Made by a program: the position numbers and the translations under genes. This document shows positions 1 to 64,000 of a stretch of DNA of 64,000 nt, piece by piece (the first letter of the stretch is position 1; every line of letters begins with the position of its first letter). Below the pieces are notes generated by a model. It was not told the origin of the DNA. It did no database searches and worked only from the letters and a program-made list of their open reading frames with translations. The DNA comes from Oliverpabstia sp. GTDB lineage: Bacteria > Bacillota > Clostridia > Lachnospirales > Lachnospiraceae. Location: NCBI GenBank assembly GCA_051879355.1, contig JBJELU010000078.1, forward strand, positions 33,762-97,761. The letters are read 5' to 3'.

Positions 1-2
1 AT

Positions 3-239
3 AAGTTTATGATGGAACATCTTTGCAGAAAGATTGAAAATGAAGTACGTGAGGAGGAAGAAAGGGCATCTTTGGAAGAACAGCAGAATAACGGAGATCG
101 GAGAGAAGTGGAGATGACAGTGAGAAGAGACGGGGATGGTCTCCGTGATCTGATTGGTGTATTGTTGTTTAACGAAATGTTCAGGAGAAGATGCAGGCAC
201 AGAAGATGCCGTGGTAATAATGGTAGATGGCGGTTTTAA
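3..239 (+). CDS. 3' part of a hypothetical protein, truncated by the window edge, with an Arg/Cys-rich C-terminus
   Basis: Frame is open from the left edge to TAA at 237-239 and is followed by a terminator hairpin. Confidence 0.6.
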   Translation, partial: KFMMEHLCRKIENEVREEEERASLEEQQNNGDRREVEMTVRRDGDGLRDLIGVLLFNEMFRRRCRHRRCRGNNGRWRF

Positions 240-243
240 TTGA

Positions 244-278
244 CAAAAATTCAGGGATATATTATCCCTGAATTTTTG
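244..278 (+). terminator. Rho-independent terminator
   Basis: Inverted repeat CAAAAATTCAGGGATA / TATCCCTGAATTTTTG. Confidence 0.8.
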
Positions 279-356
279 CATTTTGGGTGTTGAGCTTTGA
301 TGCGAAAACTATTAGAATAGAGGTGTTATATGAGTATAATCATTGGGAGAATATAG

Positions 357-1544
357 ATGACAGAATTTCAACAGATTTTAGATAGATATCTGGATATCCG
401 TCTGGTACAGATTGTGATCAGCGGTGCCAGAAAAAAAGAGGGACCATCCCGGATTAAAATCCGGCCGGTGATGATTAAGGATACGTTGATGTTTCAGAGT
501 ACGCAGACCGTAGGTTCCAAAGAATTCCATGCCAATCATGGAAAAGCAGAGATCCTGCAGCTGGCAGGGCAGTGGATGTCAGAGAGTTTCCGGCAAATGC
601 AGCTGGAGAGTGAAAAAGGAAATGTGAATGTTCTTGTTAGTAAAAAAGGCAAGTTCACCATCAAAGAAAAAAAGAATCTTCAGGGGATGCAGCAGAGCTG
701 TTGTCAGGATGAGGCGAGAAGAAAGGAAGAACTTTCGCATAACCGTAAGAAACGATATATCCTGGAAGAAGGGAGACCAGTGGATTTTCTGGTTGATCTG
801 GGGGTTATGACCAGGGAAGGCCGGATTGTACATGCCAGATATGATAAGTTCAGACAGATTAACCGATTCCTTGAATTTGTGGAAGATATTTTGCCGAAGC
901 TTGCCAGAGACAGGGAGATTACCATATTGGATTTTGGCTGTGGAAAGTCTTATCTTACCTTTGCCATGTATTATTATCTGCATGAACTGCAGCAGTATGA
1001 TGTGCGGATTATCGGATTGGATCTGAAAGAAGATGTGATTGAGACCTGCAGCCGTCTGGCAGAAAAGTATGGGTATGAAAAGCTTCGTTTTTACCAGGGA
1101 GATATTGCCTCTTATGAAGGGGTGAATCAGGTAGATATGGTGGTTACTCTGCATGCCTGTGATACTGCCACAGATTTTGCACTGGCGAAGGCAGTAAGCT
1201 GGGGAGCTTCTGTGATTTTGTCGGTGCCTTGCTGTCAGCATGAGTTGAATGGGCAGATTACATCTGAAGTAATGGCACCTGTCTTTCAGTATGGCGTTTT
1301 GAAGGAACGCATTGCGGCACTGATGACGGACGGTCTGCGGGCGCAGATGTTGGAACTGGCAGGATATGATACGCAGATTCTTGAGTTTATCGATATGGAA
1401 CATACGCCTAAGAATCTTTTGATACGTGCGGTTTATACGGGGAAGAAGAAGGAGAATGAAGGGAAGCTGCGGGCTTGTCTGGATGCGTTTTCCCTGCATC
1501 CCACACTGGAAAGCCTGCTGTTTGAAGGAGGCATAAAGGAATGA
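357..1544 (+). CDS. Class I SAM-dependent methyltransferase
   Basis: ILDFGCGKSYLT SAM-binding motif; LHACDTATD and VPCCQHE motifs. Confidence 0.85.
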   Translation: MTEFQQILDRYLDIRLVQIVISGARKKEGPSRIKIRPVMIKDTLMFQSTQTVGSKEFHANHGKAEILQLAGQWMSESFRQMQLESEKGNVNVLVSKKGKFTIKEKKNLQGMQQSCCQDEARRKEELSHNRKKRYILEEGRPVDFLVDLGVMTREGRIVHARYDKFRQINRFLEFVEDILPKLARDREITILDFGCGKSYLTFAMYYYLHELQQYDVRIIGLDLKEDVIETCSRLAEKYGYEKLRFYQGDIASYEGVNQVDMVVTLHACDTATDFALAKAVSWGASVILSVPCCQHELNGQITSEVMAPVFQYGVLKERIAALMTDGLRAQMLELAGYDTQILEFIDMEHTPKNLLIRAVYTGKKKENEGKLRACLDAFSLHPTLESLLFEGGIKE

Positions 1545-4012
1545 AAAAGGGGTTTATAAAAGCGGGAGTATTATTGCTGCTGTTTGCGGCAGCTTTTGGA
1601 AGTACATCGTTATTGATTAATCGGGAAAAAACAGTTGGAACCAGGCAGATGGAGGAACCTCAATTGCCTGTGATGTATATGGAAGTGGAAGATATTCTGG
1701 TCAATCCCATGTATGGATATGCAAGAGAAATGGAGGAGCAGTACATTCGCGAAAGCATTACACCACTTCCCACCGGCAGAGAGCTGACCATGGTGATTGA
1801 TCCAATGGAGAGTAACGTGGATACCATCGAATACCGGGTTTCTACTGCCGATGGTACAACTGTAGTGGAAAGTGGAAAAGTGGGAAAACTGACAACTGAG
1901 GGAGATTATCTGAAATCAGATTTTCAGCTGGATACACCGATTCTGATGAATCAGGAATACACACTCCGTTTTGATGTAACATTAAAGAACGGAGAAATAT
2001 ATTACTATTATACCCGACTTCTGCAGAGAGCAGGTATCAATACGGTGCAATATCTGAAATTTGTAGATAATTTTTATCAGAAATGTCTGAATAAAGAGAA
2101 TGCAGGCGAGCTTACCAGCTATCTGGAGCCGGATGAGACGGAGACAAACAGTACGTATGCGTCATTGAATATTCATTCCAGTTTTGACCGGATTACCTGG
2201 GGACAGATGGGAGTAAAACTGGAGCAGAAAGCGGTTCCGGTGATTAAGGATATCAATGAAACCACCTGCAGCATGGTGCTGTATTATCTGATTTCCGATG
2301 AGGATGAAAATGAAAATCCTGAATATTATAACGTAACGGATTTTTACCGGATGCGTTATACCCAGTCACGTGTCAGACTTCTGGATTTTGAGAGAAGAAC
2401 CCAGGAATTATATGATGGCTCCCATACAAAGCTGACCAGCGGAGGAATCAATCTGGGAATCGTGAACAAGACCATTCAGTACCAGTCCAATGCCAATTCT
2501 GACATCGTGGCATTTGTGCAGGAAGGAGAATTGTGGTCTTATAACAGAAGTGCCAATAAGACAACGCAGGTGTTCAGCTTCCGGGACGGAAGTCTTGATC
2601 AGAGAAAGAATCTGCAGCAGCACGGCATCAAGATTGTGCGTGTGGAAGAATCCGGTGATATCGATTTTGTTGTTTATGGATATATGAACAGTGATATACA
2701 TGAGGGTGAGGTAGGAATCGGTGTATATCATTATGGTGCAGAAGTTAATCAGGTGGAAGAGCAGTTATTTATTCCGATGAAATCCTCTTTCGAGTATATT
2801 AAGAGCGATATGGAGCTTCTTTCTTACGTGACAAAAGATGACATGCTTTACCTGATGCTGGAAAATAATTTATATCAGATTGATATTAATCAAAAAAGTT
2901 ATCAGATGATTCAGGAGAATCTGCAGCCGGACTGCTTTGTTATCAGTAAAAGTCAGGAAAGTATTGCCTGGATGAATGAGATGCTTGAAAATGGTTCCAC
3001 TTCCATAACCGTGATGAATCTGGAAAATGGAGAAAGCTATCAGATTCAGGCCCCTGCCGGTCAGAAAATTAAGGCTTTAGGATTTATGAATGAGGATCTG
3101 GTGTATGGGCTGGCTAACGATCAGGACATCGTGACAGACAATGCAGGCAATCTGACCTTTGCGATGACTTCTATTCGCATTGCACGATTTGGAGGTGAAA
3201 TCGTGAAAGAACATCACGAAGATCAGGTATGGGTCAGTGGTGTGAATCTTAAGGAGGGGCTCCTGGAGCTGCTGCGAGTAAAATGGGAGAATGGTGCTTA
3301 TGTGCCGATGAACAGCGACCACATCATGAATAATCTTCAGAATAATGAAGAGACTGTTACTATACGTCTGATTACTACCGAGAGGAAAGCTACCCAGATT
3401 GGCCTTGAGTTTGAAAAAAGTGTTGCGAACAATCATGTATTGTATGTGGTCTCTAATCTGGTGGAGCAGCAATCAATTTCTGTGCTGGAAATAGAACAGG
3501 AACGTCAGGAAAGCAATATTTATTATGTATATGCAAAAGGTAATCTGGACAGTACCTGGAGCAGAGTCAGCGATGCCATTAACCGGGCCAATGAGCAGAT
3601 GGGTGTGGTACTGAACCGCCAGCAGCAATATGTGTGGGAGCGGGGAAATCGGGGTGACAGCTATCTGGCCAATACAGAAGAAGTACCTTCGGTGATATTG
3701 AGCGGAACCATAGATGAAAATACGGTGCAGCAGCTGCTTGGCGATGAGTATTCGGTGCTGAATCTGACCGGCTGCACGCTGGACAGTGTGCTTTATTTTG
3801 TAAATCAGGGAAATCCGGTGATCGCCAAATCTTCAGAGACCTCCAATGTGGTAATCGTGGGATACAACGCATTGAATACCATATTATATTATCCGTCAAC
3901 CGGAGAGCAGAAGTACTTCGGCATGCAGGACAGCACAGAGATGTTCGCACGCTGGGGCAATGTATTTATCGGATATATGGACAATATGGGAAGTCCAAGT
4001 AAAGTAGAATAG
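1541..4012 (+). CDS. Large N-terminally membrane-anchored conserved hypothetical protein
   Basis: 823-aa ORF overlapping the upstream stop (ATGA-type coupling); N-terminal hydrophobic helix; beta-rich middle. Confidence 0.8.
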   Translation: MKKGFIKAGVLLLLFAAAFGSTSLLINREKTVGTRQMEEPQLPVMYMEVEDILVNPMYGYAREMEEQYIRESITPLPTGRELTMVIDPMESNVDTIEYRVSTADGTTVVESGKVGKLTTEGDYLKSDFQLDTPILMNQEYTLRFDVTLKNGEIYYYYTRLLQRAGINTVQYLKFVDNFYQKCLNKENAGELTSYLEPDETETNSTYASLNIHSSFDRITWGQMGVKLEQKAVPVIKDINETTCSMVLYYLISDEDENENPEYYNVTDFYRMRYTQSRVRLLDFERRTQELYDGSHTKLTSGGINLGIVNKTIQYQSNANSDIVAFVQEGELWSYNRSANKTTQVFSFRDGSLDQRKNLQQHGIKIVRVEESGDIDFVVYGYMNSDIHEGEVGIGVYHYGAEVNQVEEQLFIPMKSSFEYIKSDMELLSYVTKDDMLYLMLENNLYQIDINQKSYQMIQENLQPDCFVISKSQESIAWMNEMLENGSTSITVMNLENGESYQIQAPAGQKIKALGFMNEDLVYGLANDQDIVTDNAGNLTFAMTSIRIARFGGEIVKEHHEDQVWVSGVNLKEGLLELLRVKWENGAYVPMNSDHIMNNLQNNEETVTIRLITTERKATQIGLEFEKSVANNHVLYVVSNLVEQQSISVLEIEQERQESNIYYVYAKGNLDSTWSRVSDAINRANEQMGVVLNRQQQYVWERGNRGDSYLANTEEVPSVILSGTIDENTVQQLLGDEYSVLNLTGCTLDSVLYFVNQGNPVIAKSSETSNVVIVGYNALNTILYYPSTGEQKYFGMQDSTEMFARWGNVFIGYMDNMGSPSKVE

Positions 4013-4025
4013 AGGAGAAAGAAAA

Positions 4026-5141
4026 ATGGATGAAAGAATTGTAAAACTTGCCAGAGGTCTGGTTAACCACTCGATGAAGGTAAAGGAAAATGATAAAGTA
4101 TATATTCACTATGTGGGACAGGATACAGAACCCCTGGCCCGCCAGCTTGTGAAAGAGGTATATGCGGCAAAAGGTGTTCCGTTCGTACATTATACGGAGC
4201 CAAGACTGCAGAGAGAAATGCTGATGCATGCCACCAGAGAGCAGCTGGAACTGATGGCCAGGATTGATTCCATGGAAATGGATGAGATGGACTGTTATGT
4301 GGGAATCCGTGGTGCAGATAATGCAGCTGAATTGTCTGATGTGCCTGCAGACAAGATGTCCCTGTACGATACCTGCTATAATATACCGGTTCATCACGAG
4401 CGCAGAGTCGCTCATACCCGCTGGGTAGTGCTTCGCTATCCCAACTCTGCCATGGCACAGCTTTCCAATATGAGCCGGGAAGCTTTTGAAAACTTCTACT
4501 ATGATGTATGTACCATGGATTATGAAAAAATGGGAAATGCCATGGAGCATCTGGTAGATTATATGAACCGTACAGACAAAGTGCGTCTGGTGGGTCCGGG
4601 AACAGACCTGACATTCTCCATCAAAGATATACCGGCGATTGCCTGTGCAGGTGAAGCAAATATTCCCGACGGAGAAGTCTATACAGCACCGGTACGTGAA
4701 TCTGTCAATGGTGTCATCACGTATAATACGCCATCACCGATGAACGGATTTACGTATGAAAATGTGTGCCTGAAGTTTGAAAATGGAAAAATCGTAGAGG
4801 CAACAGCCAATGATACGGAGAAAATCAATAAGATTTTTGATACAGACGAAGGGGCCCGCTATGTAGGAGAATTTGCCATCGGAGTCAATCCCTATATCCT
4901 GAAGCCAATGAAAGATATTTTATTTGATGAGAAAATCTGCGGTTCCATTCATTTTACTCCGGGATGCTGCTATGATGACGCCTATAACGGCAACCATTCT
5001 GCCATTCACTGGGATCTGGTTATGATTCAGAGACCGGAGTACGGCGGAGGAGAAATGTATTTTGATGATGTGCTGGTTCGCAAAGATGGAAGATTTGTTG
5101 TTTCGGAGCTGGAGTGCCTGAATCCGGAAATGTTGGTGTAA
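4026..5141 (+). CDS. Aminopeptidase, M29 family (AmpS/AmpT-like)
   Basis: NIPDGEVYTAP, GEFAIG, LFDEKICGSIH and SAIHWD motifs. Confidence 0.9.
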   Translation: MDERIVKLARGLVNHSMKVKENDKVYIHYVGQDTEPLARQLVKEVYAAKGVPFVHYTEPRLQREMLMHATREQLELMARIDSMEMDEMDCYVGIRGADNAAELSDVPADKMSLYDTCYNIPVHHERRVAHTRWVVLRYPNSAMAQLSNMSREAFENFYYDVCTMDYEKMGNAMEHLVDYMNRTDKVRLVGPGTDLTFSIKDIPAIACAGEANIPDGEVYTAPVRESVNGVITYNTPSPMNGFTYENVCLKFENGKIVEATANDTEKINKIFDTDEGARYVGEFAIGVNPYILKPMKDILFDEKICGSIHFTPGCCYDDAYNGNHSAIHWDLVMIQRPEYGGGEMYFDDVLVRKDGRFVVSELECLNPEMLV

Positions 5142-5205
5142 TCTTGAACTTAACAGGGAAAAATGATACAATAGGAAGAAATTGGAGTCAGGGAGGAAAA
5201 TTGTG

Positions 5206-6597
5206 ATGCAGTTGACTACTGTCAGAGAAATTTATAAGAACAGAGAAGCATATCTGGATAAAGAAATAACGGTTGGAGGATGGGTACGCAGCGTACGCGA
5301 TTCCAAAACCTTTGGATTTATTGTACTGCATGATGGTACATTTTTTGAAACATTACAGGTGGTTTATCATGACAATATGGAGAACTTTGCAGAAGTCTCC
5401 AAACTGAATGTGGGGGCAGCAATCATTGTAAAAGGAACATTGGTGGCTACACCGCAGGCAAAGCAGCCATTTGAGATTCAGGCATCGGAAGTGAGTGTGG
5501 AAGGTGTTTCCGCACCGGATTATCCATTGCAGAAAAAACGCCACAGTATGGAATATCTGAGAACAGTATCCCATCTGCGTCCGAGAACCAACACGTTTCA
5601 GGCTGTTTTCAGAGTACGTTCTCTGATCGCCTATGCTATTCACAAGTTCTTCCAGGAAAGAGGATTTGTGTATGTACACACCCCGCTGATTACCGGCAGT
5701 GACTGTGAAGGTGCAGGCGAGATGTTCCAGGTAACAACCATGGATCTGAACAATATTCCAAAAACAAAAGAGGGAGAAATAGATTTTTCCAAAGATTTCT
5801 TTGGAAAAGCAACCAACCTGACCGTAAGCGGACAGCTGAACGGTGAGACTTATGCACAGGCATTCCGCAATATCTACACCTTCGGACCTACCTTCCGTGC
5901 AGAGAATTCCAATACCACCCGCCACGCAGCAGAATTCTGGATGATTGAGCCGGAAATCGCCTTTGCGGATCTGGAAGACGACATGATTCTGGCAGAATCC
6001 ATGCTGAAGTATATTATCCGCTATGTGCTGGAAAACGCTCCGGAAGAGATGAACTTCTTTAACTCTTTTATTGACAAGGGGCTTCTGGACCGTCTGAATA
6101 ATGTTGTGAATTCCGAATTTGCCCATGTGACTTATACAGAGGCCATTGATATTCTCAGCAAGAACAACGACAAGTTTGAATATAAAGTATCCTGGGGATG
6201 CGATCTGCAGACAGAACATGAAAGATATCTTACTGAGCAGGTATTCAAGCGTCCGGTATTTGTTACGGATTACCCGAAGGAAATCAAGGCATTCTATATG
6301 AAGCTGAATGAGGACGGAAAGACAGTGGCAGCTGTAGATTGTCTTGTTCCGGGAATTGGTGAAATCATCGGAGGAAGCCAGAGAGAGGATGACTACGACA
6401 AGCTGGTACAGCGTATGGATGAGCTGGGACTGAAGAAGGAAGATTATGATTTCTATCTCGACCTGAGAAAATACGGAAGTACCAGACATGCAGGATTTGG
6501 TCTTGGGTTTGAGCGCTGCGTGATGTATCTGACCGGTATGAGTAACATCCGTGACGTGATTCCATTCCCCAGAACCGTAAATAACTGCGATTTGTAA
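5206..6597 (+). CDS. asnS: Asparagine--tRNA ligase
   Basis: OB-fold N-terminus; [15 protein letters not shown] (motif 2); GFGLGFER (motif 3); SD GGGAGG before ATG at 5206. Confidence 0.97.
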
Positions 6598-6609
6598 TTA
6601 GGAGAATTT

Positions 6610-7653
6610 ATGCGATTTATTCATATTGCAGATGTACATTTGGGGGCAGTTCCGGATTCGGGCTGCCCCTGGAGTGCCTATAGGGCAAAAGAAATATGGG
6701 AAACCTTCCGGAAAGTGATAGAACTTGCGGGAAATGAAAAAACGGATCTTCTGTTGATTGCCGGCGATTTTTTTCACCGTCAACCGCTGGTGAGGGAAGT
6801 ACGTGAGGTCAACTACCTGTTTTCCACAATTCCCCACACGCAGGTGGTCTGGATGGCAGGAAATCACGACTATATGAAGAAGGACTCTGCCTACAGAAAA
6901 ATCCAGTGGAACGATAATGTACATGGATTTTTCAGTCAGGAGCCTGATGTGATCTATCTGCCGGACTGTAAGACGTGGGTATATGGATTCAGCTATGAAC
7001 AGAGAGAAATCCGGGAAAATCTGTATCATGGTATCATGCCAAATGGGAAACCGGGGTATCATATTTTGCTTGCTCACGGTGGAGATGAAAAACATATCCC
7101 CATCAAACCGGAGGATGGTGCTTCATTTGACTATGCGGCACTGGGTCATATCCATAAACAGGGAATATTGATACCGAATCAGATGGCTTACGCAGGTGCA
7201 CTGGAGCCGCTGGACAGAAACCATGAGGGAAAGCATGGTTTTATCAGAGGAGAAATCCGGGATGGTCGGACACAGATTCAGTTTGTGCCTTTTGCCTGCC
7301 GGTCCTATCTGGATCTGGAAATCTGGAGCGATGCAACGATGACCCAGAGTGAACTGGAGCAGATTGTGAGAGAGCGAATCTATCAGCAGGGAAAAAACAA
7401 TATATACCGCATCCATATCAAAGGTCATCGGAGTCCGGATCTGGATTTTGATTTGCAGAGACTCTATGAGCTGGGAAATCTGGTGGAAGCAGTGGATGAG
7501 ACATTGCCCTATTATCAGCTGGAAAAATTGAGGAAGCAGCAGGAAGGAACCATTATTGGCGAATACATTGACTGCTTTGAAGGAAAAGAAGAAATCATAG
7601 AACGAAAAGCATTATTTTATGGCCTGCAGGCTCTGATGGAAACAGAATTATGA
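6610..7653 (+). CDS. Metallophosphoesterase / DNA repair exonuclease (SbcD/YhaO-like)
   Basis: HIADVHLG, AGDFF, AGNHD and ALGHIH calcineurin-like motifs. Confidence 0.9.
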   Translation: MRFIHIADVHLGAVPDSGCPWSAYRAKEIWETFRKVIELAGNEKTDLLLIAGDFFHRQPLVREVREVNYLFSTIPHTQVVWMAGNHDYMKKDSAYRKIQWNDNVHGFFSQEPDVIYLPDCKTWVYGFSYEQREIRENLYHGIMPNGKPGYHILLAHGGDEKHIPIKPEDGASFDYAALGHIHKQGILIPNQMAYAGALEPLDRNHEGKHGFIRGEIRDGRTQIQFVPFACRSYLDLEIWSDATMTQSELEQIVRERIYQQGKNNIYRIHIKGHRSPDLDFDLQRLYELGNLVEAVDETLPYYQLEKLRKQQEGTIIGEYIDCFEGKEEIIERKALFYGLQALMETEL

Positions 7654-9194
7654 GATTGACATATTTGTGGATTCAACGATTTGGAAAACTGAAAGAAAGG
7701 GAAATTTTCCTTCAGGACGGCATCAATATCATTTATGGTGCCAATGAAAGCGGGAAATCGACACTCCATTCTTTTATCAGGGGGATGTTGTTTGGAATGC
7801 CCAGATACCGTGGCCGGGCCTCCAGGACGGATCCCTATACCCGGTACGAACCCTGGGAAAGACCGGCGGACTATGCCGGAAGCATGAAATTTGTCACCGG
7901 CGGCAAAGAATTTCGGATTGACCGTAATTTTTATAAAAATGATGTGAGGGAGTATTTTGTCTGTGAAACCGATGGGGAACAGCTTTCTCTTGCTCATGGA
8001 GATCTGGAAGCCTTGCTCGGCGGAATGAACGAGAATATTTATGATAATACCGTTTCCATCGGTCAGCTGCGCAGTGAGACGGATGAAGGAATGGTGCAGG
8101 AACTGCAGAATTATATGGCAAATTTCGAAGGTGCCGGCTCCGGTGATGTGGATGTACAGCAGGCGGTACAGCGTCTGAAAAAGAAGAAGAAAGAATGGGA
8201 GTCCAGAAAACAGGATCAGGAAACCCGCAGACAAAGACAGCTGGAAGAGATGGATCGGCAGATACAATATATCAGCCAGGAGAGAGACGGACTGGAAAAC
8301 CAGCTGGAAAATCTGCAGAAAGAAAAGATAGATGTGGGGAATCCGGTAAAGAAATTACCACGATTACACCGACAAAGGAAACCGGAGCAGAGTTTTCAGA
8401 AAAAGCTTCAGCGGCCGGTGCTGGCAATACTGGCAGGAATTTTATTGTTCTGGCTGGCATCCCGTATGGAAATTGAAACCCTGATGACACCGCTGCTTCT
8501 GGTGATTTTCTTCGGTGTTATACTGGTTCTCGGCGGAGTATTTGAACTCATCGATCTGAGCCGTGAAAAACGAAACGGTGGAGCTGAGGAAAAGCCTGTG
8601 TCGCTGCAGTTATTATTAAGCCGTATGCAGGGCAGGGAGGAAGAACTTCAGCTGCAGGTACAAGAAAAGACCACGATATTACAGAATCTGAAAGAAAACA
8701 GAGAAGAGTTGATGGCTGATACAGAGGAAATCAGCGGTTGTGATACGGAGATTAAAAGTCTGGATCTTGCTGTGGAGACCCTCTCCCGGTTGTCCGGAAC
8801 CATAAAAATCCGCATCGGGCATAAGCTTCAGAAGCGTATGGAAGACATTCTCAGCGACATGACAGAAGGAAAATACAATCATATTTCCATGGATGAAAAT
8901 ATGAAAGTTACATTGTATGAAAGAAATCGCCCTGTGGCTTTATATCAGGTGAGCCGGGGAACGGTAGAGCAGGTGTATTTTGCTCTTCGGATGGCTGTCA
9001 GTGAGATTTTATGCGAGGAATGTATGCCGGTCCTTCTGGATGATGTATTTGCCATGTATGATGAAGAACGACTTCGTCAGACATTGCGGTGGCTGCATCA
9101 GAGAGGAGGTCAGACGGTGATTTTCACCTGCCATAAAAGGGAGATGGAAATATTGCGTCAGGAAGGGATACCGGTTCATGTGATTGAGATGTAG
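7650..9194 (+). CDS. SMC/Rad50-like ATPase (YhaN-like) with internal TM segments
   Basis: Walker [10 protein letters not shown]; coiled coil; signature-like VSRGT; Walker B VLLDD; FTCH. Confidence 0.85.
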
Positions 9195-9204
9195 GAGGAA
9201 AAAT

Positions 9205-10035
9205 ATGTTGAGAATAGGATGTCATCTTTCATCCTCAAAGGGATTTTTACATATGGGAAAAGAAGCTGTCCAGATTGGTGCGAATACCTTCCAGTTTTTC
9301 ACCCGTAATCCCAGAGGAAGTAAAGCAAAAAAAATTGACGAAAAGGATGTGCAGGCATATCACAGATTTGCCGCGGAACATGGGATCAGCCAGATTCTGG
9401 CTCATGCACCGTATACCCTGAATCCCTGTTCCAAAGACGCACATACCCAGGAATTTGCCCTGATGACAATGGAAGATGATCTGAAACGTATGGAATACGT
9501 ACCGGGAAATTGTTATAATTTTCATCCGGGAAGTCATGTGGGTCAGGGGGCAGAAGAAGGGATTCGTCTGATCGCAGATACCCTGAATCAGATTCTGAAA
9601 AAGGAACAGCACACCACAGTCCTGCTGGAGACAATGGCGGGGAAAGGAACAGAAGTTGGACGCAGTTTTGAGGAAATACGGGCAATCCTTGATAAAATTG
9701 ATCTGAAAGACCACATGGGTGTCTGCCTGGATACCTGTCATGTCTATGACGCAGGTTACGACATTGTAAACCATCTGGATCAGGTGTTGGAAGAATTTGA
9801 TGCTGTGATCGGACTGGAACGTCTGAAGGCAATTCATATGAATGATAGCAAGAATCCTTTTGCCAGTCATAAAGACCGGCATGAAAAAATAGGGGAAGGA
9901 TCATTGGGGTCTGAAACTTTCCGTCAGATGGTCAATCATCCCCTGCTGGCAGGAATCCCGATTTATCTGGAAACGCCCAATGAGCTGGACGGATATGCCA
10001 GAGAAATACAGATGTTGAGAGATATGGAAAAATAA
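9205..10035 (+). CDS. nfo: Endonuclease IV (AP endonuclease)
   Basis: [37 protein letters not shown] and ETP motifs; SD AGGAGG. Confidence 0.95.
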
Positions 10036-10051
10036 TCACAAGTAATATAGG

Positions 10052-10082
10052 AATGCCCCTGACAGTTTTTGTCGGGGGCATT
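10052..10082. terminator. Bidirectional terminator between nfo and prs
   Basis: AATGCCCCTGACA / TGTCGGGGGCATT hairpin between convergent genes. Confidence 0.75.
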
Positions 10083-10089
10083 TCGTAAA

Positions 10090-11277
10090 TCAGCCGATTG
10101 GCTCGTGATTTCTATACTTGGTGAGTACCTTCTGAATACGTTCTACCGGGTTCAGCAGTTTGCTGATAGAGTCGTCATGATTCAGTGTGTCAATAATCAG
10201 TGCAATATATTTACTCATATCACAATTGATATAGTAAGGCCGTTCAAGCAGTTCCGGTGTCTGATAAATCAGGTTGGTGGTCAGGATACGGTCAAAAATA
10301 CCTTTTTCATAAGCTTCATCAAACTTGGACAGACCATTGGTGAAGAGCCCGAAAGTAGAGCACATAAAAATCTTGTGTGCACCTCTGGCCTTAAGCAGCT
10401 GAGCTACTTCCAGCATACTGTCTCCGGAGGAAATCATATCATCAATAATAATCATATCTTTCCCATGAACATCAGCACCCAGGAATTCATGTGCAACGAT
10501 AGGATTACGTCCGTCAATGATGGTAGAGTAATCCCTTCTCTTATAGAACATACCCATATCGATGCCCAGGTTATTGGCAAGATAGATTGCTCTGCTCATA
10601 CCTCCTTCATCCGGGCTGATGATCATCAGATGATCTTTGTCAAGCTGAAGATCTTTTTCCTTCATCAGAAGATTTTTGATGAACTGGTAAGCCGGCTGAA
10701 CGGTTTCAAAGCCGTGGAGCGGAATCGCATTCTGAATACGCGGATCGTGAGCATCGAAAGTAATGATGTTCTCTACACCCATATTAATCAGTTCCTGAAG
10801 ACCCAGTGCACAGTCCAGAGATTCTCTTCCTGTACGTCTGTGCTGGCGGCTTTCATAAAGGAATGGCATAATAACATTGATGCGGCGTGCTTTTCCTGCA
10901 ATGGCAGCAATGACACGTTTCAGGTTCTGAAAATGGTCATCCGGCGACATATGGTTGGTCTGACCGCAGAGGGAATAGGTAAGGCTGTAGTTGCAGACAT
11001 CCACAAGAATGTAAATATCGTCACCGCGCACAGACTCTTTCAGGATACCCTTACCTTCGCCGGAACCAAATCTTGGAAGATCAGAACCAATCAGATAAGT
11101 ATCCCGTTCATATCCATCAAATGCAATCGTGTTGTGGTACTGACTATGGCTGTCTTTTCTCCATTCTACCAGATACCGATCAACCTTTTCGCCCAGCTCG
11201 GCACAGCTGTATGGCGAAATGATTCCCAGACGTCCTACAGGAAGTTTCTGTAAATCCTTCGTTTTTTTGTATGCCAT
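10090..11277 (-). CDS. prs: Ribose-phosphate pyrophosphokinase
   Basis: PFLYESRQHRR, FDAHDPRIQ and SPDEGG motifs; PRPP-binding loop IIDDMISSGDS. Confidence 0.9.
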   Translation of the reverse strand: MAYKKTKDLQKLPVGRLGIISPYSCAELGEKVDRYLVEWRKDSHSQYHNTIAFDGYERDTYLIGSDLPRFGSGEGKGILKESVRGDDIYILVDVCNYSLTYSLCGQTNHMSPDDHFQNLKRVIAAIAGKARRINVIMPFLYESRQHRRTGRESLDCALGLQELINMGVENIITFDAHDPRIQNAIPLHGFETVQPAYQFIKNLLMKEKDLQLDKDHLMIISPDEGGMSRAIYLANNLGIDMGMFYKRRDYSTIIDGRNPIVAHEFLGADVHGKDMIIIDDMISSGDSMLEVAQLLKARGAHKIFMCSTFGLFTNGLSKFDEAYEKGIFDRILTTNLIYQTPELLERPYYINCDMSKYIALIIDTLNHDDSISKLLNPVERIQKVLTKYRNHEPIG

Positions 11278-11278
11278 T

Positions 11279-12268
11279 TTAATTTCCTCCTAAAATTTTT
11301 TTCTGAATACGTATATCCTTGCCTATCAGTTTTATCATGGTATAACTGCTGGAAACTCTGGAAAATACTCTTTCCGAATAAGTATCCATAAAATTGCCAA
11401 GTGTAAGATTGGTTGAAATAATCGTTGATTTCTTTCGCAAAATCCTCTCATTGATGCAGAGAAAAAACTGAGATGCCACAAAACTGTTGGTAAGTTCCGT
11501 GCCAAGGTCATCAATGATGAGAAGATCACAGTCCAGAATATAATCATTCTCATCCTGAGACTCCTCTGTGCCGGAAAAAGTATTTTTGGCAAATGCGTCA
11601 AACAGATCGAAAGCAGAGTAGTAAATGACGCTGTGTGTGGAATCCAGCAGTTCCCGGGCAATACAGCAGGAAAGAAATGTCTTACCTGTTCCGGTGTCTC
11701 CATAGAAAAAGAGATTTTCGAAAGAATGATCAAAGTTACGCACAAAATCATGTGCCTTCTGCAGGGCGAGCTGTGCAGTCCGGCGTGCAGAAAGCCCCGT
11801 GGATTGGTTTATCATATCTTCAGGGTAATAGTCAAGAGAAAAATTGCTGAAACTTGTTTTATACAGTAATTCCCTGATATTTGACTGGGTATACAGCTGT
11901 TCACTGATCGCTTTTCGAAAACAAATACATTTTTTATTATCAACATAACCGGTATCCTGACAGATCGGGCAGGTATACTGCATCCGGAGATAATCTTCAG
12001 GGTATCCGTGTGAAATCAGAAGGCGGGTGCGTTCCTGTGAAAGCTGCCGGATTCGTTGATTGAGATTGAAATCCGGCCCTTCCGGTTCTCCCAGAAGAAC
12101 CCGGGCTTTCTTGAGGCTGGCAGAAGCAATCTCCCGGTCAATCTGTGCAAGACGCGGAATCTTTTCATATGCCTCACGGATTCGTTCATCCTGATCATGT
12201 TTGTTGCGCAGCTGAAGTTTCTGGTAATAGCGCATAAGCGCATCGTACTGACTGTTTCGTAGTGCCAT
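11279..12268 (-). CDS. DnaC/DnaI-like helicase loader ATPase
   Basis: Zn motif CPICQDTG...CIC; Walker A GDTGTGKT; LLIIDDLGTE; ISTNL; ERVFSR. Confidence 0.88.
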   Translation of the reverse strand: MALRNSQYDALMRYYQKLQLRNKHDQDERIREAYEKIPRLAQIDREIASASLKKARVLLGEPEGPDFNLNQRIRQLSQERTRLLISHGYPEDYLRMQYTCPICQDTGYVDNKKCICFRKAISEQLYTQSNIRELLYKTSFSNFSLDYYPEDMINQSTGLSARRTAQLALQKAHDFVRNFDHSFENLFFYGDTGTGKTFLSCCIARELLDSTHSVIYYSAFDLFDAFAKNTFSGTEESQDENDYILDCDLLIIDDLGTELTNSFVASQFFLCINERILRKKSTIISTNLTLGNFMDTYSERVFSRVSSSYTMIKLIGKDIRIQKKILGGN

Positions 12269-12316
12269 ATGGAAGCTTCTCCTTATTTGCAGCAGCAATC
12301 AGCGAAAACCTGGTGA

Positions 12317-13489
12317 TCAGGGCTGATTAAGCAGCTGGTTTTCCAGTTCATTATAGTTATAATCCCTCTGAGAAAAATTATTAAAGCGATTGCCGGAGCC
12401 GGAAGATGGGGTCCGGGTATTCTGCCGTGATTTTTGCTGCTCACGGTCTGCCTGAAGCTGACGGTGCAGAGTGTCAAGTGCCTGAATATCAGTAAGATGA
12501 CGAACCCCTTTGGCTTTCCAGTCGGCCAGAATCTTATCAGCATAGCGGAAATTTGCCTTTCCTGTCTGGGCAACCGTTCTGGTACAGGCTTCCGTGAGAA
12601 TATCCAGGGTAAAACCGTAATCTTTCATCCAGTGATTGATCATATTGATTTCGGAAGCTACCGGGTTGCGGTTGGAGATCCCGAATGCCTTCAGAATCGT
12701 AAAATAGTTCCGATGATAAGTTGTAGTTTCCTGCTTTGCTTTAGTGACCGAATCTATGCCTGCCTCGTGCCAGTTGAATGCCACTTTTTTTATATAGTGG
12801 ATATCTTTGCTTCCTTTAGAAACACAATATTCAATCAGATAATCAATCAAATCTACAGAAAAATGAAGCTGGTCATAGATATAAAGAAATTCATCGGTCA
12901 CGGTACGGGAAAGTGTAGTTCCCAAATACTGTTCAGCAATAAAAAGCATCTGGCGGACATCCTCTTCCTGTTGGAGTTCTTTGATCCGGTCAGCACTGAG
13001 CTTGCCGTTTTCCGGCTGCATCTGAATGGAATTTTCCGTAACTGCCGCTTCAGGATGCGGCTGTGACATCGGTGATATGCACCGGTTGTCCTGTTTACCT
13101 TGAACTTTTGCAGAACTCTTTCCGTCAGTTGCTTTCCGGGTATTCTTCGCAGTAGAAACAGTTTCCGGAGCAATTGATGAAGCCGGTACGGCAGATGGCA
13201 GTACAGGTTCCAGAAAATCGATGGATGTTACAGTATCTTTTCCGGCCAATGCCACCAACTGACGGGATTCCCAGTAACGGAGTGTCCGGAGAATATCGGA
13301 TTCGGTACAGCTGAAAACATCAGCCACAGCAGTAAGATCCAGATCTGTCTGGCCGCCGTTCAGGCAGCGGAGCAGATAAAGATAAATCTTAACAAATTCC
13401 CCATTGGCCTGGGGCATATAATAATCAATGAAAATATTGGAGATAATGGTGACTCCGATGGAGCTGCCATTATGTAAGGAAAGTTTCAT
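12317..13489 (-). CDS. DnaD/DnaB domain primosomal protein
   Basis: Two DnaB_C-like repeats (YIKKVAFNW and YADKILADW) and an N-terminal winged-helix-like region. Confidence 0.88.
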   Translation of the reverse strand: MKLSLHNGSSIGVTIISNIFIDYYMPQANGEFVKIYLYLLRCLNGGQTDLDLTAVADVFSCTESDILRTLRYWESRQLVALAGKDTVTSIDFLEPVLPSAVPASSIAPETVSTAKNTRKATDGKSSAKVQGKQDNRCISPMSQPHPEAAVTENSIQMQPENGKLSADRIKELQQEEDVRQMLFIAEQYLGTTLSRTVTDEFLYIYDQLHFSVDLIDYLIEYCVSKGSKDIHYIKKVAFNWHEAGIDSVTKAKQETTTYHRNYFTILKAFGISNRNPVASEINMINHWMKDYGFTLDILTEACTRTVAQTGKANFRYADKILADWKAKGVRHLTDIQALDTLHRQLQADREQQKSRQNTRTPSSGSGNRFNNFSQRDYNYNELENQLLNQP

Positions 13490-13550
13490 GGGAAATCACC
13501 TCAATCTGATATGTGTTCACGGGCATTCGCCCGATATTTATAAGTATAAC

Positions 13551-13577
13551 GTAACTATTCAGCTTTTGAACAGTTAC
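13551..13577. repeat. Short imperfect palindrome (REP-like)
   Basis: GTAACTATTCA-GCTTT-TGAACAGTTAC. Confidence 0.55.
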
Positions 13578-13639
13578 AGTATAGCATAATTGAAGAAGAA
13601 AGCAAATAGAGGTTTTTGTGTGGAATTATTAACCGTTTT

Positions 13640-13875
13640 TGTGGACAATGTGGATAATGTGGAGAAAATTCAGAAATGTCATTATTTGCAGCCTGGTGTT
13701 GTCGAAAAAGCTCGTATTTAAAAGGTTTTTGATTATTTTACTGGTATTTTATGTTAACAAAGTTATGCACACTGGAGTCCACAAATTTCTACAGAGAAAA
13801 TGTGTATAAATCTGTGGATAATGTGGATAACTAGCGGGAAGCCTTGAAAAATAAGGTTCTGGGGGATGTGTATAA
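13640..13875. promoter_or_regulatory. DnaA-box cluster (8 boxes) containing a Spo0A-box match
   Basis: TGTGGATAA at 13649, 13813 and 13822; TGTGGACAA at 13640; TGTGGAGAA at 13658; TGTGTATAA at 13801 and 13867; TTATGCACA at 13763; TGTCGAA at 13700. Confidence 0.8.
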
Positions 13876-14187
13876 AAAAATTTACTTGTTTTGTACCCTT
13901 TAGAAAAAATAAGGCTTCCCGGATGTGATTTTTCCTGTATTCGATTGCTTTCTCAGAGAAACTAAATGCATCGTAAATGCCAGGACGATATTCTCTATTG
14001 TAGTTTGTGTGGATATACGAGGATTACGCAGACCGTCAAGGAGACGCAGAATTAAACTTATTTTCTGGAAACAATTAGACGTAAAAAAAGCGTTGTGGAG
14101 AGCGTTACAGTATGCTATCATAGGTACATGAACAACCGTGTTACAGGGTGGCTGACCTCTATTCTACATAGAATGGGGGTGGTGCAG

Positions 14188-14271
14188 ATGAAGTTCGACT
14201 TTAAAGACTTAATGGCTTTTGGCATGTTCATCTTGGCATTACTGACATTCGTTTATTTGATTTGTCACTGA
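14188..14271 (+). CDS. Putative type I toxin, a 27-aa hydrophobic peptide MKFDFKDLMAFGMFILALLTFVYLICH
   Basis: Single TM-like peptide; SD-like GGGGGTGG inside a hairpin; extended -10 TGcTATCAT at 14113-14121; convergent antisense promoter. Confidence 0.75.
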   Translation: MKFDFKDLMAFGMFILALLTFVYLICH

Positions 14272-14279
14272 TGTTTTAA

Positions 14280-14380
14280 GGCATAGAAAACCACCCTCTA
14301 AACTTTGACCGAGTGTTAGGGTGGTAATTCTATTACAATTCTATCAAGGTCAACCTCTTGTGGGCGGTTGTTCCTTTTCT
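14280..14380 (-). ncRNA. Putative antisense antitoxin RNA (3' end uncertain)
   Basis: Minus-strand TTGAAA (14415-14410)-N17-TATATT (14392-14387) with extended TG; hairpin at 14290-14325. Confidence 0.6.
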
Positions 14381-14550
14381 ATTCTCAATATAGCATATCT
14401 GATGGTGGATTTCAAGGGTATTTTCGCCAACAAACTGGCGAATAGTTTCGGTGTAGTTACTGTCTGGCGGCAGGACTTTTGGAGAAAAATGTTAGGAAGT
14501 ACCGGAAGTAGTGAACCGTCCGAAATTCGGAAGCCTGCGTCCCTACTGGT

Positions 14551-15093
14551 CTAAAAATTTAGTTCTCCGAAGTCAATCACAAAATCCGGATAGATACCTG
14601 ATTGTACAGAGTCAGAAAATGAATATTCCAGAGTATCCTCGGATTCAAAGTTATATACCATGGTACGGCTTTTATCAGGATCCACAATCCAGTATTCACG
14701 GACACCTGCAGTTCTGTACTTGAACAGTTTTGTAAAGTAATCTGTTCGCCTGCTGCCGGGTGAGACAATTTCTATGATCCAGTCTGGAGCACCAATACAA
14801 CCCTTATCGTTCAGCTTGTTCTGGTCGCAAATAACGCTTATATCCGGCTCAACGTAGTTTTTATCGTTTTCGTTCAGAAACACGGCAAATGGGGCAATAT
14901 CGACCTCACAGGAGCCTCCTTTTTTGTCGATATAGTCTGCAATCTTGCGGTACAGTGTTCCTGCTATTCTCTGGTGTCTTCTGGTTGGTGGTGCCATGTA
15001 GTAGATCTGTCCGTCGATTAGTTCAGCCCGGATTCCTTCCGGCAGGTTATAAATATCCTCTATTGTATAAATTCTTTCTTGTGGTAGTGGCAT
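14551..15093 (-). CDS. Uma2 family (DUF820) PD-(D/E)XK endonuclease
   Basis: RAELIDG, EPDISV, APDWIIEIVSP and GVREYWIVDP motifs. Confidence 0.9.
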   Translation of the reverse strand: MPLPQERIYTIEDIYNLPEGIRAELIDGQIYYMAPPTRRHQRIAGTLYRKIADYIDKKGGSCEVDIAPFAVFLNENDKNYVEPDISVICDQNKLNDKGCIGAPDWIIEIVSPGSRRTDYFTKLFKYRTAGVREYWIVDPDKSRTMVYNFESEDTLEYSFSDSVQSGIYPDFVIDFGELNF

Positions 15094-15138
15094 GATAACA
15101 CATCCTTTCATAGATAGTATAGAGTAGCAGGGCAGCAG

Positions 15139-15235
15139 TTATTCAGATTTGTGGTTGTCTCGTTCCATTGTTTCTTTTACAGAACGTAGTATGAAACCAT
15201 TAACGCTTTCACCGGTGTTTTTAACATGATTTTTT
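15139..15235 (-). pseudogene. 3' remnant of a small ribbon-helix-helix DNA-binding protein gene
   Basis: Reads KNHVKNTGESVNGFILRSVKETMERDNHKSE*; no SD-associated start seen in frame. Confidence 0.5.
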
Positions 15236-15342
15236 GCAAGGTGGTATTCATAAAAATAGATGCACTTCTTCTCTTGTAGTTTAATGATACAATAAAAATC
15301 TATTGATGTAAATCTATTGGTGTAAATAGATATACAGTAACA

Positions 15343-15379
15343 AAAATCCTCCGTATACTCACAACATACGGAGGATTTT
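15343..15379 (-). terminator. Terminator of the ECF S-component gene
   Basis: AAAATCCTCCGTAT / ATACGGAGGATTTT. Confidence 0.8.
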
Positions 15380-15394
15380 CAGGATGTACCTGAT

Positions 15395-15922
15395 TTACTG
15401 ATGAGAAACCATGCTCATTTGCCTGATATCCGGTACTGCAATCAGGATTGGATACAATACCAGAGAGATGATTAAACCGCCTGCTCCCTGAATCAGGTTT
15501 GCAGGTATACTTGCTGCGGCACCCGCACCGTACATGAACAATTCGCAGATAAAGTATCCGCCGGCTACCAGTACGATGTCGGTGATACCGCCAAGTACCA
15601 CACAGATATAACGGCTTTTCTTAGTTTTTCCGAATCTCTGATAGATAATACCGGAGATCAGGGCAATCAGACCTTTGATAATCAGTGTGATTGGCACATA
15701 GATAAAGTATCCTCCCAGAAGGTCGGCCATAGCAGAACCGATACCTCCCGCCAGGAAGCCATATATCGGTCCAAGGATGATTCCGGAAAGAATGACAACG
15801 GCATCACCGGGGTGAATATATCCGTTTGTTCCCGGAGTGGGAATTCGGATCGACATAGTGGCTACACAGGCCAGAGCAGCAAACAGAGCTGTCATTACCA
15901 GTTTTTTTACATTCAGTTTCAT
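15395..15922 (-). CDS. ECF transporter S component (possibly for vitamin B6)
   Basis: Multi-TM protein with ALFAAL, GYIHPGD and GGIGSAMADL motifs. Confidence 0.85.
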   Translation of the reverse strand: MKLNVKKLVMTALFAALACVATMSIRIPTPGTNGYIHPGDAVVILSGIILGPIYGFLAGGIGSAMADLLGGYFIYVPITLIIKGLIALISGIIYQRFGKTKKSRYICVVLGGITDIVLVAGGYFICELFMYGAGAAASIPANLIQGAGGLIISLVLYPILIAVPDIRQMSMVSHQ

Positions 15923-16015
15923 ATTCTTACCTACTTTCTATTTTCTTATCCCATACCATACAGGAAAAATGGAATGAAAGAAATAGCCAGTTAAGATAAA
16001 AATAACCATACCAGT

Positions 16016-17374
16016 TTATGGGGTTGTCTGTTTCATTTCATTCAGTGTTTCAATACCCAGTGGAAGAGCCAGAATAAAGGAAGCAATATCAGCCACCGGC
16101 TGACTGAGCTGAATGCCGAAAAGTCCGAAAATAAGCGGCAGTATCAGAATCGCCGGAATAAAGAACAGTCCCTGTCTGGACATTGCCAGGAGGCTGGCTT
16201 TGAACGTTTTTCCGATAGTCTGGAGCATCATATTATTCAGGATGATCCAGCTCTGCAGCGGAAGAGTGATACACTGCAGACGGAGGGCCAGTGTTCCGAT
16301 CCGGATAACATCTGCATCATCTTTTCGGAAAACAGTAATCAGAGGTTCTGCGAAGATAAGTCCGGCCACAGCAAGAATACACAGAATGACCACTGCAATC
16401 TTCATGCTGAACCAGAAGGCTTCCCGTACCCGCTCATACTTTTTGGCGCCATAATTAAAGCCGCAGACAGGCTGAAATCCCTGCCCGAAACCAATTAATG
16501 CGGAAGCGGCAAAGAAACTGATTCTTGACACGATGGACGTGGCGGCGATGGCTGCATCCATATATGGCCGTGCTGCCAGATTCAATGCAATAACAGAAAT
16601 ACTGCCCAGTCCCTGGCGGAAAAGTGAGGGAAGTCCTCCCCCTGCAATCGTTGCCAGGCGTTCTCCGGATATACGAAAACAGGAAAGTCTGATCCGGATA
16701 TTTCCTCCGCGGCGAGTTCCCATCAGCAGCAGGCAAAAACTGACAAACTGACTGAAAATAGTTGCAATGGCAGCTCCCGATATTCCCAGATCAAAGACAA
16801 AGATCAGAATAGGATCCAGAATCATATTCAGAACTCCCCCGGTGCCGATGCCGATCATGGCAAAAAATGCACTTCCCTGAAAACGAAGTTGGTTGTTCAG
16901 AACGAGAGAGGCTGTCATCCACGGAGCACCCAGAAGAATAATGCGCAGATATGCCTTTACATATTCGATACTGGTAGGTGTTGCCCCCAGCAGATTGGCC
17001 AGTGGATTAATGAAAAGTAATCCCAGGCAGGTGATGCACAGACCTGTCAGAAGTGCCAGGAAAAATCCGGCAGAAGCCAGAAAAGAGGCTTCCTGAGTAT
17101 CCTGTTCTCCCAGCTTTCGTGACATGGAATTACCGGAACCGTGACCGAAGAAAAAGCCCAGTGCCTGAATGATGGACATCAGCGGAAAGACAATTCCCAC
17201 TGCGGCAGTGGCACTGGTACCGATCTGACCCACAAAAAAGGTGTCTGCCATATTATAGATAGAAGTGATCAACATACTGATAATGGTAGGAATGGCAAGT
17301 TTTCCCACAAGACCGGGAACCGGATCCTCGGTCATCATGCGGAACTTTTCTTCCTGTGTCTGAATGGTTTTCAT
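16016..17374 (-). CDS. MATE family efflux transporter
   Basis: YNMADTFFVG, NMILDPILI and GFNYGAKKYER motifs; about 12 TM helices. Confidence 0.92.
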   Translation of the reverse strand: MKTIQTQEEKFRMMTEDPVPGLVGKLAIPTIISMLITSIYNMADTFFVGQIGTSATAAVGIVFPLMSIIQALGFFFGHGSGNSMSRKLGEQDTQEASFLASAGFFLALLTGLCITCLGLLFINPLANLLGATPTSIEYVKAYLRIILLGAPWMTASLVLNNQLRFQGSAFFAMIGIGTGGVLNMILDPILIFVFDLGISGAAIATIFSQFVSFCLLLMGTRRGGNIRIRLSCFRISGERLATIAGGGLPSLFRQGLGSISVIALNLAARPYMDAAIAATSIVSRISFFAASALIGFGQGFQPVCGFNYGAKKYERVREAFWFSMKIAVVILCILAVAGLIFAEPLITVFRKDDADVIRIGTLALRLQCITLPLQSWIILNNMMLQTIGKTFKASLLAMSRQGLFFIPAILILPLIFGLFGIQLSQPVADIASFILALPLGIETLNEMKQTTP

Positions 17375-17504
17375 GTAAATGCCTCCTGATTTTCAAAGTT
17401 GTATTAATACAACTATACGACAAAAAAACATTTTCAGCAAGAAGTCAAAAAAATACCCCGGGGATTTTTACAAAATCCCCGGGGAAATATTATACAATTT
17501 TTAA

Positions 17505-17764
17505 TGCGCACCGCACCTCGAACTTCTCTCCCAGACGTTACTCCTACAGTTAACTCGGCCCAGGCACCCTTACGGCACACAGAGGATTCTGCTTAGTGCT
17601 GCTTCATTCCTGACCTGACACGGTTCACAGAGTTCTGTTGCGTAAGACCCAAACGTCAACGCCACTTATAGAAGGCAGCTCCACAAGAAAAAGCCCTCAG
17701 ATTGGTATCACCCCTGCTGTAGCGGATTGCAGGTACAGGGCACCGCTATCTCCCCGGCTGCGCA
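17505..17764 (-). ncRNA. ffs: Signal recognition particle RNA, large Bacillus-type with Alu domain
   Basis: Minus strand carries the helix-8 motif GTCAGGTCAGGAATGAAGCAGC and the 5' Alu-like GGGGAGATAGCGGTGCCCTGTACCTGCAATCCGCT; ends are complementary; promoter TTGACA (17799-17794)-N17-TATACT; downstream hairpin at ~17455-17484. Confidence 0.93.
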
Positions 17765-17900
17765 AAGTCAAGTATACCTGCTTTTCTGGCATTTGTCAAT
17801 TGAAAATTCAGATGATGAGGGGCTTTTACGGAGTGTGATGATTTGACAAACGGCAAAGCCGTGGTATGATGAAAGGAAAAAAGAGAAGGAAGAAACGAAA

Positions 17901-19031
17901 TTGAGATACAGTAAACCGGATTATTATGATCAGTTTCAGTGCATTGCCGGTAAATGTCCCGCCACCTGCTGTGCGGGCTGGCAGATTGTGATTGACGAGG
18001 ATTCATTGGAAAAATATGAGCAGGAGCAGGGAGCTTTTGGTAATCGGCTGCGCAATTCCATTGACTGGGAAGAGGGAATATTTTATCAGTATGGCCAGCG
18101 TTGTGCCTTTCTGAATGAAGAAAATCTTTGCGATCTGCATGCGGAACTGGGTGAGAATGCCCTTTGTGATACCTGCAGAAAATACCCCCGCCACGAGGAA
18201 GAGTTTGAGGGGCTGCGGGAGTATTCTTTATCTTTGTCCTGCCCGAAAGCAGCGGAAATCATGCTGACCAATTCTGAGAAAGTAAGGTTTATCCAGTGGG
18301 AGGATGAAGAAGGAGATGATTTTGAGGATTTTGACTATCTGATGTTTACCCAGCTGGAGGATGCCAGGGAGGTAATGTTTGGTATCATCCAGAACCGTGA
18401 GATTGATTTCCGTATCCGAATGATGAAAATCCAGGAGTTCGGGCTGGACTTGCAGCAGTGCATCGACGAGGATCGATTTTTCGATGTGGATGAAGTGACA
18501 GAACAGTATGCCAGATGGAGTAAAAACGGGTGGAAAGAGGAAAATGTAGAAATTCTTTTGTCAGATTCCGGTGATCCGGAACGGAAAAAACGGGAATTTG
18601 CTGTTTTTTATCAGATGGAACACCTGAATAAGAACTGGACGGTGCGTTTGGATAATACATACCATATTTTATTTGACCGGGGAAATACAGAATACATAAA
18701 ACAGTATCAGGATTTCCAGCAGCAATATGGATATGAAAGTGCGCATAAACAGGAATGGGAACGGCTGGGTGAACAGCTGCTGATGTTCTTTATTCATACG
18801 TATTTTTGTGGTGCCGTCTATGATGACCGGATTTACAGCAAAACAGCACTGGCGGTATTTTCCGTACAGTGGATTCAAGAATTTTTTATGGCACAGTGGC
18901 TGCAGCAAAACGGGCAGGCCGGGATGGAAGAATTTCTGGAGACATCATGGAGTTATGCCCGGGAAGTGGAGCATTCCGATCCCAACCTGGAACTGTTGGA
19001 GGACTTTATGGAAGAACTTGTAAAGTCCTGA
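17901..19031 (+). CDS. FliB-like flagellin lysine-N-methylase (Cys-cluster protein)
   Basis: PDYYDQFQCIAGKCPATCCAGWQI, CAFLNEENLC, CDTCRKYPRH and LSLSCP motifs; TTG start. Confidence 0.85.
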   Translation: MRYSKPDYYDQFQCIAGKCPATCCAGWQIVIDEDSLEKYEQEQGAFGNRLRNSIDWEEGIFYQYGQRCAFLNEENLCDLHAELGENALCDTCRKYPRHEEEFEGLREYSLSLSCPKAAEIMLTNSEKVRFIQWEDEEGDDFEDFDYLMFTQLEDAREVMFGIIQNREIDFRIRMMKIQEFGLDLQQCIDEDRFFDVDEVTEQYARWSKNGWKEENVEILLSDSGDPERKKREFAVFYQMEHLNKNWTVRLDNTYHILFDRGNTEYIKQYQDFQQQYGYESAHKQEWERLGEQLLMFFIHTYFCGAVYDDRIYSKTALAVFSVQWIQEFFMAQWLQQNGQAGMEEFLETSWSYAREVEHSDPNLELLEDFMEELVKS

Positions 19032-19035
19032 TGGA

Positions 19036-19923
19036 TTATCGGCTCTGATATTGACGGGGTGTGCAGCCCATCTGCTGATGAAATACTTTGGTATAATAGG
19101 ATGGACTGGAAAAGCCCACCAGGCTGGCAATCTCTGTGACAGAGTACCGTCCCTCCGCCAAAAGCGGGAGACTCTTTTCGATACGGTAGGAAAGAAGATA
19201 ATCAAAAAGAGATTCATTCATATGTTTTTTAAAAAAGCGACAACATTCACTCTGGCAGATATTGATATCCGCAGCAATATCGGCCAGGGTGATTTTTTCT
19301 GTATAATGTGTCTGCAGGTAGGAAAGGATTTTTTTCAGCCTGTCCATGTGCTTCAGATTTCCATTATCGGTGCTTTCCTGACGGGAGGAGGCATTTTCAC
19401 AGACAACCAGCCAGATCTGCGACAGCATCAGATGTAGACGCAATTCATAGGATGGACAGGAGTCGGAAGCCTGAGCCAGATTCCAGATATCGGAAAGAAT
19501 ATCCAGGATTTGCTTCTGCCAGGAAATATCCGGAGAAAAAGAAAGACCGGGCAGAGAAGCATTTTCCGTGATCCCCTGCACGTATTTAGTCTGTAAAATA
19601 CTGTTTTCATACCCATAAAGAAACCGTGGGTGAAACGTAACGGAAATATAGATACAGTCGGAATCATTGCAGGACGAGCCGGAATGGAGAATATTCGAGT
19701 TACAGAACAGTCCATCGCCCTGATGCAGATGATAAATGGTGTCATTGATCTGGTAAAACATCTCACCCTGGAGAACAATGGTCAGCTCGATTTCCTTATG
19801 CCAGTGCCAGAGAAACGATTTTCGTTCATAGCGGGAAAGCTGTTCGTAGCTGACATGAACAGGAAATTCATAGGTTCCGTGGGACTTTAATTCTTTTTGA
19901 TTGGTATCAAGATGTAATTGCAT
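19036..19923 (-). CDS. AraC family transcriptional regulator (cupin plus HTH)
   Basis: WHWHKEIE cupin motif; C-terminal GFSSPSYYTKVF...TPRQY. Confidence 0.92.
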   Translation of the reverse strand: MQLHLDTNQKELKSHGTYEFPVHVSYEQLSRYERKSFLWHWHKEIELTIVLQGEMFYQINDTIYHLHQGDGLFCNSNILHSGSSCNDSDCIYISVTFHPRFLYGYENSILQTKYVQGITENASLPGLSFSPDISWQKQILDILSDIWNLAQASDSCPSYELRLHLMLSQIWLVVCENASSRQESTDNGNLKHMDRLKKILSYLQTHYTEKITLADIAADINICQSECCRFFKKHMNESLFDYLLSYRIEKSLPLLAEGRYSVTEIASLVGFSSPSYYTKVFHQQMGCTPRQYQSR

Positions 19924-20063
19924 GGGAAAACCTCAATATATTAATAGAAGATGCAAAAATAGTTATTGTACTGTCTGATATTTCTCATTATAATGATAAT
20001 CAGAGAGAAGTCAAGTACAGGTATGCCCGGCATATCTGAATAAATAAAGTAAAGGAGAAGGTT

Positions 20064-21347
20064 ATGAGATTAGCAAATGTAGCGGGGGCTGTCAAAAGCG
20101 AAAATGCAATGAAACTGTTTGGGCAGATGTATGGAGAACATCGTGCCAAAGCAAATGCCGCAAGATATGAGATGGTTGCGGAGGGATTTGTGAAAACATT
20201 TGGCGATAAAGAATTTGATTTCTTCACCTCGCCGGGAAGAACAGAGATCGGCGGCAATCATACCGATCACAACCATGGAAAAGTTCTGGCAGGAAGTGTA
20301 CATCTGGACTGTGTGGCAGCAGCCGCTCCCAATGGAACACGTAAAGTTACCTTGATCAGTGAGACTTATAACCAGCATCTGGTTATTGATTTGGATCATC
20401 TGGAGCCCACAGAAAAAACAACCGGTACAGAGCCGCTTTTGAAAGGAATTTTTGCAGGACTGCTGAAGAGCGGATACAAAGTAGAGGGGTTTGATGCGTA
20501 TACCACATCCAATGTTATCGGAGGTGCAGGTGTAAGTTCTTCTGCTGCCTTTGAGATGCTTGTCTGTGTTATCGTAGATCATCTGTTTAATCAGGGAAGT
20601 ATCGGCGTAGTAGCCTACGCAAAAGCCGGACAGTATGCTGAAAACAAATACTGGCTGAAAGGCTCCGGACTTCTGGATCAGCTGGCCTGTGCAGTAGGTG
20701 GTATGATCACGATTGATTTCGCTGATATTGCCAATCCGAAGATTCGTGAAATTAAATGTAATTTTGACGAGATGGGACATGATCTGGTTATCATCAATAC
20801 AGGAAAAGGCCATGCAGACCTGAGCGCAGAGTACTCAGCAGTACCGAATGAAATGAAAAAAGTTGCAGAATATTTTGGAAAAGAAGTTCTGGAACAGGTA
20901 GATGAAGATGCTGTCATCGAAAATGTACAGGCAATCCGCAAATTTGCCGGTGACCGTGCAGTTCTTCGTGCCTTCCATTTCTTCGAAGAGAACAAGAGAG
21001 TGGATGCAGAAGTAGAAGCTCTGGAATCAAAAGATTTTGATACATTCCTGCGTAAAGTGACAGAGTCCGGAGACTCCTCCTGGAAATGGCTGCAGAACTG
21101 CTACTGCAATGAAACACCGGATGAGCAGTCTATTACGGTAGCACTGGCACTGACCAAATTATATCTGGACAAGATCGGTCATGGTGTGTGCCGTGTACAC
21201 GGAGGTGGATTTGCAGGTGTTATCGCTGCATTCCTGCCAAAGGAATATACAGAAGGATTTACCGCTTACATTGATAAAGCACTGGGAGCAGGTTCTGCAT
21301 ATGTAATGCATATCCGTCCGCAGGGAGCTATCAAAGTAGAATTATAA
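20064..21347 (+). CDS. Galactokinase-family GHMP kinase
   Basis: SPGRTEIGGNHTDH, GAGVSSSAA, GLLDQ and RVHGGGFAG motifs. Confidence 0.88.
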   Translation: MRLANVAGAVKSENAMKLFGQMYGEHRAKANAARYEMVAEGFVKTFGDKEFDFFTSPGRTEIGGNHTDHNHGKVLAGSVHLDCVAAAAPNGTRKVTLISETYNQHLVIDLDHLEPTEKTTGTEPLLKGIFAGLLKSGYKVEGFDAYTTSNVIGGAGVSSSAAFEMLVCVIVDHLFNQGSIGVVAYAKAGQYAENKYWLKGSGLLDQLACAVGGMITIDFADIANPKIREIKCNFDEMGHDLVIINTGKGHADLSAEYSAVPNEMKKVAEYFGKEVLEQVDEDAVIENVQAIRKFAGDRAVLRAFHFFEENKRVDAEVEALESKDFDTFLRKVTESGDSSWKWLQNCYCNETPDEQSITVALALTKLYLDKIGHGVCRVHGGGFAGVIAAFLPKEYTEGFTAYIDKALGAGSAYVMHIRPQGAIKVEL

Positions 21348-21463
21348 GAACTGCTTCATCACTGCAGGCTGTGATAGAATAGAGAATAGAATATGGCAAA
21401 GGCAAACGCCTGTTTTCTCATGGATTCCATGGGGGAATGGGCGTTTGTACTTTGAAAAAAATC

Positions 21464-21492
21464 TTGACAAATCCCAAATCCTGTGCTAAATT
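21464..21492 (+). promoter_or_regulatory. sigmaA promoter of the trp leader
   Basis: TTGACA-N17-TAAATT with extended TG. Confidence 0.75.
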
Positions 21493-21512
21493 TATAGAAA
21501 ATTTAGTCTAGT

Positions 21513-21797
21513 AAACCGTTGAAGCGGAGATCAAAGTAATGATGCGCGCACAGAGAGTCCGGGAAGGTGAGAGCCGGGTCGAGATGCAAATTGCCAAATG
21601 GACCGCTGAGGGCGCAGTCAAAGGCTCAGGCCGAGTATTCTGCGACGTGGGGCATACGTCAGTTGCCGGAAATATGCAGGTATTTCGCAAAGTGCACGGG
21701 TCATTCCGTGAAACAAGGTGGCACCGCGGGTGGTATAAAAAGATTGATACGCTCGTCCTTGACAGACACAACAAGTCTGTCAGGACGGGCGTTTTTT
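21513..21797 (+). promoter_or_regulatory. Trp T-box riboswitch
   Basis: AGAGAG and GGTGAGA stem I motifs; specifier TGG at 21599-21601; T-box AAGGTGGCACCGCGG at 21715-21729; terminator 21749-21797. Confidence 0.92.
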
Positions 21798-21819
21798 GCG
21801 CGTAAGCATTGAGCCGTGC

Positions 21820-21951
21820 GTTCGAATAGATACATATGCTTTTGTCGTGCTTGCACGTAAAAAAACATATGTATCTATTCGAACATAGGGCGAAAGCCCG
21901 CGACTGAGCGGAGCGAAGTGCAGCACAGGAAAATGCACAGCACTTTCCTGT
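21820..21951. repeat. Multi-hairpin intergenic element
   Basis: Perfect 19-bp inverted repeat at 21820-21838 / 21866-21884; GGGC-GAAA-GCCC; ACAGGAAAATGC / GCACTTTCCTGT. Confidence 0.65.
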
Positions 21952-22009
21952 AAAACACAAAAGCATTTCGTACAGAAGTACAGTCATTCAGAAACCAAGG
22001 AGGTATGCT

Positions 22010-23497
22010 ATGTATCCATCATTAGAAACTGTCAAACAACTTGCATCAACAGGAAAGTACCGCCGTATCCCGGTATGCCGTGAGCTTTTTTCAGACCGGT
22101 ACACACCGGTGGAGGTGATGCGCACGCTGAGAAAAGCCAGCAGGCATTGTTATCTGCTAGAAAGTGCCGGGCAGGCGGAGAACTGGGGGAGATATTCTTT
22201 TCTTGGGTACCAGCCTACTATGGAGATCACTTGTACAGACGGTCATCTGAAGATTACGGAGACTGACGGTGAAGGTCAGGTGCGGGTAACAGAAAAGCAG
22301 GTAGCGCACCCGGGAGATACGCTTCGTGAGATTTTGAACAGGTATAAAAGTCCGGTGATGGAAGGTATGCCGCATTTTACGGGAGGTCTGGTAGGATATT
22401 TTTCTTATGATTATATCAAATACAGTGAGCCAAAACTGAATCTGACCAGTGATGAGCAGCAGGATTTCCGGGATATGGATCTGATGCTGTTTGATCAGGT
22501 AATTGCATTTGACTATTATCGGCAGAAACTGCTGTTGATCACTGGTGTTATTACGGATAATCTGGAAAATTCTTACCGGCAGGCTGAGAGGACGCTGAAA
22601 GAGATGGCAGATCTGATCCGGAACGGAGAAAAGATGGAATTTCCTCCGCTGAAGATTCAGTCGGATATCAGGCCGCAGTTCCCGAAAGAGAGGTACTGCA
22701 ATATGGTGGAAAAAGCCAGAAAATATATTTATGAGGGGGATATTTTCCAGGTGGTTTTGTCGAATCCGGTGAGGGCAAAAGCTCAGGGAAGTTTGTTTGA
22801 CACCTACCGGGTTTTACGTGCTACGAATCCTTCCCCGTATATGTTTTATTTTTCCAGTGATGATATTGAACTTGCCGGTGCTTCACCCGAAACGTTGGTC
22901 AGCCTGAAAAATGGAAAATTAAGTACATTTCCTCTGGCGGGTACAAGACCAAGAGGAAAATCTTCACAGGAAGATCAGGATCTGGAAAAAGAATTGCTGG
23001 CAGATGAAAAAGAACGTGCCGAACACAACATGCTGGTGGATCTGGGAAGAAATGATATTGGAAGAATCAGTCAGATCGGCAGCGTGCAGGTTGAAAAATA
23101 TATGAGCGTCGAGCGGTTTTCCCATGTGATGCATATTGGTTCCACCGTCACCGGACAGATTAGACCGGATAAGGACGCTGTGGATGCGGTGGATTCTATT
23201 CTCCCGGCGGGAACACTTTCCGGAGCGCCAAAGTTCCGTGCCTGCCAGATTATTGAAGAACTGGAACAGAGTCGAAGAGGTGTTTATGGCGGTGCAGTGG
23301 GATATCTGGATTTTGCGGGAAATCTGGATACCTGTATTGCTATCCGACTTGTATATAAAAAGAACGGTGAAGTCTGTGTACGCTCCGGTGCGGGAATTGT
23401 AGCAGACAGTGTACCGGAAAAAGAATTTGAAGAATGTTGTAATAAAGCCCGGGCTGTGATCAATGCCATCGGGCAGGCACAGGAGGGATTGGAATGA
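22010..23497 (+). CDS. trpE: Anthranilate synthase component I
   Basis: LLES, NPSPYMFY, PLAGTRPRG, EHNMLVDLGRND and PAGTLSGAPK motifs. Confidence 0.95.
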   Translation: MYPSLETVKQLASTGKYRRIPVCRELFSDRYTPVEVMRTLRKASRHCYLLESAGQAENWGRYSFLGYQPTMEITCTDGHLKITETDGEGQVRVTEKQVAHPGDTLREILNRYKSPVMEGMPHFTGGLVGYFSYDYIKYSEPKLNLTSDEQQDFRDMDLMLFDQVIAFDYYRQKLLLITGVITDNLENSYRQAERTLKEMADLIRNGEKMEFPPLKIQSDIRPQFPKERYCNMVEKARKYIYEGDIFQVVLSNPVRAKAQGSLFDTYRVLRATNPSPYMFYFSSDDIELAGASPETLVSLKNGKLSTFPLAGTRPRGKSSQEDQDLEKELLADEKERAEHNMLVDLGRNDIGRISQIGSVQVEKYMSVERFSHVMHIGSTVTGQIRPDKDAVDAVDSILPAGTLSGAPKFRACQIIEELEQSRRGVYGGAVGYLDFAGNLDTCIAIRLVYKKNGEVCVRSGAGIVADSVPEKEFEECCNKARAVINAIGQAQEGLE

Positions 23498-24078
23498 TTT
23501 TATTGATTGATAATTATGACAGCTTTTCCTATAACCTGTATCAGCTGATCGGTTCCGTAGAACCGGATATCAAAGTGGTTCGAAATGATGAGTGTACTCT
23601 TGAAGAGATTGAAGCAATGGCACCGGAAGCACTGATTTTTTCTCCGGGACCGGGACGTCCGGCAGATGCAGGCATTTGTATACCGGCCATTCGGTATTTT
23701 GCCGGAAAAATTCCTATGTTGGGCGTATGCCTGGGTCATCAGGCCATTTGTGAGGCATTTGGAGGAAGAGTTTCGTATGCAAAAGAACTGATGCACGGCA
23801 AACAGAAAATTATTTACCAGGCAGGAGAAAATCAATTATTTGCAGGGATGGAACCGTCTTTCCCGGCAGCCCGATATCATTCGCTGGCTGCAGTAAAGGA
23901 AGAACTTCCGGAGGTTCTGCGGGTAACAGCAGAATCGGAGGATGGAGAAATTATGGCGGTAGAACATACAGAATATCCCATTTACGGGGTACAGTTCCAT
24001 CCGGAATCGGTTATGACACCGGACGGAAGAACAATGATCTTGAACTTTATGAAAGCAGGGAGGATTTACCATGATTAA
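23494..24078 (+). CDS. trpG: Anthranilate synthase component II
   Basis: [23 protein letters not shown] and QFHPES motifs. Confidence 0.95.
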
Positions 24079-25093
24079 AGAAGCAATTGTTAAATTAACA
24101 AAAAAACAAGATTTATCTTATACAGAGGCAGAAGCAGTTATGAACGAGATTATGGGCGGTGAGGCAAGCCCGGTACAGATGTCAGCGTATCTGACGGCGT
24201 TATCATTGAAGGGAGAAACAATTGATGAAATCACAGCATCTGCGGCAGGAATGAGAGCTCATTGCATCAAGCTTCTTCATGATATGGATGTGTTGGAAAT
24301 CGTAGGAACCGGCGGTGATGGTTCTAACTCCTTCAATATTTCCACCACATCGTCCCTTGTTATCGCAGCGGCTGGTGTTCCGGTTGCCAAACATGGAAAC
24401 AGGGCAGCATCTTCCAAATCAGGAGCGGCCGATGTGCTGGAAGCTCTGGGAGTGAAAATTACGATTTCACCGGAGAAAAGTGCGGAGCTTCTGAAGAAAA
24501 TAAATATCTGCTTCCTGTTTGCCCAAAATTATCATATCGCCATGAAATACGTAGCGCCGATTCGAAAAGAACTGGGAATCCGGACAGTATTTAATATTCT
24601 GGGCCCTCTCAGCAATCCGGCAGGAGCAAATATGGAACTGATGGGTGTGTTTGATGAAAGTCTGGTAGAGCCGCTGGCTCAGGTTATGGCAAAACTTGGT
24701 GTGGTACGCGGTATGGTAGTATACGGACAGGACAGTCTGGATGAAATATCTATGAGTGCTCCCACATTGGTATGTGAAATTCGTGACGGATGGTTCCAGT
24801 CTTATGAACTGACTCCGGAACAGTTTGGATATACCCGCTGTTCCAAAGAAGAATTGCAGGGCGGCAGTCCGCAGGAAAATGCGGCAATCACTCTGGCAAT
24901 TCTGAAAGGTGAGGAACGCGGTGCAAAACGTCAGGCAGTATGCCTGAATGCGGGAGCCGCATTATATATTGCCGGAAAAACGGAAACTATAGAAGCAGGC
25001 GTAAAAATGGCAGAGGAATTGATTGACAATGGTTCTGCTTTGAAAAAACTGCAGGAATTTATCGATGAGAGCAATGCAGAACTTGCATGTTGA
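24071..25093 (+). CDS. trpD: Anthranilate phosphoribosyltransferase
   Basis: [18 protein letters not shown] and [13 protein letters not shown] motifs. Confidence 0.96.
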
Positions 25094-25105
25094 AAAGGAA
25101 GATAT

Positions 25106-25912
25106 ATGAATATTTTACAGGAAATTGCTGAAAAAACGAGACAGCGAATAGAAGACGAAAAACAGCAGATATCTACGGAACTGTTGCTGGAAAAGATTAA
25201 GCAGAATTGTGCTGAGCAATCCAATCATATTTCTTTTAAAGAAGCTTTACAGGCGAAAGGAATGTCTTATATCTGTGAAGTGAAAAAAGCTTCTCCTTCT
25301 AAAGGACTGATTGCACCGGATTTTCCCTATCTGCAGATTGCCCGGGAATACGAACAGGCCGGGGCGGCAGCTATTTCCTGCCTGACAGAACCTTTTTATT
25401 TTCAGGGAGCAGACAGGTATCTGAAGGAAATTGCACAGGCGGTGCATATTCCCGTACTGAGAAAAGATTTTGTGGTCGATGAGTATATGATTTATCAGGC
25501 AAAAGTTCTGGGAGCTTCTGCAGTGTTGCTGATCTGTGCGGTACTGAGTGATGAACAGTTATATAGTTATAGGAAACTTGCAGAAAGTCTGGGGATGGAC
25601 GCACTGGTGGAGGCTCATGACGAAGAAGAGGTTCAGCGGGCTTTGCAGGCCGGTGCAGAAATCATCGGTGTCAACAACCGGGATCTGCGGACCTTTCAGG
25701 TGGATATGGCCAATAGTATCCGGCTGCGGGAGCTTGCCCCGGAACATGTGGTATTTGTGTCGGAAAGCGGTATTAGGACTGCAGAAGATATCCGGCGGCT
25801 GCGGGAACATAATATTCAGGCAGTGCTGATCGGTGAAACGCTGATGAGAAGTGACGATAAAAAAGAGGCTCTGGAAATGCTGAACGGAAGTCCGCTGGGA
25901 AAGCGTGTATAA
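25106..25912 (+). CDS. trpC: Indole-3-glycerol phosphate synthase
   Basis: EVKKASPSKG, LRKDF, GVNNRDL and SESGI motifs. Confidence 0.96.
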   Translation: MNILQEIAEKTRQRIEDEKQQISTELLLEKIKQNCAEQSNHISFKEALQAKGMSYICEVKKASPSKGLIAPDFPYLQIAREYEQAGAAAISCLTEPFYFQGADRYLKEIAQAVHIPVLRKDFVVDEYMIYQAKVLGASAVLLICAVLSDEQLYSYRKLAESLGMDALVEAHDEEEVQRALQAGAEIIGVNNRDLRTFQVDMANSIRLRELAPEHVVFVSESGIRTAEDIRRLREHNIQAVLIGETLMRSDDKKEALEMLNGSPLGKRV

Positions 25913-26540
25913 GAAAATGAGAGATGTAGAACGGACAAGGATTAAAATATGTGGGCTGCGAAGGCAGGAAGATATCGAAATTATCAATGAGGTGCTGCCG
26001 GATTACTGTGGATTTGTCATTGAAGTGAAAAAAAGTTCACGGAATGTCAGCGCAGAACAGGTGCGAATGCTGGTGAAAGATTTAGATAGAAGAGTAATTC
26101 CGGTGGGAGTATTTGTCAATGCACCACCGGAGTTTCCTGCCCAACTTCTGAATGAAGGGACACTGGGAATGGCTCAGCTGCATGGGCAGGAAGATGAAAA
26201 CTATATCAAAATACTGCGGGAGATGACAGATAAACCTCTGATCAAAGCATTTTCTGTAAAGACAGAGGAAGATATCAGAAAAGCCTGTCAGAGCAGTGCA
26301 GATTATATATTGCTGGATCAGGGAAGTGGAGGAACCGGGAAAACCTTTGACTGGAACTTAATCCAGAATATTGACCGCCCTTATTTTCTGGCCGGCGGTC
26401 TTGGAGTGCATAATCTGCAGCAGGCCATAGAGACCCTGCATCCCTGGGCTGTAGATTTGAGCAGCAGTCTGGAGACGGACGGTTACAAAGACCCCGCCAA
26501 GATCCGGGAACTTATGAAAATTTTCCCCGGGGAAAAGTGA
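25905..26540 (+). CDS. trpF: Phosphoribosylanthranilate isomerase
   Basis: IKICGL, QLHGQE, GGTGKTFDW and LAGGL motifs. Confidence 0.95.
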   Translation: MYKKMRDVERTRIKICGLRRQEDIEIINEVLPDYCGFVIEVKKSSRNVSAEQVRMLVKDLDRRVIPVGVFVNAPPEFPAQLLNEGTLGMAQLHGQEDENYIKILREMTDKPLIKAFSVKTEEDIRKACQSSADYILLDQGSGGTGKTFDWNLIQNIDRPYFLAGGLGVHNLQQAIETLHPWAVDLSSSLETDGYKDPAKIRELMKIFPGEK

Positions 26541-26559
26541 ATGAAAGAGGAGTAGAAAG

Positions 26560-27744
26560 ATGTCAAAAGGAAGATTTGGTATTCACGGAGGCCAGTATAT
26601 TCCGGAGACACTGATGAATGCAGTGATCGAACTGGAAGAGGCCTATAATTTTTATAAAAATGATCCGGAGTTTAACCGGGAATTGACGGAACTTTTGAAT
26701 GAGTATGCGGGAAGACCGTCAAGATTGTATTTTGCAAAGCATATGACAGAGGATCTGGGCGGTGCGAAGGTTTATCTGAAAAGAGAGGACTTGAATCATA
26801 CGGGTGCCCATAAAATCAATAACGTGCTGGGTCAGGTATTGCTGGCAAAGAAAATGGGCAAGACCCGTGTGATTGCGGAGACCGGTGCCGGACAGCACGG
26901 TGTGGCTACGGCTACGGCGGCAGCCCTGATGGGAATGGAATGTGAAGTGTTTATGGGAAAAGAGGACACGGAGCGTCAGGCGCTGAATGTGTACCGGATG
27001 CGCCTGTTGGGAGCAAAAGTTCACCCGGTTACTTCAGGAACGGCAACTCTGAAAGATGCCGTATCAGAGACAATGAGGGAATGGACCAACCGGATTGCGG
27101 ATACGCATTATGTTCTGGGATCTGTGATGGGACCCCATCCGTTTCCTACGATTGTACGTGATTTTCAGGCAGTGATTTCAAAGGAAATCAAGGAGCAGAT
27201 GCTGGAAAAGGAAGGCCGTCTGCCGGATGCGGTTTTGGCCTGTGTGGGCGGCGGTTCCAATGCCATCGGAACTTTCTATCATTTTATTGAGGATGAAGGA
27301 GTACGCCTGATCGGATGTGAGGCAGCTGGAAGAGGCGTCAATACGGCTGAGACAGCAGCAACGATTGCTACCGGAAAGCTGGGTATTTTTCATGGAATGA
27401 AATCCTATTTCTGTCAGGATGAGTATGGACAGATTGCACCGGTGTATTCGATTTCTGCAGGACTGGATTATCCGGGAATCGGACCGGAACACGCCCATCT
27501 GTATGATATCGGAAGGGCAGAGTATGTGCCTGTAACGGATGAGGAAGCTGTGGAGGCTTTCGAATATCTGTCAAGGACGGAAGGAATCATTCCGGCAATC
27601 GAGAGTGCCCATGCAGTGGCCTATGCGAAAAAAATAGTGCCGCAGATGAGAAAAGACCAGATTGTAGTCATTACCATTTCCGGAAGAGGAGACAAGGATT
27701 GTGCAACCATTGCACGTTACAGAGGGGAGGATATCCATGAATAA
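26560..27744 (+). CDS. trpB: Tryptophan synthase beta chain
   Basis: [22 protein letters not shown] and SGRGDKD motifs. Confidence 0.97.
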
Positions 27745-28516
27745 AAAAATAGCAGAAGCATTTGCCGGAGAAAAGGCATTTATACCATTTATCACCTGCG
27801 GGGATCCCTCTCTGGAAATAACGGAGCAGCTGGTGTACGCCATGGAGGAAGCAGGAGCTGATCTGATCGAACTGGGGATTCCGTTTTCGGATCCTACGGC
27901 AGAAGGACCGGTGATTCAGGAGGCCAATGTACGGGCACTGGACGGAGGTGTGACCACTGATAAGATATTTGATATGGTAGAAAATATACGAAAAAAATCA
28001 TCGGTTCCCATGGTATTTATGACCTATGCCAATGTGGTATTTTCCTATGGAATCCAACGTTTTGTCAGCAAAGCGGCAGAGGTGGGAATGAATGGACTGA
28101 TTTTGCCGGATGTGCCTTTTGAAGAAAAAGAAGAATTCGATACGGTCTGCAAAGCATACGGGCTGGACCTGATTTCTCTGATAGCACCCACCTCTCATGA
28201 GAGAATTGCACAAATCGCAAAGGAAGCAGAAGGATTTGTCTATTGTGTATCCTCTCTCGGTGTGACCGGTACCAGGACGAATATCACCACAGATATCGGA
28301 GCAATGGTAAAACTGGTGAAACAGACAAAAAATATCCCCTGTGCGGTTGGATTTGGTATTTCCACACCGGAACAGGCAAAGAAAATGGCCCAACAGTCCG
28401 ATGGAGCGATTGTCGGTTCCGCAATCGTAAAACTGTGTGCGGCCCATGGCGCTGACTGTGTGCCGTATGTAAAAGAATATGTACGGTCGATGAAGACGGC
28501 AGTGCGGCAGGCATAA
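27737..28516 (+). CDS. trpA: Tryptophan synthase alpha chain
   Basis: [17 protein letters not shown] and VGFGI motifs; SD GGAGG before ATG at 27737. Confidence 0.96.
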
Positions 28517-28518
28517 TG

Positions 28519-28558
28519 AATTTCCCGGGGAAAATGGAAAAAACCCCGGGAAATTTTT
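28519..28558 (+). terminator. trp operon terminator
   Basis: AATTTCCCGGGG / CCCCGGGAAATT followed by a T-tract. Confidence 0.75.
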
Positions 28559-28729
28559 GTTACTTCGAAAAGGGACGGAAACTTCATATCATTTTTTCAG
28601 AAGCATAAAATACCAGAGATTCTCCGTTCCTTTCCAAAGGAATTACAAAAAAGTATAGTTTCTCATAGATAAGTCCTATTTGACGAAAATTTCCTATGTT
28701 ATAATGTTTCTATCTGACGAATTTGAAAA

Positions 28730-30823
28730 ATGGAGAAAGGAGTGAAACTATTGGTTCAGAAAAAGATTGTTGCCCGTTCCAAAGGGGTTATTGAGGTGGA
28801 TGGCCTGAAGTTTAAAGACCTTGATGGAACTGGGGAACTGAAACCGTATGAGGACTGGCGTCTGACCCCGGAAGAGAGGGCGAAGGATCTGGTTTCGCGT
28901 ATGAATAATGAGGAAAAGGCCGGATTGATGGTGATTCATGATCTCCCGATGGGTATTTCCACACCGGAGGGTAAGCCTACCAGTCATAATGGTGTCCTGA
29001 ATGAGCAGTTTGAGGAAGTGATGAGGCGCGGCATGAAGGTGATGCAGTATCCGACCACGCTGCAGCTGGCTTCCCGTCATATCCGTCATATCATTGTGCG
29101 TGAAAATGCGAAACCCAGTGAGTTTGTTGCCTGGGTTAACGCTATGCAGGAGGTTTGTGAGGGAACACGCTGGGGAATTCCCTGTATCGTAGCCAGCAAT
29201 TCCAAGAATGAAAGTTCGGATATCCGTTATGATGCTTCGCAGGAAGCAAATAAATTTACCACATTCCCGGGAACATTGGGTCTTGCCGCTTCCCGCAATA
29301 TGGATACAATAGAAAAATTTGCGAAAATTGTACATGATGAGTTTTATGTGTCAAATATCCGCAAAGGTTACATGTATATGGCAGATTGTGCTACCGATCC
29401 TCGCTGGTTCCGTACCTATGGCACTTTCGGAGAGCATCCGGATCTGATCTGTGATATTATGCCGCGTGTGATTAAAGGAATCCAGGGAGAGACGTTGGAT
29501 GAAAATAGTGTAGCTGTGACAACTAAACATTTCCCGGGCGGCGGTGCCAGAGAAAATGGATTTGATCCTCATTATGCAGAAGGAAAATATAACTGCTACA
29601 ATACACCGGGAAGTATGGATACCTATCATCTTCCGGCATTTAAGGCATCCATTGCGGCGGGAACTTCTTCCATCATGCCGTACTATGCAATTCCTTCCAA
29701 TAAAAAATCCGGTTTCCCGCAGAATGGTGTGGACAAATTCGATGAAGAAATTGCATTTGCATATAATGACCAGTTTATCAACGGATTCCTCCGCAACGAC
29801 CTGGGATTTGACGGTATCGTCAACTCTGACACCGGTGTCATGGGCAACTGTGCGTGGGGTGCCGAGATGTATAATCAGGCAGGCCGTGCAGCACGCATTC
29901 TTCATGCAGGAACTGATATGGTATCTGGTGAAAATGATCCGGCACCGTTCCTGGAGGCTGTCACAAAGGGATACATTGATCAGGAGACTTTCGATCAGGC
30001 GGCAGCTCGTCTTTTGACAGAACTGTTCCGTCTGGGATTGTTTGAGAATCCTTATGCAGATGAAAATGCTGCTGATGCGGTAGTAAATACAGAAGAGACA
30101 AAAGCAATTGCATACAAAGCCCATCAGGAAAGTATCGTTGTTCTGAAAAATCAGAATGCAGTTCTTCCGTTGACTCTGGAGAAGCTTGAGGGCAAAAAAG
30201 TTTATGTAGAAATGTTGATGCGTACCGATTATTCGGAAAAAGAACTGCAGGCGATGGCATTGTCCGGTTCCGCAGCCAATCCGAAAGAAACCGTTGCCGC
30301 ATTTCCGAAGAAAATAAAAGAAGACAATCCGCAGATTACTTTTGTAGATGATTATAAGGAAGCGGACGTGGCTGTCCTGTTCCTGAAACCGGCCAGCGGA
30401 AGCTACTTTGAAGCTACTGACGGTTATCTGGAGCTGAATATCCAGAAAAGTACCGGTGTGGATGTGGATCATATCAGAGAAATCCGTGAAGCAGTCGGTC
30501 AGGTCGTGATGCATATCAATCTGAATCTGCCATATCTGCTGACCAATGTGGAACCTCTGGCAGACGCAGTAACGGTAGGATTTGATTCGTTCTCACGGGC
30601 TGCTTTTGATGTAATCAAAGGTGATGCTGCTCCTGTGGGTAAACTTCCGATTACCCTTCCGGGAAGTGATGCTGCCATTGCTGTGGATGAAAATGGAATC
30701 TGCGCAAGTCCTAACGACGTTCCGGGCTACGATAAAGCAAAATACATGAAAGATGGTCTGACCTATGCCTATAAAGATGCTGCAGGAAATGAGTATATTT
30801 ATGGCTTTGGACTGACATATTAA
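28730..30823 (+). CDS. GH3 beta-glucosidase family protein (start may be TTG at 28751)
   Basis: DPRWFR, KHFPGGG, IMPYY, VNSDTG, SIVVLKN and GKLPITLP motifs. Confidence 0.9.
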   Translation: MEKGVKLLVQKKIVARSKGVIEVDGLKFKDLDGTGELKPYEDWRLTPEERAKDLVSRMNNEEKAGLMVIHDLPMGISTPEGKPTSHNGVLNEQFEEVMRRGMKVMQYPTTLQLASRHIRHIIVRENAKPSEFVAWVNAMQEVCEGTRWGIPCIVASNSKNESSDIRYDASQEANKFTTFPGTLGLAASRNMDTIEKFAKIVHDEFYVSNIRKGYMYMADCATDPRWFRTYGTFGEHPDLICDIMPRVIKGIQGETLDENSVAVTTKHFPGGGARENGFDPHYAEGKYNCYNTPGSMDTYHLPAFKASIAAGTSSIMPYYAIPSNKKSGFPQNGVDKFDEEIAFAYNDQFINGFLRNDLGFDGIVNSDTGVMGNCAWGAEMYNQAGRAARILHAGTDMVSGENDPAPFLEAVTKGYIDQETFDQAAARLLTELFRLGLFENPYADENAADAVVNTEETKAIAYKAHQESIVVLKNQNAVLPLTLEKLEGKKVYVEMLMRTDYSEKELQAMALSGSAANPKETVAAFPKKIKEDNPQITFVDDYKEADVAVLFLKPASGSYFEATDGYLELNIQKSTGVDVDHIREIREAVGQVVMHINLNLPYLLTNVEPLADAVTVGFDSFSRAAFDVIKGDAAPVGKLPITLPGSDAAIAVDENGICASPNDVPGYDKAKYMKDGLTYAYKDAAGNEYIYGFGLTY

Positions 30824-30844
30824 AAATAAAGGGGGTAATAAACT

Positions 30845-32551
30845 ATGGTCAATTTAAAAGAAAAACCGTATTATCTGTCAGATGAAGATATCAAATGGGT
30901 AGAAGATACGATTGCAGGTATGAGTGACGAAGAAAAAGTCGGTCAGCTGTTTGTCAACATGGTGACTGATTTCAGTGAAGAATCAATTAAACATGTGGCA
31001 GAGACATATCATCCGGGCGCACTTCGCTATCATAATACATCTGCTGACAAGCTGTGGGATATGGTAAATACGTTCCAGTCTTACAGCCGGATTCCGCTTC
31101 TGGTTGCCAGCAACTGTGAAGCGGGAGGCAACGGCGGTGTGGGCGGCGGAACCGGAGTGTCCTGCGGTGCAGCTACGGCAGCATCCAGAGATGCACAGGT
31201 GGCTTATAAAGCTGCCAAAGTAGGAGGAACAGAAGCGATGGCTATCGGTTCCAACTGGAACTTTGCTCCGATCGTTGACTTGCTTTACAACTGGAGAAAT
31301 ACGATTGTACAGACCCGTTCTTTCTGCGCGGATGTGGACAGAACTATTGAATATGCGAAAGCGTTTATTAAAGGTACCGAGGAATGCGACATGGCAACAA
31401 CCATTAAGCATTTTCCTGGTGACGGAACTGAAGAAAATGACCAGCATCTGATGATGGGTATCAATGATATGGACTGTGATACCTGGATGGAAACTTTCGG
31501 AAAAGTATATTCTGAGCTGATTGACGCCGGTGTAAAGACGATTATGGCAGGTCATATTGCACAGCCGGCATGGCAGAGAAAAATCGCAGGAAAAGATCTG
31601 GATGATCATGAGATACTTCCGGCTACTCTCTGCCCGGAACTGATCACCGGTCTTTTGAAAGAAAAACTGGGATTCAATGGTCTGGTAGTGACAGATGCCA
31701 GCCATATGATCGGTATGTTCGGTGCTATGCCGAGAAGTCAGCAGGTTCCTCAGGCAATCGCTGCAGGCTGCGACATGTATCTGTTCTTTAACGACATGGC
31801 AGAAGATTATGGCTATATGATGGCCGGATATAAAAACGGCATCATTACCGAAGAACGTATGAATGATGCACTGACCAGAATCCTTGGTGTAAAAGCCAGC
31901 ATTGGTCTGCACAAGAAAAAAGCAGAAGGAACCCTGCTTCCTCCGAAAGAAAGTATTTCTATTGTGGGATGCGAGGCTCATAAAGTTGTTGCTGCAGAAT
32001 GTGCAGACAAGTTCATCACTCTGGTAAAAGATACTCAGAAAATGCTTCCTCTGGATCCGGTGAATAAAAAACGCGTTCGTATTTATTTCCTTCAGGGAGA
32101 CGGAAGAGTTGTTGCCGGAAAACTGATCAAGGATGATTCCGGAGACAGAACGAAAGCATATATCATCCAGAAACTGGAAGAAAAAGGATTTATCGTAGAA
32201 GATGGTGACGCAGTGGCTGCCAAAGGAAGTATGGAAGCATTCCGCGCCAATACCGATGCCGTTCTGGTATTTATCGATCAGGTGGGATTTGCACAGTACA
32301 ACACCATGCGTGTAAAATGGACTATGCCGGGTCAGCAGCCATGGTATGCAAGCCAGGTACCTACTGCATTTATCAGTCTGTACCTGCCGAACTATCTGAT
32401 TGACCTGACCATGAGCCGTACCTATATCAACTGCTATCAGGATACCCCACAGGTAATCGACCAGTTGATTGATAAGCTTTGCGGAGAATCTGAATTCAAA
32501 GGCACGCCGGAAGAAAATGTATGGTGTGGCCGTTGGGATACCAGACTGTAA
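30845..32551 (+). CDS. GH3 glycoside hydrolase
   Basis: NFAPIVD, KHFPGDG, FNGLVVTD and AGCDM motifs. Confidence 0.9.
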   Translation: MVNLKEKPYYLSDEDIKWVEDTIAGMSDEEKVGQLFVNMVTDFSEESIKHVAETYHPGALRYHNTSADKLWDMVNTFQSYSRIPLLVASNCEAGGNGGVGGGTGVSCGAATAASRDAQVAYKAAKVGGTEAMAIGSNWNFAPIVDLLYNWRNTIVQTRSFCADVDRTIEYAKAFIKGTEECDMATTIKHFPGDGTEENDQHLMMGINDMDCDTWMETFGKVYSELIDAGVKTIMAGHIAQPAWQRKIAGKDLDDHEILPATLCPELITGLLKEKLGFNGLVVTDASHMIGMFGAMPRSQQVPQAIAAGCDMYLFFNDMAEDYGYMMAGYKNGIITEERMNDALTRILGVKASIGLHKKKAEGTLLPPKESISIVGCEAHKVVAAECADKFITLVKDTQKMLPLDPVNKKRVRIYFLQGDGRVVAGKLIKDDSGDRTKAYIIQKLEEKGFIVEDGDAVAAKGSMEAFRANTDAVLVFIDQVGFAQYNTMRVKWTMPGQQPWYASQVPTAFISLYLPNYLIDLTMSRTYINCYQDTPQVIDQLIDKLCGESEFKGTPEENVWCGRWDTRL

Positions 32552-32559
32552 AACATAAA

Positions 32560-32603
32560 AGAATTGCCCGGGAATCGTAAATCGGAACCTGGGCAATTCT
32601 TTT
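32560..32603 (+). terminator. GH3 operon terminator
   Basis: AGAATTGCCCGGG / CCTGGGCAATTCT followed by TTT. Confidence 0.75.
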
Positions 32604-32703
32604 ATCAGTTAAATGGTATTATATAAATTGTCAGAAAAATACAAATAATACAAACAAATAGACAAATAAAAATATAAAAATGAAAAATATTTTAAAATAA
32701 TAC

Positions 32704-32732
32704 TTGACATATCAGCCAATTTGCGATACAAT
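32704..32732 (+). promoter_or_regulatory. Near-consensus sigmaA promoter with an A/T-rich upstream region
   Basis: TTGACA (32704)-N17-TACAAT (32727). Confidence 0.8.
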
Positions 32733-32738
32733 AAACTC

Positions 32739-32995
32739 AACAAAAAACAACAGAAACAGAAACTAAAGAAAAGAGGTACAGTCCAATGGCATAGTTAATC
32801 TTACAATCATTATTAGAAAATCTCTAAAAGAGTTTACATAGATGTAACCAAAGGAGATGATTAGAATGAAAGGCAGAGATCCATAGCGGACAACTCAAAA
32901 AAATCAATAGAAAGAGAGGTTATACAGTGAGACTTCTGAATATTCATTAAGAGGGCTATTCGATAAAAATAATAATCGAATAGCCCTAAAATTTT
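32739..32995 (+). other. Putative ~250-nt small transcript carrying four SD-led minigenes
   Basis: ATG GCA TAG at 32786; ATG TAA at 32842; ATG AAA GGC AGA GAT CCA TAG at 32866; GTG...TAA at 32927-32950; each has an SD-like sequence; 13-bp hairpin at 32952-32987. Confidence 0.55.
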
Positions 32996-33010
32996 GTCCG
33001 CAGAACAGTA

Positions 33011-33850
33011 TTAAAGATGATAGAAGAATCGTTCCCCCAGCATCGGTATGTGGGCCTTGGCTGCAGAATTTTGCATCCACAGTTCCCGCAGGAAGATGGT
33101 GGGGTCTATGGTGTTGCCCGTAATCATGTCATAATGTGTCGGGATTGTCATATCTGCATGAAGAAGCACAGCCAGGTGGGCGGATTCTATGTAACTCAGG
33201 TTGCCGATGCAGTCTCTTGCTGTCCGGAAGTAGTCACCGCCGTTGATGGGTGGGAAGAACAGGTGTGGCGCCGGAAGAGCCCGCAGGTCGCTCAATAGCT
33301 GTTCGGTAAGGTAGGTATCTCCCATATGGAGAAGGCGGATACCGTCCATGGTCAGATAATAACAAAGTGCCGTATCATTTCCAACATTGTCGGTCATATG
33401 GACAGGATGAGCTGCTGATACTGGTTCAATTGTAAGTCCGGAAAATACCAGTGTACGGTGGGCATTGGCAGCCATGATACGATCAGAAGAAATTCCTGCC
33501 TCTGTCAGTATAGAAACACAAGCACCGGGAACGATAAAAACAGTATGAGAGTCTGCAGCGGCGATTGCTGTCAGGGTGTCCAGTGCCAGATGATCCAGAT
33601 GACCGTGGGTGCAGAGCACATAGTCTGCCAGTATCTGTCCTGGTGAAAAGGGAGAGGGATACAGTCTTCGGGTTTCCCCGGTTCCATCTGTGATATCATT
33701 CAGTACCGGGTCAATATATACGGTGGCTGATTTTTTGAAAACAAATCCGCACTGTCCCAGATACCAGAATGCAAGAGTATCATCCGACAATTTTGTATCA
33801 CGAATTTCTTTCAGCAGGTCTGTTCCCTGCCGATACCAGTTTTTTTGCAT
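33011..33850 (-). CDS. MBL-fold metallo-hydrolase (UlaG-like)
   Basis: LGQCGF, THGHLDHL, HMGDT and PTHYD motifs. Confidence 0.88.
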   Translation of the reverse strand: MQKNWYRQGTDLLKEIRDTKLSDDTLAFWYLGQCGFVFKKSATVYIDPVLNDITDGTGETRRLYPSPFSPGQILADYVLCTHGHLDHLALDTLTAIAAADSHTVFIVPGACVSILTEAGISSDRIMAANAHRTLVFSGLTIEPVSAAHPVHMTDNVGNDTALCYYLTMDGIRLLHMGDTYLTEQLLSDLRALPAPHLFFPPINGGDYFRTARDCIGNLSYIESAHLAVLLHADMTIPTHYDMITGNTIDPTIFLRELWMQNSAAKAHIPMLGERFFYHL

Positions 33851-33867
33851 AACGTTATGCCTCCTTA

Positions 33868-34746
33868 TTACAATGTTTTATCTATCAGCATATCCCGGAA
33901 TAAACGCGCTGACTGGGAAAGCTGATCGGTGGAACGACAGATGACGTCGATTTCCGTGGTAAGTGTTTTGTCATCAATCGGATATGCCGAAAGTATTGTA
34001 CAGCTGTCCGATATAATCGCCGAGGCGGGCAGGATTCCTATGCCCAGTCCCTTTTTGGCCAGAGCCAGTGTAGTCTGGGCGTCATCGTTGCTGCAGCGGA
34101 TATTGGGCGTATATCCGGCGGCTTCAAAACGTGACTGAAGAATTTCCTCCCATCGGCGGTAAACAATTAATGGTTTGCCTGCAAGGAAACGTATGGATAT
34201 TTTTCCGTCCGTCGGTGCATCCTGAAACCAGGGGGAAATGCCTGCAGCCAGGATAGATTCCATGCGCAGGGGATGAATTACCATATCTGGTGCAGAAAAC
34301 GGGGTTCGGACAATGGCAAGATCCAACTGGCTGGTGCGAAGCTGTTCCAGAAGCTGATAGGTGTTGCCACTGTACAGTTCATAGCGGATCTGAGGGTGGG
34401 CTGAGGAAAATTCAGTGATCCACTCCAGAAATAAGGTTCCCTGAACCGATGACACTACACCGATACGCAGCGTGCCGGCTGTTCCCTCCTGAAAATGTTC
34501 CATTTCGGCGGCAGTGGCATTACACATGCCCAGAATCGTGCATGCACGCTGATACAATGTCTGGCCTGCATCGGTCAGACGAAGTCTCCGTCCTTCCCTC
34601 CGGAAAAGTGTACAGCCCAGTTCTTCTTCCAGAGCGTGAAGCTGGGCGGTGAGAGGCGGCTGGGTCATGTTCAGTCTCCGGGCGGCTCCGGTGACAGTAC
34701 CTTCTTCCACAACTGCCGAAAAATAGCGAAGCTGACGCAGCTCCAT
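33868..34746 (-). CDS. LysR family transcriptional regulator
   Basis: N-terminal HTH MELRQLRYF...TQPPLT...LEEELG; SD GGAGGTG. Confidence 0.93.
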   Translation of the reverse strand: MELRQLRYFSAVVEEGTVTGAARRLNMTQPPLTAQLHALEEELGCTLFRREGRRLRLTDAGQTLYQRACTILGMCNATAAEMEHFQEGTAGTLRIGVVSSVQGTLFLEWITEFSSAHPQIRYELYSGNTYQLLEQLRTSQLDLAIVRTPFSAPDMVIHPLRMESILAAGISPWFQDAPTDGKISIRFLAGKPLIVYRRWEEILQSRFEAAGYTPNIRCSNDDAQTTLALAKKGLGIGILPASAIISDSCTILSAYPIDDKTLTTEIDVICRSTDQLSQSARLFRDMLIDKTL

Positions 34747-34988
34747 GTAATCTGACACCTCCATTCTGATATCATACGAAATATATATTATTATACTATA
34801 AAATAAATATTATTCCTATCATTAATACTGTGATATTCTTATGATATATGATACAAGGTACTGTTCGCACAGCACTGTCCCGCAAGGTGTTTTCGTGCTA
34901 TAAGCACGAAAATCCCGAGACATACGGTGCGGAGGAATCTGTGTATCAGACATTATGTATATACAAAACAATGAAAAAGGGGGCTATC

Positions 34989-36734
34989 ATGAAATACCTG
35001 CTAGACAATCTAAAACATTATAAAAAAGAAAGTATTCTTGCACCGTTATTTAAGATGCTGGAAGCATTCTTTGACCTGTTTGTTCCGCTGGTGGTGGCGG
35101 ACATCATCAACACGGGAATCGGCAATCAGGACCAGGGATATATTCTGAGAAAATGTGGAATCCTGGTACTATTGGCGATAATCGGTATCAGCTGCAGCTT
35201 TACAGCCCAGTTTTTTGCAGCCAGGGCAGCAGTAGGAACAGCGGCGGGGCTTCGCCATTCGCTGTTCGCACATATTCAGAAGCTTGGCTTCTCAGAACTG
35301 GATACGGTGGGAACCAGTACACTGATCACACGTATGACCAGTGATATCAACCAGGTGCAGAACGGAGTCAACATGTTCCTGCGACTGTTTCTGCGCAGTC
35401 CGTTTATTGTATTTGGCGCCATGATTATGGCATTTACCATTGATGTGAAGATTGCAATGGTATTTGTTATTGCAATTCCGGTGCTTTCGGTGATTGTATT
35501 CGGTATTATGAAACTGACAGCGCCCAGATATAAAGAAATTCAGGGAAAACTGGATCGTGTGGTGGGAATTACACGGGAAAACCTGACAGGCGTGAGAGTC
35601 ATTCGTGCATTTGGAAAAGAAGAAGCAGAAGTGGAGCGATTTGAGAGTGCCAACGGTCTTCTGACTGCCCGGCAGATTCGTGTAGGTAATCTGTCCGCAC
35701 TGATGAATCCGCTGACTTATGTAGTAGTTAATCTGGCAACCATCGCTATCCTGAATATGGGAGCCTCACAGATTGAAGGCGGCCTCCTTTTGAGCGGCGA
35801 TGTGGTCGCTCTTGTAAACTATATGAGCCAGATTCTGGTAGAATTGGTGAAAATGGCTAATACAGTCGTTCTGCTGAGTAAAGCTCTGGCCAGTCTCAGC
35901 CGTATCGCAGGTGTGCTTGAGACGGAACCTGCCATGAAATTTGAAAATAATGCTGCGCAGGGCGTTGACAGTAATGCTATTCAGAATGCTGAAAATGCAG
36001 TGGAATTTTCTCATGTCAGCCTGATTTATGCAGGCGCAGGCGAGGAGAGTCTGACGGATATTTCATTTACAGCGAAGAAAGGACAGACGATCGGTGTAAT
36101 CGGAGGAACCGGAAGTGGAAAATCCAGTCTGGTGAATCTGATTCCCCGGTTCTATGATGCAACCTCAGGTCAGGTACAGATCATGGGACAGCCTATACAA
36201 TCATGGGATAAAGAGACATTAAGAGGAAATGTGGGAGTCGTCATGCAGAAAGCACAGCTGTTTGCCGGAACCATCCGTTCTAATCTGCTGTGGGGAAATG
36301 CAGCTGCCTCCGATGAAGAGTTGTGGAAAGCACTTGAGACTGCACAGGCGGCAGAATTTGTCCGCCAGAAATCGCTGGGACTGGATGAACCTGTGGAACA
36401 GGGCGGCAAGAACTTTTCCGGAGGTCAGAGACAGCGCCTGACAATTGCGAGAGCTCTGGTATCCCGTCCGGAAATCCTGATTCTGGATGACAGTGCCAGT
36501 GCGCTGGATTTTGCCACTGATGCGGCCCTCAGAAAAGCGATTGCAGAGCTTCCCGGCAATATCACTGTATTTATTGTGTCTCAGAGAACTTCCAGCCTGA
36601 AGCATGCCGATCGGATTCTGGTTCTGGATGACGGTATGCTGGCAGGCCAGGGAAGTCATGAGGAACTTATGAAGACCTGTGACGTATATCGTGAGATTCA
36701 TGAAAGTCAGTTCAGAAAGGGGGAGGCATACTGA
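34989..36734 (+). CDS. ABC exporter subunit 1 (permease plus ATPase)
   Basis: TM domain; GGTGSGKS; FSGGQRQRL; degenerate Walker B ILDDS. Confidence 0.92.
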   Translation: MKYLLDNLKHYKKESILAPLFKMLEAFFDLFVPLVVADIINTGIGNQDQGYILRKCGILVLLAIIGISCSFTAQFFAARAAVGTAAGLRHSLFAHIQKLGFSELDTVGTSTLITRMTSDINQVQNGVNMFLRLFLRSPFIVFGAMIMAFTIDVKIAMVFVIAIPVLSVIVFGIMKLTAPRYKEIQGKLDRVVGITRENLTGVRVIRAFGKEEAEVERFESANGLLTARQIRVGNLSALMNPLTYVVVNLATIAILNMGASQIEGGLLLSGDVVALVNYMSQILVELVKMANTVVLLSKALASLSRIAGVLETEPAMKFENNAAQGVDSNAIQNAENAVEFSHVSLIYAGAGEESLTDISFTAKKGQTIGVIGGTGSGKSSLVNLIPRFYDATSGQVQIMGQPIQSWDKETLRGNVGVVMQKAQLFAGTIRSNLLWGNAAASDEELWKALETAQAAEFVRQKSLGLDEPVEQGGKNFSGGQRQRLTIARALVSRPEILILDDSASALDFATDAALRKAIAELPGNITVFIVSQRTSSLKHADRILVLDDGMLAGQGSHEELMKTCDVYREIHESQFRKGEAY

Positions 36735-38506
36735 TGTCCGGCAAAAAAAATATCATAGACAAACAGAAAAATAACCGAAAAGTAATGGGAAGAGTCATGC
36801 GGTTCATCAAACCCTATGCTCCGTACCTGATCATCAGTTTTTTATGTGCCGCAGTCAGTGTGGCTTCTCAGCTGCTTGTGCCTATCTTATGCGGAAATGC
36901 CATTGACTATATGATTGGCAAAGGCCGTGTGGATTTTAACGGGGTGGCAACCATTATTACTGCCATCGGAGTGGCAACGGTTGTGACTGCAGCGGCACAG
37001 TGGGTGCTGGCAGCCTGCAGCAATAAAATTACATTTTCTGTATCAAGAGATTTGAGAAATGCAGCCATCAACAAAATCCAGAATCTTCCGCTTTCTTACC
37101 TGGATTCCCATCCGTCAGGAGATCTGGTCAGCCGTGTGATTGCAGATGTAGATACCTTTGCGGATGGTTTGCTGATGGGATTTACCCAGTTATTTACCGG
37201 TGTGGTGACGATCATCGGTACTCTTGGATTTATGGTTTCTGTCAATCCACTGATTACCCTGGTGGTCGTGTGTCTGACTCCACTGAGTCTGTTTGTGGCA
37301 AACTTCATTGCAAAACATACGTATCAGCATTTCCGCAATCAGACAGTAGTGCGGGGAGAGCAGACCGCTTATGTCAATGAAATGATGGAAGGTATGAAAG
37401 TTGTACAGGCTTTCGGACATGAAAAAGAAAGTCAGGAGAGATTTGATGATTTGAATGAACAGCTGAGGGAGACCAGCCTGAAAGCAGTGTTTTTCTCCAG
37501 TCTGACAAATCCCTGTACCCGTTTTGTCAATAACCTGGTGTATGCCGCAGTAGGCCTTACCGGTGCCTTATATGCGGTAGCCGGAGGAATTACCATCGGT
37601 CAGCTGAGTATTTTCCTCAGTTACGCCAACCAGTACTCCAAACCCTTTAATGAAATTTCCAGTGTGGTGACAGAACTGCAGAATGCGATCGCCTGCGCGG
37701 AACGTGTCTTCCAGCTGCTGGATGAAGAAAATCAGACAGAAGAAAAACGGGATGCACTGAAAAGTGATGGTCATGTGGAACTGGAACACGTGTCATTCCG
37801 TTATGTGCCGGACCGGCCATTGATTGAGGATCTGAATCTGGATGTGCAGCCGGGACAGAGAATTGCCATTGTAGGTCCGACCGGATGCGGAAAAACGACT
37901 TTAATCAATCTGCTGATGCGGTTTTATGATGTGGACAGCGGCAGAATCTGTGTGGCAGGAAAAGATATCCGTGACGTGACAAGAAGAAGTCTGCGTCAGA
38001 ATTATGGTATGGTGCTGCAGGATACCTGGCTGAAAGCCGGAACCATCCGTGAGAATATTGCGTATGGAAAACCGTATGCCACAGAAGAGGAAGTGATTGC
38101 TGCCGCAAAAGCAGCACATGCTCACAGTTTCATCAAGCGTCTGCCGGAAGGATATGATACTGTTATCGCAGAGGATGGCGGAAATATCAGTCAGGGGCAG
38201 AAACAGCTGCTTTGTATCGCCCGTGTCATGCTTTGCCTGCCCCCGATGCTGATCCTTGACGAAGCAACCAGCAGTATTGATACCCGTACAGAGATAAGGA
38301 TTCAGGCTGCATTCGCCCGTATGATGCAGGGACGGACCAGCTTCATCGTTGCCCATCGTCTCTCCACGATCCGTGAGGCAGATGTGATACTGGTTATGAA
38401 AGACGGTCATATTATTGAACAGGGAAATCATGATTCCCTTCTGGCACAGAATGGATTCTATGCCCATCTGTATAACAGTCAGTTTGAAGATACAGTTACT
38501 GCGTGA
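36734..38506 (+). CDS. ABC exporter subunit 2 (permease plus ATPase)
   Basis: GPTGCGKT, ISQGQKQ, ILDEATS and AHRLST motifs. Confidence 0.92.
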   Translation: MSGKKNIIDKQKNNRKVMGRVMRFIKPYAPYLIISFLCAAVSVASQLLVPILCGNAIDYMIGKGRVDFNGVATIITAIGVATVVTAAAQWVLAACSNKITFSVSRDLRNAAINKIQNLPLSYLDSHPSGDLVSRVIADVDTFADGLLMGFTQLFTGVVTIIGTLGFMVSVNPLITLVVVCLTPLSLFVANFIAKHTYQHFRNQTVVRGEQTAYVNEMMEGMKVVQAFGHEKESQERFDDLNEQLRETSLKAVFFSSLTNPCTRFVNNLVYAAVGLTGALYAVAGGITIGQLSIFLSYANQYSKPFNEISSVVTELQNAIACAERVFQLLDEENQTEEKRDALKSDGHVELEHVSFRYVPDRPLIEDLNLDVQPGQRIAIVGPTGCGKTTLINLLMRFYDVDSGRICVAGKDIRDVTRRSLRQNYGMVLQDTWLKAGTIRENIAYGKPYATEEEVIAAAKAAHAHSFIKRLPEGYDTVIAEDGGNISQGQKQLLCIARVMLCLPPMLILDEATSSIDTRTEIRIQAAFARMMQGRTSFIVAHRLSTIREADVILVMKDGHIIEQGNHDSLLAQNGFYAHLYNSQFEDTVTA

Positions 38507-38609
38507 TTTGTATGTGAAAATTGAATGAATTCCGGGAAAAAGGTTGCCCGTCCACAAAAAATGGAATATAATGAGACACAGTGAAATTTATGCAAATACG
38601 GAGGAAATT

Positions 38610-39692
38610 ATGAATAAGTTTAACAGCAAAATTGCATGCGGTGTTCTCAGCGGCTGCCTGATTACCGGATGCTTTACCGGATGTGGAAAATTAGATGGCA
38701 CACAGACAGTGGCAACCGTTGATGGAGAAGAAGTTACTCTGGGACTTGCCAGCTACATTCTTCGTGATCAGCAGGCTCAGATCTCCAGTTACTATCAGAT
38801 GTTTGCTCAGAGCTATGGAATTGATGTGGGCGATATGTGGGGTGAAGAGACTGAGGATGGTAAAACCTACGCAGAAAGTACAAAAGAAGGCGTTATGGAT
38901 ACCATCAAAACGCTTTACGTGATGAAGGATCATGCTGCGGATTATGATGTGACGATCACAGACGAAGAACAGGAAGCGATTGACAGTGCGGCAAAGGCAT
39001 TTATGGAAGCAAATGATGAAAAAACACTGGAAGAGCTGGCGGTATCGGAGAGTGATATTGTTCTCTATCTGCAGTTGATGACTTATCGTCAGAAGATGCA
39101 TGATCCGATGGTAGCTGATGTGGATCAGGAAGTAAGTGATGAGGAAGCGAACCAGACCAGGATTTCTCTGGTAACAGTGTCCACAGAGGACGGCGAGGAT
39201 GATGATGGCAATGCCGTACCACTGACAGATGAAGAAAAGGCAGAGAAAAAAGAACTGGCAGAAAAAGTTCTGGAGAAAATAAAAGCTTCTGATAATATTG
39301 CCGAAGCTGATATCGATGCGATCGTTGATGAAGTAGACGACAGTATCCGGTCAACCACACCGGCATTTACAACAGCTCCAAGTGAAAGCAATACACTGGA
39401 ACAGGCGGTGATGGATGCTGCTCTTGCATTGAAAGATGGTGAAGTGGCAGATAAGGTCATTGAAGGCGAGGAAGGTTACTATGTCGTTCGTCTGGATAAG
39501 ATGTATGACGAGGAAGCTACTCAGAACAAGATTAAGAGCATTATTTCTGACAGAGAAGATGAAATGTACGACAGTCTTCTGGAAGAATGGGAGAATGCGG
39601 CTGATATGAGTATTCAGGAGAGTGTATGGAAAAAAGTAAAGCTGTCAGATGCCAAATCTTTCGTTTATAAGACAGAAGATGCTGCAGAATAA
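38610..39692 (+). CDS. PrsA/SurA-like peptidyl-prolyl isomerase lipoprotein
   Basis: Signal peptide with lipobox FTGC; VATVDGEEVT; GYYVVRL. Confidence 0.75.
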   Translation: MNKFNSKIACGVLSGCLITGCFTGCGKLDGTQTVATVDGEEVTLGLASYILRDQQAQISSYYQMFAQSYGIDVGDMWGEETEDGKTYAESTKEGVMDTIKTLYVMKDHAADYDVTITDEEQEAIDSAAKAFMEANDEKTLEELAVSESDIVLYLQLMTYRQKMHDPMVADVDQEVSDEEANQTRISLVTVSTEDGEDDDGNAVPLTDEEKAEKKELAEKVLEKIKASDNIAEADIDAIVDEVDDSIRSTTPAFTTAPSESNTLEQAVMDAALALKDGEVADKVIEGEEGYYVVRLDKMYDEEATQNKIKSIISDREDEMYDSLLEEWENAADMSIQESVWKKVKLSDAKSFVYKTEDAAE

Positions 39693-39716
39693 AGACTGTG
39701 CAGGAAAGGACAGACG

Positions 39717-40589
39717 ATGACAAAACAGGAATTTCAGGCGTTAACCAATAAAGGTGTTGTATTGCTGGATGGTGCGACCGGTTCCAATCTGAGAAAAGCA
39801 GGAATGCCGGTGGGTATTTCTTCGGAACAGTGGGTACTGGAGCATCCGCAGGTGCTGCAGGATCTGCAGCGGGCTTATGTGGATGCCGGAAGCCAGATTG
39901 TATATGCACCGACGTTTGCAGCCAACAGAATCAGCATGAGAAACTTTAATCTTCAGGACAGAATCGTGGAATTGAACACACGCCTGGTTAAGATATCCAA
40001 GGATGCGGTCGGAAATCGTGCACTGGTGGCAGGTGATCTGACTACAACAGGACAGCTGATGGAGCCGCGGGGACCTCTTACTTATGAGGAGTTGTATCAG
40101 GCCTATCAGGAACAGATCCGTGCGCTGGCAGATGCAGGAGCCGATCTTCTGGTTGCAGAAACCATGCTCAGCGTGGATGAAACGGTGGTGGCTCTGGATG
40201 CAGCCCAGTCGGTCTGTGATCTGCCCATGATGTGCAGCCTGACTTTGGAAGCAGATGGATCGGCCATGTATGGCGGCAATGCTGTAGAAGCTGTTATGAC
40301 ACTGCAGGAAATGGGTGCGGCAGCAGTAGGGCTGAACTGTTCTGTGGGACCGGATCAGCTGGAATCTGTGGTGACCAATATGAGAAAAGTGGCACAGGTA
40401 CCGATTATCGCCAAGCCGAATGCCGGTATGCCGGTGATTGATGAAAAAGGTGAGGCGCACTACAGTATGGATGCAGAAACCTTCGCAGAGTACACCAGAA
40501 AACTGGTGGCAGCAGGAGCCGGTCTGGTGGGAGGATGCTGCGGAACAACACCAGAATATATCAAACAATTAAAAAAAATATTGCAATAA
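39717..40589 (+). CDS. Homocysteine S-methyltransferase family protein
   Basis: LLDGATG, GLNCSVGP, KPNAG and GGCCGTTP motifs. Confidence 0.92.
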   Translation: MTKQEFQALTNKGVVLLDGATGSNLRKAGMPVGISSEQWVLEHPQVLQDLQRAYVDAGSQIVYAPTFAANRISMRNFNLQDRIVELNTRLVKISKDAVGNRALVAGDLTTTGQLMEPRGPLTYEELYQAYQEQIRALADAGADLLVAETMLSVDETVVALDAAQSVCDLPMMCSLTLEADGSAMYGGNAVEAVMTLQEMGAAAVGLNCSVGPDQLESVVTNMRKVAQVPIIAKPNAGMPVIDEKGEAHYSMDAETFAEYTRKLVAAGAGLVGGCCGTTPEYIKQLKKILQ

Positions 40590-40693
40590 AGAGGTTGCCC
40601 CGGAGAATCATCGATTCTCCGGGGTTTTATGTTGGCGGAGGTGACGAGGGTGACTAGGGGACGGGTTCATGGTCACCAAGAAAGGAGATTATT

Positions 40694-41992
40694 ATGGAAA
40701 AAGTAATGAAGTTGCCGCCTGTCGGGATGAGAATCATCAAGTCGGCAGTCGTTGTATTTCTGTGTTATATTGTTTATATTTTGCGTGGTAAACAGGGAAT
40801 AGTATTTTATTCACAGCTGGCTGCTCTCTGGTGTATGCAGCCGTATATCCGCAATTCCATGAATATGGCTATACAAAGAACTACCGGAACTTTGATCGGA
40901 GCAGCATATGGTCTGGTGGTTATTTTGATTTATGAAAATCTTTTTCCAAAGACGGATCAATTCGATTTAATTTATTATCTGTTTGTATCATTTATGATTG
41001 TGTTGGTGATTTATACTACCATTGTAATCAAGAAAAAGAATGCATCCTATTTTTCTACAGTAGTATTTTTAAGTATTGTGGTAGTACATATCGGGGATGC
41101 GGATCCAATTTTATTCACCCTGAATAGAGTACTGGACACGATGATTGGTATTATACTGGCGGTTATTGTTAATATGTTTCGTATTCCCCGAAGAAAACAA
41201 AAGGATATCTTGTTTGTTTCCGGTGTAGATGATACACTGGTAAATGAGAAGGAGGTTCTGTCACCTTTCAGTAAAATCGAATTGAACCGTATGCTGCAGG
41301 AAGGTGCCAATTTTACAGTGTCCACGATGCGCACGCCGGCTTCTATTATTGATGCGTTGGGAGATATTCAGTGGAAATTGCCGTTGATTGTGATGGATGG
41401 TGCAGCTTTGTATGATATGAAAGAGCGGAAGTACCTTGCCACAAGGAGCATGAAAAAATCTATGGTTCGTGAACTGCTGAGTTTTTTTGATGAGCATAAG
41501 CTGAACTGTTTTGTCAATATTGTCATAGACAGCCTGTTGGTGATTTGCTATAAAGAACTGAAAAATGATGCAGAACGAACAATTTATCATGACTTGCGTC
41601 GTTCTCCGTACCGGAACTTTGTGCGTGCAGATTTGCTCAGTCAGGGAGAAGTACTTTATCTGATGTTGATTGGAGAAAAACAGAAGATGCAGGATATTTT
41701 TGCAGAACTTCAGGAACAGGAGTGCTATGAACAACTGAAAGTCTGTGTCTATGATTCCACCAATTATCCCGGCTATATGTATATGAAAATTTATGACCGG
41801 AATGCAGTCAGAGATCAAATGATGGAGGTATTGAAAGAATGCACAGGACTTACCAAAGCCGTTACATTTGGAAGTATCGATGGGAAATACGATGTGGTGG
41901 TAAAGAAAAATGACAGTAATCGGGTGGTGAAAACACTGGAAAGAATGTATGAACCTTACTTCTGGTCGGGCATTGCCAGGCAAATCAAATAG
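40694..41992 (+). CDS. Aromatic-acid-exporter/FUSC-like membrane domain fused to a Cof-like HAD domain
   Basis: GMRIIKS N-terminus and TM helices; RVLDTMIG; degenerate HAD motifs SGVDDTL, STMR and IVMDGA. Confidence 0.75.
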   Translation: MEKVMKLPPVGMRIIKSAVVVFLCYIVYILRGKQGIVFYSQLAALWCMQPYIRNSMNMAIQRTTGTLIGAAYGLVVILIYENLFPKTDQFDLIYYLFVSFMIVLVIYTTIVIKKKNASYFSTVVFLSIVVVHIGDADPILFTLNRVLDTMIGIILAVIVNMFRIPRRKQKDILFVSGVDDTLVNEKEVLSPFSKIELNRMLQEGANFTVSTMRTPASIIDALGDIQWKLPLIVMDGAALYDMKERKYLATRSMKKSMVRELLSFFDEHKLNCFVNIVIDSLLVICYKELKNDAERTIYHDLRRSPYRNFVRADLLSQGEVLYLMLIGEKQKMQDIFAELQEQECYEQLKVCVYDSTNYPGYMYMKIYDRNAVRDQMMEVLKECTGLTKAVTFGSIDGKYDVVVKKNDSNRVVKTLERMYEPYFWSGIARQIK

Positions 41993-42025
41993 TTATGAAA
42001 AAGAGTGGGAAGGAGGCTGAAGAAT

Positions 42026-42454
42026 GTGAAAAGTGAACAGGCAAGGCTTCTGATCGGGTATTGGCTGGGGACAATCCCGTCGCCGGATATTACCGATGTG
42101 GAAAAAAGACGGAAGATAAAAAATGAGGAAATTCAGGAAAAGCTGAGAAATGGTGAAATGGTTTATGGTGTAACGCATTTCACGCCGGCGATGTATCTGC
42201 AGTATGAACTTACACGAATTAAACTGGATTATACAGTGTATAAAGGCGAAGCTCTGGGCGGCTACCCCTGCAGAGTATTTTCTGAAACTGATTTAAGGGA
42301 ATATTATGATAATAACAGGGATTTATTTACCAGATATTTTGGTGACAGTTTTGGGTTTGAAGAGGTCGCCATGATTATCGAAAAAAGATTGAAAGAAAAG
42401 GAGTATGAGGACATTGTCAAGGATTTATTATGTAAGCACGAAGAGTGGAAATGA
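42026..42454 (+). CDS. GH136 lacto-N-biosidase small partner subunit (Lnb136-I/LnbY-like)
   Basis: Small helical protein overlapping the beta-helix gene; SD AGGAGG before GTG at 42026; arrangement recalled from Roseburia. Confidence 0.6.
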   Translation: MKSEQARLLIGYWLGTIPSPDITDVEKRRKIKNEEIQEKLRNGEMVYGVTHFTPAMYLQYELTRIKLDYTVYKGEALGGYPCRVFSETDLREYYDNNRDLFTRYFGDSFGFEEVAMIIEKRLKEKEYEDIVKDLLCKHEEWK

Positions 42455-43691
42455 TCAAAATGACGGTTCCATTTCCCGTCCTTTTCTGACTCTGGCTGCG
42501 GCGGCAAACAGAAATCTGGAACCGGGTGATCAGATTCTTCTGGAGCGGGGATCCGTATTTTCAGGACAATACCTGCATCTGACCGTCAGCGGAACAGCAG
42601 AGGAACCTATTACAATTGGTGCCTATGGAGAAGGCGACCTGCCGTGCATTGAGGCAGAAGGAAATGGAATCTGGTATCAGAACTATGGAACTCAGCTGGA
42701 TTCTCCCACACATACATGGAAAGGATACGTTTCCTCAGCCATATTGTTATATGATTGTTCCTATATTACGGTGGAAAATATTTCAGTCACCAACTGGGGT
42801 ACAATCCTGGGTGAAAATTACTGTGAAGCTCATAAAATGAACAGAACAGGAGTGGCTGTGGTGGCAAAGAATCGTGGGACACTTCGGGAAATACACCTGA
42901 AAAATCTGGAAGTCAGTCGCGTCAATGGAAATGTTTATGACAAGCACATGAATAATGGCGGCATATACTTTACCTGTCTGAAGCCGGATGATGAGGAAAA
43001 AACCGGAGCAGCCCGGTATGAAAATGTGAGTGTGACAGGCTGTTTTGTACAGAATGTGAGCCGTTGGGGGATTGCCGTTGGCTATACCTATCATTGCCAT
43101 GAGTTCATGAAAGCTGAGCTGGAAGAAGAATTATTCGAAAAATACGGGCACAAAAATATTCGAATCGCAGATAATTATGTAAAAGAGGCTGGTGGGGATG
43201 GAATAACCGTAATGTATGCATTGCGTCCACTGGTGGAACATAACATCGCTGACTCCTGTGCCGGGGAAATGAATGACCGTATATACCGGTACCCTGAAAA
43301 ACGTGCCGGAAAAGTTGCCGCAGCCATCTGGCCGTGGAAATGCAAAGATGCACTTTTCCAGTATAATGAAGCCGTGGATACACGTCTCAATCAGGACGGC
43401 ATGGCCTGGGACTTTGACTCCGGTGACGGAACCATCTACCAGTATAATTACAGCCGCCTCAATGAAGGCGGATGCGCCATGTTCTGTCTGGAAGAAGCAA
43501 TCCATAATACCTTCCGATATAACATCAGTTGTGACGATTTGGGTGGAACCATTAGTCCATCTATGAATCCGGATGCTTATATTCACCATAATACCTTCTA
43601 TGTGCGAAAAGGCGTGCCGTTCGTGCGGGAACACATGGGAGGCGGAAATTACGTGGAAGAGGACAATGTAATTGAGATTCTGAGCGAATAA
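42405..43691 (+). CDS. GH136 lacto-N-biosidase catalytic beta-helix subunit (start may be TTG at 42414)
   Basis: YYVS...GNDQNDG, AAIWPWKCK and NQDGMAWDFDSGDGTIYQYNYS (two Asp seven residues apart). Confidence 0.75.
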   Translation: MRTLSRIYYVSTKSGNDQNDGSISRPFLTLAAAANRNLEPGDQILLERGSVFSGQYLHLTVSGTAEEPITIGAYGEGDLPCIEAEGNGIWYQNYGTQLDSPTHTWKGYVSSAILLYDCSYITVENISVTNWGTILGENYCEAHKMNRTGVAVVAKNRGTLREIHLKNLEVSRVNGNVYDKHMNNGGIYFTCLKPDDEEKTGAARYENVSVTGCFVQNVSRWGIAVGYTYHCHEFMKAELEEELFEKYGHKNIRIADNYVKEAGGDGITVMYALRPLVEHNIADSCAGEMNDRIYRYPEKRAGKVAAAIWPWKCKDALFQYNEAVDTRLNQDGMAWDFDSGDGTIYQYNYSRLNEGGCAMFCLEEAIHNTFRYNISCDDLGGTISPSMNPDAYIHHNTFYVRKGVPFVREHMGGGNYVEEDNVIEILSE

Positions 43692-43732
43692 AGAGGGGGC
43701 GGTGGTCACAGCCATCCCCGAAATAAAAAAGA

Positions 43733-43759
43733 ACCGGAATTCTTCTTTAGAATTCCGGT
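43733..43759 (-). terminator. tRNA-Pro terminator
   Basis: ACCGGAATTCT / AGAATTCCGGT with a U-tract on the minus strand. Confidence 0.75.
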
Positions 43760-43774
43760 GCCCCTGCCAAGGAG

Positions 43775-43848
43775 TCGAAGCGACGGGATTCGAACCCACG
43801 ACCTCTGCGTCCCGAACGCAGCGCTCTACCAAACTGAGCCACGCTTCG
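43775..43848 (-). tRNA. tRNA-Pro (anticodon CGG)
   Basis: Cloverleaf; anticodon arm CTGCG-TTCGGGA-CGCAG; GGTTCGAATCC T-arm; promoter TTGACA-N17-TATAAT at 43904-43876. Confidence 0.97.
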
Positions 43849-43944
43849 ATTGCTGTTTCGCCATCAGCAAGTAGAATTATACCCCAGATGTGGTGAGTTG
43901 TCAACAGGTTTTTGAAAAAAATTAAAGTTATCGTCGTCACCTAA

Positions 43945-44814
43945 TTATGATTGTTCCAGTTTCCTTTTCAATTGTTGTAATTCCTTTTCCAGTTGGTCAG
44001 CCCGGGCTTTTTCTTTTTCCGCCCGGGCTTTTTCTTTTTCTGCTCTCTGATATTCTCGTTTTGTATTGACCTGTTCCTCTTTTCGGCCCTGTTGGATGCC
44101 TTGCTGAATACCTTGCTGGATTAACATTTCTTCTCGTTCAAATATTTTCATATACTCCAGTGACACCTCCTCATCCTGTTTTACCAGATTAACCATTTTA
44201 TGTATATTACGAAGATTATCATTTACTGCGTTTTCCTCTGTTGTATGCTCCATATAATGGAGAAACTTTTCCAGCTCTTCCGAAGGTATTCCTTCTGTGC
44301 CCTTGGTATAAAGAAAGATTGTCCTGGCTCCATCATCATACGGCATGGAGGGGACTTCATCACATTTGTTGCGGATCGTATAGATCATACGATTCAGTCC
44401 AAAGGGATCATAGGGTGTGATTAATATAACAACGACTTTTTTCAACAAGCAGTAGCTTTCTCCTGATTTCAGACTGCGTGCATCTATTTTTGCGTGATAA
44501 AAGCGAACACGCTGAGGCAGAATACTTGCATCGTTTACGTTTTTATCTGGTTCGACATCATAGACTGTTGTGTTGTTTTCAGATTCATCAGCATAATTTT
44601 CCTCAATATAGACATCCAGTCGTGCTCCGTGTTTATCTGTGTCAGAACCGTGATACACCTTTTGCGGTATTACAGTTAATTTGCCGAACTCTTTGCCAAA
44701 TATAACCTGCAGTAGTTCTCGAATAAACTTTTCTCCAATTTCCGGATAATTAACCACAGAACCAAACAGAAAATCATCCAGTAAATTCAAATCTTCAAGT
44801 TTTCGTTTTACCAT
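43945..44814 (-). CDS. Rpn family PD-(D/E)XK nuclease (recombination-promoting nuclease / putative transposase)
   Basis: LNLLDDFLF, RLDVYI, RVRFYH and PYDPFG motifs; low-complexity C-terminal repeats QQGI and RAEKEKA. Confidence 0.88.
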   Translation of the reverse strand: MVKRKLEDLNLLDDFLFGSVVNYPEIGEKFIRELLQVIFGKEFGKLTVIPQKVYHGSDTDKHGARLDVYIEENYADESENNTTVYDVEPDKNVNDASILPQRVRFYHAKIDARSLKSGESYCLLKKVVVILITPYDPFGLNRMIYTIRNKCDEVPSMPYDDGARTIFLYTKGTEGIPSEELEKFLHYMEHTTEENAVNDNLRNIHKMVNLVKQDEEVSLEYMKIFEREEMLIQQGIQQGIQQGRKEEQVNTKREYQRAEKEKARAEKEKARADQLEKELQQLKRKLEQS

Positions 44815-45448
44815 AAACATTTCTCCTTTCATTAGGGAGCGGAAAGAAGAAACGTTTGTATGAGAAAAAACCTTACCGTTTCACTGCCTTCCGCCATATC
44901 ATAGTTATTTTCATAGGGGGAATCAGTAACCGAACGGTTTAGAACTTTCCCAGATATGTGATTTCATTTTAGCAAAATATACAGTGAGTGTCAACAGACA
45001 GATTGAAAATAATCAATTAAATATTAATAATTTAATGATATAGTTTGCATATATAGTGTGATCTTTATATATGATGGTGTTCGCATACGAAAATATGTCT
45101 GATTGGAATGAATGGCAAGTAAAAAATGAAAGCAATATATAACATGGCAAAAATGTCGATATATGTTTAAATAAGTCGAAATAATAGGAAATTAGTCTGA
45201 AAATGTATAAATATGACGAGTAAAATATCTGTAAGTAAATAGAAAAGTATTGAAAATAAAGAAATTGACAGATAAAATGTAAATAGACGTCATAAAAAGT
45301 AGAAACAATAATGGACTGGGGGGATGGAGTAGCTGCATATCGATTTCTGTTGAACCCACAATACTCTATAAAATTTTAATACTCACGCTATTTGGAGTAA
45401 ATATTTCCTCAAATTCCGTTAAGCTTATCTACAAAGGAGGATGAGCTT

Positions 45449-45958
45449 GTGAACAAAAGAGAAAGAGCTATATGTCGGGAAATCTATGAACAAAATAAGA
45501 TGCGCATTTACTATTTTTTGCTAAAGCAGTGTAAATGGTTGAATGAGGATGCTATTCACGATGTTATGCAGGAAGTATGGAAAGCTCTCAGTGAAAATAT
45601 TCATGAAATGTGTGGATGGGATGAGAGTTCCTGTTGGGCATGGCTGGCAACCGTTGCGCATAATCAGGCTGTGACGTATTTCAGGAAAGCTACAAAATCT
45701 GATGCATTGTTGGAAAAATTGGGGAACTATGACTGGGGACCGAAAAAATCTCTCTCCGCAGAAGACATAGCAGTTCAGAGAATAACAGCAGAAAATGTCC
45801 TGGAAAAATTAACGCCTAAAGAAAAAGAGGTACTTTTCAAGAATGTACTTCATCCGAATACGAAGGATGAAAAAGTTAAAAAGGGCAATGCTGAAATTTG
45901 TAAAAGTTACAGAGCACGAAAGAAACTGGAAGATTACATGAAAGAAGGTGGCCTTTAA
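45449..45958 (+). CDS. ECF-type RNA polymerase sigma factor
   Basis: Region 2 DVMQEVW...WLATVAHNQAVTYFRK; C-terminal YRARKKL; SD AAGGAGG. Confidence 0.8.
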   Translation: MNKRERAICREIYEQNKMRIYYFLLKQCKWLNEDAIHDVMQEVWKALSENIHEMCGWDESSCWAWLATVAHNQAVTYFRKATKSDALLEKLGNYDWGPKKSLSAEDIAVQRITAENVLEKLTPKEKEVLFKNVLHPNTKDEKVKKGNAEICKSYRARKKLEDYMKEGGL

Positions 45959-46752
45959 TGAGTAAAAGTGTTAAGATTCAGGATAGCCCGGAATATAAAG
46001 CGTTCAAAGAAAATTTTGAGGTAACGATGGATGCAATGGAAAAAGATCCGGAATTTGCCCAAATGAAACTCCCGGAGGAGTGGGAACGGGATTTTAATGA
46101 AACAATGGAAGCGACATGGAAAGAGGAGCGGCAAAGGAAGAAAAAACGAATCGGGAAAAAAATAGCAATAGCCGCCGGGGTTACGCTGGTGACACTGGCG
46201 GGCCTGAACCTGGGAGTACAGCAGGTACAGGGGGAAGGACTGGTGGAGTTCTTTCAGAGGACGTTTAATCTAGAAAATAAACAGTATACGATTGTTGAGT
46301 CTCAAGAAAATTATAATATGAGTATAGATGAAGGAGAATTGGATACATACTTTTATGCTGATACAGTAGATGATTTAAATAGGCAACTTCATGAGGCAAT
46401 GAAATCACCGATGTTTTATACGGAATATATTCCAGCGGGTTATACAATTGCTGAAGTAAGGTATAATGAATCATATAACATCATAAATTATTTATTTAGA
46501 AATGGAAATGAAACCATTCACATTTCTCAAATAAGACAATATGCTGAAATAGCCTCAGGTAATGTTAATGACAAAATTGAGTATGCAGAAGTCGAAAATA
46601 GGAATATTGGAAAAACGATAACTGTGTATCAAAGTGTACAAGATGGTAGTGTATCTTTTAGTATTGAGAAAAATAACATATATTTTACTGTTAATTGTTC
46701 AGATTCTTTAGACGAAAGCATAAAAATAGCAGAAAACATTAATTATTATTAA
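45958..46752 (+). CDS. Putative anti-sigma membrane protein (DUF4367-like)
   Basis: Coupled to the sigma gene; single TM; EYIPAGY and IKIAENI motifs. Confidence 0.7.
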   Translation: MSKSVKIQDSPEYKAFKENFEVTMDAMEKDPEFAQMKLPEEWERDFNETMEATWKEERQRKKKRIGKKIAIAAGVTLVTLAGLNLGVQQVQGEGLVEFFQRTFNLENKQYTIVESQENYNMSIDEGELDTYFYADTVDDLNRQLHEAMKSPMFYTEYIPAGYTIAEVRYNESYNIINYLFRNGNETIHISQIRQYAEIASGNVNDKIEYAEVENRNIGKTITVYQSVQDGSVSFSIEKNNIYFTVNCSDSLDESIKIAENINYY

Positions 46753-46765
46753 AAGAGGATAAACT

Positions 46766-47245
46766 ATGAAAAAACTAAAAAAAAGCGTAGCATTAATAAT
46801 TCTTCTTTCACTGATAACATGTCAAATAGTACCTGTATATGCGGGAGAGGGAACTACTGAAGAATGGTATGAGATGGTAGAAGAAAATTATGAAATTGAG
46901 GATGAACTTGATGGAATAAGTCCATATACACTGTATATTATGAATGTGCAGACATCCTTGAAAAAAATCTCTTCTAGTAAGCTAGGATTAAGGGCTGATG
47001 TGTATTGTACAACCGAAATGCAAACTATTAAGATTACGTTTTATTTGCAGAAAAATACTGGTTCGTCGTGGAAAAATGTGTCTAGTGGTGTAGCATCTAC
47101 TTCAAATGCTATTACAGCAGCTAAACAAATGACAGTTAGTGGATTGCCTTCAGGAACATATCGAGCAAAAACGGTAACGATGGTAATGGCAAATAATGGT
47201 TACACAGAGACATTGACAAGTTATAGTGGAGCTCTTTCAATATAA
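46766..47245 (+). CDS. Secreted hypothetical protein (DUF6147-like beta-sandwich)
   Basis: Signal peptide ending VYA; acidic segment then ISPY; LQK...W...GTYR. Confidence 0.7.
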   Translation: MKKLKKSVALIILLSLITCQIVPVYAGEGTTEEWYEMVEENYEIEDELDGISPYTLYIMNVQTSLKKISSSKLGLRADVYCTTEMQTIKITFYLQKNTGSSWKNVSSGVASTSNAITAAKQMTVSGLPSGTYRAKTVTMVMANNGYTETLTSYSGALSI

Positions 47246-47313
47246 AAAAAGCCAGACAACTATTTCTATGTAAGAAGAGTTATTGTGAGTTTGAATTTTT
47301 TTAAAGTGAATTA

Positions 47314-47381
47314 AAGAGCGTGTTTGAAATTGATTTCCCAACCTGTAATAAATATTTTGGAAAATTTCAAAACACGCTCTT
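47314..47381. mobile_element. Internally deleted MITE-like element, or terminator-like inverted repeat
   Basis: AAGAGCGTGTTTGAAATT ... AATTTCAAAACACGCTCTT. Confidence 0.5.
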
Positions 47382-47437
47382 ATTATGAAGCATTTCTGTG
47401 AGTGTTGTTCAGAATAGCTAAAATCAATTAAAGCTTT

Positions 47438-48301
47438 TCACCCAATCCCCCTCAAATACCGTATACAAGACAACGCCGCCTTCGCTCCTTCCCCCACAGC
47501 AACCGACACCTGCAGTATCCCACCGATGCAGTCTCCGGCTGCGAATACTCCGGGAAGTCCAGTGTCCATCTGTTCGTTGACGATGATTCGCTCATCTTCC
47601 AGTTGAATGCCCAGTTTGCGGGCCAGATCACTTCCCTTAGCGGTTCCCAGTGCTACGAACAGGCAGGCAGTTTCAAGAGAGGTACCATCCTGAAAGCGGA
47701 TTGTTTCCAGAGAAGATTCTCCGGTCAGTTCTTCGATAGGTGTGGTATTGATGGTGACTTCTTCAGGAAATTCTGCAGCAGGTTCCAGTCCGTTGGTTAA
47801 CAGTGTGACATGGCCGACGATGGGAAGAAGTTCCTGAACCTCATGCAGCGCATATTCTCCATTTCCGAGAACCGCAACATCACGTCCGCGGTACAGGAAG
47901 GCATCACATACGGCACAGTAGCTGACTCCATAGCCTTCCAGCCGGTCCAGATTTCGAATATTCATACGTTTCCGTGACGCACCTGTGGTCAGAAGAATTG
48001 CTTTACATTCAAAAGAATCTTTAACGGTGGAAACCGTATAGTTTTCATCCCAGCGGATTCCCACAACTTCGTCCTGCAGAATATTTCCGCCCAGATCAAG
48101 CACCTGTTTTTTTCCGATTTCTACAAGTTCATGTCCCGATAAAGGACGTTCCAGTCCAAAGTAATTCTGAATCTTTTCTGCTTTTTCCAGAGCACCGTTA
48201 TCTTTTCCGATTACGATAACAGAAAAACCTGCCCGCAGAATATATAAGGCAGCCGACAGACCAGCCGGTCCACTGCCGATAATAACAACATCATACATCA
48301 T
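47438..48301 (-). CDS. Thioredoxin reductase-like NAD(P)/FAD oxidoreductase
   Basis: GSGPAG; redox motif SYCAVCD; GVFAAGD. Confidence 0.9.
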   Translation of the reverse strand: MMYDVVIIGSGPAGLSAALYILRAGFSVIVIGKDNGALEKAEKIQNYFGLERPLSGHELVEIGKKQVLDLGGNILQDEVVGIRWDENYTVSTVKDSFECKAILLTTGASRKRMNIRNLDRLEGYGVSYCAVCDAFLYRGRDVAVLGNGEYALHEVQELLPIVGHVTLLTNGLEPAAEFPEEVTINTTPIEELTGESSLETIRFQDGTSLETACLFVALGTAKGSDLARKLGIQLEDERIIVNEQMDTGLPGVFAAGDCIGGILQVSVAVGEGAKAALSCIRYLRGIG

Positions 48302-48551
48302 AAATCCCTCCAATTAAGCACATTTCGTATCATTTCACTTGATAAAGTTTCCCAATTATGCAGTTTCATGCAAGCATAAAACCATGATCTTTCGACTCTT
48401 GTATCATTATATTATAAAAAAATTGATGGAAAAATGCAAAAGAATTTTCTGAAATCTTGCAACTTTGCCGGATACGTAATATGATGATAAAAAGTCTGTT
48501 CTAAATAAGATAATTCATGCAAGACAATTCACATATAAAGGAAGGATAGAT

Positions 48552-49712
48552 ATGGCAACAGAGAAGTTATTTTATCAGGATTCTGCAGCAAGAATCTGTG
48601 AAGCAAAGGTTCTGGAATGCAGAAAGGGCAAGAAGTACTATGAGATCCGCCTGGACCGGACAGTGTTTTATCCGGAGGGCGGCGGACAGCCCTATGATAC
48701 AGGTGTTTTGAATCAGACTAAGGTGCTGGAGGTGCATGAGAAAGATGGTGATATCTGGCATTATACGGAAGAGACCCTGGAAGAAGGGCAGGTGGTCATT
48801 GCGGAGATTGACTGGGCACGGCGGCTGGATCTGATGCAGCAGCATTCCGGAGAGCATATTGTCAGTGGGCTGATTCATGCAAGATATGGGTATAACAATA
48901 TCGGTTTTCACATGGGACCGGAGACGGTGACGATTGATTTTGACGGAGAAATTCCGGAGGAAGCTCTGCGGGAAATAGAGCAGGAGGCCAATCAGTATGT
49001 CTGGGAGAATCACCCGCTGATGATTACCTGGCCGTCACCGGAAGAGCTGGAGATGCTGCCGTACCGGAGTAAAAAGGAATTGACAGGAGCAGTGAGGATT
49101 GTGACCTGGCCGGGAGCGGATATGTGTGCCTGCTGCGGCGTACATGTGAAGTATTCCGGTGAGATCGGACAGATTATTCTGGTTTCCTCGCAGAGAGCAA
49201 AGGGAGGTGTCCGGATTGAAATGATGTGCGGAGGACGGACGCTGACGTATACCAATCAACTGAAGGAACAAAACCGCAGGATTTCCAATCTTCTTTCTGC
49301 AAAATGGAATGTGACGGCACAGGCTGCAGAAAAGCTTTTTGAAGAATATCAGCAGATGAAGTTCCGTATGGTGGGCATGGAGCTGGAGAAAATAGCACAG
49401 ATGGTCAAAGAGCGTGCCGGTCAGGGAAGCCAGTTGATTTTTGACGCTCAGCTTTCCCCTGACAGTGTGAGAAAGCTGGCAGTGGAATTGATGGAAAACT
49501 GCAGCGGCAGATGTGCCGTATTCAGCGGAGATGATGCGCAGGGCTATCGGTACGTGATCGGAGAAAAAGAAGGAGATCTCCGTGCATTTACAAAGGAAAT
49601 GAACCAGAAACTGCAGGGAAGAGGAGGCGGAAAGCCATTTTTTGTACAGGGCTCGGTGCAGGCATCCCGCAAGGAGATTGAGGAATTTTTCCGTGCATAT
49701 GGGAACGAATGA
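48552..49712 (+). CDS. Alanyl-tRNA editing protein (AlaX with C-Ala/DHHA1 domain)
   Basis: FYPEGGGQ; QQHSGEH and CCGVH Zn ligands; GRGGGK. Confidence 0.9.
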   Translation: MATEKLFYQDSAARICEAKVLECRKGKKYYEIRLDRTVFYPEGGGQPYDTGVLNQTKVLEVHEKDGDIWHYTEETLEEGQVVIAEIDWARRLDLMQQHSGEHIVSGLIHARYGYNNIGFHMGPETVTIDFDGEIPEEALREIEQEANQYVWENHPLMITWPSPEELEMLPYRSKKELTGAVRIVTWPGADMCACCGVHVKYSGEIGQIILVSSQRAKGGVRIEMMCGGRTLTYTNQLKEQNRRISNLLSAKWNVTAQAAEKLFEEYQQMKFRMVGMELEKIAQMVKERAGQGSQLIFDAQLSPDSVRKLAVELMENCSGRCAVFSGDDAQGYRYVIGEKEGDLRAFTKEMNQKLQGRGGGKPFFVQGSVQASRKEIEEFFRAYGNE

Positions 49713-51354
49713 AAATTATACGCGTTTTAAGAATTCACTTCGGCCGGAGGTAAAACTGCAGATCAGCCTGAAGGAATATCTTTCTATGTCCCCGGAAGAA
49801 AAAGAATCTGATGTGGCACAGGCATACAGAAAGTATCTTTCTGAGCGCAGGCGCCCGACATGGGAAATGCTGATACAGGAAGAAAATCTGGACGGTCTTC
49901 GGATGTTTGTCCGGGAAGGCTGGCTGACTGCAGAAGATGCCCGGGAATGTCTGAAAATGGCAGGTCGGCTTGGGAAAAAGGAAAGTCAATTATGGCTTCT
50001 TTCCTATATTAAAAAAGGTGGAGATGAATGGCAAAAAGAGCAGAGCCGGGAAGAAGAAAATCGTATTACTCAGGAAGACGTAGATGAGATTTTTGAAATT
50101 CTGGATATCACTCTCCAGGCGGATATACCGGCACTTGCCTCTGCATTCCCGGCTGTTGCCCGTACAGAGATAGAGCAGGCAGATAATGGTGAAAGAGTGT
50201 GGGGAACGGATGGAATATGCCTGTATTATACAAAGGCGGAGCTGGCCGGATTTTTTATCCGGGGAATTGAGTATCTGGCAAGAGTATTTCTGCATACGGT
50301 TTTTCATTGCCTTTATCTTCATGTAATACCGCCGGAAGAGAAAGACTACTGGGATCTGGCCTGTGATCTGGCGGCGGAATGGGCGTTGGATGAGAGCGGC
50401 TGGTTTCCTCTGGAAAACAGGAGAAAAAAACAGAGGGATGGCTGGTATCAGATGATCTGGCAGGAAGAAAGGAAAAGAGATACCGGTGCCTGCCTGCGAT
50501 GGCTGGAAAAGCTGGCAAAAGAGGGGAAAACAGAGGATTTGCTAAAAATTCAGCAGGAATTTACTGTGGACTGCCATGCATACTGGTATGAACAAAAGAA
50601 TAAGCATGGAAGAATCGCGGAGGATAACCGGGAAAATATGGTTGAGACCTGGGAAAATCTCAGACAGAATATTTCCATGCAGATGCAGGGAAGAGGTTTA
50701 CACGCAGGGCGGCAGGGTGGTGCCGGAACAGACGTGTACCAGCCTGTACATAAGAAAACTTACGATTACCGCAAATTTCTGAAGCAGTTTGCCGTGTGCC
50801 GGGAAGAAATGCAGCTGGACATGGAGAGTTTTGATTATATTCCGTATACATACGGGCTGGAGCACTATGGCAATGTTCTTTTGGTGGAACCCATGGAAAC
50901 AACGGAAGTCAGGCGTCTGGAAGAATTTGTAATTGCCATTGATACTTCTGGCTCCTGCTCGGGAGAAACCGTGTGCCGGTTTTTGGATGAAACCTATCAG
51001 ATCTTGAGCAATCAGGAGAATTTCTTTCGGAAAATGAAGGTGCATATTATCCAGTGCGATTCCATGATTCAGGACCATCAGGTGATTACCTGTGAGGAGG
51101 ACTGGAAATCCTATCAGGAAAATGTGAAAATACAGGGGCTGGGAGGAACTGATTTTACTCCTGTGTTCCGTTTGGTGGACGAAATGCTGGAAAATAAGCA
51201 GATCAGGCATTTGAAAGGATTGTTATATTTTACGGACGGTGACGGTATTTTTCCTCGTAAAAAACCGGAATATGAGACGGCTTTCGTATTTCTGAACAGG
51301 GCATTGGAAAAATCCAGAATTCCCGACTGGGCAATCCGTCTGAATCTAGCATAA
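49699..51354 (+). CDS. VWA domain protein with a DUF2201-like metallopeptidase-like region
   Basis: TDG, LHTVFHCLYLH and WDLACD motifs; MIDAS DTSGS, GGTDF, YFTDG. Confidence 0.82.
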   Translation: MGTNENYTRFKNSLRPEVKLQISLKEYLSMSPEEKESDVAQAYRKYLSERRRPTWEMLIQEENLDGLRMFVREGWLTAEDARECLKMAGRLGKKESQLWLLSYIKKGGDEWQKEQSREEENRITQEDVDEIFEILDITLQADIPALASAFPAVARTEIEQADNGERVWGTDGICLYYTKAELAGFFIRGIEYLARVFLHTVFHCLYLHVIPPEEKDYWDLACDLAAEWALDESGWFPLENRRKKQRDGWYQMIWQEERKRDTGACLRWLEKLAKEGKTEDLLKIQQEFTVDCHAYWYEQKNKHGRIAEDNRENMVETWENLRQNISMQMQGRGLHAGRQGGAGTDVYQPVHKKTYDYRKFLKQFAVCREEMQLDMESFDYIPYTYGLEHYGNVLLVEPMETTEVRRLEEFVIAIDTSGSCSGETVCRFLDETYQILSNQENFFRKMKVHIIQCDSMIQDHQVITCEEDWKSYQENVKIQGLGGTDFTPVFRLVDEMLENKQIRHLKGLLYFTDGDGIFPRKKPEYETAFVFLNRALEKSRIPDWAIRLNLA

Positions 51355-51392
51355 TCCACGTTAATTAATGGAAAGATTGTTGGAGGAACAGG

Positions 51393-52949
51393 ATGAATAT
51401 ACAGGAAGCAAAAATGGAAGTGATTCATACGGTTCGTGCATATACGGCCAAAGATGAACAGGGAGAATATAAGATTCCTCAGATTCGCCAGCGCCCCGTT
51501 CTGCTGATGGGTCCTCCGGGAATCGGTAAGACAGCGATTGTGGAACAGGCGGCTAAAACGTGTGGTGTGGGTCTGGTGTCCTATACGATCACTCATCATA
51601 CCCGGCAGAGTGCGGTGGGACTTCCCCTGGTGGAAAAGAAAATTTATGACGGGCGTGAGGTGACCGTGACTGAATATACCATGAGTGAAATCATAGCTTC
51701 TGTGTACGAGTGCATGAAAAATACCGGGTGTCGGGAAGGAATCCTCTTTATCGATGAGGTAAACTGTGTATCGGAAACTCTGGCGCCCACTATGCTGCAG
51801 TTCCTTCAGGGGAAAACTTTTGGAAATCACCGCGTCCCCAGAGGGTGGGTGATCGTGGCTGCGGGAAATCCTTCGGAATATAACAAATCGGTCCGTGAAT
51901 TTGATATTGTAACATTGGACAGAGTAAAGAAAATAGAGGTGGATGTGGATTATACGGCGTGGAAAGTGTATGCGGCAGAAAAAGAAATCCACGGGGCGAT
52001 CCGCTCTTATCTGGAAGGGAAACCGCAGTATTTTTACCGGATCGAGCAGAACCCGGACGGGAAAGAGTTTGTGACGGCCCGTGGCTGGGAAGATCTGAGT
52101 GTGATATTGAAGCAATATGAGGACATGGATGTGGCTGTCAGTGAAGGGCTGATTCTGCAGTATCTGCAGTGTCGGGAGATTGCTGAGGACTTTGCCTCTT
52201 ATTATAAGTTTTATCAAAAATGTTGTGAGACATACAGGAAGGAAATAGAAAATGTCCTGATGGGAGAAGTGAAAATTTCTGTGCAGGATAGTGACAGAGA
52301 AGAGGAAATCCCCATGACAGACTGGCCTCTGGATGAACAGCTTACAGTCTCCGGTCTTTTGATTTCGCAGGTTCTGGCACACGTTTCTCACTGGAAAGCA
52401 TCTGTCGTTCAGATGCGTCGGATGGAAGAAGTCTGGCAGCTGCTGGAACGTCAGCTCCATGGAGATAAAAAAAATATATTTGAAGCAGTGGAAGAATTTT
52501 TTGGAAAACGTACTTTTGCACTGGAAGTGAAAGAACAGACGGAGACAATCGGAGAAGCAGAAGCCCGTCTTGAACGGCAGGTAGACAGGGAACTGAAGAA
52601 AATAACAGCAGAACTGCGGGAAAATGGATGCAGAAGCCGGCAGGAAGTGAAGCAGTGTTTTGCTGAAACAATGCAGAATAAAAAGCTGGAACTGGAACGG
52701 GAGGCACAGACGAGAGCGGAAGAAATGAACAGGGCTCTTGGATGGATTGCAGAAAAGTTCGGAATGGGAACACCATTTCTTACGGCAATGGAAACAGTTA
52801 CGGTACACGAAGGCTGTATGGAACTGATACAGGAACAGAGCTGCCCGGTTTATGAAGAAAACTGTGGGATATTGATGACGCGGGACAGGGAGAAAAAGCT
52901 TCGGGAAAAAATTCAAAGAATGCAGGAAACAGGTCTGTTTGTTCCCTGA
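51393..52949 (+). CDS. MoxR-type AAA+ ATPase
   Basis: GPPGIGKT, ILFIDE, VAAGN and TARGWE motifs. Confidence 0.88.
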   Translation: MNIQEAKMEVIHTVRAYTAKDEQGEYKIPQIRQRPVLLMGPPGIGKTAIVEQAAKTCGVGLVSYTITHHTRQSAVGLPLVEKKIYDGREVTVTEYTMSEIIASVYECMKNTGCREGILFIDEVNCVSETLAPTMLQFLQGKTFGNHRVPRGWVIVAAGNPSEYNKSVREFDIVTLDRVKKIEVDVDYTAWKVYAAEKEIHGAIRSYLEGKPQYFYRIEQNPDGKEFVTARGWEDLSVILKQYEDMDVAVSEGLILQYLQCREIAEDFASYYKFYQKCCETYRKEIENVLMGEVKISVQDSDREEEIPMTDWPLDEQLTVSGLLISQVLAHVSHWKASVVQMRRMEEVWQLLERQLHGDKKNIFEAVEEFFGKRTFALEVKEQTETIGEAEARLERQVDRELKKITAELRENGCRSRQEVKQCFAETMQNKKLELEREAQTRAEEMNRALGWIAEKFGMGTPFLTAMETVTVHEGCMELIQEQSCPVYEENCGILMTRDREKKLREKIQRMQETGLFVP

Positions 52950-52966
52950 CAGGAGGTGAAGGCGCA

Positions 52967-53662
52967 GTGATTAAAATACATGGATTTAATAAGTTGACGC
53001 TTCTGGATTATCCGGGGCGGCTGGCATGTACCATATTTTTAGGAAATTGTAATTTCCGCTGTCCATTTTGTCACAATGCAGGTCTGGTGCTGAATCCGAA
53101 TCAGGAACCGGTGGTTCCGCAGGAAGAAGTATTTGGCGTATTAAAAAAGAGACAGGGAATTCTGGATGGAGTCTGCATTACCGGCGGAGAGCCCACATTA
53201 CACCCCCAGCTGCCGGAGTTTATCAAAAAAATACGGGAATATGGGTATCCGGTAAAACTGGATACCAACGGCAGCAATCCGGAAATGCTGAAAAGTCTGG
53301 TAAAAGAAGGACTTGTGGATTATGTTGCCATGGATATCAAGAATTCTCCGGCAAAATATGCAGTGACAGCAGGAGTGTCCCGTATGGATCTGGACGCAAT
53401 CTGCGAATCGGTGGATTTCCTGAAAACAGAAGCAGTGGATTATGAATTTCGGACGACTGTGACAAGAGAACTGCATAAAAAAGAAGATTTTTGTGACATT
53501 GGAAACTGGCTGGATGGCAGCAGGCGGTATTTCCTGCAGACTTACAAAGAATCCGGTCAGGTCATCCGTCCGGTATTTTCCAGTTACTCCAGAGAACAAC
53601 TGGAAAATTTCCGGCAGATGTTGGCAGAACACATTGGGCAGGTGGAAATTCGGGGAGTATAG
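52967..53662 (+). CDS. Anaerobic ribonucleotide reductase activating-type radical SAM protein
   Basis: CNFRCPFCHN, ITGGEPT, LDTNG and YEFRTT motifs. Confidence 0.88.
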   Translation: MIKIHGFNKLTLLDYPGRLACTIFLGNCNFRCPFCHNAGLVLNPNQEPVVPQEEVFGVLKKRQGILDGVCITGGEPTLHPQLPEFIKKIREYGYPVKLDTNGSNPEMLKSLVKEGLVDYVAMDIKNSPAKYAVTAGVSRMDLDAICESVDFLKTEAVDYEFRTTVTRELHKKEDFCDIGNWLDGSRRYFLQTYKESGQVIRPVFSSYSREQLENFRQMLAEHIGQVEIRGV

Positions 53663-53672
53663 GTTCAGCGTT

Positions 53673-54629
53673 TTAGGAAAACAGCCGATACCAGTAGCCG
53701 AACTGCCCATAGCGAATGGATTCCGTTCTGGCGGGTTTAAAATGCGGGAATCCAAACACAGAAGCCGCCATCTGTTCCCATGGGTCATACATGCCGGGGA
53801 CGGCAAGAACATACTCCGACGGGGCCGACTCAGCGGCTTTTCCCAGAAGAAAATGTTGATAGGAGTGACAACCGTGCTGAAAAAATGGATTATTTTCCAT
53901 CGGAATTCCCAGTTTCGTAAGTTTGGGGATATCTTCGGTGGATAATCGGACACATTGGTGGATGGTATCATCAAAAAACGGATGGATATGTGGATAATTG
54001 TCCTGAAAATACTGCCAGAGTGTCTGTGATTCCATGGGAATGTTTTCTGGAGCGGGTGCGGTATCCGCTTCGAAAGAGGATGTCTGGACTTCCTCAGAAG
54101 GTGTTCGGTTTTCAGCAGTTATGGCTGGATTTTCCGGAAGGGATTGGGAATCAGAGCCGGGAAGCTGAACGGCAGCATTTTCTTCAGGTGCAGAAGGAAT
54201 AGAAGCTGCCTGAATCTGTGGTGTTTCTGTGTATACAGTGAACAGTTCCGGCTGAATCAGTATATCCTTCCAGGCTGTGGCGAAAAGCTGTCCGTGTTCT
54301 GTCTGAATGTAAAGCCCTCCCAGATCCTTCAGACCGTAAGGAGTCTGTGCAATCTGCTGTTGGGGTAGCATAAAATCTGCATATACCACACCCTGCTGCC
54401 ATGCGGCTTTTCCCAGAAGGACAGCGATGTGCTGACCATCGGAAGGAATAAAAGCATAGACCTGAAAGACAGGTGTAAACGGCATTGTGTGGAGCTTCAT
54501 ATGTATCTGCAGGCGGCAGCGGGAATTGCGGACTTCTACCCTGGCAAAACCACAGTTCTGCAGCCTGGTACGATTCTGGTATTCATAAATATAAGAAACA
54601 AATCTTTGATATTCGGACAAAAAAGACAC
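53673..54629 (-). CDS. Conserved hypothetical protein (DUF6128-like), possibly sporulation-related
   Basis: YQRFVSYIYEY...GFARVE N-terminus; Pro/Glu linker; C-terminal FGYW. Confidence 0.75.
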   Translation of the reverse strand: MSFLSEYQRFVSYIYEYQNRTRLQNCGFARVEVRNSRCRLQIHMKLHTMPFTPVFQVYAFIPSDGQHIAVLLGKAAWQQGVVYADFMLPQQQIAQTPYGLKDLGGLYIQTEHGQLFATAWKDILIQPELFTVYTETPQIQAASIPSAPEENAAVQLPGSDSQSLPENPAITAENRTPSEEVQTSSFEADTAPAPENIPMESQTLWQYFQDNYPHIHPFFDDTIHQCVRLSTEDIPKLTKLGIPMENNPFFQHGCHSYQHFLLGKAAESAPSEYVLAVPGMYDPWEQMAASVFGFPHFKPARTESIRYGQFGYWYRLFS

Positions 54630-54698
54630 TCCTTTTTAAAGTTTCTATGCAAGCATATGCAGGCGGAAAAAAGGGTATGACTAAAGAGAGGAAAATTC

Positions 54699-55241
54699 AT
54701 GGATGAAAAATATATGAAAGAAGCCATCCGGCAGGCAAAAAAAGCATACGCTCTGATGGAAGTGCCGATTGGATGCGTCATTGTATATGAGGGCAAAATC
54801 ATAGCCCGGGGATATAATCGAAGAAATACAGACAAGAATACCTTATCCCATGCGGAAATGAATGCGATTCGGAAAGCGAGCCGCAAACTGGGAGACTGGC
54901 GGCTGGAGGGCTGTACCATGTACATTACCCTGGAGCCCTGTCAGATGTGTGCCGGTGCCATCGTGCAGGCAAGAGTCAGCCGTGTGGTGATCGGAAGCAT
55001 GAACCCCAAAGCCGGATGTGCAGGTTCCGTGCTGAACCTTCTGGAGATGGAACAATTTAACCATCAGGTGGAAGTGACAAGGGGTGTGCTGGAAAAAGAA
55101 TGCAGTGAGATGCTGTCAGGATTTTTCAGGGAACTTCGGGAACTGAAGAAAAGGGAGAAAGAAATGCGGAAAGAAAAGACTCCGGAAGAAAATGGCTTGA
55201 CGGAAGAAATAACAGGAAGTATAATGATAAAAGACTGCTGA
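54699..55241 (+). CDS. tadA: tRNA adenosine(34) deaminase
   Basis: EVPIG, HAE and TLEPCQMCAGA motifs. Confidence 0.93.
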   Translation: MDEKYMKEAIRQAKKAYALMEVPIGCVIVYEGKIIARGYNRRNTDKNTLSHAEMNAIRKASRKLGDWRLEGCTMYITLEPCQMCAGAIVQARVSRVVIGSMNPKAGCAGSVLNLLEMEQFNHQVEVTRGVLEKECSEMLSGFFRELRELKKREKEMRKEKTPEENGLTEEITGSIMIKDC

Positions 55242-55269
55242 TACAACATTTGTCAGCATTGTCAGACAC

Positions 55270-55357
55270 GGAGATGTACCCAAGTGGTTGAAGGGTCCGC
55301 ACTCGAAATGCGGTAGGTCGGTTTACCGGCGCAAGGGTTCAAATCCCTTCATCTCCG
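55270..55357 (+). tRNA. tRNA-Ser (anticodon CGA)
   Basis: Cloverleaf with long variable arm; CCGCA-CTCGAAA-TGCGG; promoter TTGACG (55197)-N17-TATAAT (55220) inside the tadA 3' end. Confidence 0.96.
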
Positions 55358-55379
55358 TTTCCCATATGGATAAAGAAAA

Positions 55380-55668
55380 ACACCGTGACGAAGAGAGTAC
55401 ACAGATGGTTACTGTTACAGAGAAATCCCGTTGGCTGAGAGGGATGCAGGAAAGTTTGTGGAAGATGGCTTCTGAGAGGCGCACCGAACCGGATGCCTAG
55501 AAACAGGAGAATGGCAAGGCTGCGACAGGATCCGCCTGTTACAGCGGCAGGGTATAACAGATGAAATGATTGAAGTGTACCCGTTGAGATCTGTACTGTG
55601 AGGTGCAGATGAAAAGAAGTGGTAACACGGTCTGATGGACTCGTCTTCTGAAAAGAAGGCGTTTTTTT
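55380..55668 (+). promoter_or_regulatory. Met T-box riboswitch
   Basis: AGAGA and GCTGAGA stem I motifs; specifier ATG at 55465; T-box AAGTGGTAACACGG at 55617-55630; terminator 55642-55668. Confidence 0.9.
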
Positions 55669-55695
55669 ATACATTTTTTTAAGGAGGCAGACAGA

Positions 55696-57669
55696 ATGGC
55701 AAAGGAAAAATTTTATATGACAACTGCGATTGCCTATACTTCAGGCAAACCGCATATCGGCAACACCTATGAGGTAGTACTGGCAGACAGTATTGCCCGT
55801 TTCAAAAGACAGCAGGGATATGACGTGTTTTTCCAGACAGGTACCGATGAGCACGGTCAGAAAATTGAGAACAAGGCTCAGGAAGCTGGCATTACTCCCA
55901 AGGAATATGTGGATAATGTAGCGGGAGAGATTAAAAACATCTGGGATCTGATGAATACTTCTTATGATAAGTTTATCCGTACCACAGATGCAGATCATGA
56001 GAAACAGGTGCAGAAGATTTTTAAAAAGCTGTATGATCAGGGAGATATTTATAAAGGGTATTATGAAGGAATGTACTGTACTCCCTGTGAGTCTTTCTTC
56101 ACAGAATCTCAGCTGGTAGACGGAAAATGTCCGGACTGCGGACGTCCCTGTACACCGGCAAAAGAAGAAGCTTATTTCTTCAAAATGAGCAAATATGCGC
56201 AGAGACTGATTGATCATATCAATACTCATCCGGAATTTATTCAGCCGGTATCCAGAAAGAATGAGATGATGAACAATTTCCTTCTTCCGGGACTTCAGGA
56301 TCTGTGTGTTTCTCGTACCTCTTTCAAATGGGGTATTCCGGTAGATTTTGATCCGAAGCATGTGGTTTATGTATGGCTGGATGCACTGACCAACTATATT
56401 ACAGGTATCGGATATGACTGCGATGGTGACAGTACCGAACAGTTTAAGAAAGACTGGCCGGCAGATCTGCACCTGATCGGAAAAGATATTATCCGTTTCC
56501 ATACCATTTACTGGCCGATTTTCCTGATGGCACTGGATCTTCCGCTGCCGAAGCAGGTATTTGGACATCCGTGGCTGCTGCAGGGTGATGGCAAAATGAG
56601 TAAATCCAAAGGAAATGTGCTGTATGCGGATGATTTGGTGAATTTCTTTGGCGTTGATGCAGTACGTTACTTTGTGCTTCACGAGATGCCGTTTGACAAT
56701 GACGGTGTAATCACCTGGGAACTGATGGTAGAGCGCCTGAACTCTGATCTGGCAAATACTCTGGGCAATTTGGTAAACCGTACCATTTCCATGTCCAACA
56801 AATATTTTGGCGGAGTAGTTACCAGAACAGGTGTAACAGAAGAAGTGGATGAAGACCTGAAAGCAGTCGTAACAGCCACCAGAGATAAAGTGGCTGCCAA
56901 GATGGAGGACCTGCGTGTGGCAGATGCCATGACAGAGATTTTCAATCTGTTCAAACGCTGCAACAAATATATTGATGAAACAATGCCGTGGGCACTGGCA
57001 AAGGATGAGGCTAAGAAAGACCGCCTGGCAGAAGTAATGTACAATCTGGTAGAAAGCATTTCCATCGGTGCGGCTCTTCTGGAATCCTTTATGCCGGAAA
57101 CCACCGGAAAAATTCTGGCTCAGCTGAATGCAGAGAAGAGAGAGTATGAAACCCTGAATCAGTTTGGTCTGTATCCGTCCGGAAATAAAGTGACAGACAA
57201 ACCGGAAATCCTGTTTCAACGTCTGAAAGTGGAAGAAGTTCTGGAGAAAGTAGAAGCTATGAGAGCAGAACAGGCTGCCGCATCCGGTGAAGCAGCTGTT
57301 GAAGAAAAAGAAGAAGAACCTGTGATTGATATTGAACCGAAAGCAGAAATTACATTTGATGATTTTGAAAAAATGCAGTTCCAGGTAGGTGAAATCATTG
57401 CCTGTGAGGCAGTAAAGAAGTCTAAGAAACTGCTGTGCTCTCAGGTGAAGATCGGAAGTCAGGTAAAACAGATCGTGTCAGGAATCAAAGCCCATTATTC
57501 CCCGGAAGAAATGGTAGGAAAGAAGGTTATGGTTCTGGTAAATCTGAAACCGGCCAAACTGGCAGGAATCCTGTCAGAAGGAATGATCCTGTGTGCAGAA
57601 GATGAAAACGGTGAACTGTCTCTGATGGTACCTGAAAGAAAAATGCCTGCAGGTGCAGAAATCTGCTAA
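55696..57669 (+). CDS. metG: Methionine--tRNA ligase with C-terminal tRNA-binding domain
   Basis: PHIGN (HIGH-like), GTDEHG, Zn knuckle, KMSKS and C-terminal OB fold. Confidence 0.97.
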   Translation: MAKEKFYMTTAIAYTSGKPHIGNTYEVVLADSIARFKRQQGYDVFFQTGTDEHGQKIENKAQEAGITPKEYVDNVAGEIKNIWDLMNTSYDKFIRTTDADHEKQVQKIFKKLYDQGDIYKGYYEGMYCTPCESFFTESQLVDGKCPDCGRPCTPAKEEAYFFKMSKYAQRLIDHINTHPEFIQPVSRKNEMMNNFLLPGLQDLCVSRTSFKWGIPVDFDPKHVVYVWLDALTNYITGIGYDCDGDSTEQFKKDWPADLHLIGKDIIRFHTIYWPIFLMALDLPLPKQVFGHPWLLQGDGKMSKSKGNVLYADDLVNFFGVDAVRYFVLHEMPFDNDGVITWELMVERLNSDLANTLGNLVNRTISMSNKYFGGVVTRTGVTEEVDEDLKAVVTATRDKVAAKMEDLRVADAMTEIFNLFKRCNKYIDETMPWALAKDEAKKDRLAEVMYNLVESISIGAALLESFMPETTGKILAQLNAEKREYETLNQFGLYPSGNKVTDKPEILFQRLKVEEVLEKVEAMRAEQAAASGEAAVEEKEEEPVIDIEPKAEITFDDFEKMQFQVGEIIACEAVKKSKKLLCSQVKIGSQVKQIVSGIKAHYSPEEMVGKKVMVLVNLKPAKLAGILSEGMILCAEDENGELSLMVPERKMPAGAEIC

Positions 57670-57680
57670 AGAGGTGGAAG

Positions 57681-58451
57681 ATGATTTTTGAAAGTCATGC
57701 TCATTATGATGATGAGGCTTTTGATGAGGACCGTGAGACACTGCTGGATTCTATGCAGGCACATGGAGTGGAACGGATTATCAATGTGTGTGCGGAGGTT
57801 CAGAACTGGGATCGTACACTGAATCTGACAGAGAAGTATCCGTTTATTTACGGTGCCGTTGGCGTACATCCGGATGATGTGGGAAGTCTGACAGAAGACG
57901 GTATTCAGAAAATGAAAGAATTATGTCAACGGGAAAAGGTTGTGGCTGTAGGTGAAATCGGCCTGGATTATTACTGGGATAAGGAACAGCATACGGCACA
58001 GATTTTCTGGTTTGAACGTCAGATGGAAGTTGCCCGGGAAGAAAAGTTGCCTGTCATTGTTCACAGCAGAGAGGCGGCACAGGATACTCTGGAAACTATG
58101 AAAAGGGTAAATGCCGGAGAAATCGGTGGTGTGATACATTGTTTTTCTTACGGAAAAGAAATGGCACGGGAATATCTGAATATGGGATTTTCTATCGGTG
58201 TGGGCGGTGTGGTCACATTTAAAAATGCCAGAAAATTGAAAGAAGTGGTGGAATATGCACCGCTGGAATCCTTGCTTCTGGAGACAGACTGTCCGTATCT
58301 TGCTCCGGTTCCCTATCGGGGTAAGAGAAACTGTTCTCTGTATATTCCTTATGTTGTACAGGAAATTGCCCGGATCAAGGGCGTTTCTGAAGAAAAAGTG
58401 ATGGAAGTGACCCGTGAAAACGGATATCGGGTGTTTTCAAAAACAAGATAA
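57681..58451 (+). CDS. TatD family DNase
   Basis: SHAHY, GVHP, GEIGLDY, VHSREA and ETDCPYL motifs. Confidence 0.93.
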   Translation: MIFESHAHYDDEAFDEDRETLLDSMQAHGVERIINVCAEVQNWDRTLNLTEKYPFIYGAVGVHPDDVGSLTEDGIQKMKELCQREKVVAVGEIGLDYYWDKEQHTAQIFWFERQMEVAREEKLPVIVHSREAAQDTLETMKRVNAGEIGGVIHCFSYGKEMAREYLNMGFSIGVGGVVTFKNARKLKEVVEYAPLESLLLETDCPYLAPVPYRGKRNCSLYIPYVVQEIARIKGVSEEKVMEVTRENGYRVFSKTR

Positions 58452-58468
58452 GACAATTTTATCAGATG

Positions 58469-58545
58469 ACAAAAAATCCTCTCCTTATAAATTTTGATAA
58501 TTTCATCATACATTATCAGGATTTATAACGAAGAGGATTTTTTGT
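58469..58545. terminator. Long bidirectional hairpin between convergent genes
   Basis: ACAAAAAATCCTCT... / ...AGAGGATTTTTTGT. Confidence 0.7.
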
Positions 58546-59300
58546 TATCTTCCCAATTTGCGCACAAAACAAAGAATTACACCAAGAAAACTCAATAAAG
58601 CAAAGGATCTTCCCAGGGTAGAGGTTACATTCAGCACCAGTTTCAGTCCCGGAAGTGGATAGGGATGCTCCGGCAGCAGCGGATTGATATAATGTGCGGC
58701 CAGTGCCAGCAGGAAGAAGAGGAGAAATCCCAGCATTCCGCGCCCCATATCGATTCTTCGGACTTTGCCATTATCCGGCATCTTTTTCCTGGAAATGGTC
58801 CAGACAATCTGGAGGATTCCAAAGGCTGTCAATCCCAGAGAAAGAACCAGATAGGCAGCCTGATTGATGTTCCGTTCCCGGATAATTCCGCTGATAGAAC
58901 CGAAAACATGGCGTTGTGACCAGAGCCCCAGGGAAAGCTTCGCAGTTATGTAAAACATAAGGGCTCCGCAGACCCATGGCAGCAGATTGAAACATATTTT
59001 CCAGGCTGTGTTTATGGTCCCCACAGTAACGGAGCCGGCGGTAGAAATCCCCCGGGAAACAGTGCCGGTAACGCCCCGGGATATCTTTCCGGCTGTTTGG
59101 CTTTTTTTCTTCTTTGTTGCTTGTTTCTTTGTTCCCTGATTTTTTTGACTGCTTTGTTTTTTTGTATATTGTGAGGATTTATTTTCAGGTTTTCTTTTTT
59201 CTTTTGCAGGATCAGTACCGGATTCTTTCTGCTCCAGCGGCATACCACAGTTGCTGCAGAAGTTTCCGGTGACTTCCTGTTTACAATTTGGACATATCAT
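58545..59300 (-). CDS. Zinc-ribbon membrane protein
   Basis: N-terminal CPNC...FCSNCG; Lys-rich linker; about 4 TM helices. Confidence 0.75.
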   Translation of the reverse strand: MICPNCKQEVTGNFCSNCGMPLEQKESGTDPAKEKRKPENKSSQYTKKQSSQKNQGTKKQATKKKKSQTAGKISRGVTGTVSRGISTAGSVTVGTINTAWKICFNLLPWVCGALMFYITAKLSLGLWSQRHVFGSISGIIRERNINQAAYLVLSLGLTAFGILQIVWTISRKKMPDNGKVRRIDMGRGMLGFLLFFLLALAAHYINPLLPEHPYPLPGLKLVLNVTSTLGRSFALLSFLGVILCFVRKLGR

Positions 59301-59481
59301 AAAATCAATCTCCTTTCCGACCTATTCTAACACGAATTGTACAATATAAATCTTAAAATTCTGTGAAACCTTCCTGAAGAAAAGTTGCGATTATCGTAGA
59401 TTTGCCGTAAAAAAAGTATTATACTTTTGGGTAGTAGAAAAAAGTCCGCCCTGAAAGCGTGCGGCAGGAGGAAGAGTTATT

Positions 59482-60813
59482 ATGAATTATTTGTTTTCGA
59501 AAAAGGATTTGCGCAGATTGATTATACCACTGGTTTTTGAGCAGGCTCTGGCAATCACCGTAGGTATGGCAGATACTATGATGATTTCATCGGTGGGTGA
59601 AGCTGCTGTATCAGGCGTTTCTCTGGTGGATATGATTAATATGCTGATTTTCAGTGTGCTGGCGGCACTTGCTACGGGAGGTGCGGTAGTTACATCTCAG
59701 CATCTGGGGGCAAGAAAAAGAAATGAAGCCTGTCGTTCGGCGAAACAATTACTGTATACAGTGATTATAGCGGGCGTATTGATTGCGATTCTTGCGGTGG
59801 CGGCAAGAGTACCCCTGCTTCGCCTGTTCTTTGGCAGTATTGAAGATGACGTTATGAATAATGCCCTGATTTATCTGATGATTTCAGCGGTATCTTTCCC
59901 GTTTCTTGCAGTATATAATGCCTGTGCTGCCCTGTTTCGCTCTATGGGAAATTCTCAGATTACGCTGAAGGTGTCTATTCTGATTAATCTGATTAACGTC
60001 GTCGGCAATGCCATCTGTATTTTTATTTTTCATATGGGTGTTGCCGGTGTTGCACTGCCGTCTTTGGTATCCAGGGCAGTGGGCGGAATTATTTTGTACA
60101 TATTACTGCAGAATCCTGAAAATGAAGTATATTTTGTAAAAGAAAAAATACATTTGGAAATGGATGTGATTAAACGAATCCTGTATATCGGTATTCCCAG
60201 TGGAATTGAAAATGGGATTTTCCAGCTGGGACGTGTGCTGGTAGTCAGCATTATTTCCGGTTTCGGAACGATTCAGATTGCGGCCAATGGCGTAGCCAAT
60301 AATCTGGATGCCATGGGATGTATCATCGGACAGGCCATGAGTCTTGCCATGATAACGGTAATCGGTCAATGTGTAGGTGCTCAGGATGAAAAACAGATTC
60401 GCTACTACACAAGAAAACTGATGACTATAGCCTATGTGGCAACGATCATATTGAACAGCATCATTTTGATTTTCCTTAATCCGATTCTTTCTCTGTATGG
60501 TCTGAGTCAGGAGACAACAAGACTTGCATACATTCTGGTTATGATACATAACGGATGCGCCATGTTGATGTGGCCGGCGGGATTTGTACTGCCCAATATG
60601 CTCCGTGCCTGCAATGACGTAAAATTTACCATGGTGGTTTCTATTTTCTCCATGTTCACATTCCGTATCGGATTCAGTTATCTGATCGGTGTGCAGATGG
60701 GAATGGGAGCGATCGGGGTATGGATTGCCATGGTTATTGACTGGATATTCCGTATCCTGTTTTTTGTGGGAAGATACCTCAGCGGGAAATGGAAAAAACT
60801 GTGTCTTCACTAG
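59482..60813 (+). CDS. MATE family efflux transporter
   Basis: VGMADTMMIS and NVVGNA motifs; about 12 TM helices. Confidence 0.9.
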   Translation: MNYLFSKKDLRRLIIPLVFEQALAITVGMADTMMISSVGEAAVSGVSLVDMINMLIFSVLAALATGGAVVTSQHLGARKRNEACRSAKQLLYTVIIAGVLIAILAVAARVPLLRLFFGSIEDDVMNNALIYLMISAVSFPFLAVYNACAALFRSMGNSQITLKVSILINLINVVGNAICIFIFHMGVAGVALPSLVSRAVGGIILYILLQNPENEVYFVKEKIHLEMDVIKRILYIGIPSGIENGIFQLGRVLVVSIISGFGTIQIAANGVANNLDAMGCIIGQAMSLAMITVIGQCVGAQDEKQIRYYTRKLMTIAYVATIILNSIILIFLNPILSLYGLSQETTRLAYILVMIHNGCAMLMWPAGFVLPNMLRACNDVKFTMVVSIFSMFTFRIGFSYLIGVQMGMGAIGVWIAMVIDWIFRILFFVGRYLSGKWKKLCLH

Positions 60814-60842
60814 TTGACACTTTATATACCGATTGGTATAAT
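60814..60842 (+). promoter_or_regulatory. sigmaA promoter with overlapping palindromic TetR-type operator
   Basis: TTGACA-N17-TATAAT; near-palindrome TATACCGATTGGTATA at 60825-60840. Confidence 0.8.
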
Positions 60843-60905
60843 AGCTTTACATAGAAGAGTTTTGTATGGTTTGACCGAAGAAATTCTGAAAGGAAGCTGA
60901 TAAGG

Positions 60906-61481
60906 ATGGACAACAGAGAGGCAATTATTAACAGTGCACTGAAGCTGTTCTGCTGCCGGGGCTATGATGCGGTGGGGGTACAGGAGATTGTGGATCAGGC
61001 AGGTATTACAAAGCCTACCCTGTATTACTATTTTGGAAGTAAGCAGGGCCTTTTGAAAGAGATTCTGCGTACCAACAGTGAGATTCTGGAGAGGATGCTT
61101 CAGGAAGCAGTGGAGATTCCGGGTGATATTCCGGATGTTCTGTTTCGGGTGGCCAGGGCATATTTTGATTTTGCCGCAGGCCATTGGGAATTTTACCTGT
61201 TTATGGTCAGCCAGTTTCATTCTGGACATGGTACGGAAGGATTTATGGCTGTATATCCTTTGATTTCCAGGTTCTATCAGTATGTGGTTAAGATTTTTGA
61301 AGATGCATCGGATGTTCTGGGAAATATGAATGGGCGTCAGGGACAGTTTGCTGTTAGTTTTATGGGAATTCTTGATTCTCATATGATGTTGTATTCGCTT
61401 AATCACAGAGATGATTTTTACATGTCAGATGAGAGAACGTATGAGATTGTACGTCAGTTCCTTTACGGTATTTACACATAA
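60906..61481 (+). CDS. TetR/AcrR family regulator
   Basis: HTH GYDAVGVQEIVDQAGITKPTLYYYFGSK. Confidence 0.93.
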   Translation: MDNREAIINSALKLFCCRGYDAVGVQEIVDQAGITKPTLYYYFGSKQGLLKEILRTNSEILERMLQEAVEIPGDIPDVLFRVARAYFDFAAGHWEFYLFMVSQFHSGHGTEGFMAVYPLISRFYQYVVKIFEDASDVLGNMNGRQGQFAVSFMGILDSHMMLYSLNHRDDFYMSDERTYEIVRQFLYGIYT

Positions 61482-61523
61482 GAGTCAGACAGAGAGATGG
61501 AACGAGTTGAGGAGGAAGAACGC

Positions 61524-62882
61524 GTGGCAGCATGGTATGAAGAAGCAATATTTTATCATATGTATCCCATTGGAATGGCAGGAGCACCAAAGGAAAACAG
61601 GCAGACAGAGGTAACACATCGTTTCCCTGAACTGGAAAAGTGGATTCCGCATATTAAAGAACTGGGATGTAATGCAATTTATATAGGACCGTTATTTGAG
61701 TCATCTACCCATGGATATGATACAAAAGATTACAGAGTGGTAGACAAACGTCTGGGCGATAATCAGGATTTTAAGAATTTTGTGGCAAAAGCTCATGAAC
61801 TGGGAATCAAAGTAATTGTTGACGGAGTATTTAACCATACGGGAAGGGAATTTTTTGCATTTCAGGATATTCAGAGAAACCGTGAGGGTTCCCGATATGT
61901 AAACTGGTATAAAGGCGTATGGTTCGGAGGAAATACCTGGTACAATGATGGATTTTCCTATGAAGCATGGCGCAATTGCTTTGAACTGGTAAATCTGAAC
62001 CTGCAGAATCCTGAGGTAAAAGGATATCTTCTGGAGACTATTCACGGCTGGATTCAGGAATTTGATATCGATGGAATCCGTCTGGACTGTGCAGATTGTC
62101 TTGATTTCGGATTTATAGAAGATATGCGTCGCTGTACCGGTGAATGGAAACAGGATTTCTGGCTGATGGGTGAGGTGATCCATGGGGATTATGGCCGTTA
62201 TATTCAGGATGGATACCGGCTGCTGCACAGTGTAACCAACTATGAGCTTCATAAGGGGTTATATTCAGGACATAATGATCATAATTATTTTGAAATCGCA
62301 CATACGATTCGCCGGGAATTTGACAGCAACGGCGGTATTTACAGAGGTATGAAGCTCTACTCTTTTGTGGATAATCATGATGTGGACCGCCTTGCCAGCA
62401 AGCTGAAAATTCCGGGACATCTGCCGCTTGTGTATACATTGTTATATTTTCTTCCGGGAATTCCTTCTATTTATTACGGTTCAGAATGGGGAATTCAGGG
62501 AAGAAAAGAGGGAGGCAATGATGATCCCATGCGTCCGGCTCTTAACCTGGAAGAGATGAAGGTAAAAGCACCTCATCCGGAACTGACGGAGTGGATCAAA
62601 ACCCTGGGTAAGATCAGAGGAGAACATCCGGAAATTGCAAATGGAAGTTATAGAGAACTTCTGCTGACCAATCGGCAGTATGCGTTTGCAAGGATTCAGA
62701 ATGATAAAGCTGTCGTAGTGGCAGTAAATAATGATGAGAATCAGGAGGCACAGATTATGATTCCGGCTCCGGTTGGAGGAAAAGTATATCGGGATGCTGT
62801 AACAGGAGAGTGCTGTCCGGAAGAAGGCGGAAGATTGAAAGTAACACTGCCGGCAAACGGTGTGAAGATATTTGTGATGTAA
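61524..62882 (+). CDS. GH13 alpha-amylase / neopullulanase-like enzyme
   Basis: HGYDT, DGVFNH, GIRLD, GEVIH and NHD motifs; SD GAGGAGG before GTG. Confidence 0.9.
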
Positions 62883-62914
62883 CAGCAACATTTTTAGAAA
62901 AAAGGAGAATAGGT

Positions 62915-64000
62915 ATGGAAGAAAGAATGCATTTCGGGGAACAGGATCAGTATTTTTTCGGTCAGGCAACACATTATGACATTTATAAAAAGCTTGGTGC
63001 TCATCTGACTACGGTAGGAGAGGAAAAAGGTGTATACTTTGCTGTCTGGGCACCTAATGCAGCCAGAGTTTCTGTGGTTGGCGAATTTAATGAATGGAAG
63101 CCGGATGTAAATCCGATGGAAAAGACCGGCCCTATTGGTGTGTGGGAAACATTTATTCCGGGAATTGTAGTCGGTGATTTGTACAAATACTGTGTCACAA
63201 CACAGGATGGTCGTGAATTATTTAAAGCAGACCCCTATGCCACATGGTCAGAGATGCGTCCGGGCAATGCATCCCGGGTTGCTGATATCAGTGGATTCAA
63301 ATGGGGAGATGCTGCCTGGATTAAAAATCGTCAGGCAAGTGATCCAAATGATAAAGCCATGGCAATTTACGAAGTACATCCAGGTTCCTGGAGAAAACAT
63401 CCGGCTACTGAGCAGGATCCTGACGGATTCTACAGTTATCGGGAAATCGCTCACTCTCTGACTGAGTATGTGAAACGTATGGGATATACCCATGTGGAAC
63501 TGATGGGTATTGCAGAGCATCCGTTTGATGGTTCCTGGGGCTATCAGGTTTCCGGTTATTATGCACCGACTGCACGCTATGGTTCTCCGGCCGATTTCAA
63601 GTATCTGGTCAATTATCTGCATAAAAATAAAATCGGCGTAATTCTGGACTGGGTTCCGGCTCATTTTCCGAAAGATGGACACGGTCTTGCCGAATTTGAT
63701 GGAACCTGTCTGTATGAGCATGCAGACCCAAGACAGGGAGAACATCCGGACTGGGGTACCAAAATCTTTAATTATGGCCGCAATGAAGTAAAGAACTTCC
63801 TACTGGCCAACGCACTGTACTGGGTGGAAGAATTCCATGTGGACGGACTTCGTGTGGATGCGGTTGCTTCCATGTTGTATCTGGACTACGGCAAGAGAGA
63901 CGGACAGTGGGTTGCCAACAAGTACGGCGGCAATCAGAATCTGGAAGCCATTGAATTCTTCAAACATCTGAATACTCTGGTGCAGGGAAGAAATAAAGGC
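62915..64000 (+). CDS. glgB: 1,4-alpha-glucan branching enzyme (partial, runs off the window)
   Basis: [28 protein letters not shown] and [16 protein letters not shown] motifs. Confidence 0.95.

Follow-up and report, generated by a model that had tools for sequence, protein, structure and literature searches.

The element described here belongs to an RNA family that is real and widespread, is in no database or paper searched, and has an anatomy that fits no known class. As to its function, which we infer from sequence, our tentative reading (probability about 0.40) is that of a CodY-controlled ribosome-decoy RNA, a stand-alone transcript carrying tandem strong ribosome-binding units.

The window is the whole stretch of 64,000 nucleotides of Oliverpabstia sp. 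DNA that was analyzed. The element (32690–32995; Table 1) lies between a GH3 gene (30845–32551, +), which has its own terminator hairpin at 32555–32605, and a convergent MBL-fold gene (33011–33850, −). An earlier note on this DNA had described a TTGACA-17-TACAAT promoter, four SD-led units and a perfect 13-bp hairpin, with no gene following on the same strand. The promoter was confirmed, with 11 of 12 consensus positions, and the next gene, for the MBL-fold protein, is indeed on the minus strand. The coordinates of the hairpin (32952–32987) and of the four reading frames also check out (ATG GCA TAG at 32786, ATG TAA at 32842, MKGRDP-stop at 32866, and the GTG-led RLLNIH-stop at 32927). The U tail after the hairpin is poor (AAAATTTT), and the hairpin was not called in the terminator scan; changes in its stem among homologues preserve pairing, as judged by eye. 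Beyond what the note had seen, a CodY-like box lies upstream, the element is spread across the family and has two paralogues in its own genome, and most modules of the family lack a start codon. Elsewhere in the window are an SRP RNA (17504–17765, −), tRNAs at 43775–43848 (−) and 55270–55357 (+), the trp operon (~23500–28500), and two GH3 genes (28730–32551).

Table 1. Features of the element and its upstream region (positions in the window)
Feature	Position	Strand	Remarks
CodY-like box	32626–32640	+	Two mismatches to consensus; 78 nt upstream of −35
Sigma-A-type promoter, TTGACA-17-TACAAT	32704–32732	+	TTGACA in 90 of 95 family promoters called
Predicted stand-alone RNA, ~255 nt	32739–32995	+	5′ end inferred from −10 box; RNA-run contigs
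Unit 1: family core module (SD, ACAGTCCA spacer) and ATG GCA TAG	32770–32794	+	
Unit 2: putative small hairpin and conserved non-coding motif (32833–32843)	32817–32847	+	ATG-TAA not conserved
Unit 3: SD and minigene MKGRDP-stop	32851–32886	+	Pro-stop end
Unit 4: SD and terminal 7-codon minigene	32909–32950	+	GTG start; stop abuts hairpin
Terminator-like hairpin, 13 bp	32952–32995	+	Weak U tail

Pairing energies with the 16S tail of the family (taken from L290) were −11.1, −2.4, −11.6, and −13.6 kcal/mol for units 1 to 4, which makes the SDs of units 1, 3, and 4 strong and leaves unit 2 with practically none. Three of the four proposed SD-led units stand. The second, whose SD the note itself had flagged as weak, is not conserved as such: its ATG-TAA is missing in most loci of the subtype defined below, and a start–stop minigene is not supported there. 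The suspicion that the layout is non-random was borne out by a shuffle check with thresholds set after seeing the data, in which three units of SD, start, and short ORF occurred in none of 2000 dinucleotide shuffles and in one of 1298 intergenic windows of the same genome.

BLAST found the RNA in seven of the 16 other genomes of the genus and in other genera, beside unrelated genes. A search pattern made from the body of unit 3, with the K-G-R-x-P residues fixed and the start codon not included, matched 18 of 400 family genomes besides our own, in 20 places in total. All 14 matches that lie in elements have an ATG or TTG in frame, preceded by an SD-like stretch; the other six were chance matches in coding DNA, and none had such a start adjoining the motif. 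The 17 subtype loci comprise those 14 (one of the near-identical L315/L015 among them), L012, and L364, and the close kin L010 and L011 were left out of the subtype table. Units 1, 3, and the terminal unit (MA-stop, MKGRDP-stop, and MRLLNIH-stop in the window) kept the same order in 17 of 17 loci, with a conserved layout and diverging spacers; the homologues do not make the RNA a decayed gene or a leader. Across the subtype, unit 1 reads M-[A/G/E/K] with zero to three more codons, unit 3 reads M-K-G-R-[D/G/A]-P-stop (one to three extra codons in three loci), and the terminal unit has seven codons in 15 of the 17. Starts are exchanged among ATG, GTG, and TTG and stops among TAA, TAG, and TGA, and there are synonymous swaps for Leu (CTT/TTA), Lys (AAA/AAG), and Gly (three codons, GGC/GGA/GGT). 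The exchange of start and stop codons shows selection on the translation of units 1, 3, and 4.

Unit 2 behaves differently from the start–stop minigene first proposed. Its core motif persists across the subtype and occurs, without any SD, in other subtypes as well (34 of 169 non-redundant elements), and what had been taken for its SD falls inside the putative hairpin. A CUC/GAG to CAC/GUG double change was seen in this hairpin in L309 and L324. RNAalifold on 15 sequences gave no consensus structure for it, and for that reason the hairpin remains putative.

Unit 1 is one copy of the family core module, which reads, in order, RAGGTACRGWCCR, a slot of three bases, RRA, AMN, and TAA. Without the stop, this pattern matched 129 of 400 Lachnospiraceae genomes, and a reversed control pattern gave 12 matches in 10 genomes; in other families of the order, none of 136 genomes was matched by a close variant of the pattern. 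Roughly one in four of the related gut-bacterium genomes that were searched contain the RNA family. A strict pattern found about 590 stretches in GTDB. The 80 titles listed among these were mostly Lachnospiraceae and its genera, the rest being vague or single outliers, and the family is named on that basis. Named cultured carriers are Blautia celeris, B. ammoniilytica, Anaerobutyricum hallii, Eubacterium ramulus, Parablautia muri, and Sporofaciens musculi.

We examined 126 loci from among the matches listed for the core-module pattern. A crude long-ORF filter removed 27 of them, about half of which were true elements on inspection. Both a promoter and a terminator-like hairpin were present in 94 of the 99 loci kept, with a median length of about 345 nt. 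Elements hold one to nine units, mostly two to four, in shuffled order, and the RNA is A-rich (45% A). The neighbors formed 131 clusters among 167 genes, the largest with five members, so that there is no conserved neighbor. These promoter-to-terminator loci with unrelated neighbors uphold the stand-alone transcript that had been proposed.

In Rfam 15, the element had no match above the gathering threshold, a scan of its region at E up to 10 turned up nothing but terminator-type noise, and eight homologue loci gave 0 matches. No element was found in plasmid and phage collections, and viral-contig collections gave 0 and 1 matches. A contig from a viral collection (L069, 44.9 kb) carries a complete three-module element and may be host DNA beside a prophage. 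A metagenome scan returned 90 loci with just 13 distinct sequences, nearly all of one species type and one a chance match. A tandem-module pattern whose gap was too short gave no match in five family genomes and our own. The full-text literature searched, which most subscription papers lie outside, does not describe the family; a very strong intergenic transcript has been reported at position 3,247,671 in a member of the Lachnospiraceae, Clostridium phytofermentans (PMC5171806, in part).

Among 214 modules the three-base slot of the core was CCA in 84, ATG in 57, CCG in 23, TTG in 15, AAG and ACA in 11 each, AAA in 5, and others in 8, and modules without a start codon were carried by 85 of the 93 elements. 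The median SD of these start-less modules was −13.9 kcal/mol (n = 99), against −11.1 kcal/mol in a set of 588 real start regions chosen to have the same SD core. An in-frame stop came within eight codons in 102 of 107 CCR modules (36 and 60 in the other frames). When start-less modules without the usual TAA were taken, 32 of 43 had an in-frame stop at codons 2–6, against 15.5 ± 3 in shuffles and 19 and 16 in the other frames, a result inflated by kinship since about 12 of the 32 share one 5-codon tail. Conservation of the spacer and of the codons that follow the SD goes far beyond what ribosome loading by itself would require.

Several other ideas were examined and set aside. Pairing that runs past the anti-SD along the 16S tail was no better than in shuffled spacers (mean −21.6 and −21.0 kcal/mol; 98 modules). 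An upstream in-frame start for the start-less modules failed at nearly all loci among the matches listed, where the frames were closed by stops or free of starts. Natural mRNA look-alikes gave 25 profile matches and no coherent set, few real gene starts resembling the module, and the best duplexes of the family's motifs with L292 rRNA or tRNA were unremarkable.

The 3′ end of the elements follows a rule of its own. Of 208 elements with a called terminator (pooled and partly redundant), 197 end in an SD-led ORF, whose stop lies within a few bases of the hairpin. Among 159 distinct terminal ORFs, 153 have 3–9 codons (56 and 19 in the other frames), starting with ATG (97), TTG (51), or GTG (11) and stopping with TAA (80), TAG (54), or TGA (25). 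Their peptides vary widely. A modest synonymous excess (39 of 93 changes, 0.25 expected, p = 2e-4; the other 54 are non-synonymous) suggests some selection on the terminal peptide. Neither the start-less frames (23 of 66, p = 0.23) nor the internal ATG frames had such an excess.

CodY-like boxes were scored against an AT-rich consensus, on which all the counts rest. With up to two mismatches, a box was present in 20 of 94 family promoters, compared with 0.5% of shuffles and 3 of 90 other AT-rich promoters; with up to three, these values were 48 of 94, 5.9%, and 12 of 90. Box positions cluster near −97, −78, −67, −46, and −36 from the −35 box with a phase of ~10.3 bp (R = 0.76), and this helical phasing points to an activator acting from one side of the DNA. 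A codY gene was present in five of five carriers tested. The predicted boxes indicate that the RNA gene is likely CodY-activated.

Twelve runs recorded as RNA contain 0.28–0.41 of the words of a 501-nt query, which matches an RNA of ~250 nt. Contigs of four of them (X1, X2, X5, and X6), from four gut studies, were mapped on the element. X5 gave an exact 179-nt contig (32778–32955), X6 a contig at 32749–33002, and X2 one at 32749–33100; flanking genes had no contig cover in X5 and X6, which is no proof of their silence. In X1, a contig at 32778–33383 had a depth of 2024 and the flanking-gene contigs had 3.7 and 7.7, and in X5 exact contigs of the C147 paralogue described below, all inside its predicted RNA, had depths of 4010 and 6567; such contigs reveal neither strand nor ends, genes cannot be ranked by their depth, and some of the signal may be DNA carry-over. 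They are a hint that the element RNA is abundant.

The decoy, sponge, and micropeptide options that the note had raised are still the main candidates. In the ribosome-decoy model, CodY would activate transcription of the array RNA, each SD would load ribosomes, and ribosome occupancy, not the 2–7-residue peptides, would be the main output. We favor occupancy because the peptides are variable, start-less modules with extra-strong SDs dominate, and copies range from one to nine; a titration array also predicts the variable unit number and shuffled order seen. In Bacillus subtilis, ribosomes bind an SD that has no start codon after it, and such a site blocks RNase J1 (PMC5737220, in part). Termination stalls at Asp-Pro-stop (PMC3985003, in part). 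Several observations speak against a decoy. The conservation of the spacer and codons would be a better fit to a sequence-specific ligand, the synonymous excess in terminal ORFs means some peptide selection, the unit 2 core and the GACGAGAAA hairpin (30 of 169 non-redundant elements) are given no role, and an RNA made in rich conditions would cost translation capacity.

That conservation, tighter than a decoy needs, makes a modular sponge the close rival, which we consider possible and somewhat less probable. Its modules would mimic regulated start regions and titrate an RNA-binding protein or a C-rich anti-SD sRNA, the mini-ORFs mainly stabilizing the RNA. Tandem copies, extra shuffled motifs, and a stand-alone RNA under a metabolic regulator are in keeping with it, as is RosA, where the SD of a 7-codon ORF is the sRNA-binding site (PMC8216469, in part). 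Ligand binding leaves the start and stop codon swaps unexplained, however, few real gene starts look like the module, and intergenic DNA of our own genome held no shared strong complementary partner, in a search that short seeds would escape. CsrA itself was rejected as the ligand in most carriers: csrA was found in one of five carriers tested and is absent from our own genome (89.6% complete), from two near-complete carriers, and from one complete carrier. Unit 1 also has no GGA, and the base after AGGTAC in 98 modules was A in 40 and G in 58, which differs from CsrB-type sites. In an operon of micropeptides, the effectors would be peptides of 2–8 residues (MKGR[D/G/A]P, M[K/R]Lxxxx, MDxxx, MIExxx); this reading is rather unlikely. 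The synonymous excess in terminal ORFs, K-G-R-x-P kept with three Gly codons, and a unit 4 of seven codons in 15 of 17 loci favor it, but the search pattern itself fixed the K-G-R-x-P residues, most changes in terminal ORFs are non-synonymous, the dipeptides MA, MG, MK, and ME are interchangeable, an export signal and a conserved neighbor are both absent, and the prevalence of start-less modules is left without a peptide.

GcvB exemplifies the logic of an sRNA that base-pairs with mRNAs, and a trans-acting RNA with several seeds, repressing or activating mRNAs under CodY control, would agree with the CodY-like box, the terminator, the weak structure outside it, and the short conserved motifs. 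We regard it as very unlikely: each module copies a start region in the sense orientation and is not antisense to it, a search of intergenic DNA of our own genome gave no convincing targets, and the codon-type swaps would have no explanation. The idea of a decayed gene, a leader, or a chance layout in A/G-rich DNA is largely refuted and has next to no probability left. A composition of 45% A does favor SD-like words, unit 2 being an example, but the shuffles and the reversed control argue against chance, and a leader is hard to reconcile with a downstream gene that varies from locus to locus and, in 36 of 94, lies on the other strand. A further proposal, which we think very improbable, is that start-less modules are read with no need of an initiation codon and that the RNA would rescue or recycle proline-stalled ribosomes as a template that carries no tRNA domain. 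At a 6-nt spacing, the very strong SD would set the CCN codon in the P site, ribosomes with peptidyl-tRNA-Pro would land there after a proline stall and read one to five codons, and release would follow at the conserved stop. It was suggested by the match of SD, 6 nt, CCN, short frame, and stop to the landing site of T4 gene 60, where an SD 6 nt 5′ of a fixed codon precedes a start-less frame ending in a stop (PMC5009743, in part). Set beside gene 60 and tmRNA, the array RNA showed no tRNA-like domain in alignment or Rfam scans. In L312, L313, L315, L322, and L015, a start-less module follows the Pro-stop of unit 3 by about 35–45 nt. Ribosome hopping in cis was rejected as a general mechanism, as only 3 of 85 elements have an upstream Pro-containing ORF on the same RNA.

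Comparison with known systems places the ribosome-decoy candidate near several classes and inside none. RosA and RsaI are sponge RNAs of a ~230-nt class. Like the array RNA, RosA (B. subtilis) and RsaI (Staphylococcus aureus) are stand-alone, have G-rich SD-like regions, and answer to a global metabolic regulator, and the 7-codon ORF of RosA associates with ribosomes, as we propose for the mini-ORFs (PMC8216469, in part). The array RNA differs in having no sequence match to them, up to nine tandem modules, mini-ORF frames conserved across many genera, no partner sRNA found, and a CodY-like box instead of a CcpA site. CsrB, CsrC, RsmY, and RsmZ array repeated SD-like motifs on one non-coding RNA; here the motif is not GGA in a hairpin loop, start and stop codons are in frame, and CsrA is absent from four of five carriers. 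Lambda bar minigenes consist of an SD, a start, one to few codons, and a stop, with a potential for peptidyl-tRNA drop-off. This layout was found, conserved, in units 1, 3, and 4 and not in unit 2 or the start-less modules; in contrast to bar, the array RNA is chromosomal, polycistronic, family-wide, and mostly start-less. Type III antitoxin arrays combine repeats with a conserved toxin gene, whereas the neighbors here are diverse and Rfam gave no match. CodY control of BsrF is activation. BsrF (B. subtilis) is likewise stand-alone and CodY-controlled, with no known target (PMC4152353, in part); the array RNA differs from it in size and taxon and has no Rfam match. The STAB-SD and hbs no-AUG stabilizers resemble the start-less modules in that a strong SD without a start codon loads ribosomes and blocks RNase J1 (PMC5737220, in part). 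They differ in that 94 of the 99 loci here close with a terminator-like hairpin and contain no long ORF, leaving no downstream coding region to protect, and in that the sites are repeated and their downstream codons conserved.

The Lachnospiraceae are dominant gut anaerobes in which, to our knowledge, almost no regulatory RNAs have been characterized. The present family is widespread in them, a genome often carries several copies of it, and gut RNA libraries represent it well. If true, a chromosomal RNA of ribosome-loading units would be a new tie between amino-acid status and translation capacity; the sponge or micropeptide readings would also leave a new family with named cultured carriers. 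The frame-keeping start-less modules permit a direct test of start-codon-independent decoding.

Two further transcripts with the same promoter signature were found in the genome of the window. One, of ~230 nt (C147:7030–7260, −; locus L003), has two start-less Pro-Pro modules and a terminal MIEPTN-stop ORF. The other, of ~1 kb (C78:12314–13340, +), is A-rich and has a homologue in L032; it combines the motif of unit 2 with a GTG-AAA-TAG unit and ends in a TTG-NKEEH-stop ORF. Variant architectures occur elsewhere in the family. L042 and L044 carry arrays of 7–9 modules with a period of ~53–57 nt, L269 has two modules 750 nt apart, and L016 (880–1600) holds a tandem pair of whole RNA genes, each with its own promoter and hairpin. 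L073, L077–L080, L096, L097, and L114 form a subtype in which many AGTAC-NAAA-GA micro-repeats separate the first module from the last. The small hairpin with a GAGAAA loop forms the terminator tip in L305, L307, L314, L318, L320, and L324 and is internal in L070, L074, and L076; it is a possible protein-binding site. At C2:16148 (+) of the same genome, a hairpin is followed by CTGATGAG, which we take to resemble a hammerhead ribozyme core.
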